Assembly: GCA_019828565.1 (NCBI GenBank)
Contig: JAHDYR010000012.1
Span: forward strand, 1,178,001 to 1,242,000
Origin: Carpediemonas membranifera BICM
Taxonomy: Eukaryota; Protista; Fornicata
Reading direction: 5' to 3'
DNA: 64,000 nucleotides
Positions within the stretch are counted from its first letter, which is position 1. Each line of letters starts with the position of its first letter. Positions 1-64,000 of the stretch are shown here, piece after piece. The translations under genes were made by a program, and so were the position numbers. Under the pieces are notes generated by a model. The model worked only from the letters and a program-made list of their open reading frames with translations, ran no database searches and was not told the DNA's origin.

Positions 1-61
1 CGGGTGATATCTGGGATCTTCGTTGAAAGTCAAAATTTCTGCAACAATTCGTCAACGAACT

Positions 62-1639
62 ATGCCCGATGAGCTAACGCTGCTTCTAGTTGGCAGTGGA
101 CATGCAAACCTATCATTACTAGCTGTTTTAGCACGGCGTGGACAGGCGAATATTCGTGTTACTGTCGTGTCGCCGTCGCGAACAACATACTTGACGCCGC
201 GGCAAGCATATTGCCTTGCAGACGCTGTTAACCCGAAGAAGGAAGAAAAGAAGACAACTGTTAGTGTTGTGGACTTCTGCCGCTGGTCTGGGGCCCGCTA
301 CATCGAGAGCGAGGTGTCGTCCATCAGCGCATCTTCCAACAAGTCGGTCGCCGTCCTGGCTAACGGCGACGAGGTCCCCTTCGACTATGCGTGCGTGGCC
401 GTGGGGTCGACTTCGCTTGGCCCCGTGTCGCTGCAAAAGCCCCAGCCCGGCGCGCCATCCCTTGCTGTGCCGCTGAGGCCGTACCCGGAGTTCCACAAGG
501 CATTCTCGAAATTCTATGATTCTGTCAAATCTGGAACGATCCGGCTCCGTGGGACCCAGCCCAAGGAGGGCGGCAAGGTGTTCCGGGTGGTGGTCGTCGG
601 GGATGGGCCCCAGGCGGTGGAGACCGCACTTGCTCTCAGGGTGAGGGGCAGGCAGCTTGAGATGGCCCACACAGACACAAAGGTGACCATCAAACTCGTC
701 GGCAGCGAGAGACTCCCGTTCAAGGGCCGTGCAGTTTATGACCGTTTGGACAAGGAGCTAGTTCGGGCAGAAATCCAGTACATCCCGGGGCTGCCCATCG
801 AGAGCGTCACCCATGCGTCTGCCTTCACCCCTGCGAGTGTGAAGATGCAGGACGAATCGATGCTATCCTTTGACCTCGGCGTCATGTGCCTCCCCTCAAC
901 AAGAGCGGACTTGCCCAACTTCGGGCTGCCGGCCGACCCGGAGACAAACAGGTTTACCGTCGAGTCAACCCTGCAGGTGACTGGCATGCCCAACGTCTTC
1001 GCCCTTGGCAGCTGTGCGCTGATGCCCGGCAAGGAACCGCACCCCACGTGGACACACGGGTCGGACATCTCCCTGTCCCAGGGCACACACGTAGCGGGGG
1101 CCATCCTTAAGCTGGCCGCCCGACCCACAGCCAAGGTACCCAAGTTCAAACCCCCCCGCCGCAGCCTGGCCATCATGTCGTTCCTGAGGAAGAGGCCCCG
1201 AGTCATCCTCCCGAGGGGCGGGCCGGACGTGAAGCTGGCCAAGGGCGTGGCGTCCCGCAAGGCGTGGGCTGACCGAGACCGGACCGAGACCCGCCTGTTC
1301 GAGTCGTTCGACATCTACTGCCTCGCCAAGCCCCTCAACCGCCTGGCTTCCTGGGACTACTCGGAGGCCGCCCTGTCCCGCCCAGCGCCCGGTGTGGCAT
1401 CCCCGCCGCCCCGGACCCCGATGTCGCCCGTCCTCGGCGTCCGCTCCCCACCCCCGTCGTCATCGTACAGGCGGCCGTCAGGGGGGTCAGGGCCGGGCCT
1501 CACCGTGCCCCCACCCCCGCCCAGGGGCCCACCCAGCTTGAGGTCGCCCCCGCCGCCGATGTCTGCGTCGTCGCCTTCCATTGGGGCGAGGAAGCTACCA
1601 CCCCCAGCACCGAGCAGGCCACCGCCGATGCTGCGGTGA
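62..1639 (+). CDS. FAD-dependent pyridine nucleotide-disulfide oxidoreductase (NDH-2 / SelD-N-terminal-like) with proline-rich C-terminal tail
   Basis: N-terminal LLLVGSGHA dinucleotide-binding motif, FDYACVAVGS, second VVVVGDG motif, TLQVTGMPNVFALG; poly-Pro tail. First ATG is at 62. Confidence 0.75.
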   Translation: MPDELTLLLVGSGHANLSLLAVLARRGQANIRVTVVSPSRTTYLTPRQAYCLADAVNPKKEEKKTTVSVVDFCRWSGARYIESEVSSISASSNKSVAVLANGDEVPFDYACVAVGSTSLGPVSLQKPQPGAPSLAVPLRPYPEFHKAFSKFYDSVKSGTIRLRGTQPKEGGKVFRVVVVGDGPQAVETALALRVRGRQLEMAHTDTKVTIKLVGSERLPFKGRAVYDRLDKELVRAEIQYIPGLPIESVTHASAFTPASVKMQDESMLSFDLGVMCLPSTRADLPNFGLPADPETNRFTVESTLQVTGMPNVFALGSCALMPGKEPHPTWTHGSDISLSQGTHVAGAILKLAARPTAKVPKFKPPRRSLAIMSFLRKRPRVILPRGGPDVKLAKGVASRKAWADRDRTETRLFESFDIYCLAKPLNRLASWDYSEAALSRPAPGVASPPPRTPMSPVLGVRSPPPSSSYRRPSGGSGPGLTVPPPPPRGPPSLRSPPPPMSASSPSIGARKLPPPAPSRPPPMLR

Positions 1640-1710
1640 ACAGCCCTGCATGTTGAATATTATAGGTAAACGCTCTTAGCGATATCACTTAGCACACTAC
1701 GGTATCCTTG

Positions 1711-3073
1711 ATGCGCTCAAAAACTACCGAAAAGTTGATGGCCGTGGATAAGAGTCGTGAATACAGAGCTCTCATCGATCAGGAGAACAGCAAAATAGCA
1801 GCAAAGAGGGTCGGAAAGCCGTTAGCTAGTGCTAGAAGCACGAGCAAGAGCCCGTTCGTTGTGATTGCGAGAAAACGGCCGATTCTCGCTGGCGATAGCA
1901 CCTTGTTACGTCCTGAGGATGTTATCAATAGCATCTACAGCTGTAGTCCCACCACCTATGTCCATCGATGCCAGGACAACGTCGACACGACCACCGCGAT
2001 CAAGACGACGGCCTTCAAGACCAGCTTCTCCGCCGACGAAGCCACCACCACCGCCCAGCTCTACGACACGCACGTCCGCCCTATCGTCTCCAACGTTGCT
2101 GCTGGCAAGCTGAGGCAGGGCACGATCTTTGCCTACGGCCAGACCGGATCCGGGGTACGCCCTCCTTCCCACGCTCACACAGAAGGTTTGCTGACTCATA
2201 TCATTGCTCACACAGACATTCACTATCTCAGGCATCCTGGGTGCTGCAGTCGCTGACATGTTCCGCCACTCGAGCTCCGTCACGGTCAGTGCGATTGAGA
2301 TGCTCGGCAAGACCATCACAGACGTACACACCGGCGCTCCCGTCTCGATCTGTGAGGTAGGCCGGCATGTAGAGATCCGCGGGGTCTCAGCGGCAATCTG
2401 CCCCACTGAGGCCGACCTGGCCCATCGCGTTGTCCGGGCATCGGAGCTGAGGGCCACGGCGTCCACTGCCCGCAACAGCACGTCGTCCCGGTCACACCTG
2501 GTCTACTCCTTCATGTTCGAGAGCGGGGCTCAGCTCCGGGTGCTGGACCTGGCGGGCAGCGAGAGCACGTGCGACCAGCTCGAGCACGACAAGGACCGCG
2601 TCAAGCAGGCTGCCAGCATCAACACCTCCCTCATGGCACTCAAGGAGTGTCTTCGCCGAGTGGCGGAGGGCAGCGGCTTCGTCCCGTTCCGCCAGGACCC
2701 GTTGACCCTGCTGCTCAAGCCATGCCTCGACAGGACCAAGGGCAAGCTGCCGCCCGTGCCCGACACCGCCGTCATCGTCACGGTCTCGCCGCTGCAGCGG
2801 GACTGCCGACAGTCGGTCGCCTCGCTGCGGTACGGGGCCCTGTTGTGCTCGGCCGCGGACCACAAGGACGAGGGCCTGATGGCGTGGGGTAAGGAGCAGA
2901 CGGCTATGTGGGTCGAGACGACGCTCGGGTTCTGCCCCGATCCTGTACGGAACCTACCGGCGAAGCGGCTGTTCACTATGACTGTCGAGCAGCTTAAGCG
3001 GTTGATTGGAAAGGACCAGGCGGGACAGGCGCTGTACGATGAGATTTACAAGCTCAAGCGGGCCAGGCGGTAG
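1711..3073 (+). CDS. Kinesin motor (kinesin-13-like) with C-terminal SAM/PNT-like domain; exons 1711-2154, 2183-2185, 2216-3073
   Basis: ARKRPI, IFAYGQTGSG-K-TFT P-loop after splicing, NSTSSRSH switch I, LDLAGSE switch II, INTSLMALKEC, VPFR. Introns 2155-2182 and 2186-2215. Confidence 0.88.
2183..2185 (+). other. 3-nt microexon (AAG, Lys) of the kinesin P-loop
   Basis: Flanked by gtacgc...gctcacacag (28 nt) and gtttgc...gctcacacag (30 nt); including it restores GQTGSGKT. Confidence 0.85.
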
Positions 3074-3252
3074 GCACGTTGATTGGATCATTTGCCCGTA
3101 AACTAGAATGACACGGCATGGTTGGACATGGGCGGGTGGCGGTACTCAAGAGGTTCGCTATCGCTGGTCTCTGACATCCTGCGAAACCATGCTGTAGATT
3201 TTGCCGCCCGGAAGATGATCCGACTTTGGCGCGAGTCCCACCAATTGCGCCA

Positions 3253-3933
3253 ATGCTTGTTCTCTGTCTCGAAGGTGCCCACGGCACTGGGAAAAGTACC
3301 ATTATTGATCAGCTTCGGAAGCTCGGCGTGAATGTCCTCGACGAGGCCTTCATCGGCATGCCCTCGTACAACGTTCACCCCCAATCGCTCTGTATGGAGT
3401 CCATATGGCTCTCTCACTGGTTCGAACGCCTCCTGAAGCTCCAACAAACCAACCCCGATGATCTCTTCGTCTGTGATCGTTCCCCATATTGCGCCGAGCT
3501 GTACACTGCGAAGGGACGCTACGGTGCCGTCCTCGAGCCCTTCATCCGGGCCCAGATCGAGGAGCTCAAGGCCTCTGCGGGCATTGAGATCTACACTGTG
3601 AACATCACCGTCGAGCGGCAGACGCTTTGGGACCGCATCCAGGCCCGCCTCGCCCTGGAGCCCCATCGCCAGCAGTTCAACGAGGACTCGTACGAGTGGC
3701 TGACGACCGTGCTCGACTGGTACGAGGCCCACCGGTGGGACTTCAGCGTCGAGAACAACGGCGACATGGCGAACGACGCTGATGCCATCCTCGGCGTGAT
3801 CCGCAGTATGCTTGGGCAGATCCACAAGAGCGTACCCGCGTTTCGCGAATATGCTGCGTCTCCAGTGTCGCCAATCGTTGGAGGCGACCTAGCGGAGCAG
3901 GTCCGCTTCAGGACTGAGTTCAGACCCGTGTGA
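3253..3933 (+). CDS. P-loop nucleoside/nucleotide kinase (thymidylate/deoxynucleoside kinase-like)
   Basis: LCLEGAHGTGKST Walker A, CDRSP motif, lid RIQARL. Confidence 0.8.
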   Translation: MLVLCLEGAHGTGKSTIIDQLRKLGVNVLDEAFIGMPSYNVHPQSLCMESIWLSHWFERLLKLQQTNPDDLFVCDRSPYCAELYTAKGRYGAVLEPFIRAQIEELKASAGIEIYTVNITVERQTLWDRIQARLALEPHRQQFNEDSYEWLTTVLDWYEAHRWDFSVENNGDMANDADAILGVIRSMLGQIHKSVPAFREYAASPVSPIVGGDLAEQVRFRTEFRPV

Positions 3934-4191
3934 GGGTCGCTGTATAGTTATAAAGGAGCGCGGCATGATGGCTGGTTGATATGGCGTTGACCTGAGACCT
4001 GTGAGGCCGGGGCCGGTGGTTCACACGGCGTAAAAAAGTTGGGACAATGCTGTGAGTGACTCCTCTGTGGGCCCTTATACCGCATTGACAGGACTGGACA
4101 GGCTACTTGAAGCCCACTTGTCTCACTTTTCGATATACATTATCAGCTGGGTTGATAAATTTCCTTCACGTATATGCCTGGCAGGGACAAC

Positions 4192-4647
4192 ATGGCTGAT
4201 CAACGCAAGACGCTAGATCGTGCTTTCCACGATCAGAGACAACGCCTTCTTAAGGATCAGGACTCTATCAACGATATGGAGGAAGGTCTTGGCAACGCCA
4301 TGACCACAGCCACCAACACAGCGACATTAGGCAAAGACGCACTCACAGAGCTCAAGAGGCAGCACGAAGAGCTTAAGGGCGCGCAGGACGGTATTGGCCG
4401 TATCGGTGATAACGTCAAGAAGGCCAACAGACTGACGTTCATGATGATCCTCCGCGAATGGAAGATCCGCATCATCCTGATGATTGTGCTGCTCATCCAG
4501 CTCCTATTCATCCTCGTCATGCTTTACTTCCGCTGGGTGAATCCCACGCTCAAATGTCTGCCCGATTCCATCAAGCCCTTCCTGACGCTGTGCTGGGGCT
4601 CGTTCGGCAGGAAGCACGGCCATTGCGAGTGTATGTCGTGGCCATGA
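4192..4647 (+). CDS. Q-SNARE (Qb/Vti1-like) with C-terminal transmembrane helix
   Basis: Heptad SNARE motif with central Q (ELKRQHEEL), followed by hydrophobic IILMIVLLIQLLFILVMLYF. Alternative start at 4174. Confidence 0.75.
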   Translation: MADQRKTLDRAFHDQRQRLLKDQDSINDMEEGLGNAMTTATNTATLGKDALTELKRQHEELKGAQDGIGRIGDNVKKANRLTFMMILREWKIRIILMIVLLIQLLFILVMLYFRWVNPTLKCLPDSIKPFLTLCWGSFGRKHGHCECMSWP

Positions 4648-4853
4648 TCGCCGTTTCTTGTTAGTTTGGTAAATATGTTCGTCCACTCCGGTCTCTGTCT
4701 GTGTGAGTCCGCTCCGATACAAGACTTGCCCTCGCGACCGCCTTTTGCGGCCAGGCTATCACTAACAGTCACTATGTGACTCAATTCCTTCTCTCGCCTG
4801 AGGCTATTCCTCACTGACGCGCGATTTATGGTGTCGACGTAATTTCGCGCACG

Positions 4854-5624
4854 ATGAACAGATCGGGTGGAACGAAGCCTCCGAGAGGCCCACGCATCGA
4901 TTCTGGATTCAACTCTATCAAGGCTGCCAAGAGAAATGGCCCTGACTACAAGATTAACGCCCGCTTCCAAAAGGTCACTGAGTTCAAACGCATTCGTCTC
5001 TCTTCTCTTGCCGCGTGGATGAACATCGCCAAGGAGGATTTTGAGCGCCCCGAAACCTTCGACAGTGGCGAATCTGTCTTTGATGCTGCTCCCGACCAGC
5101 CCCGCCCAGTCCACAAGCCGCCGTCGATCATGTCCATGGCGGAAACCGAGGCCACTGCCGTCTCTGGCCCCATCCCGCACATCTTCATGCCCGCATTGTA
5201 CTTCCCCCGCGACGAGGAGACGGGCGCTGCTCTCCGGCCCAAGGTCCCTATGGGAACCAGGGAGGCCGTCGTCCTCGACCTCAGGGAGCCCGAGGAGTAC
5301 GAGAAGCTCCACATATGGGGATCGTACCCCTATCACCACGTCAACCTCAACAAGAGCGTCAACCCCCTTGACAACGACCTTTACTTGTTCTTCAAACGGG
5401 GGGACGGCATGACCGTCCTCGTCGGAGATGAAGACACTCCCATCGAGGATGCAGGGAAGCGTCTGGTCGAGCTTGGTGCTCCCACCGTGATCGTGCTGAA
5501 GCAGTTCTTCCTCGACTTTGCGGTGGCCGCCCCCCAGCTGCTCGAGGGCACAGAGGCCGCGGATTTCAACGTTTCAGAGACTATTAAGAGGCGCGCGAAG
5601 GAAGGCAAGGCTAGGCGGAGGTAA
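4854..5624 (+). CDS. CEP41: CEP41-like rhodanese-domain ciliary/centrosomal protein
   Basis: PRIDSG, EFKRIRLSSLA and VLDLREPEEYEKLHIWGSYPY...SVNP follow the CEP41 layout. Confidence 0.7.
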   Translation: MNRSGGTKPPRGPRIDSGFNSIKAAKRNGPDYKINARFQKVTEFKRIRLSSLAAWMNIAKEDFERPETFDSGESVFDAAPDQPRPVHKPPSIMSMAETEATAVSGPIPHIFMPALYFPRDEETGAALRPKVPMGTREAVVLDLREPEEYEKLHIWGSYPYHHVNLNKSVNPLDNDLYLFFKRGDGMTVLVGDEDTPIEDAGKRLVELGAPTVIVLKQFFLDFAVAAPQLLEGTEAADFNVSETIKRRAKEGKARRR

Positions 5625-5809
5625 GGTACGGTAAATGGCATAGTATCCAAGGGTTTGGTCGAGTTGTGACCATCCATGATCACCTCTATGACCCGGACTC
5701 CTTGACCCAGTGACGCTGCAACACTCATACCTGTTGTCCTAACCACTGAGCTACAAAAGGCTCTAGAGGACAATACCGTAATCTCAATTTTTACACGCTC
5801 ACGTAAACA

Positions 5810-6028
5810 TCAGCAAAACCGCGCCCCGCGCGGCATGAGGTGACTTGTTGCCTGGTTAGATGGCCGCCGAAGCAGCCCCCACCTGGCCCCGGTAGACTTG
5901 AAGATAGTGTAGTTGTCCCGGATGAGAGACGCCGCGATGTCTCCCAGCATGCGGTCTCGGGCCCACTTGCCGTTCACCGCCTCATTCTGACGCTTGAGGA
6001 TCTGGAGCAGGCGTCCGAATCCGTCCAT
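5810..6028 (-). CDS. Small hypothetical protein (72 aa)
   Basis: ATG-started ORF divergent from HPS4, followed by gtgtaaaa (putative poly(A) signal) about 15 nt after the stop. Confidence 0.35.
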   Translation of the reverse strand: MDGFGRLLQILKRQNEAVNGKWARDRMLGDIAASLIRDNYTIFKSTGARWGLLRRPSNQATSHLMPRGARFC

Positions 6029-6063
6029 CCTACCGTAATCTGCGCGGTCTTGATCCCTTGATC

Positions 6064-7791
6064 ATGCTGTTTGTGAAGGAATGGATCGCGGTATTCACGG
6101 AAGAGAAGCTTGGCGACGAACTAGTATACAATGTGCTACACTTCTGGCCTCGAGATGACTCTCTCCAGTCTGATGCGTTGCGAGATGAGCGTGAGGTCTC
6201 ATTTATCAAACAATACGGCACCACCTGGGCAATGTATGCGCATAATTGTGACGATGATGATGAACTAGAGTATATTTCGAACACGCATTGCATCTCGACA
6301 CTTCGCTCCTCGGGTCCCTACCAGATATCCATGGGAATGAAGCCCTACATCCCCCCTCACATCCTCAAACAGAACGCGGACTACGCCCTGGCCCTCTTCG
6401 AGTTCCTCCTGGGCCCGCCCACAGCCCACAGGCCCCGCGACCAGGTTGTCGAGGTGGCCGCAGTTCTCGGCAAGCACTTCGCCGCGCAGGCTCTGCATCT
6501 CTACCGGTTCGCGAACCTGGTGCCGCACACGCCACTCCCACCCCACAAGGTGATGGTGTTCAATATGGCGAGTCAGCTGGTCCGCAAGACGGCCTTCCAG
6601 GTCCCCCACGTCATCGGGTCCGCGGTGTTCTACGGCGGTTCCGTGTTCTACACCCAGTTCAACCCCGGGCTGACGGAGCTCCTCATCACCGGTGTGGCGG
6701 CCCACCTGGCGCCCATGGACATCCCCCCGGACGGTGTCAGCATCGTCTGGCCCTGCTACATCCCGCCCCAGGTCCGGAGGGAGCTCATGACAAGGGAGAC
6801 CACACTCCGGCGGGAGTTCGGGGAGGACCACCTCGACCTCCTCGGGCTGCTGGGTCTGCAGCCCGAGTCGACGGCGTCCCCCAAGTCGAGCCTGCCCCCC
6901 GCCATGTTCAGCGACACGGACACGGAGGCAGACGGCGACTCGAGCCTCGGGACGCCCATCACGAACGACTTCACCGCTGACCCCGCTGCGGCCGGCCTTC
7001 TCCAGACTCCCAGGCCGACAGAGGAGCTCGAGTCGCTCGACTTTGCCGCGTCCATACAGCGGACACCGCTGGCGTCGGTGCCTGAGTCCGACGACATGGC
7101 TGATGCTGAGAGTTCGAGCCACGCGAGGGCTGAGACGCTGTGCTCATTTGCCGACGGGGCGGACGAGCACGAGTCGCAGCACGACGCCCCCGTGGATATG
7201 TTCGACATGTGTGACACCATGGACGATATGCAGGACGTGTTCGTTCACTGCAGAGGGCCGCTGGTGTTCGTGTGTGTCGCCGCAAAGGGTGCGTTCGCCG
7301 ACCTGACGCCCGCCAGTATGAGCGTGTCTGCTGGCAAGATCTTCCCTAGCCTGCTCCAGAACCTGAAGAACATTGTGCCGGACGCCCCGCCGTTCCCTAT
7401 CGTCGAGCCGGACATCGGAGTGAATGAGATCCCCGTTCACTCCGACGACAATCGGCAGCCGCTGAGGCCGGATGTGCTGCTGTTCACTACAGAGAAGCTG
7501 ACGGGTGAGATCTCGGGCAACCTAGACCCCTGCATGACGCCGCTCAGGGGGGCGGCCCCCTTCGAGTGTCAGTTCAGTCTCAACTCGATGCAGTCTGTGG
7601 ACGAGCTCACCGCAAACCCCGCCCTGAGCCACATCGTCCAGCGCAGCAGCATTGGACGGGTGAACGGGCACCGCATCAACGGGCAGATGGTGCACACGTT
7701 CACGCCTTACAGCAGCGACCGGGTTGACAGCGGCATGGGGGCCGCCCACGACGCCTGCTACTACATTGGCGGTACGCTGTCGCTGATCTGA
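6064..7791 (+). CDS. HPS4: HPS4/CCZ1-family longin protein (probably BLOC-3 subunit HPS4)
   Basis: N-terminal longin VLHFWP; VPHVIGSAVFYGGSVFYTQFNPGLT resembles the HPS4 second longin region ([25 protein letters not shown]); long acidic insert as in HPS4. Confidence 0.6.
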   Translation: MLFVKEWIAVFTEEKLGDELVYNVLHFWPRDDSLQSDALRDEREVSFIKQYGTTWAMYAHNCDDDDELEYISNTHCISTLRSSGPYQISMGMKPYIPPHILKQNADYALALFEFLLGPPTAHRPRDQVVEVAAVLGKHFAAQALHLYRFANLVPHTPLPPHKVMVFNMASQLVRKTAFQVPHVIGSAVFYGGSVFYTQFNPGLTELLITGVAAHLAPMDIPPDGVSIVWPCYIPPQVRRELMTRETTLRREFGEDHLDLLGLLGLQPESTASPKSSLPPAMFSDTDTEADGDSSLGTPITNDFTADPAAAGLLQTPRPTEELESLDFAASIQRTPLASVPESDDMADAESSSHARAETLCSFADGADEHESQHDAPVDMFDMCDTMDDMQDVFVHCRGPLVFVCVAAKGAFADLTPASMSVSAGKIFPSLLQNLKNIVPDAPPFPIVEPDIGVNEIPVHSDDNRQPLRPDVLLFTTEKLTGEISGNLDPCMTPLRGAAPFECQFSLNSMQSVDELTANPALSHIVQRSSIGRVNGHRINGQMVHTFTPYSSDRVDSGMGAAHDACYYIGGTLSLI

Positions 7792-7871
7792 GGCTTGTAG
7801 AGTACTTTAGAACGTAAACTTGTCGTCATGGCGTTGCCGAACTTGTGGTGCACATTGCAACGACCAAGGGT

Positions 7872-9446
7872 ATGTCGGCATCGGAGAGGCCTGAGGCCGT
7901 GTACCAGGGCAGAAACAAGATATCATCAACACTGTCGTACAAACAATCGAAGAACTTATGGGGAGAGCGCCTCTCCATGTCCAACCGGCATGTTCGCCAG
8001 GTTGCCAGCGGTAGGAGCATCGGAAGCCTCAATCAAGCAGTTTCTAGCCCCGAAAGGATGATTGATAAGCAGACAAACCCTCGGCAGCGCGCAGAGGCGG
8101 CCCAGGTGTTGAATAACATCCAGCGTTATTTGGAAACCCCCGAAGTTCTGGAGAGCATCCGGCGTAGGGCCCACAGCGTCATGGGAATCACCCGTACCGC
8201 CACACAGAAGCCCGCTGAGCATGATGATTCGCGAAGCAAGGCAGGCCGTTGGGTGGTGAAGCCCCTATTTGCCGGCGCCGACTTCCTCAACAACAGGGTG
8301 CCCGCGGGCCTGGACGACTGGGTAACGCGGGAGAGGGCCATCACCCGCGTCCTCAAGAAGGGCAAGGAGGCCGAGCGGCACCGCAAGATGATGGAGCACA
8401 CTGCGGCCCGGGCCCGGGGCAGGGCGACCAAGACGCGGGCAGACGCGTACTATGAGGAGCAGCGGGCACGGCGGGAGCAGCAGATCCAGCAGAATATGGA
8501 CCGCGGCGTGGACATCGACAAGGAGGAGCGGGTCGAACGGATGCGGCAGCTGCGGCAGACCATGTTCCCCAACAGTTATAACATGCTGCGACGGCACTCC
8601 GAAAAGCTGCCAGACGACCCAGACGAGCTTCTCAAGGTCGCGGTGGCCAAGCAGCTGTCCTCACCCGCCGAGCTGCGCTGGAGCGACGCCTTCCGGGCTC
8701 GGACAGACTGCGAGGCTGTTCCCCAGCTGGAGATGTCTCCTGACGACATTGTGGGGTCGATGGTCTCCCGGTTCGAGGCCTATCACATCCAGGACATGCT
8801 GCACATGGCACCCGAGGAGATCCGCAGGGTAGCTGACGTCAAGGCCCAGCTGTTCAAGGCCAGGAGGAAGCTGGACGCCGCCACGGGGGCCATCAAGCAG
8901 CAGATGGAGCGGCTGGTGTCCGACCAGGTGCGGCTCGAGCACCAGGCCGCGGACCAGACGGTGCCCGACGAGGAGTTCGAGCTGGCCCTGCCCGACACGG
9001 TGCAGGATACGCCTGTTGTACCTGGCGCCCGGGCCGGATCTGGGCTGTCTGACACCCCCGACGTCAGGACTCTGGCCCAGGCCATGGGCCGGACCCCGAT
9101 AGCCCCGATAGATGAGGACGCAGGGGGGCCCAGGAGGGCTGAGGCCGAGTCCGATCCAGAGAGGCCGGCCCCGACGCCAGAGATGCGGGTGCGGGCCCAC
9201 TCCCGGATCGAGCAGCTGCAGCGGACGGTGGAAGGCGAACTGAGCGCCATCGCAGACAGGGCCCGACGCCACGAACCCTTGCCGACTCTCTCGCCGGCCA
9301 AGTTCCACTCGTACGACGACGAGACGGCCTCCATCAGACGGGCGATGGCGGCTGAGCAGCGGATGGGGGCGAGGATGGTGAAGGACCGGTGGCGCGCGGC
9401 AGTGGGGCGGGGGAGTCCGGAGAGGGCGGCCAGTTCGATGCTATGA
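7872..9446 (+). CDS. Hypothetical coiled-coil protein
   Basis: Long ORF with GC3-rich codons, charged helical stretches and gtaaac after the stop. Confidence 0.7.
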   Translation: MSASERPEAVYQGRNKISSTLSYKQSKNLWGERLSMSNRHVRQVASGRSIGSLNQAVSSPERMIDKQTNPRQRAEAAQVLNNIQRYLETPEVLESIRRRAHSVMGITRTATQKPAEHDDSRSKAGRWVVKPLFAGADFLNNRVPAGLDDWVTRERAITRVLKKGKEAERHRKMMEHTAARARGRATKTRADAYYEEQRARREQQIQQNMDRGVDIDKEERVERMRQLRQTMFPNSYNMLRRHSEKLPDDPDELLKVAVAKQLSSPAELRWSDAFRARTDCEAVPQLEMSPDDIVGSMVSRFEAYHIQDMLHMAPEEIRRVADVKAQLFKARRKLDAATGAIKQQMERLVSDQVRLEHQAADQTVPDEEFELALPDTVQDTPVVPGARAGSGLSDTPDVRTLAQAMGRTPIAPIDEDAGGPRRAEAESDPERPAPTPEMRVRAHSRIEQLQRTVEGELSAIADRARRHEPLPTLSPAKFHSYDDETASIRRAMAAEQRMGARMVKDRWRAAVGRGSPERAASSML

Positions 9447-9929
9447 CCGGGGTGTGCTTCTTTATTTCTCTCGTAAACCCGTCATGGCCTGTCTGCCCGA
9501 CCTGTCACAACTGGCATGACTTAGGCGTATCTGCGGCAGTAGTGGCCTTCTCCAAGCATCCGGGCGTCCTGCTGGAGTCGTGCGGCGTCAACGGCAGGGG
9601 GTGCCGCGGGAGACCATCGTGAGAAGTCTGCGATGGGGCTCCATGGAGACGGCCCTGACGCTCGGAAAGCACGGCTGACGTAGTCCTACCATACAGCGTT
9701 CTTGGGTGTCACGATCCCTGACACCTACCGTCCATGACACCGATCGATCGAGAAGTGATGTTCAGTTTAAGTGATATCAAGTGCCAAAAAGCGGTGGACA
9801 GGGGGCACTTGGGCTGCTAAGAACGATAGGGGTCTAGATCGGGTGATTGAATCGGCCCAAATCTGAAAAAGATCCGATTGTCAAGAGCCCGCGGCAGCAG
9901 CCGGTCGATCATCTCCAACGACCGACGAG

Positions 9930-10547
9930 ATGGTTCACTCTGCATCGCATAGGAGGCGTAGTAATGCATCTAGTCGGTCCCAGGACTCTATCTCGTCGTC
10001 TCACTCGTCTGAGCATGGCAAGGTTGCGAACAATAGCTTTCATCTAGATCCAACACACGAAAAGACCCTTAGGACAGTCCGCAAGCTTAGAAATGCTGGA
10101 TATCGAGACAAAGACTTTGAGAGGCTGTTCGGAATGACGAAGGAGGAGCTGGCCAAGGCGAAGTCGTCCGAGAACCATAACCATGCCGCCCGAGCAAACA
10201 AGAAGACGAGGAAAGACAGTACCGCCCGCCCCTTCTCCTTCCACCAGTCCTTCGACCTCCCCGTCTTTTCCACTGACGACGAGGAGCCCACGGAGCCCCT
10301 CTCGAGCCGCTCGAGGGCGAGCACGCATACGCCCACGCATTTGGCCAGCCCGCGCTCTTCTCGCTTCTCACACTCCTCGCACGCAGCTACTCGCGAGGAG
10401 GTTAATCGCAGACACTCAATCGCAGCAGGCGTCGCCGCCATCACACACCCGCCAAAGCGCCCCCGCCGGACGGCGGCACGACGCATCAAAGAGCTCGGCA
10501 AAGGCATCGGACAGATACTGGCGCCGCTCATTGGGCCGATTCCCTAG
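9930..10547 (+). CDS. Hypothetical Ser/His/Arg-rich protein
   Basis: 205-aa ATG-started ORF filling an intergenic gap, aataaac downstream. Confidence 0.55.
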   Translation: MVHSASHRRRSNASSRSQDSISSSHSSEHGKVANNSFHLDPTHEKTLRTVRKLRNAGYRDKDFERLFGMTKEELAKAKSSENHNHAARANKKTRKDSTARPFSFHQSFDLPVFSTDDEEPTEPLSSRSRASTHTPTHLASPRSSRFSHSSHAATREEVNRRHSIAAGVAAITHPPKRPRRTAARRIKELGKGIGQILAPLIGPIP

Positions 10548-10870
10548 CCCTGGTGGCTGATTATTATTGCACCAGAACTGGATTATTAATAAACATAGCG
10601 GATTATCATGGGGTGGATAGGGTCGGGATGATGGGGCACGTTGGATTGAACTTGCCCCTGTGCATCCGACAGTGCTGCCGCGACTGGGGTGAAGGGGGGA
10701 TGTAGAAGAGAGTTGAGCTCAAAATGGTGGTACAAGACACCGAGGCAGAGCATGAGCTCGGGTGTCCCCATGGCAGACCGAGAGCAAGGTTGCACCATGT
10801 AAGGTCTAAGGTGCAGGGTAACCGCCCTGGACAGAAATAGCAAGCACATCGGTGGCAGCGACAAACCACA

Positions 10871-12607
10871 ATGCGCATGGAGGACCCGACATCAGGCATT
10901 GATGCCGTTCGAGAGCAAACACTGGCCATTCAGGAGGCTCTAACTGGCCTTGGTGAAGTTGTCGGAGACAATCACGCAAAAATTCTGTTGCAGAAAGCAC
11001 AAGAGTGCATTGCAGAAGCTGTTACGCATGTCAGTGCCGCATCACAAGCAGTCCGTGCGGTGGATGTTTCTCCAAGTGTTTCCAGCATTGCTGATGCACT
11101 ACCGATCGTGGCGTCAGCCCTGGCCGGCCGATTGGGCGATGACACAACCATTCCAGCCCGCATTAACGCCGTATACAACACGCTTAAGCCCCTTGCAGAC
11201 ACCGAGGGCCCAGCCATTACGCCAGGCCCGCCTGAGGAGCAGCTCAAGACGGTCATGGGTCTGCTGCACGAGCTCGCAATAACCAAAGCACCCACAGACC
11301 CCAAGCTCAGCGCTGTGCTCCACGGTACAGTAGCAGAGCTAGCTGATGTGTCAGCCACCCTGGATCGGGGCGAAGCGGCCACCCCCGCCATGTGGGACCT
11401 CCCCCTGTGGACACTCGGCAGCATATTCCTCGCCGCCGACTTCAACCGGTTCGCCCCGTTCCTGTGCCACAAGTTCCACATGGCCCGCGGGGAGCTGAGC
11501 CACACGCTCCACCCCGTCACTCACGGCCGGACGACATTCATCCTTCACAACGGGCGGGTCTTCAGACAGCCCATGGTCGCCCCAGATGGCCGAACCCTGC
11601 AGCTGAAGTGGTACCGTCTGCCGCAGATCTGCAAGCTGGAGATCAAGGGTGGGTGCATTTTTGCCCATTCGACGGCCGGCCCCCTCTTCGCTTGGGGAAC
11701 CAACACCTCGGGCATCCTAGGGGTCAACAGGCCCGAGTACACCGTGCGGGTGCCGCTCCCTGTGGTGCTGCCCCCCGGTCGAGTCGACCGCATCCTGTGT
11801 GGTGGACAGAACAACCTCGAGCCAAGGTCATTCTTCCACGTCGTCGGCGAGGGCTGGTTCGCGGCAGGGGTCAACACCTGCGGGGCCCTGGGCGTGGGTG
11901 AGATGCCCGGGCTCTCGGACCCGGCCGTGGTCGTGGTTCCCAGGCGTGTCGACACGGGCGGACGGACCATCGTCCACTGGGCGTCGGACTTCCAATACCA
12001 CGTCACCTTCGCCATCACGGACGACCCCACCTGCCCTGTCATGGCATGCGGCGACAACTGCATGGGCCAGCTTGGCATCGGCACCGAGGACCAGGCGTGC
12101 GCCACACTTCGCCCTGTAGCTATACCCGCGGGCACGGTCGTGACCGATGTCATGACGGCCCGGCGTGTTGCGGCGATCTTCACCAAGGAGGAGGGCGGCA
12201 CCGGCTGCTTCGTGTGCGGGGCAAATAAGGCCCGCAGCATCTACCCCGACGCCGCCGATGCCCTCTACACCCCGATGAGGCTGCCGTTCGCCATCAGCAG
12301 CATCATACTGTCACTCTGCCCGCTGATCTATGCAACGCCCCTGGGTCTTCTTACTTCTTTCGAGGCCATACGTCGCTACGTCACGCTCGACTTCGCAACA
12401 ATTGACGAGGTCATTATTGGCGGGCAGCCCTTCTGCCGGCTCGATTTGAGGCGCTACGATGCCATGACATTCAATGGCGGCGTCCTGCTGAAACAGGGCG
12501 ACGCCTGGGTCGTTGCCGAGAAGCTGCCGCCGGGTCGCGCTGCGATCGCCATCCGCGGGAACAGCGGCAACGTTGACGAGGTACAGCTGGTAGTTCCTCG
12601 TGTTTAA
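10871..12607 (+). CDS. RCC1/BLIP-II repeat protein with N-terminal helical domain
   Basis: LFAWGTNTSGILG, WFAAGVNTCGALG and MACGDNCMGQLG RCC1 repeats. Confidence 0.82.
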   Translation: MRMEDPTSGIDAVREQTLAIQEALTGLGEVVGDNHAKILLQKAQECIAEAVTHVSAASQAVRAVDVSPSVSSIADALPIVASALAGRLGDDTTIPARINAVYNTLKPLADTEGPAITPGPPEEQLKTVMGLLHELAITKAPTDPKLSAVLHGTVAELADVSATLDRGEAATPAMWDLPLWTLGSIFLAADFNRFAPFLCHKFHMARGELSHTLHPVTHGRTTFILHNGRVFRQPMVAPDGRTLQLKWYRLPQICKLEIKGGCIFAHSTAGPLFAWGTNTSGILGVNRPEYTVRVPLPVVLPPGRVDRILCGGQNNLEPRSFFHVVGEGWFAAGVNTCGALGVGEMPGLSDPAVVVVPRRVDTGGRTIVHWASDFQYHVTFAITDDPTCPVMACGDNCMGQLGIGTEDQACATLRPVAIPAGTVVTDVMTARRVAAIFTKEEGGTGCFVCGANKARSIYPDAADALYTPMRLPFAISSIILSLCPLIYATPLGLLTSFEAIRRYVTLDFATIDEVIIGGQPFCRLDLRRYDAMTFNGGVLLKQGDAWVVAEKLPPGRAAIAIRGNSGNVDEVQLVVPRV

Positions 12608-12807
12608 TTTAAAGTTTTCCTGTCAGCTTTTCATTCATTTGGATTGATCTGATTATGGCATCACCTCAAGGTGAGTCCTGTAGTTCGACCCTCTCCGGCA
12701 CCAGGCCACGTAGGGGAGTTCTATGAGGGGCATCAATCAGTGGACCGACCCAGAGGCGATCTAGATTTGAGAGGAGATTTTCTGCGTTCAAAGCACGAAG
12801 CAAACAA

Positions 12808-14847
12808 ATGGAATCGGATGAGATTCTTCCAACCGAGACTATTCGTTCTGTCGACGCAGAGGTACGCACAGGAGAGTATTATCACGATGAGATGATCGGT
12901 GAAACGCTCGTGTACAGTGTGAAGGCCGAACAAGGACCTGACGAGCGTGTACCTGAAAAGGAAGAAGAAGAAGAAGCCACTGATACCAACGAGGAACCGC
13001 AGTTCTCCATGTTGGATGACGCTTTCAGCGAGGCAAAGAAGGAACTCAGCGCGGACGATAATGCAGAACCTGCCGATAATGCTTCGGACGGCTCCGAGGA
13101 CGCCACCCTCGCCGTGGTGCCAGCCCCGGCCGAGCCCGATGAGGCTGAGCCACACGGCATTGCGCACGCCTTCACGGACCACGCTGAGCTTGTCAACAGC
13201 AAGCTCGAGACCCTGTCGAAGCAGGGCGAGGTAGCAAGTCGGGAACAGCTCAACTGCGAGGACCTGGGCGATGCGGGCATGCTGTCGTCTATCTTCAACA
13301 TCGCCAACACGATCCTGGGGGCCGGCACAGTGACCCTGCCCTACGCATTCAAGTCGGCCGGCATCGCACTTGGGCTCGTCCTCATCGTCGCGTCGTACCT
13401 GATGATGACGTTCTCTATGCGCGTCCTCGTCCGCGCATGCCACCGTCTGTCGCCTCGTCTCTATTCCTACCGCGCCCTGGCCCAGAAGTGCTTTGGCCGA
13501 TGGGCCGGGCCCGTCATCGAGCTGCTCATCGCCCTCCTGACCACGGGTGTGCTGATCGCCTACACGGTGATCATCGGCGACTACGTCTCGAGTCTTGCCG
13601 AGTCCTACCTGCCCTTCCTCCCCTTCCTCCACTCGCCCCTCGTCATCAGGATCGTCGTGGTCGTCGCAGTCATCTTCCCCCTCTGCTGCCTCAAGAGTCT
13701 CCGACTGCTGTCTTTCACCTCCGGCATCTCGGTCGTATGCGTGCTCTTCACGACTCTCTTTGTGACGGCGTCGTGCCTCTTCTCCCTCGGGCAAGGCGAC
13801 GCTGCCGTCCTTAATGGCGGAGTTACGTGGTTCAAGTTCGATTTCTCCGCGTTCATGGCGACCTGCCTCTTCAGCTCGGCCTTCGCCGCGCACTTTACCC
13901 TGCCATCGATCTACCAGGAGCTCAAGAAGAAGGAGCTCTCCCTCCTCTCGCCCCCAGAGACCCCCGCACCAGAATCTGACCCAGGCTCCCCTGGTGCCAC
14001 GAACGGCGCGCTTCAGTTCGTAAGTGTTGAGCGCCGCACCCACCGCCGGGCTGGCTCGAGCCTCTACCCTGAGGTCGAGGAGGGCCATGCTACCACCGGT
14101 GCCCCCGAGCCGTTCGCGTTTGACTCGTCTGCACTCGGAAACATGTCGCCCCTGCGCAGGTCGAGGGCGGGGTCCGTTGAGACCAAAAAGGGCCTGGCTA
14201 CACCCCTCCGCAGGGCAATGAAACTCCGAAAGGACAAGGCGCAGCGCATCGCGAAGTCCGGCAGCGACCGTGACTGGCGCCGCATCTGGACGTCGCTCTC
14301 ACTGGGCCTGGTCATCTGCCTCGTCGTGTACTCGCTGGTTGGCATCAGCGGGTACCTCGAGTTCGGCGACGACGGCACCGCAGACAACATCCTCATGAGC
14401 TACACAGGAACGAACGTCGGCCGGGACCTCGCCCTCGCCGCCATGAGCGCCGTCATCGTGTTCAGCATGCCGCTCGTCCACTTCGCCGCACGCCAGTCAG
14501 TCCTCAACGCCATTTGGTCAGTCGTCCGCCGCAAGCCGTACTCCTTCGGCTGGGTGTCGCACGTGGGCTGTGCGGTCGTGATGATGGTCGTCAGCCTCGT
14601 GGTAGCCACCCTCCTCCCCTCGGTCTCGACTATCTTCAACCTGCTCTTTGCCACGGCCGGCACGATGGTCTACATCTGTCTGCCCGGCGTCTTTTACCTG
14701 AGGTTCCGGACCTCCTTCCAGTCCAAGGCCGTCGAGCGGACTAAGTGGACGAGCCAGCTCCGGGACAAGTCCGCCTGGGCCGCCGTCGCACTCATACTCA
14801 TCTCTGGGCCCCTGGGGGTGATGAGCGTCGTATCTAACTTTATCTGA
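12808..14847 (+). CDS. Amino acid transporter (AAAP/SLC38 family)
   Basis: SIFNIANTILGAGTVTLPYAFKSAG signature, GYLEFG, about 11 TM helices, acidic N-terminus. Confidence 0.92.
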   Translation: MESDEILPTETIRSVDAEVRTGEYYHDEMIGETLVYSVKAEQGPDERVPEKEEEEEATDTNEEPQFSMLDDAFSEAKKELSADDNAEPADNASDGSEDATLAVVPAPAEPDEAEPHGIAHAFTDHAELVNSKLETLSKQGEVASREQLNCEDLGDAGMLSSIFNIANTILGAGTVTLPYAFKSAGIALGLVLIVASYLMMTFSMRVLVRACHRLSPRLYSYRALAQKCFGRWAGPVIELLIALLTTGVLIAYTVIIGDYVSSLAESYLPFLPFLHSPLVIRIVVVVAVIFPLCCLKSLRLLSFTSGISVVCVLFTTLFVTASCLFSLGQGDAAVLNGGVTWFKFDFSAFMATCLFSSAFAAHFTLPSIYQELKKKELSLLSPPETPAPESDPGSPGATNGALQFVSVERRTHRRAGSSLYPEVEEGHATTGAPEPFAFDSSALGNMSPLRRSRAGSVETKKGLATPLRRAMKLRKDKAQRIAKSGSDRDWRRIWTSLSLGLVICLVVYSLVGISGYLEFGDDGTADNILMSYTGTNVGRDLALAAMSAVIVFSMPLVHFAARQSVLNAIWSVVRRKPYSFGWVSHVGCAVVMMVVSLVVATLLPSVSTIFNLLFATAGTMVYICLPGVFYLRFRTSFQSKAVERTKWTSQLRDKSAWAAVALILISGPLGVMSVVSNFI

Positions 14848-15252
14848 GTGTGAATAAATCGAAGAAACGTCTTTTGATGACTTGAAGTGGGGCGACACCG
14901 CGCAGGGCCCCGTGGTCTTCTACTCCATCCATCCATCGCCATGTCCCAGTGGCCGTGCTGTACATGCGCAGCTATCCATGGGCGCGCCAGTCCATGGCAT
15001 CGGTGCAGTCGGGTTGGGTCTGGCATGTCATTGTCACTCAACTCACTCAAGAGATCATGGTAAAACCGGCCACCATTCGTAGAAAGAGGGTCAGTTGCCC
15101 CTTTGTACCGTTGCAGACAGCCAATCTCATCAGCAAGGGCGTCATATGATGCCACATGAGCTGTATGTAAGGACGGTGTTGCGCAGTATAAACACATTGT
15201 TCGACCCTTCAATAGCACAGACGGTAGTGGGCTAAACTGCGGACTATAGCCA

Positions 15253-15543
15253 ATGTCGTTCATCACCGCAATCAGGGATCAGAGGAATCCTCGCGTGCCA
15301 CCAGAGAAGGGAATCGTCTACTTTATGCTCAATATTATCCCCGGTCTCGGCACGCTCCTCGCAGCCATCGCAACGGATGATGCGGACAATTGGGCGCTTG
15401 GAATCGTCCAGCTCTGCCTTATCTTCGTCTCCTGGGTCCCAATAGTCGGTCCGATCATCCTCCTCTGCAATTGGGGCTTCTCCATATACTGGGGCTTTCT
15501 GATCTTCGCGGAGTCCCAATTCCTCGGGTTGTCGGCCTGCTAA
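15253..15543 (+). CDS. Spec3/Stum-family small membrane protein (copy 1)
   Basis: LNIIPGLGTLLAA...GIVQL...WGFSIYWG motif; paralog of 20322-20678 and 21329-21685. Confidence 0.72.
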   Translation: MSFITAIRDQRNPRVPPEKGIVYFMLNIIPGLGTLLAAIATDDADNWALGIVQLCLIFVSWVPIVGPIILLCNWGFSIYWGFLIFAESQFLGLSAC

Positions 15544-15571
15544 CCCCGCCGCCTGTGAACCCCGCTGATCT

Positions 15572-17262
15572 TTACACCTGGCTCTCTCGCCTGCTCTTGG
15601 CCGGCGATGACACTATAGAGGCGTCACACAGCGTGTCGTCGCCTACGACGGGGTACAACGACGCGGCCGAAATGGGGTTGCTCGTCATCTTGCCCGACTC
15701 GATGAGCTCTTCCTGACCGTGGACCTCCCTCGCGATGTACTCCTTCCGCCGCTCGGTCTCGCTCTTGTCCCTTGTCAGCAGGGGCCGAAGGACGTTGGCG
15801 TCAAGGTAGTGCATGGCTCCGTGCACTTTAGACCGCGTGGCGACGACATCCTTCTTGGCCTCCTCGATCTGCACGTTAGTGGGGATCCGGAGCAGCTTCA
15901 GCATGGGCAGTGTGCCTGTTCCAGTGCACAGGACGGTCACTACGGCGAGGATGAGCGTCGTAGTCATAAACATCGAGCTGTGCGCTGATGTCTCAGTCAT
16001 CTAAGTAAGCTATAATATAAATGTAATGTAACACACGTAAAGGACTAGGCCGAAGCACACGGCTCCCCTGAGGCCACTGTACCAGATCATCATGAAATGC
16101 TTTGCGGGGATTAGCTTCTTCCTGGACCGCGACCTGATCAGCCTGATGAGGTTCGCCAGGCTGAGCAGCGGCACAACGTTGAACAGCCTCGCGATGGGCG
16201 CGCTGATGAGGGTGAGCAGCACGAAGAGCCAGTTGAAGTCGTGCTGCACGGAGCCCTCCGCCTTGCCGCTGATGGCCGCGCCCAGGAAGAGGAATATCGC
16301 GGTCTCGCTCACCCTGGAGAGCAGTTCAATGGTGACGTGAGCGGCTTCCCGACCGTCGCTCGACATGTTCCGGCGGGTGTACTGAGCGCATATGATGCCG
16401 GTGAACAGGACGCTCATCACGCCGCTGCAATGAACGATCTCCGCGGTGACGTACGACAGTATGGCGAAGCACAGCAGCGTGCCGACCTCCGTCCAGGGCC
16501 GTGACATGAACATCGGCGTCACTCGGAAGTACAGGGTGGCGAGGAGACCGACGACCAGGCCGAGAGTGATCGAGACCACCGTCTTCCAGCAGAATGACCA
16601 CATGATCTCGATGACGGTGAACCATCGTAGTGAATCGGCGTTGATGCCGTTTAGGGCGTTGAACAGCACGACGACGACGGCATCGTTCAGTACTGACTCG
16701 CCGACTGTGTTAGCAGGGATGGGTGTGACGCACAGATGAGGTTATGCAGGTCCGGATCCACCTTGAGACTGTTGAAGATGGCCAGCGTGGCAACGGGGTC
16801 GATGGCGCTGATGACAGTACAGAACGTCAGCGTCTCGAAGAAGGAGACAGACTCGGTGCCTGGGATTGGGATGAAGTGGTATGGGACGTAGATGAGCAGG
16901 ACGGTCACAGCGATGTTGATGACGGTGCCAACGATGGCGAGGCTGAAAATGGTGACGATATTCCGGAAAAAGAAAGCCTTCTGAAGGCAGTACCCCCCCT
17001 CAAACACAATTATAGGCAAAAGATAGAGGAAGAAGCTCTCGGCGTCGAAGGACAGGATGTCGAAATGCTGATTGATGTCGAGGAAGGTCACCCGTGTCAG
17101 GAGACCAATAGCAGCTCCAATGACGATGATCACAGCCGTTTCGGGGATAATAGACAACTTGTAATGGTGGATAACTTGCTGTGCTGCGATGAGACCAATG
17201 ATTATGACCGCTAGAAAGAACAGCGGCAGGGGATGCGTGTTGATGATGCTCTCAGACGACAT
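15572..17262 (-). CDS. Na+/H+ exchanger (CPA1/NHE); introns 16705-16733 and 16001-16036
   Basis: FFLYLLPIIVFEGGY, ISAIDPVATL, LI|FGESVLND restored by splicing, WYSGLRGAV, MFMTTTL. Confidence 0.93.
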
Positions 17263-17470
17263 TATAATCTAGCAAGTACAGAATAGGAATACCTAGGTGG
17301 CGGTTGAACGGCTCCTCGTCGAACTGGAAGCCGATTCACAGAATTGTCCTTAAACTGCGGAATCCTCGCGAAGAATCAAGAAAATCTGCCATATGCTGAG
17401 TCTCTCACCGCACACAATGGCCACAACTCACACAGCATTCCCACGGCTACCGTGACCACCACCCCCGTGT

Positions 17471-19270
17471 TTAACGCCGCTTGCGCCCCACGCGCTTCTT
17501 GGCTCGCGAGCTCTGCTGCCGCCTCTGATCCTTGATGCGCTGGAACGCAACGGTGGCCTTCTCCACAGCCGCGAAGAATGCGTCCAACCCAAGCTGGCCC
17601 ATCATTGTCCCCAGCCCGCTCTCGTCCACCAGCCCGATGCCCGGGGTGAACCGCCCTCCGCACGACGGCATGAAGCCCGTGGAAGGTAGCGATCGCGTCG
17701 TAATCCAACGCGCTGCTGCCCGCCTGACGCACGAAGGCGTCGACCTCGTCTCTGTGGTCGACGAAGACGTCGTATGCCACAGTTGCGTCCATCTCGTTGC
17801 GCTGAATGGCCATCGCCATCTCCTGCCCGGCCGCCCGCTCTTTGGAGATCTCCGCGAACCCCTGGGCGGCCAGCAGCACGGCCCTCTCTGCCTCGATGTT
17901 CCGCCGCACCACCCGGGACACCCAATCCGTCCGGAACAGAACGTTGCCGTCGGGCTGGGCCAGGCGCCTCATGTCGTCCTCACTGACAGCCGCCAGCCGG
18001 GCCTCTTCCTCCCGCCTCGCCTCGGCCTCCTCGGCGGCCTCCCTGTCCCATCTGATCCGGTCGGTCCGCTTGGCCATGACGCGCTCCGTGTGGATCTCCT
18101 TGAGAGCATTGTCGATTGCAGCGATGTCCGAGAAGTAGTGGCAGTTCCTGGTGCATATCCCGAGCTCCGCCAGGCCCGCTTTGAACCAAGAGGTGTCACC
18201 CTGCCAGTTCCGCGAGACAGTCGTCACGTCGTAGTCCTGCAGGGGCAAACCCCCGGAACATCTTGCCGAAGTACTCGTGATCAATAGAGACGTCCTTGGT
18301 GGCCAACAGCGCCTTCAGCTCCTTCCAGTGCTCGTAAAATAGCTGGTGGAAGAGGGTGTTCATCGCGATGCCCTCCAGCAGGTTCTTCTTGAGCTCGGTA
18401 GCGAACGCCGTGACGTCGCTGAACCGCGCAGCAATGCAGACAATGCCTCGGGTGGACGTCAGCCCGCTCTGCTTGACCGAGAAGGCGTATTTCTTGTCTC
18501 GGAATGCCCCGGCTGCCTCCCACTCGATGTGCTGGTATGGGTAGAACCGGTCCGCAAAGGACTTCACAGGGGCGTCCATGGCACAGTTATCCTCGTCCTC
18601 CTCCGTTTTCTGGCCGATGAAGCCGTTCACCGCCCGCTGGGGCATCGAGCCCAGGGTTCGGGGCGTCAGCCTGGGCCATGGCGTTCTCAGCCTCGTCCAG
18701 AGCCCACTGGATATCGCTCATGGTCTCGAAGTAGCCCTCGAGGTCGAGACAACTAATGGCCCCGACGTGTTCGTAGAGGGGGTTCCCGTAGACATCGTTG
18801 AGGTCGCGTTCACGGGGGTCATACGGCGCATTGACCTCCTTCCTCTCGTCCTTGAGGCCGTGGAAGGCCCTGAAGATGTGGTCGTGGTCGTATTCTACCC
18901 CCTGGGGCTCGATGAGTCGCTTGAGCTCGGCAGCATGGCGTGTATTGAAGATCTGATGGAATATGTTGGGGACTGGAGGTTTCTCTCGGTCCAAAAGGTC
19001 ATAAAGCATCTCAGACAAGTCGGGATCAGTTGTGACGTCTGCAAATGATGTGGCAACAGAAATAACGGCTTCGATGGAGGCTTCGTCGAATAATCTGATA
19101 CCATTTCTCCAATCATAACCGTCTATATATCGTTGTGCTGCCTCTGCCTTCAGTCCAAAGGCTGTCTGGCCGAACATGCAGATTGTGATGTCGAACCACT
19201 GAGCCCACAGATCTTGATCTTGATGTCTTAACCTGCGATCTGCTGGCCAGAAGCGTAAAGACGATAATGC
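17471..19270 (-). pseudogene. Frameshifted gene (or mis-assembled gene) with three copies of an unknown domain
   Basis: Four ORF pieces join through +1 shifts at homopolymers (~18660, ~18250, ~17677); motif [FY]xx[IL/V]F...E[LV]...F[HR]G[LF] recurs three times. Confidence 0.6.
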
Positions 19271-19618
19271 GCCCTAATCATCGCATGTACAACATCAACA
19301 ACCATACCCCTTGGTCGTAGTCTTCTCCGTCGCCTCCATCGCCAGATGGTGCTTACTCACGCCGGCCAGCATGGCTTGTCAGATGGATAAACCCACGCTT
19401 GAAGATCTTATTGAACGCCTAGCCGACTGTGTCTTCATCGTCAATCCCCTCATTACGAATTTAAAGGGTTAGGATCAGAGATCTGACGTGCAGTTTAGTA
19501 TAAACTGCGAAATATGGAAGACGACGGCGAGGCTCTCCACTCCACTTTCACATGCCGGCCAGACGTATATCAGGCCCAGTCAACCTCAGTCAACCATTCA
19601 CGCCAATTGAGAGAGAGG

Positions 19619-20110
19619 ATGCTGCAGGTTCGAAAGTCAACTGTGAATGATCTCGACGCCATGCTGGCCATATATGAGGCAGCTAGAGCCTTTATGGTGG
19701 AAGCTGGCAACCCAACACAGTGGGGGACGTCATATCCGCCGAAAGAGGCTCTTATTCAGGATATGGCGGACGAATGCAGCTTCGTCTGCACCTTGGATGG
19801 AGCTGTTGTGGGTACTTTCATGTTCCGTATCGGCGAGGACCCCACGTACCGTGTTATCGACGGCCAGTGGCTTGACGACGCGCCATACGGCGTGGTCCAC
19901 CGCATAGCCGTGAAGCGGGGCGTCAAGACTGTCGCCGCCCACTGTCTGGAGTGGTGCATGGGTCGGATTGGGAACATCCGCATCGACACCCACACCGCGA
20001 ACGGCCCCATGCGAACCCTCCTCGGCCGGCTGGGGTATGCGGAGTGTGGCGTCATCCGGGTCAGGGACGGGTCTCAAAGGATCGCATACCAGCTACGGGG
20101 CAGCGTTTGA
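19619..20110 (+). CDS. Bacterial-type GNAT acetyltransferase
   Basis: MLQVRKSTVNDL...GNPTQWG.SYP...DPTYRVIDGQWLDDAPYGVVHRIA...RIDTH..NGPM..LL.RLGY.ECG; no introns. Upstream in-frame ATG at 19514. Confidence 0.88.
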   Translation: MLQVRKSTVNDLDAMLAIYEAARAFMVEAGNPTQWGTSYPPKEALIQDMADECSFVCTLDGAVVGTFMFRIGEDPTYRVIDGQWLDDAPYGVVHRIAVKRGVKTVAAHCLEWCMGRIGNIRIDTHTANGPMRTLLGRLGYAECGVIRVRDGSQRIAYQLRGSV

Positions 20111-20885
20111 TGTCGTGCAGCAGGGCCTCCGGGCGAACCCCGGGGCAGCGAAGCTGCTGGTGGCGAAGGAGACGCGGCGGCCGCGGCTGAAGATCGTGGG
20201 CCTGCCGAAGCGGTGATGTTTAGCTTTCGTGTAAAATTCGAGTTTCAAGCGAGCGTTCGTGGCCTCCGCCCGATGGGTGGCTCAGTGGTCACATGAAACA
20301 AACTGACTCAGCGTTTATCGCTTAGTGGTGGCCGTTGCCACGGCCCTTGCCGCGGCCAGCGCCCTTGTGCTTGCCGTTGTTGCCACGGGGGCCGCGGGCG
20401 TGAGACTTGCCCTGGGCCTCGCTGAACATCAAGAAGCCCCAGAAGATGCTGAAGACCCAGTTGCAGACGAAGATGAACTGGCCAACGGCGGGGACCCAAG
20501 AGACGAAGATAAGGACGATCTGAATGATGCCGATGATCTTGTTGTCGTCGTCGCCCGTCATGAAGGCGGCGATGGTAGTGCCGAGGCCAGGGATGATGTT
20601 GAGGATCCAGAAGATCAGGCCCTTTTCCTGATCAACTTTGGGAGCGCGGAGTTCAAGTACAGCGTCAATGAACGACATTGTCCTTACGGTAGTTCGAGTG
20701 AATTTCTGCGGGCACTGCTATGGCAGAAAAATAGCCCGAGGCACACACAGATCGCGCTGCAGAGCACCCTCGTACGCACTCGAGACAGTCACAGCGGTCT
20801 GCTCCGCCGAGGTTTTTATTTCGCAGTTTAAAGCAAATTATCGGTAAATTATCTGATATCGAGGAAAGGAGGTTTCAGAATCAAC
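20109..20885. repeat. Left arm of 777-bp inverted duplication
   Basis: Reverse complement of 21122-21898 (paired coordinates sum to 42007); ORF translations are identical in both arms. Confidence 0.95.
20322..20678 (-). CDS. Spec3/Stum-family small membrane protein (copy 2, in inverted repeat)
   Basis: ILNIIPGLGTTIAAF...IGIIQI...WVFSIFWG; basic Gly-rich tail. Confidence 0.75.
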   Translation of the reverse strand: MSFIDAVLELRAPKVDQEKGLIFWILNIIPGLGTTIAAFMTGDDDNKIIGIIQIVLIFVSWVPAVGQFIFVCNWVFSIFWGFLMFSEAQGKSHARGPRGNNGKHKGAGRGKGRGNGHH

Positions 20886-21121
20886 GACTCATCCCAAGTC
20901 AAATTCCAGATTTGCACTCGTTGATCCAGATCTCGTGGAAACAGTTGGCAAGGGTTGGAAAGGTGCATTGCTTCATGTTGATCCTTCGTCATTGAGCAGG
21001 GCAGTCTGTCCGAGTCAGGGGCACTGGGTTGACCCAGAGTTTATCCTCTCCATGGAGACACACAGGGTGCAAGGCCGGCAGGCGGAGAAAAACTATCCTC
21101 AATGGCCGGTGTGCATAAGTT

Positions 21122-21898
21122 GTTGATTCTGAAACCTCCTTTCCTCGATATCAGATAATTTACCGATAATTTGCTTTAAACTGCGAAATAAAAACCTCGG
21201 CGGAGCAGACCGCTGTGACTGTCTCGAGTGCGTACGAGGGTGCTCTGCAGCGCGATCTGTGTGTGCCTCGGGCTATTTTTCTGCCATAGCAGTGCCCGCA
21301 GAAATTCACTCGAACTACCGTAAGGACAATGTCGTTCATTGACGCTGTACTTGAACTCCGCGCTCCCAAAGTTGATCAGGAAAAGGGCCTGATCTTCTGG
21401 ATCCTCAACATCATCCCTGGCCTCGGCACTACCATCGCCGCCTTCATGACGGGCGACGACGACAACAAGATCATCGGCATCATTCAGATCGTCCTTATCT
21501 TCGTCTCTTGGGTCCCCGCCGTTGGCCAGTTCATCTTCGTCTGCAACTGGGTCTTCAGCATCTTCTGGGGCTTCTTGATGTTCAGCGAGGCCCAGGGCAA
21601 GTCTCACGCCCGCGGCCCCCGTGGCAACAACGGCAAGCACAAGGGCGCTGGCCGCGGCAAGGGCCGTGGCAACGGCCACCACTAAGCGATAAACGCTGAG
21701 TCAGTTTGTTTCATGTGACCACTGAGCCACCCATCGGGCGGAGGCCACGAACGCTCGCTTGAAACTCGAATTTTACACGAAAGCTAAACATCACCGCTTC
21801 GGCAGGCCCACGATCTTCAGCCGCGGCCGCCGCGTCTCCTTCGCCACCAGCAGCTTCGCTGCCCCGGGGTTCGCCCGGAGGCCCTGCTGCACGACATC
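21122..21898. repeat. Right arm of 777-bp inverted duplication (probable donor copy)
   Basis: Contains the Stum gene and the 3' end of the 21791-25426 gene, which continues intact beyond the arm. Confidence 0.95.
21329..21685 (+). CDS. Spec3/Stum-family small membrane protein (copy 3, identical to copy 2)
   Basis: Identical 118-aa translation to copy 2. Confidence 0.75.
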   Translation: MSFIDAVLELRAPKVDQEKGLIFWILNIIPGLGTTIAAFMTGDDDNKIIGIIQIVLIFVSWVPAVGQFIFVCNWVFSIFWGFLMFSEAQGKSHARGPRGNNGKHKGAGRGKGRGNGHH

Positions 21899-24800
21899 GC
21901 GGTTGACCTTGCCGAACTTGACGATAACCTGTGAAGCGTTCTTCGAGTTGTCCTTGGTGATTCCGTCGAGGAACGCAGCCATGGTTTCCTCGGTCAGCGT
22001 CGGGGGCGAGAGGTCGATGAACCGGCCAAAGAACGCCATGGCCTTCGCCGGGTGCTGGAACAGGCCAGCGTAGACCTCATCCGCATGGGAAACCCACACG
22101 GGGCAGGCCAGCACCGCCTCGCACGTGGGGGCCCCGGTGTCATCGAGCTCCAGCAGCCGGCCGGTGTGGGGCAGCACAGCCGCGGGGAACGCTGGTAGTA
22201 CGGCCAGCACGACCTCCAGGGCCCGGGGTGGGGCGTCGGCACCGTACAGTGCCGCCTGGACGACCTCGAGCAGCCCTGTCGTCGACGGCGGGCCGGGGGC
22301 GGGGCAGTCGAGGACGACGTCCGCATGCTCGATGGCGTGCACCACCACGGCGGGCTGGAGGCCGCCGTCCGGATCCGACCAGGTTGCCGCGACCAGCGTC
22401 GACAGCGCCAGTCCGGCGGTCTGGAACACCTCGTCGACCGGGGCGTGTCCCGCGTCTATCAGGGCGGGCATGATAGCCCCGGTGTGCAGGGGATCGACTC
22501 GGACCTCCTCCAGGATCGCGGCGACGTGCTCGACGGGTAGTTCGAGGCCGTCCTTGATCAGCTGGGTCACGACAGCGAGGGACGACGACCTCGGGTGCGA
22601 CACTGACACGGCGGGTGGGCCCAGCGGTGAGGGCAGCGCCACAGTGACCTTGAACTCGTCTTCGGAGTCAGTCGAGTCAAGGTGCATGTTGGCGATGGCG
22701 TGGGCGACGAGGCGGTCCATGTGGCGCTTCTCGTCCTCATCCAGAGCATTGGAGATCGAGTGCAGCTTCTGCAGCAGGACCCCGTGTGCCGTCGTCCAGG
22801 CCGTCGTGTCGAACTCTGTGACGTTGAATGTCTTAACACCGGAGCCGATGATGGCGAGCGAGATCTCGGGCCGGGCGGCATCGACAGACTCGCACAGTCG
22901 CACGACCGCGGGGAACGTCGGGTTGAGTCGGGAGACGACGGCGATGGCCGCCTGGGTCAGGTCCGCGGAGGACGTCGGCTGCTCGACGAGGGCCGCGAGC
23001 TCTGCCACGCGCTGCACGGCGATCTCCAGTGGTCCTGCGTTATCACCCGCGATCATGCTGACGAGGATGGCGATGACAAGGGCGTGGGACGTGTCGTCGG
23101 TCGGCAGGGACGTCAGCCGGTCGATGATTAGCTCAAACTGCCGGCTCGATATACTATAAGTGGACGTGATAATGTAAATGGCGTATAGACATATGTAAAC
23201 GGACTGGCACGAGTCCAGCCTGTCGAGGAGATCGCCGACCATGTCTCTCTTGGTCAACAGGCGTACGGCGACGGCGAGGTCAACGGGGTCTGCGTCACTG
23301 ACGTCACAGAGGGCGAAGATCGTATCGCGGTTGATGTCATCGTCCTGCAGTCGAATCAGATAATCGATGCAATCTAGCGAATCTTGCGGATACAGCTGGA
23401 TCCCCTGTACTATCGCCCTGATCAGGCTGTCACGTCGGAGCCGAGTCATACCGGTGGCGTTGATCACCTTGGGCAAAGCTATGACCGCCTCTGCTCCCCG
23501 CAACATCAGCACGGCGGCCATGGCGATGAGCCGCTCGAGCATCTCGGGGTCCGCGGCCGTCACCAGGGTCGAGACGAGCGTCGCGGTGCCGCAGCGGGCA
23601 CAGGCGTCGAACTGGCGGGGCAGTGGCGTGTTTGCGAGGGCCCGGGCGATGGCAAGCAGGGTCTGGCCGTCGGGGTTCGGGCTGGAGGCCGCGACGTGGA
23701 GTCCGGCCCAGACGGCCGCGGTGGCGAGCCCGGAGTCGGCCTCAGGACCGGTCTGGTCGGCCGTCAGGGCCTCAAGGACGTCTGGAAGGGTTCTGGAGGC
23801 CGAACGGGACACCCGGATCGACGGCCACACCCCAACGCCGGCCAGTGCCATCGCCTGCAGCCCGCCACAGCGGAGAGTACCCTCGACTAGGACTCCCGCG
23901 ACAGTGGGGGTCTGGTAGGGGAGGACGGCAGCAAGTAGGGTCGCCACCTCGCCGACGGGCATGGCGCCGAGTGTCGCGAGAGTCGAAAGGGCGGCGTCCA
24001 CCGTCAGGGGGGGCGGGCGGACGTACGACAGGGCGTAGGACCGGAGCACGAAGAGGGCCGCCGGGCCGCTTGTCTGGACGAGACCGGAAACGTCGGTCGT
24101 GTCGAGCAGCCCGTACTCGCACGCTAGGACGAACAGGCGGTGTGGGGCAGCGAGGGCGTCGGGGGCAGGACTCAGCTGGGTCGTGTCGGCGGTCCCGGTC
24201 GACTCAAGGGCCGCGAGCCCCGCCCACACCAGCCGGAACAGGGGTCCGTCGGAGAGACACTTGTCCAGCACGGGGGAGAGGCCCACCAGGGCCGCCACGG
24301 CGTCGACGACGGCCAGGGCGTGAGAGGGGAGGGTGTCATGGCCGTGGACCCGGTCGACCAGGGCAGAGAAGGAGTCCGCCGCACCTCTGTCGCCCTGGAC
24401 GACCGACACGGCCGCACGCTCGAGCGGTGTGAGCTTTGCGGCCAGAGTCAGGGGCACCCGGACCTCGATAGCCGCAGCTGCCACGGCGGTCGGGCCGTCC
24501 ACGGGGTCGAGGGCCAGGCCGGTGAGGAAGGCAAGGTGGGTCCTCAGCACAGCGTCCCGGGTCCGGATGGCGTTGAACGGGACGACCCGGGCCGGCCCGA
24601 TCGACGAGAGGCGGTGCAGGACAAGGCGGGTCAGCAGGGGCGGGGGGTCGGGGTACGTCGCCGCCAGCTGCAGGGCGTGGGCCATAGCGCCGGCACTCCG
24701 CGAGGCCAGACCCGCGACCATGACCGCGGTGACCAGTGAGGGCGGGATGGCCTCGACGTCGACCAGCCGGTCCCGGATAGCGGGTACCAGGGCAGCGGTG

Positions 24801-25426
24801 ACGATTTCCGATGTCCTTGGCGACTCAATGAGCTGACTGGCGAGCTGGACGGCCTCCTCGACAGGGACGGCGGCCAGTCGTATCTCGAGTCCGTAAATGC
24901 CTGTCGGGGCGGTCAGGGGCCACTGGGCTGGGGCCTGCTGGGTGTACTCGAGCTCCACGAGTGCCCGCATCGCCAGTGTGAGCCGCGTGGACCTGTGGGG
25001 CCTGGTGGGGGCGGGAGCCGTCTCAGATAGGAGCGCCGCGAGCACCGTGAAGAGTGTGGTGGATGGCTGTGTCTTTCTGAGCTGTGCTGCAGCCTTTTCT
25101 GCCATCGTGGGCATGTCTGTGTGTGTAAAAACTGTGGGCACGAGCCGGCCAAGGCGGAGAAGAGCGGGGGCAGCGGCAGCGGGCTTGCGGCTGGCGAGAG
25201 AGGCAACTATAGTGTCTATAAGGCCCTCGGGTACTACATCGTAGGCTATGAGGCATTCTAAGAGTTCTATGGCCCGCGTATGGAGGGCGTGGCTGGGGTT
25301 TGAGCTGATCTCGGTGATGTCCGCCCACACGGACCTGAGAGGAGCCCCCTCCATGCCAGCGAGCGTTGATAGTACTGTATCAATGACAATGCATGGATCT
25401 GGGCTGGATTGTAGCCATTCCGACAT
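21791..25426 (-). CDS. Large HEAT/ARM-repeat-like protein (weak resemblance to HEATR5/Laa1 C-terminus)
   Basis: About 1210 aa, Leu/Ala-rich and helical; gtgtaaaa after the stop. Family not securely recognised. Confidence 0.6.
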   Translation of the reverse strand: MSEWLQSSPDPCIVIDTVLSTLAGMEGAPLRSVWADITEISSNPSHALHTRAIELLECLIAYDVVPEGLIDTIVASLASRKPAAAAPALLRLGRLVPTVFTHTDMPTMAEKAAAQLRKTQPSTTLFTVLAALLSETAPAPTRPHRSTRLTLAMRALVELEYTQQAPAQWPLTAPTGIYGLEIRLAAVPVEEAVQLASQLIESPRTSEIVTAALVPAIRDRLVDVEAIPPSLVTAVMVAGLASRSAGAMAHALQLAATYPDPPPLLTRLVLHRLSSIGPARVVPFNAIRTRDAVLRTHLAFLTGLALDPVDGPTAVAAAAIEVRVPLTLAAKLTPLERAAVSVVQGDRGAADSFSALVDRVHGHDTLPSHALAVVDAVAALVGLSPVLDKCLSDGPLFRLVWAGLAALESTGTADTTQLSPAPDALAAPHRLFVLACEYGLLDTTDVSGLVQTSGPAALFVLRSYALSYVRPPPLTVDAALSTLATLGAMPVGEVATLLAAVLPYQTPTVAGVLVEGTLRCGGLQAMALAGVGVWPSIRVSRSASRTLPDVLEALTADQTGPEADSGLATAAVWAGLHVAASSPNPDGQTLLAIARALANTPLPRQFDACARCGTATLVSTLVTAADPEMLERLIAMAAVLMLRGAEAVIALPKVINATGMTRLRRDSLIRAIVQGIQLYPQDSLDCIDYLIRLQDDDINRDTIFALCDVSDADPVDLAVAVRLLTKRDMVGDLLDRLDSCQSVYICLYAIYIITSTYSISSRQFELIIDRLTSLPTDDTSHALVIAILVSMIAGDNAGPLEIAVQRVAELAALVEQPTSSADLTQAAIAVVSRLNPTFPAVVRLCESVDAARPEISLAIIGSGVKTFNVTEFDTTAWTTAHGVLLQKLHSISNALDEDEKRHMDRLVAHAIANMHLDSTDSEDEFKVTVALPSPLGPPAVSVSHPRSSSLAVVTQLIKDGLELPVEHVAAILEEVRVDPLHTGAIMPALIDAGHAPVDEVFQTAGLALSTLVAATWSDPDGGLQPAVVVHAIEHADVVLDCPAPGPPSTTGLLEVVQAALYGADAPPRALEVVLAVLPAFPAAVLPHTGRLLELDDTGAPTCEAVLACPVWVSHADEVYAGLFQHPAKAMAFFGRFIDLSPPTLTEETMAAFLDGITKDNSKNASQVIVKFGKVNRDVVQQGLRANPGAAKLLVAKETRRPRLKIVGLPKR

Positions 25427-25766
25427 GGCCGGCCGGGAACTTGTTCTGACTATCACTCAAAATAGCATCTGATGGGCGGCCAGATATGCGCTGCCGATAC
25501 CTGGCAGCGCCTTGTTCGTCATGCTAGCCGGGCCGACTGGTATCTGCGACGGTGCGGGCCTAATCAAATGATTTCAACAAACAACGCTTCTTGCTGTGAC
25601 ACTGACGCCTCATGGAGGACGGAGAAACGCGAGAAGAGACAAATATTGACACAGAACCCGAGATTAACGAGAGTGGATACACCTCGCTGCTCTCCCTTGT
25701 CGAATCCGACGCAGAGGCGACAAAAAGGAACGTACGACGCCTCCACGCTTACACAGCTTCAAGAAG

Positions 25767-28700
25767 ATGGTCAGCTGGAACACAGATCCAATGCCCTTGC
25801 TCCATCTGGAGAACCGGTCCCGCGTCTTGCCCGACTCAGTCGTCGATGAGGACGAACGGCTCTTCCAGGCCCGCACTGACCCCTCCACCGCCCGGGGACT
25901 GTGGCTGGAGGATGAGATGTCGCCCAAGTGCTTCTTCTGCGGGTTAGAGTTCTCGACGATTCACCGCCGGTCCCACTGCAGGGGCTGCGGCCGGTGCTCG
26001 TGCCGCGCCTGCCTCACGACCGGCGTGCTGTTCCCCGGGTCCGCGGCCGTCAAGCTGTGCCACCGCTGCACCTCTCTGTGCGCCTTCACGGACCTCCCGG
26101 CGCTGGGCAGCGGTGAGCTGAAGCCCGAGTCGAAGCTCAGGGCCCCCGGGTCGGGGGTGTGGACGGTCTATCGCCCAATCGTCCCCACCAAGACGGTATG
26201 CGGGGCTGCCAGACTCAAGCGCTTTCTCCGGAAGTCCGGGCTCGTGTCAGTGTGGCAGGATGCGGTGTGGGGCGCCCTGTGCGAGCTGGAGTCGACGACA
26301 CCAATCCTGGCAGAGAATAACCAGACCGCCAGCATCAAGGACGTCGTCAGGGTCCTCGTAACCCGCACAGGCCCGAGCATGCCCCCGGCCGTCTCTACCG
26401 TGGACGGGTTTGTGCTGCACGGCCAACCCAGCCTCAGGACGCCGGCCACGACCATCGCCAATCCGCGTCTGTTGTGCATCAGCGGTGCGCTGGAGTACTG
26501 TCGCCGCGACATCACGACGAGCATGGAGCTCGTGCAGCAGCAGGCCGGCCTCTTTGCGTCCAAGCTGGCCCTGTTCTTCCATCGCATCGGGGTGAACCTG
26601 TTGTTCACACACGAGAAGCCGGAGTTCGAGGTCAAGCGCCGCCTCGCCATGGCCGGCATCACTGTCATCTCAGGCGTCAGCGAGACCATGCTGCGACGGA
26701 CGGCCAACGTCACCGGGACATTTGTATACCCCCTAAACCACCCGCACGCCGTCCCCGGCAAGGCACAAAGGTGCACCGTCGAGCGGGCTGTGGTGGACGG
26801 ACGCGAGGAGCACGTGGTGACGCTGCACGGATGCCCCACCCTCTCCGTGATGTCCCTCTGCGTCTCGGGCGAGGCCGAGGACACCAAGGCCGCCGTCGCG
26901 GTGGTGCGTCGGGCGGTGACACTCTGGCACACACTTAGACTCGAGCTGGGTCTCCTCCGGGACCTATCGCTGACGATGAACGTCTGCCCGTTCGACACCG
27001 ATCTGGGCGATGGGACGCTCGTCCTCAACCGGGTGCTGGTGCCGAAGACGAGGGACCTCACCCTCCAGACAATATGCTCAAAGAACGCCTTCCTCCGGAT
27101 GGACCTCCTCGGCAAGGGCGACGTCAGGCTTGGCGACTGGCTGGCCGCCATGGCATTCAGCGACAGAGACATCTGCCAGGCGTGTCGACAGCCAATGGCC
27201 GCCCACGACATGACGATGATTGCCCGACGCGTGCGGGTGCATGTTAAGGTCACCAAGATGGCCGGACATGCCCTGGGGGTCGACCCAACGCTGTCCAAGC
27301 TGTCGGCCAGCCACATCATCGCGGCGACATCGCACCGTGGTACCGATTGGATGCAGCGGGCCCATGTGATGTCGACGCAGGGCTACAACTCCTCCCTCAT
27401 GCATTACCTCCAGGGCCTGTTCGACGGTGATGACGTCGTTGACGCCAACGGGAGATCATGGCTTGATCTGCGTCATATATTTTTGTATCGGGGGATTATG
27501 GTGTCGATATCCCCGGAGCGGATATCGACCCTGACCCCCTCGACCCTGCTGATCGACCAACTCCCCTCCCCGGTCGACGGTGGGTTCTTCGAGATCAATG
27601 CGGTCAGACTCATTCAGCACGCGTTACACCTGCACCTCCTGGAGCAACTCAGCACACTCCGCAAGATCTGCACCGCGTCGGCCTGGGAGAAATGCCAGCG
27701 GGAGGCCGCGACCGTGTTCAACGCGGCCGTGGAGGGGTTTGAGGCGACCAATGAGGTGCTCCCGACCTCACCGTGGCAGACACGGGGCAGGCTGGTCCAT
27801 AACATGCTGCTGGTCGCCAAGAGCGCCAGCATCCAGGCGTGTAGCCTCGACGACATGCCGCCGCCAACCGCCGTCCGGCACGGCAACACGGTGCAGGCGA
27901 TGCTGTCGCTGGAGATCGGGCAGTTCGACGCGCCCAAGCAGGTCTCCCTGACCGATCTCTTCAAGACCCAGCCCGACAACGCGGCCGGGACGTACGACCG
28001 TGCGGACCTCGAGCTGCTCATCGACTCCGAGCCGATGCCCGCCCCCCACATACCGCAGACGCAGGAGGAGGCCATCCGGGACGTCCGCGCCATGATCGAC
28101 GCCGCCGACGCCGAGCACGCGCCCCTGGAGCTGCGGGACGTCCACCGGATGGGCCCCCTTTTGGGGCTCAACCCCGTCCTCAACATGGGCACCGCTGACC
28201 TCGACGCCGCGACGTCCCTGGTCAGGTCGGTCAACCTTCCGACCTCTGTGGCGGCCACCGTCGTCTGCCCCGTCCTGCCTGATGAGCTGAGCTCTCTTGT
28301 GTGCCACGCCATCACGAGCGCGGAGTACATGGAGGTGCTGCGGAACCAGACGGCAGATCGGGTATCAAAGCACCAGATCGCGTTCAACCAGAACCCGCGA
28401 TATATACTTGACATACTTAACACACTGTACGATGACGATCTCCAGGGTAATATAGATTTCCTGAATCTAGATAATGAGCCCATCAACTTCGAATCATTCA
28501 TCAACAACATCGCACCACCCCGGGACGCCAGTGACATCGAGATCAGCCTCCCGCTGCCGTCCGTGACCGCCCGGCGTGACATCAACTATCGTCTAGACCG
28601 GGGCACTGACATCTTAGATTGCACCATCTTCTACCCCCTGGAGTTCCACGCGTTACGACAACACCACTTTGGCTCGCAGGACCTCTTCCTCCAGGCGATG

Positions 28701-29417
28701 ATGCGGTGCGCGCCCTTCTCCCCCAAGGGCGGCAAGAGCGGGTCGACTTTCCTGAGGACGCGGGATGGCAGGTTCATATTGAAGCAGGTCAGTCGGCTCG
28801 AGATGACGGCGTTCATCGACAACGCTAAGAGGTTCTTCACATATTGGTACTTGACGTCTACAGGCCGGGTCGCGACTGTGCTGGTGCCGACGTACGGGTT
28901 GTACTCCGTCACGATCGCCCACAAGACACGCGATGTACCGCCCTCGAAGCTCAACTTCGTTGTCATCGCGAACGTCTCATATGGACGCGACGTCCTTGCC
29001 CGCTACGACCTCAAGGGCAGCATGCGGAACCGTCTCGTAGACCGGGCGACCACGGAGGACGTCGCCCAGGACATGAACGTGGTAACCGACTTCCAGAACA
29101 ACCGGCTGCTCTTCAAGGTGCCCGACCGCGACGAGATGCTCATCAAGCTCCACAACGACAGCCTCTTCCTCTCTCGGGCGGGTGTGATCGATTACAGCCT
29201 CTTCCTGCACGTAGACGGGCAACGCTTCGTCGGCTTGGCCATTATTGACTATATCAGATCTTACACGATCGGCAAGCAGGTGGAGAGCGTCTTAAAGTCG
29301 CTCCAACCGCAGTCGCAGCCGCCGACCATCATCAACCCCCTCGACTACCGTCTGAGGTTCACACAGGCGATGACGAACTTCTTCACGGCAGTTCCTGACG
29401 CCGATAAGGTTGGGTAG
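25767..29417 (+). CDS. FAB1: PIKfyve/Fab1 phosphatidylinositol-3-phosphate 5-kinase (possible upstream exon from 25612)
   Basis: FYVE (WLEDE...CFFC...RRSHCRGCG), CCT-like domain, GGKSGSTF, YDLKGSMRNR, IDYSL, IIDYIRSYT, PTIINPLDYRLRF. Confidence 0.93.
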   Translation: MVSWNTDPMPLLHLENRSRVLPDSVVDEDERLFQARTDPSTARGLWLEDEMSPKCFFCGLEFSTIHRRSHCRGCGRCSCRACLTTGVLFPGSAAVKLCHRCTSLCAFTDLPALGSGELKPESKLRAPGSGVWTVYRPIVPTKTVCGAARLKRFLRKSGLVSVWQDAVWGALCELESTTPILAENNQTASIKDVVRVLVTRTGPSMPPAVSTVDGFVLHGQPSLRTPATTIANPRLLCISGALEYCRRDITTSMELVQQQAGLFASKLALFFHRIGVNLLFTHEKPEFEVKRRLAMAGITVISGVSETMLRRTANVTGTFVYPLNHPHAVPGKAQRCTVERAVVDGREEHVVTLHGCPTLSVMSLCVSGEAEDTKAAVAVVRRAVTLWHTLRLELGLLRDLSLTMNVCPFDTDLGDGTLVLNRVLVPKTRDLTLQTICSKNAFLRMDLLGKGDVRLGDWLAAMAFSDRDICQACRQPMAAHDMTMIARRVRVHVKVTKMAGHALGVDPTLSKLSASHIIAATSHRGTDWMQRAHVMSTQGYNSSLMHYLQGLFDGDDVVDANGRSWLDLRHIFLYRGIMVSISPERISTLTPSTLLIDQLPSPVDGGFFEINAVRLIQHALHLHLLEQLSTLRKICTASAWEKCQREAATVFNAAVEGFEATNEVLPTSPWQTRGRLVHNMLLVAKSASIQACSLDDMPPPTAVRHGNTVQAMLSLEIGQFDAPKQVSLTDLFKTQPDNAAGTYDRADLELLIDSEPMPAPHIPQTQEEAIRDVRAMIDAADAEHAPLELRDVHRMGPLLGLNPVLNMGTADLDAATSLVRSVNLPTSVAATVVCPVLPDELSSLVCHAITSAEYMEVLRNQTADRVSKHQIAFNQNPRYILDILNTLYDDDLQGNIDFLNLDNEPINFESFINNIAPPRDASDIEISLPLPSVTARRDINYRLDRGTDILDCTIFYPLEFHALRQHHFGSQDLFLQAMMRCAPFSPKGGKSGSTFLRTRDGRFILKQVSRLEMTAFIDNAKRFFTYWYLTSTGRVATVLVPTYGLYSVTIAHKTRDVPPSKLNFVVIANVSYGRDVLARYDLKGSMRNRLVDRATTEDVAQDMNVVTDFQNNRLLFKVPDRDEMLIKLHNDSLFLSRAGVIDYSLFLHVDGQRFVGLAIIDYIRSYTIGKQVESVLKSLQPQSQPPTIINPLDYRLRFTQAMTNFFTAVPDADKVG

Positions 29418-29485
29418 GCAGATATTATTTAAAGTATTATTTAAAGTAGCAGGCTTGCGCGAAAAAAAACTGGTTTAAAAAAAGC

Positions 29486-32278
29486 TTACTCGCGCCTTCC
29501 TCCCTTCCTCTGAAAGTAGTACCGCTGCAGCTTGCCGTCGTCGCCATACCGCGTCGCCAGGTAGTTCCACGAAACCACGAGTAGCATGGGGAACCGTGAC
29601 TGCCAATACGCCATGTACCCGTGCGGGAGATCGCCCAGCGTGCCCTTGAGCTCATCATCGAGGTCCCGGTAGTGCGACGCCTTGTTACGGATGACCCGAA
29701 GCAGGTCGCGGCTCCTGTTCTCGCGGTACTGCCGGTACCCGCCGATGTTGGCCGTGAGCGCCGGGTCGACGGCGCCCACCCAGCCGCCCTTGGGGATCAC
29801 CCGGTGGGAGCGACACACCTTCTCGAACTCCACGACAAGGGGCTCGCGGTAGTCCAAGGCCTCGAGGAAATCAGAGGCGTCCATGAGGAACGCCAGGCGC
29901 TTCTCCTGGTTCCACAGCAGCGGGTGGAAGATCGCGGGCAGGGCTGCGGGCCGGACCCCGGCGGACACGTGCAGCAGACGGCATAGGAAGTCTCGGATGA
30001 CTGGGGCATCTGTCCGGTCGGCGATGGGGTCCATCGACCAGGTGCCGCTGAGAATGTTCGCCTCGCGGTGGGGGCGGGGGCCGAAGGGGTGCGCCCCGTT
30101 CGAAAGGAGGTAGAAGATGGTCAGCCCGAGGCTGAATATGTCGACCTTCTTGGTCATGCGGCCGCCGCTGAGAACCTCAGGCGCCTGCCAGCCGACCGTG
30201 CCCGCGTTAGTGGCGAACGAGGCGTTCTGGTTGGTGAGCTGGGCGGCGAGGCCGAGGTCGCTTAATCTCACCTCACCCCCGCGGGTGAATAGGATGTTCT
30301 GGGGCTTGATGTCCTTGTGGACGATGCCGATCTTGTGTAGGTTATGCAGGCCGTTAAGTAAACCGTAAATGGTGGCCTTGACGTGGTCAGTGACGAGTCC
30401 CGCCCCGTCAAAGGGGGGTTGCTGGACGGCGCAGCTCTGTACGGGCTTGGGCAGGGCTGACACGGCGTTGCTGTGCTGCTGGCTCATCTCAACCATGTCG
30501 GCGAGGGCGCCGGAGCATAGCTCGAGGGCCAGATACACGAACTGGCCGTCGTGGAGCTGGGCGTGGTACCGGACGATGTGGGGCATCCCATCCGTGCGGA
30601 TGAGCGTCTCTATCTCCCGGGTAGCCGAGACGTAGTGGGACTGGAGCCGCTTGACGGCGCACAGACGGCCCTGGAAGACGCCGACGAAGACCAGGGTGCC
30701 GTTTGACCCGCACCCGATGAGCACGGGGAGAATGAGCAGCTGCCCGCCGATCGTATACGGGGCGAAGTCACACAGCCCAGCCCTGCTGTCGCCCCCGACA
30801 ACGCCCTCGATGGCGTCCAGCACGGCGTCGGGCGCAGTCGGGTTTAGCCTCTCGCGGCGGATGACGGCCGCCAGCTCCTCGGCGATGTGCTCAGCCTCGG
30901 CCTCCGGTTCTGGCACAGACTGCCCGACTGCCGGCGAGTTAACAGGCGGCGGGGCGACTGGGGCCGAGTCACTGCGGGTGCTGCTGTTGGCCCGGGACTG
31001 GGCGACGACGAGGGTCACGAGGACGCCGATGACGATGTTCGCGAGTGCGATGAGGAGGATGGCGATGAGCGGGGTCGACCGCACCAGGGGGCCGTAGTCG
31101 TCGCCCCCGGCCAGTGCGGGGAAGGTGTCCAGCTGGCCGGCGAACCCGGTGAATTCGGGACCGGGCCGGACCTTGAGCAGGCCCCAGGGGACCTCCTTGC
31201 CGTCCAGGAAGGCCCAAGACGGTCGGGGGGACAGCGTCGCGAGTGATATGATGCCGGGGGTGGAGGCGGGTGTCAGCATCACGGGCAGCGTGTCGCCGGG
31301 CATCGTCAGGTACACGTGGCGAGTCAGGGCGACTGGAGACTCGCCCCGCCGCTGCATCATCCGCAGACGCGTCACACAGTCCTTAAAGTGCGCATGATTA
31401 GACACAGGAGAGTTCGGGACGACGTACTCCGGCAGGGGTGCAGGCCACGCGGCGCACATCGGGCTGCCCGGTGTGGATCGGATGATGAAGACGGCAACGA
31501 CAGGGGACTCGAAGACGGCCGTGAGGACGGTGTCGTCCGTGATGACGGCCAGGCTCCCGTCGAGACTGGCCATGAATTGCGGCTGCGAGAGGAGCGTCTC
31601 GGGGCCCGCGCCGTCGCACACTGTGTGCCTGGACTGCAGCTCTGGGCCCTGGATGGACATGGCAGGTACCCAAACGGACGTATCGGCGGGCCTGATGCCG
31701 TTGAGCGAGACAGCGCGGTGCTCTATAAACCAGAGCGTCTCAGACTCACCCAGGTCGTGTCGCGTCGCCTCGATGCTCGAGTGGGTCACCCCTGCGAGGA
31801 CACAAACCCTGTCCGAGCCGGAGCACTGATCGCCAGAGACGGGATCGATGGATATGACCGACGAGGATCTGTGGCCGGTGAGAACGACGCCGCTGGGGTC
31901 GACAATGGGGCTGCGGGACACGATCTGGTCGATAGTGAGGCCGAAGGGGACGACAGTGCCGTCCTGGTGCACGGATGAGAGCGTACCGTCGGGCGAGGCG
32001 GTCATGTAGGACCCCGTGGAGGCGAACGACACACTGGAGACGAGGGGGCCGCCAATGTCGTGCTTCCAGATGATTTCAGATGTAGTGAGGTCTACACCAC
32101 TTAAAAACCCGTCCATCGTGACTGTGACAGCCAAGTTGGATGGATTGGCCACAAGCTCGAGGCGAGTGTTGGTGTCATTGCTAATAAAATCAAAGCAAGA
32201 GATAGTCTGTACACAAATACATACTATAACGAGCAGAATAGCTCGCCAAATGTGATGGTGAGGTGATAATCTCGACAT
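29486..32278 (-). CDS. IRE1: IRE1 kinase/endoribonuclease
   Basis: Signal peptide, luminal PQQ-like domain, TM helix, kinase (GCGSNGT, AVKR, HKDIKPQNIL, GTVGWQAPE), KEN RNase (DLLRVIRNKASHY). Start could be 32344. Confidence 0.93.
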   Translation of the reverse strand: MSRLSPHHHIWRAILLVIVCICVQTISCFDFISNDTNTRLELVANPSNLAVTVTMDGFLSGVDLTTSEIIWKHDIGGPLVSSVSFASTGSYMTASPDGTLSSVHQDGTVVPFGLTIDQIVSRSPIVDPSGVVLTGHRSSSVISIDPVSGDQCSGSDRVCVLAGVTHSSIEATRHDLGESETLWFIEHRAVSLNGIRPADTSVWVPAMSIQGPELQSRHTVCDGAGPETLLSQPQFMASLDGSLAVITDDTVLTAVFESPVVAVFIIRSTPGSPMCAAWPAPLPEYVVPNSPVSNHAHFKDCVTRLRMMQRRGESPVALTRHVYLTMPGDTLPVMLTPASTPGIISLATLSPRPSWAFLDGKEVPWGLLKVRPGPEFTGFAGQLDTFPALAGGDDYGPLVRSTPLIAILLIALANIVIGVLVTLVVAQSRANSSTRSDSAPVAPPPVNSPAVGQSVPEPEAEAEHIAEELAAVIRRERLNPTAPDAVLDAIEGVVGGDSRAGLCDFAPYTIGGQLLILPVLIGCGSNGTLVFVGVFQGRLCAVKRLQSHYVSATREIETLIRTDGMPHIVRYHAQLHDGQFVYLALELCSGALADMVEMSQQHSNAVSALPKPVQSCAVQQPPFDGAGLVTDHVKATIYGLLNGLHNLHKIGIVHKDIKPQNILFTRGGEVRLSDLGLAAQLTNQNASFATNAGTVGWQAPEVLSGGRMTKKVDIFSLGLTIFYLLSNGAHPFGPRPHREANILSGTWSMDPIADRTDAPVIRDFLCRLLHVSAGVRPAALPAIFHPLLWNQEKRLAFLMDASDFLEALDYREPLVVEFEKVCRSHRVIPKGGWVGAVDPALTANIGGYRQYRENRSRDLLRVIRNKASHYRDLDDELKGTLGDLPHGYMAYWQSRFPMLLVVSWNYLATRYGDDGKLQRYYFQRKGGRRE

Positions 32279-32570
32279 GAGACGATTGATCCGTAAAGTG
32301 CTCGAATTGGATCGGACCCGTCCAGATGGGCAACTCCATGGCATGTTCTCTCTCTCGCTAAACGTAGCGTCAGCAGCCTCGCCATGGAGGGTAATTGTCT
32401 CGCGCTGCCCTCCGTTTGTGGGGCATTCGTCCAGTCGACCTGCCGGGCCTTGCTACCTCTCCGTCATCGCCGGGACAGTGATCTCGGGGGATAGCGCGCA
32501 TCACGGCAACCCGATTATACACGGCTTTACCGTGTGTGAAGCTGTCCGACCAATGGTCTCATATTGATTG

Positions 32571-33107
32571 ATGGTGTACGCCGACTGTGCGGGGGGCGCC
32601 CACCTCCCTCGTCTAGAGGACGCCGACCAGCTGCGCCAGGCGGTGATCGACTCGGCCCCTGCCACAGCAGGCGCGGCCGCCGACTTCTACGTCATCCCGC
32701 GGTGCCAGCAATCATACTCGCGCGCCGAGATCAAGACGCTCGTCGAGCAGAACGACATCCTGCAGACATGCCGACTGGTCACGCTCGGCGGAGGCACTGC
32801 TGTTGACGTCCCCGTCATCCGCCGCTGCCCGGCGTGTGGCGAGCTGACCTCGCGCGAGGGCGACCTGGACAGCTGCAAGATGTCGTACTGTCAGTGCGGC
32901 CAGGACTTCTGCCACAAGTGCTTGCTCCGCGTTGCCAATCAGGAGGAGCACATGGCTCACTACAGCGGCGAGTGCGAGATGGCGCCGCGCCAGACAGTCG
33001 ACCTGCCTGATGGCGTCGCACCGTCACGTGCCCCCGCTGCCATCGGTCGACCACGGTCAGCGCAGACAGGAGGCAAGTCATGTGCCGCGGATGCAGCCGG
33101 ACATTGA
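32571..33107 (+). CDS. IBR/RING2-type zinc-finger protein fragment (RBR ligase-like), possibly degenerate
   Basis: RRCPACG...SCKMSYCQCGQDFCHKCL; 5' end unclear and flanking frames are interrupted. Confidence 0.45.
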   Translation: MVYADCAGGAHLPRLEDADQLRQAVIDSAPATAGAAADFYVIPRCQQSYSRAEIKTLVEQNDILQTCRLVTLGGGTAVDVPVIRRCPACGELTSREGDLDSCKMSYCQCGQDFCHKCLLRVANQEEHMAHYSGECEMAPRQTVDLPDGVAPSRAPAAIGRPRSAQTGGKSCAADAAGH

Positions 33108-33595
33108 TGCGAGAGCTTTGCGTATAAAGCAGAAGATTATTCCCAGGCAACTTCGACGAGCTCCCCTCACCGCGGACCTAGTATGTTTGACTGGCAGCTC
33201 CCGCGTGGGCATTGTGTCAGGTTGGACTGCGGTCCACAGCGTCTGGCCCTCGTGGAGGCAGATCACACATGAACTGTTTCAGGTCCGTCCCGAAGTGTAA
33301 GCGATATCGCCCTCGTCCAGGTCGTGCAGCAGGCAGACCTCGATGGTGCTGTAGCAGTACTAACTCTACTACAATGTGCAAAGTCTTCCGTGACCTCTCT
33401 AGCTCCCAGCTGAGGAAGTGAGACCTCGTTGTCTGCCTGCAGGACGGTCTACCTCTAATAACAGGTCAGCCAAGGTCGTGTTCGACCGGCTGGGCCCCAG
33501 CCCGAGCTGATCACTCGCGTTGTCGTCTACAGCGGTACGGCCCAAGGCGTGACGCGGTTTCCCAGACCAAGATGCATTTATATCACACCACTTAT

Positions 33596-35475
33596 CTACC
33601 TTTCGACCGTGTTACACGAGTGGCACTCGGGGCACTCGTAGCCGATGAAGTGCAGAGGCGCCTCCCACTTGTGGCTGCACTCGTTGCATATAACCTTGCG
33701 TGTGTGAGACTGGTACTCCACCGGTGTCGGCTGGGAGGCGATCTGGCGGCGACACCAGTCATTGTAGCTGTCCTTAGCCCCACCCGTGAGCATGAGCTTG
33801 TTGCACAGGGGGCACGTGTACATGTGGCTGTTAATCATCTGCTGGTAGCACGATAAGTGGAGCATATGCCCGCACGGAAGGGGCAGGGCGGCCTCTCTGC
33901 CGTGCTGCAGGTCCCCCTGACACACGCCGCAGCTGCTGTTGCCCCGCAGCGACGCGTTGTTGCATCTGTGGTGCGGGAACATGTCCTGCTGGAAACACAT
34001 CCCGCACGCGTCACAGTGGATCGACTGGTCGGGGCTCCCGATGCGGCAGATCGTGCACTTGTCGCAGTGCGTGATGGGCTTCTGGGGGTGGCTCTCCCAC
34101 AGGTGGCACTCATCGCAGTAGTAGCTGCCGAACACGAGGCCACACCCCACGCACTCCTGCGAGGGACCCTGCACGAGGCCGCACTTCATGCAGCGGACGG
34201 CCTCGATCGCCTTCCTGTCGAGCGTGTGCTCATGCTCCTCGTCATGGCAGAGCCGGCAGGCGTAGAACTGCTTGCACTTGGGGCACTGGACCATGCAGCC
34301 CCGGATGTAGTGGGGGCACCCGTACACCCGCTCTACCCGTCCCACCTTCATCTGCCGGAAGAGCTGGATCGAGTAGTGGTTGAGCAGCTCGCGGTTGAAC
34401 TCTGTCGGGTGTTCCAGCTCGTGGTCGACGATCGCCGCCCAGTCGGTCATGCCCCGGGCCTCGTAGAACCTCTTACGAATGCGGTACGTCAGCCCGCGAT
34501 GTCCCGTCTCGAGGGTGGGCCGGTCTGGCTTGATGTCGCGATGGAGGGTCATCTCCGTTATCTCATGCGGTGCAGCCTCGGTGGGGCCGCCGAAGTACTC
34601 GTCTGGCAGGGCACGAACCTCGTCCTCGAAGATGGCGGCGACCTCCTCGCTGAGTTCTGTTTTGATGTACTTCTTGACGCGGTTGATGAGAGCTTCGCGA
34701 TCAGATAGGTCGAGGATGGCGACGTTGACGAAGGAGTCCGTCGCCACGACCTTCTGGGCCTGCACTTGGGGCGTGTGGTGTTCGTTCATCATCTCGAAGA
34801 TGAGCTTGGACTTATCTTGCGGCGTCATGTGATCGTCGGACTGAACCTCCTTGATCCGCTGCCGCAGTGACGTCGAGCGCTCCTCCAGAACCTTCCTGTT
34901 GGTGACTACCGACGCGTCTGCCCGCATTGCCTGGACCTGCCGCAGGAGCTGCCGCACCAGGGGCATACGGGCCGACGTCGTCAGTTCGGGGTCACGGAAG
35001 ATCTCAGCGACACGGGTGGTGATCTCCAGGGACGATATGGAGGGCTGGATCGTCACCATGTGGCGCAGAGCTGAGATCACCGGCTGCATTCGGGGGGGCT
35101 CCTCGTCCGAGTCCGGGGGCTCGGCAGCCTCATCGTCGGAAGCCACATCGGGGGCGACTGCCTCTTCTTCTTCGGGCTCGCTACCAGCCGCAGCCTCGGC
35201 CTCCCCTGTCTCCTCTTCGGGCTGACCGCGTGCGGCAGTAGCCCGCGATTGGAGCGCGTTGAGGAAATGGTGGTACGTGAGGCCCTGGAGGTTCTGAATG
35301 ATGCGCTCTAGATGGCTTTCTACGATGTCGGAGAGGCCTTGCCACCGGGGATCATCGCTGTGTGATGAATGTCAGGGGAAACGCACTTATCGATCTCAGA
35401 GAGGCGCTGCGTCGATATATCGGTTAGAATAGTCTCTGCCTCCTCAAGAATGGTTGCAAGAGACGGGATATCCAT
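33596..35475 (-). CDS. RCHY1: CHY zinc finger / RING E3 ligase (Pirh2/RCHY1-like); intron 35358-35386
   Basis: YGCPHYIRGC...CRLCHD, RING CGVC...LPCGHMLH...CPLC, C-terminal CNEC...CPECHS. ATG at 35475 joins through a 29-nt intron. Confidence 0.88.
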
Positions 35476-35586
35476 GCTTTACCTGTTTCGAGGTGGATGA
35501 GACTTCGCAACTCGCACCGATGCCACTAAATACCGGTGACACGGTCAGATAGCAGGTCGCCCCAGCCAATAGACCCAGCATTTACT

Positions 35587-38500
35587 CTAGACACGACCTA
35601 AGAGCCCAGAAATCTCTACGTCATCTCCCACACTGATCCAGGCAGACAACAATGGCTTCAGCTCCTCCCGGGTCCGGCCGAGCTCCATCGCCGACTGGGC
35701 CCGGTCCACGGGCGGGATGACGTACAGAGGACGCAAAGCGCCTTGCCCAGGGATCTTGCGAGGGCGGGCAGCAAGAGCAGACATTGCCCCAGTTCGAGTC
35801 CTGCTAACAGCAGGCTTTTCCAGTTCCTTGATCTTGGTTCTGCCCAATGCCCTACCGCTAATAACCTCCGGCAGCGGCTCGTCCAGGATCAGTGCAGCAG
35901 CCATGGCCACCGTCTCCACCGTCTGGGGTCGGGCCCTGGCCGGGGGTCTCGACCTCAGCGGGCTCACTGGGCCGGCGGACTGGGACTTGCCGGTCACCAC
36001 AATCGTCGGCTGGGGGTCCGGCTCGGGGTGCACGAGTAGGGCGGTGCTCTCGGTGCTCCTCGCTGGGACCGCGGGTGAGGGGCTGGGGCGGCCCCTCGGG
36101 GTGTACCGGGCAGGTTTCTCGCATGGCAGGGCCCTCGGCTCAACCCGAGGCGTGATGCGGGGCGGCGGGTTGTTGCGGACGGTACCGAATGACAGCAGGA
36201 CGGGGCTGTGCGACACCGGCTTGGTCCATCGGCTGGGGCCGCCCCCTACACGCGGTACATGAGACTGCGGGTCGAACTCGATAGGAGACCGGGGCGACTT
36301 GACGACGAGGCCATCGTTGTCGATGTTGAACAACTCGGGCGGCAGTTCGGGCGTGTACACGGGCAGCCGGGCCCTCGATTCGTGCGGCGTGTTATCGTGC
36401 CGCACCGCAGCGATGGTGTTTCGTGGCGTCGTCCCCGACCTCGGCGTCATCTTGATCACCGGCAGCTCAACTGCTACGGGGATGGGCTGCGGCCCCATGG
36501 GTGCCAGTGCCGTGCTCGACCCCTTGTCTGGGGATAAATCCCTGCAACGGCGGGTCGGGTGGTCCGGCCCACTCCCTGCCCGGGGCGTCGTGGGGGCATC
36601 CCACAGCCGGGGGATCGACTTGCTCAGGTGGGGGACATCGCCCAGCGCCCGCCCGGGGGAGGAGCATCGGGAGCCGGCCGACTCGTGTCTGAGGTTGACG
36701 TTGCCGGCCTTGGCAGAGAACCGTGGCCCGCGCTCATCGAGCTCGGAGTCGGATGTATCCGAGAACCGCACGTCAGCGTCCGACGAGGCCGAACTGCTCG
36801 CCGGACTTGTCTGCCGCACGGAGTCGAGGGTGGAGGGTGGCTCCGACATCCGGATGGGCCCGGCGGAGGGGGGCGCGTCGGGCCGGCCCACCAGAACCAC
36901 GGGCATCGGGATTTTGTTGGGCGACTTGGCTCTCGGCTGTGACCCTGGGCGGGCACGCCGCTTGCTGGCAGCCTCGGACTTAGCCTGTTCCTGGTGCCGG
37001 CGCTGGATGCTCCGTACATCCATCCGCACGCGCTCCTTGGGCAGGGCGGGGGTGGAGTCCTCGACGGTGTCAAGTCGGTCCGACGACGCGACGCCGCTAT
37101 CTGTTGGCGTGACGGTGAAGGGGGTGCTCGACTCTGAGGGCCGCGACCGGGACTGCGTGAGGTCCTGGACAAATCGCAGCTCCCCGCTCTGGTTCTTACT
37201 AGTGAACCCCGACGCCGAGCTGAATTGGCACGGCGACGACACCTCGTCTCTGGAGTCGGCGTCGAGGTCCAGGTCAGTCCACAGTTCGTCCTCGGTCTGC
37301 CCCGCCGCAGCCTCCCGGTCGACCTGCCAGTCGCCCCGGGGAGTGTACACGACGGGCGTATCTTCCCCGCTGAACTCGTCGTCCTCGCCGCCCATGGTGC
37401 CCCCCATCGACTTGGGGAGCAGGCTAAGGTAGGACATGTCCATCTCCATCTGGGAGGACGTCTGCGAGTCGCTACGGCGCGGGTCCTGGCCCGACCAGTC
37501 GATGACCATTGTGCGGCTCTGCATCTCAATCATTTGATTATCCTTGACCTTTTCGAAGAACTGGTTGAACTGCTGCCGCCGGGCCATCTCGTGTTGGTGT
37601 CGGACGAAGCTGCTGCCCGACGAGGACGACCGCGCTGTCGACCTGCCCGACCTATTCGACTTGTTGGACCTGTGCGAGAGAGGCCCTGGGACAAATGAGC
37701 CGCTTCTAGACACGGATACCTTCATCTCGTCGATGCTGGCCAGAGAGGTGTAGCTCTCCGTCTTGGTCCGCCGTCGGGGACTCATGTCATCGTCCAGCAG
37801 GCCCGTGTCGATCTCTAGGCTCAGCGACCCGCTCCGGGCCCGACTCTGGCCCCTCGCCTTGGGCTGGGTCAGCGTAGGGACCCGGACGTCCCCCGAGACA
37901 GAGGACCGACGGGCGGGTCCGATGGGCGGCTTGGTGCCCGCAGACGACGGGGCGCTGGTGTCGGCGATCTCCAGACGCGGGATGGCGAAGCCGACTGACA
38001 TGGCCCGACGGACCTTGCCGCTCCGCCGCCCCCTGCGCCTGACCTTCTTGTACACCGGCATGGCCATCCCCGTCGCGTCCACCATCGTCGGCGAGTCGGG
38101 CCTCGAGTCGACGACCTCGCTGGCCCCACCCGAGTCGGGCAGGATCATCTCATCAGTGTCAGATGCGTCGCTCGACGGAAGGTTAAAGCTGACCACGCTG
38201 TCAGTGTTTCGGCAGGGCGACCCGTCATCCTGGGCCGGGGCTTTGGCTGGGTCCGAGTCCATCAGCCCGGCCAACCGAGCTGCCGCCACCAGTCGGGTGG
38301 GAGTGGCGGCGCTGGCCGTGGGCGTGTGGCTCGGGGTCTGCACTGCCGCGGGCCTCGAGTGGGACTGCGAAAGCTTGGACGCGCTGGGGCTCGAACCCAG
38401 GCTCGTGGCTGAAGGCGACTTATGCAGCCCAATGATAGCCGAGGCGTCTAGTCTGGGCGGCATTGTGTCGACCAGGCCTCGCTCCCTGCCCTCGCCCGCC

Positions 38501-41325
38501 CGGACGGCCCCCACGATGGCCATGGCGCCCCTGTCCATGGTGAACCTGGACCGGCGTGGGGTGAACCACTCGTCGGGCTCACTCGCGGCGGACGACGCGG
38601 CGTAGGAGGAGGGGACGATGGAGTTGGACGAGGCCTGGGGCAGCAGGGGCGCGGGGTCCTCCTCCAGCACGGTCTCGAGGGTGATTCCGAGCGGCTCGGT
38701 AGACTTGACGCGAGCCTTGAGGGGCGACGCGTCCCTCGACATTCGCCGGGCCTTGCTCCCCCTGCGGGTTTTCCTCCGCTTGGCTGCGACCCTCGACTGC
38801 GCGACAACGGCCTTGACCTCGGCCGAGGCCCGCGACCACTGCCGCACGCGGTGGCCATGGGCGATCAATGTGTTCAGATTGTCGAGGTCTCCGTCCTCGC
38901 AGGGGGGCTCCGGGGGTGGGCCCTCGTTCTTATGGACGAAGAGGACCGCGGCAGAGACGGCCTCCTGCACATCCATGCCGTGTGCCGCGTAGCTCTCCGC
39001 GGCGGCAGTAACGGCGTCCCAGTCAATCCTCAGTCGCCTGTGCTGGGACGCTGTGACGCCGAGGACGGCTTGGGGATCGACCATGGCAGCGGGCTCGGGC
39101 TGGGTCTGCTCGATGGCGAGATGGTCGCCGACGCCTGTGTCGAGGGCGAAGAGGTGGTTCTTGGCAGCCAAGTTCTGTCCCAGCTGCCGCACGGTGTACG
39201 CCAGGAGTCGCGCCTCATCCCTCTTGGCGCAGGCCTCCCTTGCCAGCGCCAGTCTGCGTTGGAAGTCGCGCTGCCGGGCGACGAGGGCGAGGTAGGACTG
39301 GTGGTCCGACACGCCCATGCCCAGGAACAGCTGACGGGCCTGCATCGTCCTCCGCTTCAGCCCGACGTTGACATAAACTGCGTCGTTGATGACGGGGCGG
39401 GGATGGTGGAAGTACGACATCCCGGTCAGGTCGTATTCGCCCGGCTCGATGTGCTCGAGTCGCAGGGAGAGGCTGGGGTCAGCCCACCCGAACTTGTGGG
39501 GCCCACCGTCCCGCTGATACGCCCTCTTCCGGCGGGCAAGGAAGATCACCGCCCGGACGACCGCGACCACATCGGCAGGCCCCCACCGGGCCCAGGCATG
39601 CGCCATCCGCTCCTCTAGCACTGCCCGGGGGAGTCCGCGGAGGGACGCCGCCGTCCGCTGCAGCACGCCGTCCGGCTCGGGCAGCCTTGTGTTCATGACC
39701 CGACTGGACGTCGCCAGGGGGTATACGGCGGCGTGGTACCGCGCCACGACGTCAGAGGTGGGTTCAACACCAGCAAACGTACGCGTGGCGGTGCCGTAGT
39801 TGCCCTGGAGCGCCTGGAAGACCGCCTTCTTCAGCATGTGTTCGCGGCTGTATTGCTTCGCCAGTACAAACGTCATGAACGCGCCACGCATGAGGGCAAA
39901 GTCTGACATGCCCCTGAGCGCCCGGCGACACGTCACGAGTGTGGTGTCGCCGCGGAGAAGGTGTATCGCGTGCAGGGCCACGGCGCGGTGTGATCTGATC
40001 CTGACAGCTGCGGCGACCGCGACTGTGTCGCGCTGGGAGTGGTATGCCCGCCACACGGCCCAACGGCCCCACAGTAGCGAGAAGCGGTGGAAGCGGGTTG
40101 CCTCGCTGGCCACAGTCACGCGGGCCTCCTGGAACTGCCGGTAGAAGCGCCACGAGTTGAAGGCGGGGAGGACCATTTGCCTAAACCTGCGCCTGTTGAC
40201 GACAGCGAGGACCAGGCGGCCGTAGTGCAGCTCAAGGAGGTGGCCCCGCCTCATAGTAAGGGCCCTGGTCTCATTAGCGTGCTCCGCCCGCATGTCTCGG
40301 ACGTACTGGTGCCAATACGATATGAAGAATTTCATGGGGAACACCCGTCCCAGCTGCCGCCGCTCGAGGTCCCGGACCTGGTATACCGGGGCCATGCGGC
40401 GCAGGAAAGCCGTCCAGTTGGCCAGGTTGTCCGGGAATATCGGGTGGGGCAGGCCCTTCCGACGACATGCCTTGAGTCTGGAGTAGCGATGCCACCGTTG
40501 CAGCATGCGGCGGCCCAGCCACCTATCAGTAGCCTCGGCCGCGACCCTGCTGTCCTTCTGCAGCCGCACAAAATCGCTCCAGGCATTCCATCCCTGGGCA
40601 ATGATCTCCCGCCGTTTCTGCCGCAGTAGCTCGCTCACAACCCGGGTGTGCCCGGCCTGTGCGCTGAGAGCGTCGAAGGCGGGCCTCAGCTGTGTAGTGC
40701 GGTGGTGGCTGACTGCAATTGACGCGCCGTACCAGGCCAGGAACATGTCGTGGAGGTACTCCCGCCGTATCCCGTCCCGCATATATCGCATGTTCGCAAT
40801 CAGACGCCGAAACCGATGGAAGCGGTATGTGCGCTGAATCAGTATGGCGCTGGGCTCAACGCGCTGCTGGAGCTTGTAGGACGCGAGCCACTCTCCGATG
40901 TCGCCCTCGTCCATCTCCCTCAGGAGCAGGTTGTTCATTGTCACAGACATCTGGCTCTCGACATAGCCCTCCAGCTGAGAGCGCACAGACTTATTTGAGA
41001 CATCGGACATGGAAGCCAGTGACGCCTTGCTGACGTCTGGGCGAAGAAATTCGGTGATGGCGGGAGTTGCGTGTTCCAAACGGCTCCGTTCGAAGTCTCG
41101 CTGGCGGGCGATGGTGCGTTCCTCGGCTTTTACGAAGAAATTGACTTCTTTCACGCCCGAATAGTATGATTCACGGTCAGAAACCTTGTTTGTTCCAAAT
41201 AATGTAGTATGCCTCGATTCCCAGAAGAGAGATCCTGCTCGTGGTGTTTGTTCTATGATATCATGCTCCCACGAATGAGAGCTGGTCTCAGGAGTGATCG
41301 GTTCGTTATTTTGCTCCTCGGCCAT
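35587..41325 (-). CDS. Sfi1-like/IQ-motif protein with long disordered C-terminus
   Basis: AILIQRTYR IQ motif; periodic Trp repeats (GWNAW, LQRWH, SYWHQY, AFNSWR) resembling Sfi1 centrin-binding repeats. Confidence 0.62.
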   Translation of the reverse strand: MAEEQNNEPITPETSSHSWEHDIIEQTPRAGSLFWESRHTTLFGTNKVSDRESYYSGVKEVNFFVKAEERTIARQRDFERSRLEHATPAITEFLRPDVSKASLASMSDVSNKSVRSQLEGYVESQMSVTMNNLLLREMDEGDIGEWLASYKLQQRVEPSAILIQRTYRFHRFRRLIANMRYMRDGIRREYLHDMFLAWYGASIAVSHHRTTQLRPAFDALSAQAGHTRVVSELLRQKRREIIAQGWNAWSDFVRLQKDSRVAAEATDRWLGRRMLQRWHRYSRLKACRRKGLPHPIFPDNLANWTAFLRRMAPVYQVRDLERRQLGRVFPMKFFISYWHQYVRDMRAEHANETRALTMRRGHLLELHYGRLVLAVVNRRRFRQMVLPAFNSWRFYRQFQEARVTVASEATRFHRFSLLWGRWAVWRAYHSQRDTVAVAAAVRIRSHRAVALHAIHLLRGDTTLVTCRRALRGMSDFALMRGAFMTFVLAKQYSREHMLKKAVFQALQGNYGTATRTFAGVEPTSDVVARYHAAVYPLATSSRVMNTRLPEPDGVLQRTAASLRGLPRAVLEERMAHAWARWGPADVVAVVRAVIFLARRKRAYQRDGGPHKFGWADPSLSLRLEHIEPGEYDLTGMSYFHHPRPVINDAVYVNVGLKRRTMQARQLFLGMGVSDHQSYLALVARQRDFQRRLALAREACAKRDEARLLAYTVRQLGQNLAAKNHLFALDTGVGDHLAIEQTQPEPAAMVDPQAVLGVTASQHRRLRIDWDAVTAAAESYAAHGMDVQEAVSAAVLFVHKNEGPPPEPPCEDGDLDNLNTLIAHGHRVRQWSRASAEVKAVVAQSRVAAKRRKTRRGSKARRMSRDASPLKARVKSTEPLGITLETVLEEDPAPLLPQASSNSIVPSSYAASSAASEPDEWFTPRRSRFTMDRGAMAIVGAVRAGEGRERGLVDTMPPRLDASAIIGLHKSPSATSLGSSPSASKLSQSHSRPAAVQTPSHTPTASAATPTRLVAAARLAGLMDSDPAKAPAQDDGSPCRNTDSVVSFNLPSSDASDTDEMILPDSGGASEVVDSRPDSPTMVDATGMAMPVYKKVRRRGRRSGKVRRAMSVGFAIPRLEIADTSAPSSAGTKPPIGPARRSSVSGDVRVPTLTQPKARGQSRARSGSLSLEIDTGLLDDDMSPRRRTKTESYTSLASIDEMKVSVSRSGSFVPGPLSHRSNKSNRSGRSTARSSSSGSSFVRHQHEMARRQQFNQFFEKVKDNQMIEMQSRTMVIDWSGQDPRRSDSQTSSQMEMDMSYLSLLPKSMGGTMGGEDDEFSGEDTPVVYTPRGDWQVDREAAAGQTEDELWTDLDLDADSRDEVSSPCQFSSASGFTSKNQSGELRFVQDLTQSRSRPSESSTPFTVTPTDSGVASSDRLDTVEDSTPALPKERVRMDVRSIQRRHQEQAKSEAASKRRARPGSQPRAKSPNKIPMPVVLVGRPDAPPSAGPIRMSEPPSTLDSVRQTSPASSSASSDADVRFSDTSDSELDERGPRFSAKAGNVNLRHESAGSRCSSPGRALGDVPHLSKSIPRLWDAPTTPRAGSGPDHPTRRCRDLSPDKGSSTALAPMGPQPIPVAVELPVIKMTPRSGTTPRNTIAAVRHDNTPHESRARLPVYTPELPPELFNIDNDGLVVKSPRSPIEFDPQSHVPRVGGGPSRWTKPVSHSPVLLSFGTVRNNPPPRITPRVEPRALPCEKPARYTPRGRPSPSPAVPARSTESTALLVHPEPDPQPTIVVTGKSQSAGPVSPLRSRPPARARPQTVETVAMAAALILDEPLPEVISGRALGRTKIKELEKPAVSRTRTGAMSALAARPRKIPGQGALRPLYVIPPVDRAQSAMELGRTREELKPLLSAWISVGDDVEISGLLGRV

Positions 41326-41558
41326 TCGTTTCGCCAGATTTGCGCACAATCGCTAGCAACGTGAATTCAGCCGTTTGAGTCACCTAGATGCTTGCTCGCC
41401 GACCCTCTGATCCCCAATTACCGGTTGCAGTAATTCCAGAAGCCAACTGGAAGGAGCAAATTCCTTACCACCTATGCGACAGCACCACGTGTGTCAATAT
41501 CAAGTGTCGTCTTTGGTCTCAACACACTAAACAACAAGTCAATAACCCTCGTACTCAT

Positions 41559-41981
41559 TTAGACGATGGTGCCGGCGGCAGAGGCAACACGGGGCCAGAG
41601 ATCGGCGCACTCCTTGGCGATGGGGCCAGCAACGGTGGAGCCCTTGAGCTCACCTCTGTTGTTGACGATCACGCCGGCGTTGTCCTCGAAGTAGATGAAG
41701 ACACCATCCTGGCGGCGCCAAGGCTTGCGCTGACGGACGACAACGATGGGGTGGATCTTCTTACGGAGATCGGGCTTGCCCTTCTTGACGGTAGCAATGG
41801 CGAAGGAGCCAACAGAAGCGGCGGGGTAGCGGTTAAGGCGGCCCTGAACACCATAGACGGCAATGATGTACAGGTTCTTGGCACCGGAGTTATCGCAGCA
41901 GTTGATGACCGCACCAGTGGGAAGACCAACGGTAAGACGAAGCTTGTTGCCAACAGCACCACCACGACCACGCTTGGACAT
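41559..41981 (-). CDS. RPL23: 60S ribosomal protein L23 (uL14)
   Basis: MSKRGRGG...CDNSGAKNL...[11 protein letters not shown]...[11 protein letters not shown]. Confidence 0.98.
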
Positions 41982-42319
41982 GTCTCTTCTCGGCTGATAT
42001 TTTTTTCATGAAAAAAACTGGCAAGAAAAAATGTGGCGAGCCTTAACACGCACGAAGATGAAAACTATCATTCTGGGCGTTCGTTCGGGGCAGCCTAGTG
42101 GACGAATGAGCTTGATGTCTTTCTAATTGCCGTGATTTGAGTTGCAACCAGTGGGATGGCATGATGGGTGACTCGGCGCAATGAAAAAGAAAAGATCTTT
42201 ACTCGTCATTCTACCATGATCAGCATAGAGAGTGTTGTGCTGTGAGTGCGGTCTATTGACACCTTGCGGGCCAAGCATTGCAGAAGCAAAACAGACACAC
42301 AAAATCGCTCGTCTGCTTC

Positions 42320-42538
42320 TCAGTAGTGACCATTCGCGTCTATTGCCTTCAGCTTCGCAAGGATCTCGCGTTGCTTTGCTTTCATATCCTGTATCTCTTG
42401 GCAAACGGGCTTTCTCAAGTCGATTTTCTTCTTGGCAGCTGCTACCTCTTCATTGGGGGCAATGTATGCCGCATTACGCTCTACATAACCGCTTGTACCT
42501 GTTCCACGGACTGAGCGAAGCCCAACACCTCCGTACAT
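42320..42538 (-). CDS. CWC21: Minimal Cwc21/SRRM2 splicing factor (72 aa)
   Basis: MYGGVGLRSVRGTGTSGYVERN matches the conserved Cwc21 N-terminus. Confidence 0.85.
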   Translation of the reverse strand: MYGGVGLRSVRGTGTSGYVERNAAYIAPNEEVAAAKKKIDLRKPVCQEIQDMKAKQREILAKLKAIDANGHY

Positions 42539-42657
42539 CCGACAAGAAAACAATTGAGCACTATTCTGCACCGCATCAAGTGAGTCCCCTGAGAGCCAGC
42601 ATGTCATAACATCCGCTTCACCTCCGCGCTATCTAACACCTATACTGATAACCGCCA

Positions 42658-43146
42658 TCAGCCGTGCCAGTCGACGTGCTTGCTGGCCGTCCCGACGTCA
42701 TCGGTCATCGTCCCCGCGACGACACCCTGCGCCATGCCCGTCCCCGCGTCCTGGTAGAAGTTCGCCGTGACCTCCTCGTCGTAGACAGTATGCTGCGGGA
42801 CCTTGGCGGACGTCTCCTCGAATGAGGCGCATGCCTCAGAGTACACCTTCTTGGCTTCCTCCAGCTGTGCATTCAGACTCGCAATCCTCCTGGAACTGCT
42901 GTTCAGCTCACTATTCAGCCTATCGAACTCTCCCTCCTCCACATCAAGCTCGTTATTGTCGGAAATGAAGGCGGTGCGTTCAGTAGCAATGGACTGAAGG
43001 GAAAAAGCTTTCCAGCGCTCGAACTCACGCATCATATCCTCATATCTGGCCTTGGCCGCTGTTATCACCTGTTCGGCCATCCCGCCGTTCCAAGTCGACA
43101 AAACTGCGGACAACAGAGAGCGACCCTTTACTATGTCCAGTTCCAT
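42658..43146 (-). CDS. Coiled-coil protein with short C-terminal beta-rich domain
   Basis: Heptad-rich central region; alternative start at the MAEQ Met. Confidence 0.6.
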   Translation of the reverse strand: MELDIVKGRSLLSAVLSTWNGGMAEQVITAAKARYEDMMREFERWKAFSLQSIATERTAFISDNNELDVEEGEFDRLNSELNSSSRRIASLNAQLEEAKKVYSEACASFEETSAKVPQHTVYDEEVTANFYQDAGTGMAQGVVAGTMTDDVGTASKHVDWHG

Positions 43147-43161
43147 GCCCGCACGCCGGCC

Positions 43162-43877
43162 TCAGACCCAGACGCGCTCCGATTCGAGCTCGAGCTTGAG
43201 GGGTGCCGCCAGGTCCATCCACATGTCCAGCGTCATCGGCCCTGCTGTGTCCACGATCCGCTCGCACGCCTCGACGGCGGGCAGGAGGTGGTGGCCATGC
43301 GAGATCTTTGAGGCGTCCGCAGGTCCGTCGGCACAGACCTTCTCGCCAAAACTGAAGACGTCCTTTGCCACAGAGCTAATCAACTGATGGATGGACTGGG
43401 TAGCGACATCAGGGGCACCCGAGGAGTGGAGTGTGGCGGGTGCACAGACGAGGGAGCCCCGGAATGACGGCACAGCGTCGTCGATGTTCGCCAGGATGGT
43501 TACGTTGCCCACAACTGGCTTTTCCCCATGTGCCAGGGCATGGAGGGCTCTAGGAACGATCATGGCCTTACTGATCTCGCTCTCAACGATGCCAACGACA
43601 AACTTCTGGTCGACGATGATAACGCCGTTGAGTTCACGCGGAAGTGGAACCTTGAGGAAGTCTATGTGAGCTAAAGGGGGATAATTACGGTGTACAAACG
43701 CTCTGGATCAACCTTCTCGTTGGAAAGGATGTGGCCGATGAATATGACCCGGTTGATGAAGGGGATGTCCTCTCCTTCCTGCACCTGAATGAATCGCTCG
43801 TATATCGATGTCAATTTGTTCTCTGTTCTGCTGCTGCCATCTGGCTGGTTCGTTGTCGCCTCTGTTGTCTTCTCCAT
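43162..43877 (-). CDS. TEX47: TEX47/C7orf62 (DYBLUP/MOT7)-like ciliary protein; intron 43662-43699
   Basis: NRVIFIG, NGVIIV...GIVES, LLP, and C-terminal PLKLELESERVW similar to PIHITLDSEVVW. The 38-nt intron joins two ORFs in frame. Confidence 0.6.
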
Positions 43878-43927
43878 GCCGTTTTTGTATTTCGGTGCAG
43901 TTTAACCGATTTTCGCGAGAGCTGATA

Positions 43928-45244
43928 ATGGAAACGGCTGAGCAACTCGTTGAGCATCCCGAAACAATGCTTAAGTCTGAGCTTCTTAGCTCGCTTTCTG
44001 CAATGGGCGTCATCAATGACATGACTCCGAGGACAAAGAAGCAGCTCGTCGACATCTACAACGCAGAGAAGGAGAAAAGACGTACTGAGACAGTTATGAC
44101 ACCTGTACAAACACAAAAGACTGCCCGCAGCAAGCTTGCGGCGGTATCTCACGCTGAGCCCGCACGCACCCCCGAGCCTGTGAAGCCCCTGGAGCACTCG
44201 CTCAAGACGCCCGTCGCACGAGTGGCATACCCTCGTATGGTCATCAAGAGCGCCAAGTACGGCTACAAGGGCCAGGCTGGCAGCGACGAGGAGACCGACG
44301 ACGACTTCCCTGAGGTGCCCACCCGTTCCCGGCGCACCGGCATCGTGCTTGCCGTGGTCGTGGCCGTCATCGCCATCGCCGCCGCTGTTGCTGTGGTTGG
44401 GCCCGACACGCTGCCGTCTGTGTCCCTCCCCGGGCTCCCGGCCATTGCCCTCCCTTCCCCCATGGAGTATTACCGCGCCTACCAGAACAAGAAGATCGCT
44501 GACCGCAGAGATGCCTGTGTACGCCGTCTGATCCACCCCATCGTCGATGAGGTCAACCGGCTCGCTGGCCGTGAGCTGTGCAGTGGCGGCGATCCCCAAC
44601 CTGTCGAGCTCGCGGACGTCATGGCTCACCTGCCCGAGTCCCTCACCGCCTGTGCCGGAGACGAGGTCGCCGACATTCTCGACCAGCTCAAGGAGACTTC
44701 CGGCGTGTCTGTTTCCGGCACCGCCCTTCTTGCCTCCCACCCGCATGCGCCCCTCGGCTGCCGCGTCAAGTCCGCGATCGCCACCAACCCCCTCGTCGTT
44801 GCCGGCATCGGTGCATCCTCTGCCCTTGTCGTTGTTAGCTTCGTGGCGCTATCCCGCGCCTTGGCTCACCGCAAGGCTGTCCGCGGCGTGACAGACGACG
44901 TCCTCCAGTTCCTCAGGGATTACGCCCTCCAGATGGACAAGATCAACGCCAGAAGCATCACCCGCCGTGCCCTGCCCATCATCCACGTCCGCGACCAGCT
45001 CCGTGAGTACCGCGGCCGTCTCGACCAGGGCATCTGGGACGAGGTCGTGCGGCGGGTCGAGGCCGACTCGAGGATCAGCCACTTCTCGGCCACAGACGAG
45101 CACGGGGAGTACAACCTCTGCTGGGAGTGGCGTGGCGCCATTACTGATCGCGGTGAGGTCAAGTTCAGCTTCACGAGCCCCGCCATGGACGTTGGCATGA
45201 AGGAGGCCGATGCGCAGCCCACCCCGACACTCTATCAGTTGTAA
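43928..45244 (+). CDS. LEM/HeH inner nuclear membrane protein (Man1/Src1/LEM2 family)
   Basis: N-terminal HeH (LKSELLSSL...KKQLVDIY), two TM helices, MSC C-terminus (PIIHVRDQL...WDEVVRRVEADSRI...WEW). Confidence 0.85.
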   Translation: METAEQLVEHPETMLKSELLSSLSAMGVINDMTPRTKKQLVDIYNAEKEKRRTETVMTPVQTQKTARSKLAAVSHAEPARTPEPVKPLEHSLKTPVARVAYPRMVIKSAKYGYKGQAGSDEETDDDFPEVPTRSRRTGIVLAVVVAVIAIAAAVAVVGPDTLPSVSLPGLPAIALPSPMEYYRAYQNKKIADRRDACVRRLIHPIVDEVNRLAGRELCSGGDPQPVELADVMAHLPESLTACAGDEVADILDQLKETSGVSVSGTALLASHPHAPLGCRVKSAIATNPLVVAGIGASSALVVVSFVALSRALAHRKAVRGVTDDVLQFLRDYALQMDKINARSITRRALPIIHVRDQLREYRGRLDQGIWDEVVRRVEADSRISHFSATDEHGEYNLCWEWRGAITDRGEVKFSFTSPAMDVGMKEADAQPTPTLYQL

Positions 45245-45367
45245 ATGAATAAGGATCTCTCTTCCTAGCTGTTAGCATCCTTGACAGGATAGGTAACTAT
45301 ATACCCCTGGGCCCGCGATATTCGCCCGTGGATCTTTCCAGAGATCGTGCCAATCAATTTTTGAAAA

Positions 45368-46411
45368 ATGATGGAAATTCCACAGGGTCGTTGGATATCG
45401 CATCAGCCAAACGTCGCCGCAATGCAAGCATTATCACAGGTACCTATCCGGCCACGTATGAATGCGTATGATCAGTTTCAGCCACAAAAGCAAAGCCTAG
45501 CGCCCTTGAAAGAAGTGAAGGTCCGTTTCCCGGCGGAAAAGCCAGCGCTAAAGGCTGTTCCACTAGCGCCTGTTCATGAGAAGTCCACAGTTGTCAGCAG
45601 CCTCAACGCCGCTGTTCCAGACGTTGATCTCGGCGACGCTGGAAACCCGCTCGCAGTACCCGTCTACGTGAAGGAGATCTATGCGTACCTCAGGCAACGG
45701 GAGAAGAAGCCCGAGTATAGAGTACCCAGCGACTTCCTTGATCTTCAGCCTGAGATCGATAGCGAGATGCGTGCCGTCGTGGTTGACTGGATGAGTGAAG
45801 TCCACACCAAGTTCAAGCTCGCCAACGAATCGATCTTCCTAGCTGTTAACATCCTTGACAGGTTCCTCACCCGTAAGCAGGTGGCCAAGGACCGTCTCCA
45901 GCTCCTCGGCATCACGTCTCTTCTGCTGGCGTCCAAGTTCGAGGAATCCTACACGCCCTCAGTACGCTCGTTTGGTCGGGTAGCGAAAGACTTCTCGTCC
46001 CGCCAGATCCTCGCCATGGAGCGCATGCTGCTGCAGGTGACAGAGTTCAACCTGTCGGACCCCACGTCCCTCACCTTCCTCCGGCGATTTGCTAAGGTCG
46101 CCGAGCTCACCAACCGCGATAAGTACCTCGCCTTCTATCTTGCCGAGCTGGCCAACGCCAACGCTAAGATGGTCAACTTCCTTCCCTCTGAGATCGCGGC
46201 GGGGGCTCTGTTCCTGACACAGAAGATTGTCCGTGCCCCGGAGGTCTGGACGGGGACTATCGAGGCCTACAGCAAGTACAGCGCGGAGGACCTCAAGGAC
46301 GTCACCCTCTTCCTCAAGCGCTGTGTCTATGGGGCCAAGCAGCATCAGGGCATCGTCGGCAAGTACTCGGTGTCCCGGTACTACAAGGTCTCGACCATCC
46401 TCAACATGTAG
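45368..46411 (+). CDS. B-type cyclin
   Basis: YVKEIYAYL, MRAVVVDWMSEVHTKF, LQLLGITSLLLASKFEE cyclin box. Confidence 0.92.
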   Translation: MMEIPQGRWISHQPNVAAMQALSQVPIRPRMNAYDQFQPQKQSLAPLKEVKVRFPAEKPALKAVPLAPVHEKSTVVSSLNAAVPDVDLGDAGNPLAVPVYVKEIYAYLRQREKKPEYRVPSDFLDLQPEIDSEMRAVVVDWMSEVHTKFKLANESIFLAVNILDRFLTRKQVAKDRLQLLGITSLLLASKFEESYTPSVRSFGRVAKDFSSRQILAMERMLLQVTEFNLSDPTSLTFLRRFAKVAELTNRDKYLAFYLAELANANAKMVNFLPSEIAAGALFLTQKIVRAPEVWTGTIEAYSKYSAEDLKDVTLFLKRCVYGAKQHQGIVGKYSVSRYYKVSTILNM

Positions 46412-46534
46412 CCGGCGGGATGTACCCGCTAGCCAGTAAATCTCTCCCTTAAATTATCAATTTATGGACGAGGCTGCCAGCCTCCATCCTTGCCTCGACA
46501 GCAACAACGTCAGCATAACCGGGACCTACACGCC

Positions 46535-47255
46535 CTACACACCCACCTCGTAGCTCATCTGAACCGCGCCCAGCTTCCTGCGGCGACCGACACTGGCGCC
46601 CTTCAGGACCCGGATGCTCATCGCCGGGCTGGCAGTTTCACTGCGCGCCACCTCATTCACGGATGACGCCAGTGACGGGAGGTCGTCTGCGGAGCTCGGT
46701 TCGGTACGGGCCAGGCGGGGCTGGTCGGCAGGCTCAAGGTTGGCCGAGCGGGCCAGGAGCTCCTCGTTGGTGGGCTCTGATGGCGGCGTGGGGATGTTGG
46801 TTGGCGGAGAAACCATTTCGGGCTCGGGCTCGGGGGTGGGCGCGTCGTTCGCCACGGCCTGCTCGAGCTCGGCCTTGTAGGTCATCGCGGACCCCGTCGC
46901 ATAGCGGCTCTGGATGGTAGCCAGGCCGAGTGGGACACCGCCGTTCTTGAGGTGAGTCGTCAGACGGCGGTGGCCGCCGTGTTGCATGAAGAGGATCTCG
47001 CTCGGGGTCCAGAAATCGAGAGTAATGGACTTCACAAAGGAAATATGGACGCCAAGACCTCTGTGAATGCCCGCACAAGAGTCACAGATGAAGATACCAA
47101 ATGTTCTTGACGCAAAGAGCGGATTCGCCGATCCACACTCGAAGCATGCGTTCTGTGTGAGATAAACAGCTACAAACGAGCATACAAACCTTGTTCTTCC
47201 TTCTAAGCTCCAAAAGCTGCTGCCTAGCGTCAGTTCCTCTGTCAACTCCTCCCAT
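46535..47255 (-). CDS. ArfGAP; intron 47153-47189
   Basis: MGGVDR...RKNK|[11 protein letters not shown]...[22 protein letters not shown]. Confidence 0.92.
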
Positions 47256-47342
47256 CGTCCTTCAACCCTGATGGGTTACAGGCAATTTGACGAGTTCAAC
47301 CAAAAACGGCGAAAAGGCCCATTTATCGCCAGCTATGCTATA

Positions 47343-49230
47343 CTACAACCCGAAAACCCGTCTGAGCGTGGGCTCGTCCAGGATCAGCTTGCTGACCCCG
47401 GGATCCAAGTTCTCAACGCCACGCAGCCGGTCACAGGCGGCCAGACAACGCATCATAAAGCTTGACTCAACCTGACTCTGCAGCGAAAGCCGCAGTTTAG
47501 AGTCCTGGACGCGAGAGAGGACGGGGTAGTTGAAGCCGGTGGTCAGGACCGCGCGGACAGCCTGCAGTGCGTCTGCGGCCACCACGTTGAGCCCTGTGAA
47601 CGTACCAGTGTTCATGGCGTTCTCCAGCTCCACGAGATTCGTAGCAGCAAGCATGGCCGCGAGCTCGTCCCCCACGACGATATCTGCGAACGTGGCCCGT
47701 TGCTCCTCGAGCAGGGCGACGACGTGGTCGAGCGGGGCGTAGTGGAGGTCGACCCCCCGCACCCCCTGCCCCACCACGGCCTCCATGGCGGCGATGGCGT
47801 TGAGCATGAGCAGGGCTGAGACGGTGGGGTCCCTCCCGCTGCTGTGGAGCGACGCGTGGCGGAGCAGGGCGTTGCTGTACTGCGAGAGGGCCAGACCCAC
47901 GCCGCGGGCATCGTCCGCCTCGTGTAGCCCGGGCCCCAGTGTGTTTTTGACGGTTTCAAACATGGCGGGGAGCAGTTTTAGGCCCGAGTCGAATCGGACC
48001 GAGGGCTGATGAAGACGGTGGGTCAGCTTGGACTGCTTCTCGGGCAGCGGGAGCTTCACCTTGACGAGTGCATCGAACTTCTCGATGCATGTCGAAGATA
48101 TCGCGGCGCACATCTGGGTCAATGCCTTTGAATCCCGGGCTAGGATCCTACCGAGACAGCCCACGCCGGACACCTGCTGTATCGCCGCAGCATTGGCCTC
48201 AGCAACGTTCAGCGGCAGGGCCTCCGCCAGTGCAATGCATTCGAACACTGCGAGGATGCTTTCCGTCCTCTCAAGCAGCTCGATGCAGCGGGGTTGGATG
48301 TGGGCCGTCAGGGCATGGCGGGGTATTTCCTCGAGGCACTCCATGGTGGTCTCGAACATCTGGTCCACCTCGGTCTCGGTGACGTCGGGCGGCAGCATCG
48401 TCGTCGTGACGAACTTCGCCTCAGACACCAAGGAGGCGTGCAGCCAGGTAAAGACGGCCACGATGGTCGCTAGATGGCCCTCCTGTATGTCATTGGCGCA
48501 GGCCATGGAGAACGCTGTCTCCCGCGACCGGGCGATAGAGCTGGAGGCCAGACGACATGTGACCGGAGCCGACGCCACCAGGAGCGTCATCACACGGGCG
48601 ATGAGCGGCGACACGGCCGTATCCTGCTTCGTGGCGATGCTAACAGCCGTTGACACCTCGCGCTGGACTGCCTCGAACAGTCGCTGGCGGTGTAGGTCGC
48701 ACGACCGCGCCACATGCTCACCGGCCTCACAGTAGTCGGTTGCCGTCAGCATCTCCGTGGAGACCTGCTTGATCTCGTCCAGCCGCCTTATCAGGGGTAT
48801 GACGGCCTCTGTGAGCCGGCCTGACACAATCACTGCACTCTCCTCATCCGTCAGACTCAACTTCGTAATATAGTCTGAGAGAAGCTGCCTGTGCTCCTTC
48901 AATGCCGTCTGCTCGTCGACTAGGGCGCGGTATGACATGACCGTGGGCCTGAGCGTCGTCTTGAGAGCAGCGGCTGAGGCATTGACGCGACTGAGGTTCG
49001 CCTTGAGCTGAGTGAGCTCAGCGCGAAGAGAACGGCACTTATTCTCAATGGTATGGATGGAATCGCCGAGACTGCCGAGGATTCCCTCCTCCATCGCCAC
49101 AACTGGCCCAAAGTCCTCCTTAGAGGCGCTCTTGTCCTTCACTGCTTCGGGGTTCTCGCGAAGATATTCCGCTATCCTGTATAAGCAAGTGTATATGTCC
49201 ATACAGTGAGGAGACAGCGTAGTCGGTCAT
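47343..49230 (-). CDS. COG6: Conserved oligomeric Golgi complex subunit 6-like; intron 49177-49204
   Basis: LLSDYITKLSLTDEE and FTWLHASLVSEAKF resemble COG6 motifs; N-terminal coiled coil. Confidence 0.65.
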
Positions 49231-49395
49231 CGGATCGTTCTTGACATAAGCTGCGCCATCATGAAACGGACCCGAGTCAAGACTGGTGGCTGCCTGGCTG
49301 CTATCAGTGTGCTACGGCAGTCTCGAGTCTGTCTCCGCCGAGTCTGATGGGGCCGCAGTCAGTCCAGTCCTGCGACGATATTGAGAGCACAGCCG

Positions 49396-50706
49396 ATGGC
49401 GGATGAGGAGTATGCGCCACGAGTGATTGGCGATGAAGAAAGTGGCGATGTTGGTGATTATATGGAGAATCCCGCCACTGCACGCCTCGCACGCCAGCTG
49501 GACAAAGACCTCGGGCTCAATCTCGGCTTTGTCCCCGAGGAGGAGTCCGATGACGACGATGATATGTTCATTAGCGCCGAATCCGAGCAGAGTGATGACG
49601 ACGATGACGTTGCCGATGCAGACTACGTAGAGGAAACTGCTCCTGAGCCTGCGGACGACAACGAGCCCGAGGACGAGGGGCTGGAGCCCGAGGAGCTAGA
49701 GGAGGTCGAGGAGATCGAGGAAGCCGCGCAGGAGCAGTCGGATGCCTCCGCCGACGCTGCCGATGTCTCTGATGAGCCCCGCCCCCGGACCCGCAAGGCC
49801 CGCGCCCCCCGCACGGGTAGGAAGAGGAGGGCCCGGGCTCCGAGACTCGAGGCACCCACTGAGCATGTGCGGCCTGTGCTGAGCAACGTGGTGTCGTATC
49901 ACGATTTCGGGGCGCCGATCGACCTCAAGGCGCTGCACATGACCCTCAAGTGCGCGGAGTACCACCCATCTAGGTTCGCAGCGGCAATTATCCGCATCCC
50001 GAACACCAAGCAGACGGCCGCACTGTTCAGCAACGGCAAGGCGACCATCACAGGATCCACCTGCGTCGCCGAGGCCCAGCTGGCCGTGCGGCGTCTCTTC
50101 ATCCTACTGAACCAGATTGCGAAAGTCCCGGACGTCAAGCTGCAGCGAACGTCGTTCCGCGTGTCCAACATAGTGTCCCGTGCTAGTGTGCCGTACGGCA
50201 TCCACCTTGAGACCCTGGTGCAGGAGCTCGCGGCAGTGCTTAGACCCCCGGACAATGCGGAACCGAGGGAGAAGACCGAGGCCGAGGCGCTGCGGGAGAA
50301 CTTCATTCGGGCCGGGGTCGAGTCGGCCTTGTATGAGCCCGAGCTGTTCCCCGCGGTCACGATCCGGCTCAAGGACCCCGGGATGTCAGTGGGCGTATTT
50401 GTGTCTGGGTCTATCTCCATCACCGGCGCCAAGGGCGTCGACGCCATGGAGACCGGTTTTGACTACCTCGTGAAGCTGGTCGAGCCCCATATGATCCCTT
50501 TCGACAAGCCCAAGCCGACAGAGAGCACCGCCGGTGATGCCGTGGAGAATTCAGGCGAGGCTGAGTCAGAGACGCCTGCTGAGCAAGCGGAGCAGACCCC
50601 CGTGGAGCACCCGGCCGATGACCCGGCTGATCAGGGCGGGGCGTCGATGGCGCTGGACGACGGCGTGGAGTCGAGCGAGGAGGAGGAGTGGGCGACCTTT
50701 GGATAA
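49396..50706 (+). CDS. TBP: TATA-binding protein family with acidic N- and C-terminal extensions
   Basis: LSNVVS...AEYHPSRFAAAIIRI...LFSNGK.TITG; NIVS...YEPELFPA...VFVSG.ISITGAK. Confidence 0.88.
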   Translation: MADEEYAPRVIGDEESGDVGDYMENPATARLARQLDKDLGLNLGFVPEEESDDDDDMFISAESEQSDDDDDVADADYVEETAPEPADDNEPEDEGLEPEELEEVEEIEEAAQEQSDASADAADVSDEPRPRTRKARAPRTGRKRRARAPRLEAPTEHVRPVLSNVVSYHDFGAPIDLKALHMTLKCAEYHPSRFAAAIIRIPNTKQTAALFSNGKATITGSTCVAEAQLAVRRLFILLNQIAKVPDVKLQRTSFRVSNIVSRASVPYGIHLETLVQELAAVLRPPDNAEPREKTEAEALRENFIRAGVESALYEPELFPAVTIRLKDPGMSVGVFVSGSISITGAKGVDAMETGFDYLVKLVEPHMIPFDKPKPTESTAGDAVENSGEAESETPAEQAEQTPVEHPADDPADQGGASMALDDGVESSEEEEWATFG

Positions 50707-50757
50707 GGGGGGCCTCTTTAAATTCGCGGTTTATGCCAGACTGAAGAGGGCGCTGAG

Positions 50758-52344
50758 ATGCTCGAGGAGGAGCTCGAGAAGTATATCGGCCCACTATCAG
50801 CAGCTGTTGTATCAAATAAGCCAGAATCTGAGGAGCTAGCAGACGCTATGGCAGTAGATCTCTGCAGGCTTCTCATGCATCAAAATACCGCCCCAACAAC
50901 GCCGCCTCACGCCATTGAGAACGATGTGCATGAATCATGCGATATAGAGGGCCCTAATTCAGAGGAGCCAGGTGACTACTTGCCCTACCAGGACGACGAC
51001 CTGCTCCTGCTGCTGTCCTGCCTCGAGACGCCCACCACACCGCTATGGCAGGCGATCATCCTGTGGTGTATTGCTCTCAGACTGCCGGGCATGGCGGATG
51101 ACGCGCCAGTAGAGCCCCCGGTGGCCAACTCCCAGCATCTCTTCCCCATATGGATCGCCGCCTGGCGCAGCAGCGACCTCAGAGTTGTCACAGTCGCCTC
51201 TGCAACAGCCCCGATGCTGTTCCCGTATCTTGGCCATGTGGTAGCCCCCGATAAGCTGCTGGAGATGGTGGCCGAGCTCTACGCCGACCTCGCCGCCCCC
51301 GAGGCCACGCTCCTTGCCCGCCTGCCCGCCATAGCCGCCGTGCCGACGCTGCTGCACTCCACCCCGGTCCCTGTTGGCCTGACCGTGTCCTGCTGGCGGG
51401 CGGTGCTGTGCGCCATGCTGAGGCTGCCCCGCGACGACCTCAGACAGTCCCTCCGCACCGTCCTGGCCACAGTGGCGGCTTGGCCCATCACCCTGCTGCC
51501 CGACATGACCCCCAGCCCGCTGAGCATGATGCTGATCCTGCTGCTGGGCTCCGTGGCCAGGCACCTGACCCACTCAACCCGAGTCACTGACAAGATCAAA
51601 GTGTGGCTCATCGACCCGCAGACACCAGTGGCCATGGGATACACGCCGGACCTCAACCAGTCCGTCCTGGCGCCGCTGCTGGTCTCCCTCGTAGTCTCCG
51701 GCGCCGTTGTCCATGACGACATGGCCTCCCTCGTCCTGTACTACGCAGGCCTGTTCGAAGACCGGCCTAAGTACCGCGCCCAGCTCAACCAGGCCATGGT
51801 GCGCCATGCCCGCGTCGCCATTGCCCGGGACCCCGAGGCCGCGGCCCGACTGGCCCCCGTGGTCTCCGCGCTGCCCCTGGAGTGGGGCGACGTGCTCGAC
51901 CTCGCCTTCTTCGCATTCCACGGCTGTCCGGCCGTACGTGACGCCATGCTCCGCCCCATCGCTGCACAGTCAGCTCGACTTGGCGCGAGTCAAGTCAAAT
52001 CGCTGGTCAAGTCCAGTGTCAGGTCGAAACCACCTAGATTCAAACCAGATTTCCCTGAGATCACGACGCGATTGACACTGTCGGCGTGGCGACGCCATGT
52101 GACCGCCTTTCTCCACTGCGCCAACGACAGCGTCGCCTGCAACGGCATGCTACCCGATACCCCCAGCCCAGCCCAGCCATTCCTGCCTGTCATGTGCGTC
52201 CTGGCTGGCGGATTCTCGCCGTTCATCGCGGATCTGCTCCGCGCCAGGATCGCAGAGGCGGTGACACTGTGTCGGGGCGATCTGGTCCATGGTCTTGACC
52301 ATTGGGTGCGGGTGTGGCTGCCCGGGCTGGACTGGGACGACTGA
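50758..52344 (+). CDS. Hypothetical helical protein
   Basis: 528-aa ORF with GC3-rich codons; aataaac/gtaaat downstream. Confidence 0.7.
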   Translation: MLEEELEKYIGPLSAAVVSNKPESEELADAMAVDLCRLLMHQNTAPTTPPHAIENDVHESCDIEGPNSEEPGDYLPYQDDDLLLLLSCLETPTTPLWQAIILWCIALRLPGMADDAPVEPPVANSQHLFPIWIAAWRSSDLRVVTVASATAPMLFPYLGHVVAPDKLLEMVAELYADLAAPEATLLARLPAIAAVPTLLHSTPVPVGLTVSCWRAVLCAMLRLPRDDLRQSLRTVLATVAAWPITLLPDMTPSPLSMMLILLLGSVARHLTHSTRVTDKIKVWLIDPQTPVAMGYTPDLNQSVLAPLLVSLVVSGAVVHDDMASLVLYYAGLFEDRPKYRAQLNQAMVRHARVAIARDPEAAARLAPVVSALPLEWGDVLDLAFFAFHGCPAVRDAMLRPIAAQSARLGASQVKSLVKSSVRSKPPRFKPDFPEITTRLTLSAWRRHVTAFLHCANDSVACNGMLPDTPSPAQPFLPVMCVLAGGFSPFIADLLRARIAEAVTLCRGDLVHGLDHWVRVWLPGLDWDD

Positions 52345-52790
52345 CCGTGTTGTTATCATAGTTACTGGCCAATAAACTGTTAGATCGTAAATGCGATTCT
52401 CTTTCTTGAGCAGACGCCTCGGCACGGGGGTCCTGGCATCGTGGCTGAACAGAAGAGGGTCCATGTAGTACAGCGCGTGGACGGCCGAGTCGAATGAGCC
52501 CCTGTTGTCGCGGTAGCATTGTCCAGGCTGAAGCGGGAGTGGAGGTCGAACTGCGCGGCATCCAAAGGGTGCGGGAGGCTGGCAACGAGGGCATCCTTGA
52601 GGATCTTACCCAGCTGGCCGACCCACCTGCACTCGAGGTCGCCTTTGTCGCAGAGCCTCATCACACGCTTCACTGCGATGTCATGGTCGGCGTCGAGCCC
52701 GCTGACGTACCGGAGCACGAATTCAACCTCCCCACCCACGTATCGCCGGTCGTTTGCATAATTTATGTTGGGGGGCCGTCGATATTTACA

Positions 52791-53723
52791 CTAGCGCCAG
52801 CCCGAGGCGTGGCCGGCGAGCTCACAAGGTTTCATGTCCAACGAGTGCAGAGCTGAGAGCAAATTCTCCTGCCGCCGCTGCGTCTTCTTATAGTTGCTGG
52901 ACCCAGGTTTCTGGCGCTTGAGCGTGGCTTCGAACCGCTGGAGCTGTTGGTTCAGATAGCGGTACTTGGCGGTGACGTCCCTACATGACTCTACGAGGTC
53001 CTGCTTGTACTGTACCCGCACGGCGTCCTGCACTCGTCGCTCGTGCCGTTCGCTCTTGAACCTGAAGCCGGGCTTGACGTAGTAAGGGACGGTCTGCACA
53101 GACCCGGGGAGCTGCACCGCAACATACCGCACCTCACTCATACCAACGGTGGGCTTGAGGCTGAAGGACTGGCTCTCGTCCGGGTGGGCCAGCAGCATGC
53201 TGAGGAAAAGGACTAAAACTATCGACCCCATAAGTAAAATAGGCCGCCAGCTGAACCCAGCGTCCATCACGGCAGACCCGCGGGCTGCTCGAGGCCGCCC
53301 GCCGGCAGGGGCACGGCGAGCATAGTTGTAGGTGGGGGTGGATGTGAACTGGGCCCCTGGGCCGAAAAACATGTCGAAAGGAGACATCCCGGGGCCAAAA
53401 CTGAAGGATGCAGGACCTCCCTGCGTGTATGAGCGGAATACGAAGTTGGAAAAGTCCATATTCGTGGGCTGCCCCTGATTCATCGGCACCTGCCGACGCG
53501 TCGTCCCGTAGCGGTCGTACATGACCTTCTTCTCGCTATCAGAGAGTACCTGGTAGGCTTCAGACATCTCCTTGAACTTAGCTAAGGCCACAGGGTCGTT
53601 GCCAGCCTTATCAGGGTGGTACTTGGCTGCGAGCTTCCTGTACGCCTTCTTGATCTCTGTGTCCGTGGCGTCCTTTCCTATGCCCAGGATTTCGTAGTAG
53701 GAGCGATCTTCGTGTAGCGGCAT
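52791..53723 (-). CDS. DnaJ protein, DNAJB12/14/C18-like (J domain, TM, DUF1977-like)
   Basis: YYEILG...YHPDK J domain, TM helix, PYYVKPGF...ESC...PCEL. Confidence 0.88.
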
Positions 53724-53852
53724 GAAGAGAACTCCAAGTCGCGGCGCAGCCAACCAGTTGCTCATGTGCACTTTATGTCGAATATCGTGTAGCGCGGAAG
53801 CTAGAGCTAATCCTGCGCAGCACACTACCTCCACTCACCCACTTCAGCCCTC

Positions 53853-54039
53853 GTCTGTGCCATCGGTCTGTCGTGCTTTCAGTCGTCATTCTGCACGAAA
53901 AGATGCGTCGTCTGTCGTCCATCGTCTGTGTCGAATGCTGCTGTCTTCTTTCGCGTCTGTGCTCGTCTGTTACGCGCTCATCTGCCGTCCATTGCCGGTG
54001 TCTGAAGCTCATGTCGTCGTCTTCGTCATCTTAGTCTGT
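53853..54039 (+). repeat. Cluster of same-strand GTCTG(T) direct repeats upstream of the Fanzor-like gene
   Basis: GTCTG at 53853, 53866, 53910, 53924, 53955, 53965, 54000 and 54034. Confidence 0.6.
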
Positions 54040-54188
54040 TGTGAGAGACACTAGTGGTGGAAAGCGGTTGTAGCTAGTAGTAAAGACGCTTTGTGCTGTA
54101 TGATGCTGGTTTCTTGTGTTTTGAGGGATGCTGCTAGCTGATGAACCCTGAAAAGAAATGATCGATGCAGGCAGCTCAATAGACTCCG

Positions 54189-55795
54189 ATGCCTTCCAAG
54201 ATATTCACCGTGAAGGCTTCCGTTAACAAGGCTATTGGCGAGATTAACGGTGGAGGCGATAACAACGCGCCGCGGCGAGGAAATCTTGAACCCGGCATGC
54301 GTTCTTTCACGCAGGCTAAGTACACATTCACTTGCCTGCTTGCGTGCGTCTCTGCATCTGCGCACGCGTTGACCCCACCGAGGACGGTCAACCTGTTCGA
54401 CGAGGAGGTCCTCAAGCAGATCGTCATTGCTCAGCAAAAGGTGTCGAAGGCAAAGGCAGCGGATCGGTGCAGGTGGATTGGCGACCTGGCGATGTGGAGG
54501 GACCCTGACATAACCCCACTCGTCCGGGACTTCAGGGAAGCCTACGTTGGAATTGCAGCGCCATTTCAGAGCTGGTTGGGCGAGTACTCCACAGCCACCC
54601 GGGTCTGGCTCTCGCGCGCGTCACCCGGGTACCTGACCCGTCTTCGTGCTGGATTAGAACGGGTGCGTCCGCTCCTCCATGATCGGCCGGGTGTTCGACA
54701 GGATTTTCTCGACACCCAAGGCGAGCTCGACACTGAGGTTGCCGCCATAGCCGCCGATCATGGCATGCATCATCGTCAAATGCATGCATCGCCCGAGGGG
54801 CAACGGGTGGGTCGCACTGGTACCGTGGCCGAGGCCCTCGTCGGCGTGCTGTCGTGCGTCACGCGCATGAGTGCTGCAGTGACCAAGCTGGTCACACTCA
54901 CTCGTGCCGTGAACCTCGAGCTCAGTCAGGCCCTGCCAGAGCCGAAGCTCGTTCCGTTCGTGCCGATGGCACCGGTCAGGCCTGGGTTCATGGCCATCGA
55001 GCGCGGAGTAACAGCGCTCACCCCAGCGATGAAGCGGCGCCTGCGTGTGCACGTGAATTGGTCAGCAACCAAGAATTTGACCGACGAGCAGGTTGATAGA
55101 CTCGAGCGTGATCACGGCGACATCACCAAGCTCCGCAGAGTGCTCTCAGTGAGGACTGACGGGATCTCTGTTGCTGTGACGGTTTGGGTGGGTCGCGAGA
55201 AATACCGTGGCGGTCGGGTGGCTGACCGGCCCAGATCATCAACGAGGGGACGAGAAAGTGTTTCCGCCGTGCGACTTTTGCCAATCACTGTCTGCGCCTG
55301 AAGCACTTCGCCCGGGCTGGACGTCAACTCCTGGATGATCTCGGCGGGCGCCCCCCGGAGCCCATTCACCTCGAAGTCGCGTACGGGGCTGCACTGTTCG
55401 GTTCCGCCGGCACTCCCTCCTGTGCTCCGTACCGCCACTTTGCTCGAGCTCTCCCTGGCATCATGCTCCGGCACAACGTCGTCGTGAGTGTCACGATGGT
55501 CTCGGAATTCCGCACTTCCATCGTGTGCCCATACTGCAAAGCACACTTCCGACGTGTGGTGCACACACACCGCACCATGCTCTGCCAGAATCCCGCGTGC
55601 GAGGGAGCTCCATGGCGCGTTGAACGGCTACGTCGGCATCCCGAGCAGAGAGACATACTTCTCAATCTCTCTCACCGAGATAAGAGCGCCAGCGAGAACA
55701 TCCTTTGGTGCACCTACGATGCAACTTCAGATCAGATAGAGCAATCTCCTTTCCACTACGACTCCCAGAGAGGTGCTCTTCCTCGCTATCATTAA
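54189..55795 (+). mobile_element. Fanzor1/TnpB-family RNA-guided endonuclease gene, split into two frames and apparently lacking RuvC-I
   Basis: First frame: IFTVKASVNKAI ... SVRTDGISVAV. Second frame (open 55226-55795): FRRATFANH..., VAYGAALF...AP, VSEFRTS, CPYC, CQNPAC, HRDKSASENIL. Confidence 0.8.
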
Positions 55796-56115
55796 CTTGC
55801 CAAGTTGAGCAAGCACGCGCTGCAGCGTGCGTGATATGCTGCGCACGATTGATAGAGTATGATGAACCACACTGCGATCCTGATGCTGCTTGGATCACTG
55901 TGTGTTTTGGACTCAAGTATTCTAATCCTGCGCAGCATATCGATGTGCTATTAAGCGCACGCCAGACACACCCTAAGGGACAGTTATCGAATGTACCAGG
56001 ACCGCTGACACCATCTCACTGGAATCCTTGGTGATCAGTGTCAAGATGCTGTTCGACTGGATCATTCCCTTCTAGTCGGGCCTGACAATGCAGGAGGCGC
56101 TACCTGAGCCTGCAG
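55793..56115 (+). ncRNA. Candidate omegaRNA (fRNA) scaffold downstream of the Fanzor-like ORF
   Basis: Perfect 13-bp stem (55833-55845 with 55929-55941) enclosing nested stems, plus several more hairpins, starting right at the stop codon. Confidence 0.55.
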
Positions 56116-56333
56116 TGGTTGGTTCTTTGAGTGTATACAGTGTCTGATCAATCTGCCGAGGCTCTGCTGACTGATGACCGTGTGCGGGTCAGCTCCCGAA
56201 ATAAATGGGCCTCTTAGACCCTCAATAAACGTGGAAGAAACATCATACCGGGCTCGCAGTGTGTCTCTTGTCTTGTCCATTCGGCCCTGACCAAGGCCAA
56301 CCTGACATCATCACCAAGCCTGCTTTACCAATG

Positions 56334-57704
56334 CTACCCGCGCCCCGCCCCGTCGCCGTCCTCGCTGTCCGTGGCCAGGTCGAGCTCGAGAAGGGCCCCA
56401 TCTCCTGTGTCGGGCCGGACGAGCCTCAGGCGGTACTCGCCCGCAGGCCCGGGCTCAGCGGGTTGGGCCGCCTGCCGGGGGATGGTGGCTCTCAGCCTCG
56501 CGCCCAGCACGAGCAGGGCCTCTTGTAGGCTGTCGCTGCGAAACGCCAGCGCGGTGTTCTCCTTGAAGAGCGCCGTCCACGGCACGAGCGGCCTCTCATC
56601 CGGCTTGGCCGGGGGCGTCTTAGCGAGCTGGACGTCGAGGGGCGCGCTGTCCGGCACGAAGACGCAGGAAAGCGCAATGTCATCGTCGTGGAAGCGCTTC
56701 CCGGCCCCGCTCCCCGGCCTCTTCCGCTTGGCCGCCTCGCCTCGGACCCGTTCGCGCTTCTCGTCCAGCCCGGCCTGGATCCCCTGGGCCGCCTGCCACA
56801 GCAACCGGTTCTCCTGCGCCAGCGTCCGAACGAACTCCCTGTGGAAGACCTGTCGCTCGCCCGCGGTCATCGCCACGTCATTCTCGGGCCGCATCCTCTC
56901 GCCGATACCGCGCTCGTCCGGGTCGACCGGGGCCAGCGGCTCCCCGCGGAGGACGGCGTCGAACGCCTCCACCTGGCCCTGCAGCCGCTGGTTCCTGATG
57001 TGCCGCGTGTAGTTAGTCTCCCGCAGCTCGGCCGTCTCGCCCGTGACCGGCACGACCCGGAAGGCCGGCGCTGCGTTGACGGGTGCGTCGGCCCGCTGGG
57101 GCGCGGGCTCCAAGACCTCGTTGACCGGGGCGCCCAGGGCCTGCCTGACGCGGGCCTCGGCGCGTGCGATGCACCCCTCGAGACGGCGGGTCTCAACTTG
57201 GACGACGCTGATCTCCGCGGCGAGGATCCGCTGCTTCGCATTCTTCCTGGCGTTCTGCATCCTGGTCATCTGCGACCTCGAGTGCGCCTCTACGGGCACC
57301 ACGGGGATGGCTGCGAACTCCAGTCGCGTCGGCAGGGTCCTTTCGAAGGCCGTGGGCGCCACGGGGTCTTGCAGCAGACCGAACTCGGCGAGGAGCGCCT
57401 GGACCTCCAGGAAGCCCTGCAGCCGGCCCTGCAGCCGCGCGCACTCCTTCACGGCGGTGAGCTTCCTCGCGATGAGGATCTTGACGCCGGGGAAGCCTCC
57501 TGGGGGCGGTCGCGCGTGGTCTGTATCGTCTTGCTCGGTGCTGTTGCCCTCGCTCGAGCTTGCGCTCTCTTCGCGCTCCGTCCTGTCGCTGTCTGCGGAA
57601 TCCGCCGCGCTGCTGTTCTCCGAGTCCTCGCGCTGTGCGGCGTCGGATACGATTGCTTCGTTGCCGTTGTTCACGGCGCTCAAAACGCGAAACATGGGGT
57701 GCAT
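56334..57704 (-). CDS. Hypothetical protein with two weak internal repeats (RLQG..xF)
   Basis: 456-aa ORF; ggtaaag after the stop; convergent with the Fanzor-like gene. Confidence 0.7.
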   Translation of the reverse strand: MHPMFRVLSAVNNGNEAIVSDAAQREDSENSSAADSADSDRTEREESASSSEGNSTEQDDTDHARPPPGGFPGVKILIARKLTAVKECARLQGRLQGFLEVQALLAEFGLLQDPVAPTAFERTLPTRLEFAAIPVVPVEAHSRSQMTRMQNARKNAKQRILAAEISVVQVETRRLEGCIARAEARVRQALGAPVNEVLEPAPQRADAPVNAAPAFRVVPVTGETAELRETNYTRHIRNQRLQGQVEAFDAVLRGEPLAPVDPDERGIGERMRPENDVAMTAGERQVFHREFVRTLAQENRLLWQAAQGIQAGLDEKRERVRGEAAKRKRPGSGAGKRFHDDDIALSCVFVPDSAPLDVQLAKTPPAKPDERPLVPWTALFKENTALAFRSDSLQEALLVLGARLRATIPRQAAQPAEPGPAGEYRLRLVRPDTGDGALLELDLATDSEDGDGAGRG

Positions 57705-57870
57705 TCAACCGGTCAAGACCGTGCACTGGTTCTGAATCTCGGGCGTCACGTTATAGGCGCGGATTAGTCGTCACATTCTTCGCGATGCTCTGCAAGAATT
57801 TAAGGTCCCTCCCCCACCGTAAATCCTGCCCCAACCCCGCCACCTGTGACAACCAGTTTACCAACACAAT

Positions 57871-59475
57871 TTACCCGAGGCCCATGCCCTTGGCCATCTT
57901 CATCATGGCGCCCATGTCCATGCCCCCCATGCCGGGCATCCCACCCATGCCCCCCATCTGGGACATCATCCGCTCCATGTTGGCCATACCCGCAGGCCCA
58001 CCCATCTGCCGCATCATCTGCTGCATCTGCGCGCCCATCGCGCCGCCCCCCCGGCCGAGGCCGCCCATCATGGAGCTCATCATCTTCTCCATGTCGCGGG
58101 GGTTCATGTTGCCGAGCTTGCCGGGGTTGAGGCCGCCCTTGCCCAGCCCCTTGCCCATCATCGAGAACAGGTTCGCCATCTTCTTCAGCTGGGCGAAGAG
58201 CAGCTTGATCTCCTCAAGGGGTACGCCGCTTCCCATCGCGATGCGGCGCAGGCGGGACTCGTCGTTGATCTTGGCCGAGTCCAGCTCGCCGGGAGTCATC
58301 GAGTCGAACACGTACTGAACCTTGCGGAGCCGCCCCATGCCGTCCTGCCCGTCGAGGTCGAGCTGGCCGAGTCCCCCCATCCCCGGGAGGTGCTTGAGGA
58401 AATCGGTAATGCTGCCGCCGTCGAGCATGGAATCCATCATTCGGAGCTGCTCCTGGATATCCCTGAATGACGTCTCGCCCTTGAGCATGTGCGTCACCAC
58501 CTCGACAGACTTCTCGGAGTCGAGACCGGCGTTCTTCATCTTGTTAATAAGCCCGCCGATGTCGCCCATGCCGAGCATGCGGGAGACGAAGCTCTCGGGG
58601 TTGAACTCCTGCATGTCGTTCATCGTCTCACCGACACCGATGAAGGCGATGGGCGCCCCAGTGGACACAACGGACGTGAGCGCACCGCCGCCCTTCGTGT
58701 CGTCCGAGTCGAGCTTCGTGATCACGTGCGACCCGACGCCGACGATGGAGTGGAACTGCTCGGACTGGAGCGCGATGATCTTACCGCTGTTTGTACCGTC
58801 CATAATAAACATGATATGGTCGGGGTTGGCCGCTTCCTTCACCGCTGCCATCTCAGCCATGAGCGCCTCATCCTGCTGGGTGCGGCCGGACGTATCGACG
58901 ATGACCACCTCGTACCCGGCCTCCCGGAACCGGGCTACACCCTCCCGGGCAACCTGGGCAGGGTCATCGACGTCACTGGTGAAGCATGGCGCGGGTACTG
59001 TACTCGCGAGCTGGGCAAGCTGGTCCCTGGCGCCAGCACGGAATGTGTCAGCGCCGATGAGGGCGACGCGGAAGCCCTTCTTCTTGTAGTGGCGGGCAAT
59101 CTTACCGCACGTGGTGGTCTTACCAGAACCCTGCAGACCAACCATCATGATGACGTTGAACTTGTTGCGCTTCGGCTTAAATGTGGGGACCTTCTCGCCG
59201 TCGACAGTGGGAGTCATCATCGCGACGAGCTCCTCAAACACCGCCTGCTGGATCATTACGCGGACGTCAACAGAGGGGGCAATTTCTTTGAGGTTCACAC
59301 GTTTCCTAACGCGGTCACGGAACTTGTTGACAACGGCAATTGGGACATCGGCGATGATGAGAGCCTTCGAAAGGTCCTTGATCACTTCATCCAGAACTTC
59401 AGCTGTCACTGAGTTTGAATCTACAATCTTCTTCAAAGCAGCACCAACCTGCTGGCCAAGAGCTGCTAAAACCAT
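57871..59475 (-). CDS. SRP54: Signal recognition particle 54 kDa subunit
   Basis: GLQGSGKTTT, DTFRAGA, DTSGR, TKLD, Met-rich M domain (RRIAMGSG). Confidence 0.97.
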   Translation of the reverse strand: MVLAALGQQVGAALKKIVDSNSVTAEVLDEVIKDLSKALIIADVPIAVVNKFRDRVRKRVNLKEIAPSVDVRVMIQQAVFEELVAMMTPTVDGEKVPTFKPKRNKFNVIMMVGLQGSGKTTTCGKIARHYKKKGFRVALIGADTFRAGARDQLAQLASTVPAPCFTSDVDDPAQVAREGVARFREAGYEVVIVDTSGRTQQDEALMAEMAAVKEAANPDHIMFIMDGTNSGKIIALQSEQFHSIVGVGSHVITKLDSDDTKGGGALTSVVSTGAPIAFIGVGETMNDMQEFNPESFVSRMLGMGDIGGLINKMKNAGLDSEKSVEVVTHMLKGETSFRDIQEQLRMMDSMLDGGSITDFLKHLPGMGGLGQLDLDGQDGMGRLRKVQYVFDSMTPGELDSAKINDESRLRRIAMGSGVPLEEIKLLFAQLKKMANLFSMMGKGLGKGGLNPGKLGNMNPRDMEKMMSSMMGGLGRGGGAMGAQMQQMMRQMGGPAGMANMERMMSQMGGMGGMPGMGGMDMGAMMKMAKGMGLG

Positions 59476-59671
59476 GGTGAATGCCCTGTCTTGTGATTTC
59501 AGTGCCTAAAATGCACAGGATAAACACAGACGTATGATTGGAGTGAAGGCATGGCTGACTCCAATAGTACTTCTTAGAGTCCAAACATCCTAGTATCGCC
59601 CCAAAAGAGACGTGTGCATTTTAGCCACCATCATGATAGACGAGCCAGGACAAAAGGCCGCCAAACAGAAT

Positions 59672-61529
59672 ATGCCCAAGAACTACTTCGCCCGTCAAGT
59701 GCAGACGGTGCCCATTGAACTATTCAATGCTAAACGGAGCGATAAGTCCAACCAATCCATCCCTACCATCAATGCGTGGAAAATTCACCCCGTGACTGCC
59801 AAGCGGACACTGAAACCGACGTGGGACTCCAGCTTGACACGTTCAGTGCTTTCGTTGCGTGGCACGACATACATCCAGCTCCCAGACAAGGATCCCGATC
59901 GCCGTTTGTCAATCCCCACAAACTAACCCAGTTGGTCTCACCCAGGGCTTCCTATGCCTCCAGATGTTCTCCCCGGTCGGCACTAAGTTCAGCCTGCAGC
60001 TAAATATCACCGACAACACGAACACTCCACGCCGGCTCCACCTGTCAACCGCGATCCAGCACATCCCGTCAGACATCTCGCTCAACGGCCAGGCACCCCT
60101 CAACATAGGGCAGGGTGCATGGCTCAACTTCGTAGTGGATATCCCATCATTCTGCCAGGGTGTGTTCCGAACGGGGTTCAGCTCCCTTGACCGCATCCAG
60201 GTCCACGCCAACTGCGACCTGGCTAGGGCCCTCACACTCCCGAGGCCCCCGGTCCACAACCTCCCTGTGGATGCCTACTCCTCGGCCGTGGCGTATGAGA
60301 TGGCCGACGAGACGGCGATCCCGCGGACGATGCAGCTTCCCCCGTCAGTCGGCAGGTTCACTCAGATATACACCTTCGATGATGCGGCCGGCCTGGTATC
60401 CGCCCTGGAGGACCAACGGCATGGCGCGGAGATGCCTCCGCCCCGCCCCGAGCCCCGTCGCCGCGGCTACGACGCCCTACCTGAAGTCCCCTCGGAGTCC
60501 CCATCTCCCGAGACGTCGCGGATCTCAGCATCCCCTTCGCCGTCCCCCGTGGTGCCGAGGACGACCCAGCAGGGGACGCGCCCCCATCCCCACAGCGCGG
60601 GGTCTGGCCCACCCCGGTCACAGATCCCGCGGCCCTCAGCCATCCCACGGCCACGGTCGACTCGGCCCATGGGCGGGACTAAGCCCGCTCTGTCCAGGGA
60701 ACTGATGCAGCCCAAGCCCAAGCCGCGGCCGGCGCCAGGGATCGCGGCGCGGTCGGCCAAGCCCCCGTCGCAGAGCCCCGGCAGGGCGGTTGATCCGGTG
60801 GGGCTCGGGTGGGAGTCGACTCCGCAGCCTAGGGTCAGCCGGCCCGTCAGTGGGCGGCCTCGTGCCACGGCGGAGGAGACTGAGGTCAGTATGGTCGACA
60901 TCAGCGCGGAAAACGGGATGATTGAGCGCGACCTCACGTACGGTGATGACCGCGATGACACGTTTGAGAGCCATATCGAGATGGATGAGGCAGATGACGA
61001 ACCCGAGCCCCGTGGAACCCGGGACGAGCTCCTTGAGTCGTCGGGCCTCGACCTCGACGAGCAGCGGCTGATCGTTGCTCAGCTGGAGCGGGAACTCGCA
61101 GCCTTCGCGACACCCGACTCCCGCGGGACCGAGCAGGCAACGAGGCCGGCAGACCCGGACGGGTTTGACGACAGTCTGGGCATTGAAAGGGACAGCGGCC
61201 TTGTCGACGACGATGATACTGGCCTGGCGGATGACCTTTCCGGCATCGCGCTGGAAGAGGTCGATGACGTGGTCGACCCAAGGGCCAAGCCGACCGCCCA
61301 AGTCTCACTGGGGTTCGATAGCGACCCTGCCGACCTGCCCGCCCCCATCCGGTCTGACAGCCCCGCCCGGGATCACGACGACGAGGAAGAGGATGCACCG
61401 CTGCAGTCACGGCTGGCGGGGTTGCCTGCGAGGTCTGAGATGGTGAGTCGGGACGACGACCTGGTGTACCTCTCGGACCAGGAGGCGTGGTACAACCCGG
61501 AGACGGGCGAGTTCTTCGATGCCCGGTGA
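59672..61529 (+). CDS. CFAP20DC: CFAP20-domain-containing protein (C3orf67-like); intron 59904-59931
   Basis: IQLPDKDPDR|LGLTQGFLCLQ...ITD...RRLHLST...WLNFVVDI...SLDRIQVHANC; C-terminal LVY...WYNPETGEFF. Confidence 0.82.
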
Positions 61530-61919
61530 ACTTGTTATATGCACTAAATTATCGGCACAACTGGCGAGATCCGACATTACGAATAAATGGAGTAGCGACG
61601 ATACATGTGCTCAACGGAGACCCAACAACCGCTGTCAATACCATATTCCATGCGCAGCGCGCGCGAGAGCTGCCATCCAGGCAATCATGGGCCCCATTCG
61701 CAATTCTTGAACACTGCCCGATGACTGCCCTGCGCAGCTTACTCTCAGCCTGCACAACACGCAACACAAGCTGAAGCGGAACTTCCTCCGACGGCCCACA
61801 GCCCGGTGCGCCACAGCCACTCGATGTAAAGAGAATATCTGTCAGCCAAGAGCGGACCAAATTCCCAGAGCTGTGTGTGGGCTGGTCCAGGGCGTCGAGC
61901 AGACCCAATTGAGCGCCAA

Positions 61920-62095
61920 TGTTAACTATGATGCAGGATTCGATTCGATATGATCAGATCCGCGTAAGACTCATGAAGAAATCTCGGGCAGTTTCCGTCG
62001 TCCTTACGCGAACTTTCTCGAAAGTTGTTTTAACACGCTATACAAAGCCTTATTCAGCAATGTTTGACTTCACTGGACAGGTTGTTGCTGTAATA
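61920..62095 (-). repeat. Possible 3' LTR of the retrotransposon (boundaries uncertain; could extend to 61533)
   Basis: AT-richer non-coding segment after pol, minus strand TATTAC...TTAACA. The partner LTR lies outside the window. Confidence 0.3.
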
Positions 62096-62172
62096 CGGCC
62101 TCTGTTGTTGGGAACGTTTATCCTTAAAATCTCCACTAAACTCTTGCGAGTCAAACCTGACAAAACCCTCAG

Positions 62173-64000
62173 CTACATCCCGCTCTCCATGGCATGACTC
62201 GCTAAGTAGTCATCGAGCGCCTTGAGCTTCGCAACAACCACATAGGGCTGCCAGTCCTCGCTGCCATCGGCCCATTCGACTAGGAACTCCTGCTCACCAT
62301 TGTCTGTCACGTGCGTGTCCTTAATGCGCGACACCAGGATCTCCATCATGTCTCGTCCGTTCATCGTCATCAGTTTCTCGCGCGTCCAACCGGTAGCGTC
62401 AAATTTGCGCACACGGTCGAAGTGGACGCGCGTCGTTATGTCCTCATCCGGTCTACGTGCCGTGACTCCATAGTCATGCACCTGTACGACCTCATACGGT
62501 CCTTCCCATGTTGGCAGCAGCTTAGCTGCCCGTACACCTGGCAAGACCAGCACCCAGTCCCCGATCTCGACGCGTGGGCTGGTCCTGTCCGCCTGGCGTG
62601 CGCCCCTTCTCCTCAGGGTCTCGCGTTGCACCAGAACCGCGTCGTCGCGTGCTCGTCTCAAGTACTCCTCCTGCTCATCGCCTAGGTCCTGATCCTGGAC
62701 CTCGATCGCCGTGGTCGGCTCTCGGCGTGGGAGTCCCGCGTGTGGCTCCGGCCCCATCAGGCCGTACACCAGCCGTGCCGCCGTCGTCCCCGTCGCCTCG
62801 GAGTACTCCGTGTTGAGCTGCCGCTGAACGAGGGGGATGAACTTGTCCCACTGCTCAGCCTCGCCCCACTCCAGGACCATCGCCCGAAGTCTCTGCAGTA
62901 TCCGTCTGTTCGCTCGCTCGCACCCACCGTTCGACGGTGGATGGTAGGGGAACGTCTTCGACTGTCCCGTCCCGAACCTCGCGACCAGAGCTGCGATCGT
63001 CTCGTTGATGAACTCACGCCCGTTGTCAGAGTGCAGGGTCGTCATCGGCCCATGGTTTCCGATCCAGCGCGTTATGGCGTCGGCCGCGGACGCGGCTGAC
63101 TTGTCCACCGAGGGGTAGATCTCGACGTATCTCGTGAATACGTCAATTACCGTGACTACATACTGAGCGCCGCTTTCGGCCTCTGGGGTGATCTTCAGCG
63201 TATCGATCGCGACTTTCTGGAACGGAGTCTCCACCATGTGAGTCCCCATCCTCAGTTGCAGTTGATCCACCGATGCGAGCTTCTGGCATGAGCAGTGGTC
63301 CACGAACGACTTCACGTCCTCCCACATGCCGCGCCACACGTAGCCCTTCTCCTTCAGCGCCCTATACGTGCTGTACCGTCCCAGATGCTGTGCCATGCCC
63401 TTGTGCGCCCTGGTCACCGCCTCGCTCTTGCGCTCCTCGGTCATCTCGCCTGTAGCGAGCTGCCTCTCCCGGTCTCGCGCCTCCGCGGCGTCCTGCGTGA
63501 AGTCGGCCCTCTCCTCGGGGTCGTCGGCCTCGTCCGGGTCATCGTCCTCTTCCTCCGCGCTGGTGTCCTCCTCGCTATCCGCAATCTGCACGAAGTCGTC
63601 GTCTCCAAGCCTGTTGGGTCTGCGCGTGTGCCTCCTCGGCCTCGTCGCTGCCGCCTTCGCCTCTGGGAGGTTCCTTGACAGCGTGTCTGCGACCACGTTC
63701 GACTGACCCGGGAGGTGAATCACGTGGAAGTCGAACTCCTGCAATGCCAGTCTCCAGCGCAGCACTTTGGCCGACGCTGTCTTCTGCTCCATGTACGTGA
63801 GATTCTTATGGTCCGTCTCGATGGTGAACGTGTATCCCTGCAGATACATACGCCACTTCCGGATACACTCGACGATGGCGAATGCCTCCTTCTCACCGGT
63901 GGTCCACCTCTTCTCCGCCCCGTGGAACGCACGACTGTACACCGCGACGACGGCCTCTTGACCGTCCTGAGTCCGGTTGCATAGCATACCCCCGAGCCCG
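62173..64000 (-). mobile_element. Ty3/Gypsy chromovirus pol 3' part (RNase H, integrase, chromodomain), truncated by the window edge
   Basis: EKEAFAIV and IETDHKNL (RNase H); H...H...CSC zinc finger; AIDT, SDNGREF, GGCER DDE core; WEGPY; EFLVEWADGSEDWQP chromodomain. Confidence 0.95.

Follow-up and report, generated by a model that had tools for sequence, protein, structure and literature searches.

A one-codon exon between two minimal introns probably supplies the P-loop lysine of a kinesin-13-like gene in Carpediemonas membranifera

The gene considered here lies in a 64,000-nucleotide stretch of contig JAHDYR010000012.1 of C. membranifera (hereafter, the window). It codes for a kinesin motor whose two large exons part company in the middle of the P-loop (Table 1). 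The tail of exon 1 reads GGC CAG ACC GGA TCC GGG (2137-2154) and is followed by a 28-nt intron, a solitary AAG codon, a 30-nt intron and the ACA TTC ACT start of the last exon; the sequence matches exactly the layout described in an earlier note on this DNA. The start of exon 1 at ATG 1711 is our own choice, and the public model, in which the gene is fused to its upstream neighbour, enters the exon at 1735. The two introns share the 3' end GCTCACACAG, and each has its own 5' site, GTACGC in intron 1 and GTTTGC in intron 2. A recent tandem duplication was considered as the source of both introns but seems unlikely, as the two sequences, set side by side, are dissimilar beyond the splice signals and GCTCACACAG.

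Table 1. Features of the kinesin locus, other introns of the window and loci used for comparison. Positions given without a locus or contig name are those of the window; ^ marks an intron position.
Feature	Position	Strand	Description
Upstream kinesin exon (exon 1)	1711..2154	+	Open frame, 148 codons, ends ...FAYGQTGSG
Intron 1	2155..2182	+	28 nt, GTACGC...CTCACACAG, GT..AG, phase 0 after the third P-loop Gly codon
Putative fused branch-point and 3' splice-site motif, intron 1	2174..2182	+	CTCACACAG
3-nt exon AAG	2183..2185	+	Walker A (P-loop) Lys; K655 in KAG9395194.1
Intron 2	2186..2215	+	30 nt, GTTTGC...CTCACACAG, GT..AG, phase 0, separating the Lys codon from the Thr codon
Putative fused branch-point and 3' splice-site motif, intron 2	2207..2215	+	CTCACACAG
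Last kinesin exon (exon 3)	2216..3073	+	Begins ACA TTC ACT (TFTISG); 285 codons and stop TAG 3071-3073
Fusion intron of KAG9395194.1	1439-1470	+	32 nt, GTCCGC...GTACAG, off consensus
Fusion intron of KAG9395194.1	1636-1734	+	99 nt, GTGAAC...AAAAG, off consensus
Further consensus intron in the window	16705-16733	-	29 nt
Further consensus intron in the window	35358-35386	-	29 nt
Further consensus intron in the window	47153-47189	-	37 nt; interrupts ArfGAP zinc-finger-like gene (...N^ACFECGS...)
P-loop intron after Thr (GQT^G)	L038 882-925		Blattamonas kinesin-13
P-loop intron, phase 2 in Ser codon	L036 1162-1243		Kipferlia ortholog of the window gene, GIQ81967.1
P-loop intron, phase 1 in third Gly codon	L041 637-664		28 nt; Skoliomonas litria TZLM1-RC kinesin-13; also in 23 C. 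membranifera paralogs
P-loop intron after Gly	2155..2182		Window intron 1
P-loop intron after Lys	L037 2903-2991; window intron 2		Kipferlia kinesin-13 and window gene, same position and phase
ATG-only exons	G000:C9:205985-206057, C9:250571-250643, C54:686027-686099		
ATG-only exons	G000:C26:725193-725274, C26:744257-744338, C26:773363-773444		

As in every search of this work, the two large exons were used one by one, here against the Pfam Kinesin profile PF00225 (gathering cut-off 29.3 bits). Exon 1 matched profile positions 23-87 (E 2.8e-08, 33.6 bits), and exon 3 matched positions 122-322 (E 4.1e-29, 102 bits). The RKRP motif is found in exon 1, while SSRSH (switch I), DLAGSE (switch II) and KEC are located in exon 3. 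The P-loop motif GxxxxGK[ST] becomes complete solely when the AAG exon is included. The closest relative of the gene product is P0001, a protein of 399 aa which shares 47% identity with it in a full-length alignment including the C-terminal tail. P0001 is encoded in a related, Carpediemonas-like assembly, GCA_002919055.1, which we infer to be probably a metagenomic bin of C. frisia. Its gene is an uninterrupted reading frame lacking any intron at the P-loop and reads GQTNSGKT. In the alignment with P0001, exon 1 covers residues 1-108 and exon 3 takes up again at residue 110 and runs to 391, so that K109 alone has no match. As the 536-aa neighbour of the P0001 gene is unrelated to the upstream ORF of the window, synteny with the related bin lends no support for orthology.

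The named relatives of the window kinesin are of the KIF2/24 type, and the KEC motif is present. At the KVD position the window kinesin has DNVD and P0001 has KMKVD. The canonical kinesin-13 of C. membranifera is a different gene (product P0121). Judging by these sequence features, the window gene appears to code for a divergent kinesin-13-like motor.

To enumerate the possible splicing outcomes, every GT/GC..AG intron of 18-150 nt within positions 2110-2290 was considered, either singly or in pairs. This gave 228 frame-preserving solutions with one or two introns. GxxxxGKT (as GQTGSGKT) was restored solely by removing 2155-2182 together with 2186-2215, and this pair was also the sole solution of the 228 with the genome consensus at both ends of both introns. 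The best single-intron solution, 2155-2215, begins at the start of intron 1 and ends where intron 2 ends. Such a 61-nt intron takes the AAG codon with it, deleting nothing but the Lys; the frame is kept (433 open codons), and the product reads GQTGSG-TFT. Retention of intron 2 brings in an in-frame TGA at 2192-2194, and retention of intron 1 likewise results in a premature stop. Both consequences foreseen in the earlier note, namely that splicing of the two introns yields GQTGSGKT and that skipping of the exon preserves the frame, hold when all 228 solutions are compared.

P0241, a protein of 940 aa that came up when proteins were searched exhaustively with exon 3, is 100% identical to this exon over residues 656-940. 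Its GenBank entry is KAG9395194.1, "Kinesin motor domain [Carpediemonas membranifera]", and its sequence is assembled from window positions 62-1438, 1471-1635, 1735-2154, 2183-2185 and 2216-3073. The 3-nt exon is therefore already included in the public gene model, which reads FAYGQTGSGKTFTISG (GQTGSGKT) and has the Lys as residue 655. This runs against the expectation that gene predictors would likely call one 61-nt intron here. The C. membranifera annotation made use of RNA-seq intron hints (HISAT2, GeneMark-ET, Augustus) and PASA transcript alignments (PMC8516963). As a predicted model built with RNA-seq hints, KAG9395194.1 may be taken as indirect support for the inclusion of Lys. Because it also contains a doubtful fusion to the upstream gene, the model calls for some caution at this locus.

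This fusion deserves a comment of its own. KAG9395194.1 joins an upstream flavoprotein-like gene to the kinesin by means of two introns that are off the genome consensus (Table 1), and the second of them removes both the upstream stop and the kinesin ATG at 1711. Since the ortholog P0001 stands alone, the fusion is probably an annotation merge. The public model would then probably have the micro-exon right, yet two genes merged.

The intron class of C. membranifera was derived from genome-wide pattern counts, with the reversed pattern serving as the control. GTNNGT-N10-40-TNACACAG gave 1132 matches versus 316 in the control. When the spacer was narrowed to N14-16, corresponding to introns of 28-30 nt, there were 393 matches versus 17, so introns of this length hold nearly half of the total excess. 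The 25-27 nt range (86 matches versus 22 in the control) is without excess, because about 60 of the 86 matches belong to a single dispersed repeat. In C. membranifera, 28 nt is both the modal intron length and its sharp lower limit. The repeat in question is a 25-nt string, GTGGGTCCTACCCAAAGTTACACAG, present in about 60 copies on many contigs (e.g., C1:24942-24966 and C1:30734-30758). Its copies typically come in same-strand pairs with a spacing of about 5.8 kb, resembling the two ends of a dispersed LTR-type element, and they inflate naive counts of short introns.

The +6C variant of the 5' site, GTNNGC, constitutes a genuine minority class, with 94 matches at 28-30 nt versus 35 in the control. 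Both kinesin introns in the window carry C at position +6 and thus belong to this minority type, which, measured by excess counts, accounts for about 13% of introns in the 28-30-nt class. By signals and length, introns 1 and 2 fit the 28-30-nt class of the genome. Three further consensus introns were located elsewhere in the window (Table 1).

In the introns of Giardia, Trichomonas and Carpediemonas the branch point abuts the 3' splice site (PMC1201135). The CTCACACAG motif agrees with such a fused design, and by analogy it may include the branch point here as well. The metamonad introns described in that work are short, of the GT..AG type, and hold a ACTAACACACAG-type motif with the branch point in their last 9-12 nt; the CTCACACAG ends of the window introns resemble it. 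Two Carpediemonas introns and no micro-exons were known at that time, while the 28-nt floor and the abundance of 28-30-nt introns come from the counts made in this work.

A six-frame Pfam scan of the genome has shown many kinesin genes to be split at profile positions 85-87. At least 23 C. membranifera kinesin genes have a P-loop intron located 2 nt upstream of the intron 1 position. We fetched 23 such junctions (loci L010-L029 and L031-L033, e.g., G000:C54:1423742-1423765 and C17:191287-191310), and in 23 out of 23 a GT..AG intron (one of them ending in AT) had to be removed to restore GxxxxGK[T/S]. In all 23 the intron is in phase 1 within the third P-loop Gly codon, G^gt...ag^GN AAG AC. Its length is exactly 28 nt in 15 of the 23, and introns of 66 and 74 nt also exist. 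All of these introns start with GTNNGT and end with NTNACNCAG or a near variant. The public protein of the canonical kinesin-13, P0121, reads CFAYGQTGAGKTFTMM, that is, it is spliced exactly as deduced from the sequence. Like P0241, P0121 matches DNA of this genome with 100% identity and is listed in GenBank under C. membranifera.

Some of the individual loci have peculiarities of their own. The 28-nt P-loop intron of L025 (G000:C2:406670-406850, minus strand) ends in ...CTTACACAT, with AT instead of AG, and the frame together with GKTYTME is restored solely with this AT boundary. This may be either a base error or a non-canonical 3' site whose choice depends on how far it lies from the branch point. 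L016 (G000:C31:69410-69610) and L017 (C21:179950-180190) are near-identical kinesin paralogs with P-loop introns of 37 and 74 nt, respectively. The difference is a 37-nt insertion with the direct repeat CACCGTT on its flanks, which illustrates how an intron can grow via a small insertion or duplication. In the Kipferlia bialata ortholog (L036, BDIP01000547.1), short peptide stretches of the annotated protein each match the gene at two or three sites, spaced about 110 nt from one another, suggesting tandemly repeated exon-intron units or assembly artefacts.

Among metamonad kinesins, five distinct intron positions were found within 12 nt of P-loop codons (Table 1). The P-loop intron was absent from both genes checked in the related bin (L001 and L034). 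This would fit a recent parallel gain of the intron in the 23 paralogs, but the Skoliomonas litria kinesin-13 has a 28-nt intron in the same position and phase. Since that gene shares the intron, it is at least as likely that an old position was lost in the bin. A literature search for conservation of intron positions in the P-loop of kinesins found no paper.

In the paralogs and in the Skoliomonas litria kinesin-13, the P-loop intron is mostly 28 nt long, has the same signals and lies no more than 2 nt from window intron 1. However, those kinesins have one P-loop intron, whereas the window gene has two, separated by 3 nt, and window intron 1 is in phase 0 while the P-loop introns of the paralogs and of Skoliomonas litria are in phase 1. 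The micro-exon is best read as two near P-loop intron positions present side by side in one gene, which may have arisen through sliding or through separate gains.

Several counts bear on whether such a layout could arise by coincidence. CTCACACAG occurs five times in the window versus 0.76 expected, and five or more occurrences were seen in none of 100 shuffles. The composite pattern CTCACACAG-NNN-GTNNG-N10-40-CTCACACAG has seven matches in the 24.2-Mb genome versus none for the reversed control. These counts exclude a chance origin of the micro-exon layout. Two full sets of splice signals stand 3 nt apart, and each of the introns is at or near the minimal length.

We consider it highly probable (roughly 85%) that the P-loop Lys codon forms an exon of its own, 3 nt long and constitutively included, with a minimal spliceosomal intron on either side (28 and 30 nt). 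The earlier note had proposed a one-codon exon between two minimal introns as the source of the Walker A Lys, and this proposal is strengthened by the intron consensus and by the one-residue gap in the ortholog alignment, as well as by the intact switch I and switch II motifs and the GQTGSGKT of KAG9395194.1. The two introns would probably be excised in succession, whichever goes first. Just 3 nt separate the 3' site of intron 1 from the 5' site of intron 2 (AAG^GTTTGC), which shares sequence with the exon context of that 3' site; because of this overlap two spliceosomes could hardly be accommodated side by side. Either order of removal would lead to ...GSG-K-TFT... and an ATPase-competent P-loop. 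The proximal 3' site would presumably be favoured over the distal one for two reasons: once intron 1 has been transcribed completely, another 33 nt have to follow before the 3' end of intron 2 exists, and a length of 28 nt is both the mode and the minimum for introns of this genome.

The AAG codon could alternatively be a regulated cassette exon, with AAG-containing and AAG-skipped mRNAs both present in meaningful amounts and a Lys-less motor that is nucleotide-binding-dead or rigor-like. The Walker A Lys contacts nucleotide phosphates in P-loop NTPases, so the AAG-skipped product should be catalytically dead. Skipping is feasible in that it leaves the 433-codon frame open, a 61-nt intron falls within the observed size range (compare the kinesin P-loop introns of 66 and 74 nt), and both 5' sites are of the weaker +6C type. 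However, the internal CTCACACAG provides a 3' signal of full strength at the modal distance of 28 nt, and the sharp peak of intron lengths at 28-30 nt speaks for splicing to the proximal site. In the related bin and in Kipferlia, the orthologs carry the P-loop Lys codon without a micro-exon and therefore cannot skip it, and the public model includes K. Nothing was found in the sequence that would call for regulation of the AAG exon, and we regard such regulation as unlikely.

Somewhat less probable still is that the mature mRNA normally lacks AAG, with one 61-nt intron removed and a degenerate, Lys-less pseudo-motor produced. GT at 2155 and AG at 2215 do delimit a legal frame-preserving intron, and the protein is divergent for a kinesin-13. 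This explanation makes CTCACACAG-AAG-GTTTGC a coincidence, yet the composite pattern has no control matches genome-wide; moreover, SSRSH, DLAGSE, RKRP and KEC are all intact, two orthologs retain GQTNSGKT, and K is included in KAG9395194.1. A decaying or untranscribed gene copy with intron-like signals as relics is the least credible of all, given two large exons that are fully open, the complete set of intact ATPase motifs, perfect signals in both introns and an alignment with P0001 that extends over the full length, C-terminal tail included, at 47% identity.

The probable one-codon exon in the kinesin has counterparts elsewhere in the genome. The pattern TNACNCAG-N1-12-GTNNG-N12-30-TNACNCAG gave 58 matches genome-wide versus 4 in the control, including an array on contig 4 (C4:1716xx-1720xx), and most unique loci matching it have 3-nt exons. 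Micro-exons are a class in C. membranifera. Others noted in this genome share the intron signals and the 3-nt spacing with the kinesin AAG exon, but build cysteine-rich N-terminal or repeat modules, whereas the kinesin AAG isolates one catalytic residue. In a multi-copy family that is also among the matches, ATG is a 3-nt exon between consensus introns (Table 1), apparently the lone start codon after a 5'-UTR intron. Two more pattern matches fit even smaller candidate exons between consensus introns: a 1-nt exon (G) at G000:C16:90929-90969 and a 2-nt exon (AC) at C6:627854-627891.

No paper describing micro-exons in Carpediemonas was found in the literature. Exons of 3 nt and even 1 nt have been documented in animals, plants and fungi (PMC6314551, PMC8831610, PMC8042270, PMC12940212). 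Plant micro-exons range from 1 to 15 nt (PMC8831610), and Fusarium CYP621A has a 1-nt exon (PMC12940212). Like the AAG exon, the constitutive micro-exons of plants and fungi are tiny coding exons needed to recover a conserved residue or to keep a conserved domain in frame; they are similarly hard for aligners and annotators and are detected by homology and splice signals. Their flanking introns, however, are of ordinary size and have separate branch-point and polypyrimidine signals, whereas the AAG exon is flanked by introns of 28 and 30 nt with a fused branch-point/3' motif, the whole unit taking up 61 nt. The 3-nt micro-exon of mammalian cytohesin-1 gives rise to diglycine and triglycine isoforms (PMC6314551). 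Both this exon and the kinesin one are 3 nt long and add one residue in a ligand-binding pocket, and in cytohesin-1 the presence or absence of the exon alters ligand binding. Nevertheless, the cytohesin-1 exon is a documented regulated alternative with both isoforms functional, whereas the skipped kinesin product would be left without its catalytic residue, and alternative use of the AAG exon is hypothetical.

If regulated skipping did prove true, one-codon splicing would toggle a kinesin between an active ATPase and a microtubule-binding, non-turnover Lys-less form, and a protist whose intron repertoire is minimal would be switching a motor on and off at the level of splicing. Unless this is the case, no major view is changed. 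The locus is also a reminder that gene models at such sites deserve checking. As a constitutive exon, the AAG codon offers a clear example of a single gene that combines two near intron positions which as a rule exclude each other. It would show how far exon size can shrink, with the catalytic residue of an ancient ATPase fold placed on a 3-nt exon. Given the 28-nt floor, the fused branch point and 3' site and the 61-nt unit, the spliceosome would have to act twice here within a space below its own footprint.

Follow-up and report, generated by a model that had tools for sequence, protein, structure and literature searches.

A broken Fanzor1-like nuclease gene of Carpediemonas membranifera lies in a mobile element that inserts beside an abundant host motif

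The window, i.e. the whole stretch of 64,000 nucleotides of Carpediemonas membranifera DNA that we have analysed, contains a gene that comparison with its paralogues identifies as a dead, frameshifted deletion derivative of a Fanzor1-like nuclease gene, Fanzors being RNA-guided DNA nucleases related to CRISPR-Cas12. The gene is surrounded by a mobile element of 2150 bp (53788-55937), which had been missed in the first reading of the sequence and whose insertion duplicates 5 bp and usually takes place some 10 bp away from a host motif that abounds in the genome. Movement of the element as DNA, by a transposase of the integrase type, appears to fit the sequences best, with a probability that we would put at roughly 0.55. 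The window copy itself is an ordinary dead member of its family; the family represents an additional Fanzor lineage, from a metamonad, that is very divergent and has been amplified recently, and its carrier is unlike any listed Fanzor host in its integrase-type ends, its direct repeats and the length of a target motif that is set back from a variable target-site duplication (TSD).

The window gene and its intact paralogue

The earlier note had described two ORFs, at 54189-55301 and 55463-55795, with the frame of the second being free of stop codons back to 55226, and a series of motifs, i.e. a TDG strand near 55155, a Glu codon at 55505, CPYC, CQNPAC and an Asp codon at 55679; all of these are found where it had placed them. 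The motifs are not there by chance, since both gene pieces recur in more than 100 near-identical copies and three subfamilies have kept the motifs: each piece, searched separately, has more than 100 genomic matches that are about 80-99% identical, further subfamilies appear in the genome search at 40-55% identity, and the three subfamilies, about 50% identical at the protein level, share the motifs. The N-terminal part of the gene up to the deletion (54189-55233, plus strand), 90-96% identical to its best paralogues, comprises a helical REC-like region and the WED-like TDG strand; the C-terminal part (55234-55795, plus strand) comprises a bridge-helix-like segment, the alternative Glu of RuvC-II (55505), the zinc finger, the Asp of RuvC-III (55679) and the stop codon.

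What does not hold is the proposal that the two frames form a single gene of about 520-535 aa, joined across one missing base near 55230 or across a 47-nt intron (55188-55234). The distance between the two gene pieces is about 290 bp greater in the paralogues, which show that 289 bp are absent from the window at 55233: among the 44 loci that span the break, the extra bases number exactly 289 in 31 and 231-293 in 12, the number being zero only in the window. With 289 extra bases at the break, a single missing base is rejected; the putative intron is in-frame coding sequence in the intact paralogue, and no such joint is seen in the run contigs examined. The deleted stretch encodes the DPG motif of RuvC-I, and thus neither proposed join restores the first catalytic Asp. 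The breakpoint (55232-55233, plus strand) bears a 2-nt CA microhomology, and the deletion has shifted the frame and removed about 96 residues together with RuvC-I; it is private to the window locus, being one of more than 20 different internal deletions in the family. All of these observations speak against a window copy that functions, split or spliced, as a Fanzor of about 520-535 aa, perhaps as an RNA-guided regulator without catalysis, a reading that we hold to be very improbable even though the 47-nt GT...AG stretch would rejoin the frames and both pieces are stop-free. The contigs of all four runs have loose ends at 55232 that carry the undeleted sequence, and, since the window's own deletion junction is not seen in any contig of these runs, the window-specific deletion may be an assembly error.

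For the protein, we have used no artificial joined sequence but the natural intact paralogue at locus L039 (contig C18); its unbroken frame of 642 aa, or 634 aa from the second Met, is the only intact ORF among the copies read. Fanzors are marked by a DPG at RuvC-I and by a Glu located six residues before the zinc finger and 120-160 aa after the DPG, and they have been searched for with the pattern CxxC-x(12-18)-CxxC, followed 4-8 residues later by the RuvC-III Asp (PMC10711439). In the intact 634-aa protein, the Asp of the DPG is D384, invariant in the three subfamilies, and the alternative RuvC-II Glu is E539, located six residues before the first zinc-finger Cys and 152 aa after the DPG; the first Cys pair and the 15-residue spacer fit the Fanzor pattern, the second pair is Cx4C, and the RuvC-III Asp is located 26 residues past the zinc finger, in an RD motif that is invariant across the subfamilies. 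The D-E-D catalytic triad is kept in all three subfamilies and pN/pS among the copies is 0.58, which together argue that the family is under some selection.

The assignment to the Fanzor/TnpB family, already made in the earlier note, is supported by the DPG and alternative-Glu fingerprint of the intact paralogue and by the Atlas comparison, where the feature score is 0.98 and the TM is 0.59-0.64 to giant-virus Cas12f1-like/DUF8286 clusters (model pLDDT 0.60), with the cluster neighbours being giant-virus proteins that carry PF07282/PF26935. Sequence searches of single copies against Pfam, NCBIfam and the PDB have given no significant match, with PF07282 matching weakly over the zinc finger (E 0.1-0.14 in the Pfam search), and our own AlphaFold model of the protein is of low confidence (pLDDT 36). 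A profile of the three subfamilies matches Cas12f and Parasitella Fanzor1 weakly, with the expected motifs aligned; in the weak profile match to PDB 9cf0 (E 0.6), the TDG strand and the EFRTS-zinc finger stretch are aligned.

Judged by these motifs, the gene family is Fanzor, and it is probably Fanzor1: the protein has 634 aa, the element has no TnpA, and the best match to a solved Fanzor is to a Fanzor1, there being no outside homologues for a tree. With Parasitella parasitica Fanzor1 (PDB 9cf0) and the giant-virus Fanzor-like clusters, it shares the DPG at RuvC-I, the Glu six residues before the zinc finger and a length of about 630 aa, and with Fanzor1 it also shares a structured (here predicted) RNA that ends at the right end of the element and a non-autonomous carrier with a TSD; it differs from Fanzor1 in about 20 extra residues between the zinc finger and the RuvC-III Asp, and in a carrier that has direct repeats instead of terminal inverted repeats (TIRs) and targets a host motif. 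Both defining RuvC features are present, and the element would work like other non-autonomous Fanzor1 elements.

Homologues by sequence have not been found outside the C. membranifera genome, viral and metagenome contigs included, and the near-identical database proteins are all from C. membranifera; we have found no paper on a Fanzor in Carpediemonas, and no family member in the searched supplements of two Fanzor surveys. In public databases, the Fanzor fragments (P0001, P0028, P0031) are misnamed as cytosine deaminase, RRXRR-domain protein and Smc. Low-depth contigs of the element also occur in runs X5 and X6, which are labelled as two other organisms, either by contamination or from a relative.

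The element, its target and the predicted omegaRNA

Homology among the copies spans about 53807 to 55937, and the ends of the element are two degenerate 41-bp direct repeats that start with TGTG and end with CACA, with the TIRs being only these 4 bp (TGTG/CACA); the core of the repeat occurs 232 times in the genome. In the window, the left repeat (53788-53824, plus strand) is damaged, consisting of a head that starts with TG, 12 foreign bases that replace positions 8-23 and the inner 18 bp, against 41 bp in the family form, while the right repeat (55899-55937, plus strand) ends on an inner CA, two bases short. The three end-shifted copies (window, L003 and L034) all still end on CA or start on TG; integrases require TG/CA termini. 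The 5-bp TSD is exact in 16 of the 25 automatically scored elements and has one mismatch in 3, and it is exact on inspection in four more (window, L034, L048 and L062/L064). In the window it reads TATCG, at 53783-53787 and again at 55938-55942, both on the plus strand, and the predicted guide would lie in the flank beyond the right copy, at a position that follows the known Fanzors (PMC10711439).

In 28 of 29 copies the left repeat is not identical to the right one, and the differences at positions 5-7 and 11 are fixed; the sole identical pair is a tandem junction, and the polymorphic repeat haplotypes further in are discordant within copies. A purine-rich tract abuts the left repeat on the minus strand (53825-53844), with 16, 18 and 18 purines out of 20 in subfamilies 1, 2 and 3, respectively, against a background in which 3.3% of the 20-mers of the window reach 15 and 0.26% reach 17; it may be a relic that resembles a polypurine tract (PPT) or the pyrimidine-rich leader of the Fanzor mRNA, and in one subfamily it shares 11 nt with the PPT of the gypsy element of the window. 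In subfamilies 1 and 3, neither repeat is followed by a primer-binding site of the TGG type. Subfamilies 2 and 3 are laid out in the same way, each with direct repeats of its own, and the derivatives of the elements include, besides the internal deletions, tandem copies, subfamily chimeras and mini elements (43 and 78 bp) that are each flanked by a separate 5-bp TSD.

Several local arrangements are worth recording on their own. At 55944-55970 of the window, immediately beyond the right TSD, 27 bp start like a subfamily-3 left repeat and finish with CACA, but no separate TSD flanks them; they are a remnant or a product of chance. At L008, L015, L058 and L073, subfamily 3 is represented, by a 43-bp mini element or by a full copy, within, or a few bases from, the ends of a subfamily-1 element, which indicates that insertions pile up at the same sites. 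The genes of L005 and L050 are chimeric between subfamily-1 and subfamily-2 halves, though these are only about 50% identical as proteins, and at G000 C8:147000-158000 and C8:931000-935600, element derivatives are arrayed in tandem, the periods being close to 1.7 kb and 2.1 kb. Replitron, Helitron and Crypton carriers, which we have considered because of the direct repeats, are ruled out by the variable 5-bp TSD.

To the left of the element lies a 12-bp motif with the consensus GTGCASTTTAWG (53766-53777, plus strand), a promoter-like site located 40 nt upstream of the start codon of a minus-strand DnaJ gene. The motif has 1215 exact sites in the genome, as opposed to 2 for the reversed control, and therefore belongs to the host. 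Of 26 termini, 15 lie exactly 10 nt from the motif and 20 lie 9-11 nt from it, and the element is inserted in one orientation relative to the motif. A bipartite motif that would be part of the element has been rejected, because its second half is the end of the element and its first half is the host motif. A promoter role for the motif is likely, and this would make it a probable core-promoter motif of Carpediemonas; it is found near ORF starts in 22% of cases against 12% in the control (n=37), as a weak test of promoter function, and a contig from a run that is possibly RNA ends 8 nt from the window motif. A candidate reader of the motif is encoded nearby, at 49381-50706 (plus strand), i.e. 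a homologue of TBP that is extended at both termini by long acidic stretches.

Between the stop codon and the right end, at 55796-55937 (plus strand), we predict the scaffold of an omegaRNA, with two small hairpins and a third, long one, in the basal stem of which 55837-55845 is paired with the right repeat. The homologous stretch of L035 folds better than its shuffles (z = -2.7), and between subfamilies 1 and 3 a C-G pair of the basal stem has changed to U-A with the pairing kept; no compensatory pair occurs within subfamily 1 in the consensus fold. The right repeat is thus predicted to form the basal stem of a guide RNA that overlaps the right end of the element. Given the variable TSD and spacer, no target-adjacent motif (TAM) is evident, and the carrier strains the rule that the TAM matches the insertion site; it is also relevant to the question whether excising elements are the only ones that Fanzors serve. 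Since an intact gene, a predicted guide-RNA scaffold and more than 100 natural guides are available, the TAM and the cleavage become directly testable.

Retrotransposon pieces in the left repeat

A common sequence interrupts most of the left repeats; its outer (3') end is fixed, while its length takes at least 15 different values between 21 and 462 bp. The piece is flanked on either side by one and the same 6-mer, as a 6-bp duplication, and the junctions carry untemplated bases; uninterrupted left ends also exist, and the window copy is without the piece. The minus strand of the insert encodes the end of an ORF with a C-terminal PD-(D/E)xK-like motif, which we take, from the general features of R2 elements, to be an R2-type endonuclease motif, Pfam, the PDB and fold modelling having given no support for an endonuclease. 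Genome-wide, the relatives of the insert form a 5'-truncation staircase, distant relatives (38%) lie in open frames of 1391-1505 aa, and the 6-mer precedes 57 of 69 such 3' tails, though not that of the longest copy, at C1 near 1.44 Mb; no full-length copy that bears a reverse transcriptase (RT) has been seen.

The simplest reading is that the pieces are repeated site-specific insertions of an R2-like (RLE) retrotransposon into the end of the element, a reading in which the anatomy is observed and the mechanism is proposed, and a retrotransposon that targets the Fanzor element is thereby indicated. Such elements (PMC4640811) likewise have a C-terminal PD-(D/E)xK-like motif, a short repeat tail, 5' truncation, a short TSD and one fixed target inside a repeated element; the difference is that the target here is the terminal repeat of a Fanzor element. 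Where copies at unrelated sites have a left-end insert in common, their cassettes are mostly each other's closest in sequence, from which it follows that the composite moves as a whole and that the inserts are inherited; the pair L051/L040, which shares an insert without being close in the cassette, has two junctions that differ. Trans-splicing of the repeat onto the RNA of the LINE has been rejected, there being no constant acceptor at the junctions. Tx1L non-LTR retrotransposons are a further case of insertion into DNA transposons, i.e. Tx1D. Right repeats also contain foreign sequence, with other variable-length inserts and 11-12 bp duplications in L002 and L016, and with a coding-like insert of 267 bp and a short duplication in L045 (3440-3710).

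The route of movement

The reading that we favour is that the whole element moves as a DNA unit, by means of a putative DDE transposase of the retroviral-integrase type that would be supplied in trans and steered by the host motif itself or by a factor of the host that binds there, and that the element was possibly built on an LTR-derived scaffold. Pointing away from the neighbouring host gene, the element may borrow the promoter of that gene; intact copies would make the nuclease and, from the right end, an omegaRNA with a flank-derived guide, and, on the model of known Fanzors, the nuclease would cut empty donor alleles and restore the element there, a form of homing that we propose by analogy. 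The R2-like retrotransposon would insert site-specifically into the left repeat and then be carried along. We favour movement as DNA because the repeats differ in 28 of 29 pairs, the inserts are inherited and no typical primer-binding site has been seen. Among 80 loci, no autonomous partner or transposase has been found, and the PPT-like tracts of the three subfamilies speak against a DNA transposon in that they point to an LTR ancestry.

Relatives of such a carrier would be sought among Ginger2/TDD, IS3EU and IS481EU, which share its gypsy-like termini, together with a 5-bp TSD as in TDD-4 and TDD-5 (PMC2836005); the TIRs of Ginger elements are 40-270 bp (PMC2836005), while here they are 4 bp. 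IS481EU is present in parabasalids (PMC10045372). A 2026 review names only DNA transposons, and no retrotransposon, as carriers of Fanzors, and Ginger2/TDD, IS3EU and IS481EU are not listed among them (PMC13565253). We have assigned the carrier neither to TRIM nor to Ginger elements, since its repeats lack the identity expected of TRIM and its TIRs lack the length of those of Ginger.

The LTR-like features can also be explained by a carrier that is a miniature, TRIM-like LTR retroelement with the Fanzor antisense, copied via RNA by gypsy RT and integrase, possibly along a non-canonical route without strand transfer; we consider this unlikely. Repeats with fixed differences and inherited inserts in the left repeat reject a canonical LTR cycle, the product of which, regardless of the strand that serves as the RNA, is an element with two identical repeats. 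The looser form shares with TRIM and other non-autonomous Ty3/gypsy elements the TG...CA direct repeats, the 5-bp TSD, the PPT-like tract, which adjoins one repeat in three subfamilies, and solo repeats with TSD; the genome holds very many gypsy RT copies, with LTRs as short as 89 bp, and the family itself has more than 100 copies and many internal deletions. The fixed position beside a promoter-like site also has its like among Ty3/gypsy-type elements, and Ty3 and Tf1 target promoters. TSDs of 4-6 bp are typical for LTR elements (PMC12440569). Against it stand the same divergent repeat pairs, with haplotypes that are discordant within copies, the inheritance of the left-repeat inserts and the lack of a TGG-type primer-binding site in subfamilies 1 and 3; the repeats, moreover, are only 41 bp, the cargo is antisense, and the end of the gypsy element in the window does not lie 10 bp from a motif. 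A bolder statement, that a promoter-targeted Fanzor is spread by gypsy RT/integrase on a 41-bp mini-LTR, by a non-canonical route, and is preyed on by a dedicated R2-like retrotransposon, seems to us doubtful in the same degree; if true, this would be the first retroelement-borne Fanzor, and it would require a role of the nuclease other than the repair of excision sites.

A still less probable reading takes the unit to be a SINE/SIDE-like passenger of the R2-like retrotransposon, with the left end being the 3' end of the LINE, where target-primed reverse transcription (TPRT) would start, and with template jumps joining the Fanzor cassette to it. Most left ends do contain the LINE 3' end, with its 5'-truncation staircase, untemplated bases and stuttered tail repeats, and other variable-length inserts occur in right repeats; but copies without the LINE piece (L048 and the window) do not differ from the others in termini, TSD or motif, a duplicated 6-mer surrounds the piece, as in an insertion, shifted ends land on CA, and the 2.4-kb cassette nearly always has a precise far end.

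The host genes around the element (47343-61529) encode a COG6-like protein, the TBP, the DnaJ with a weak DUF1977, SRP54 and a CFA20-domain protein, and two ORFs near the element, at 50758-52344 and 56334-57704, have no family match. At the end of the window (62089-64000, minus strand) lies a Ty3/gypsy element with RNase H and integrase, whose ORF contains the PPT and overlaps at its end with an LTR of only 89 bp (62089-62177, TGT...ACA). A stretch of 155 bp to the left of it, at 61616-61771, recurs inverted, at 98% identity, beyond the other end of this gypsy element (G000 C1:1245928-1246082), as if the gypsy element were located inside an element with long inverted repeats.
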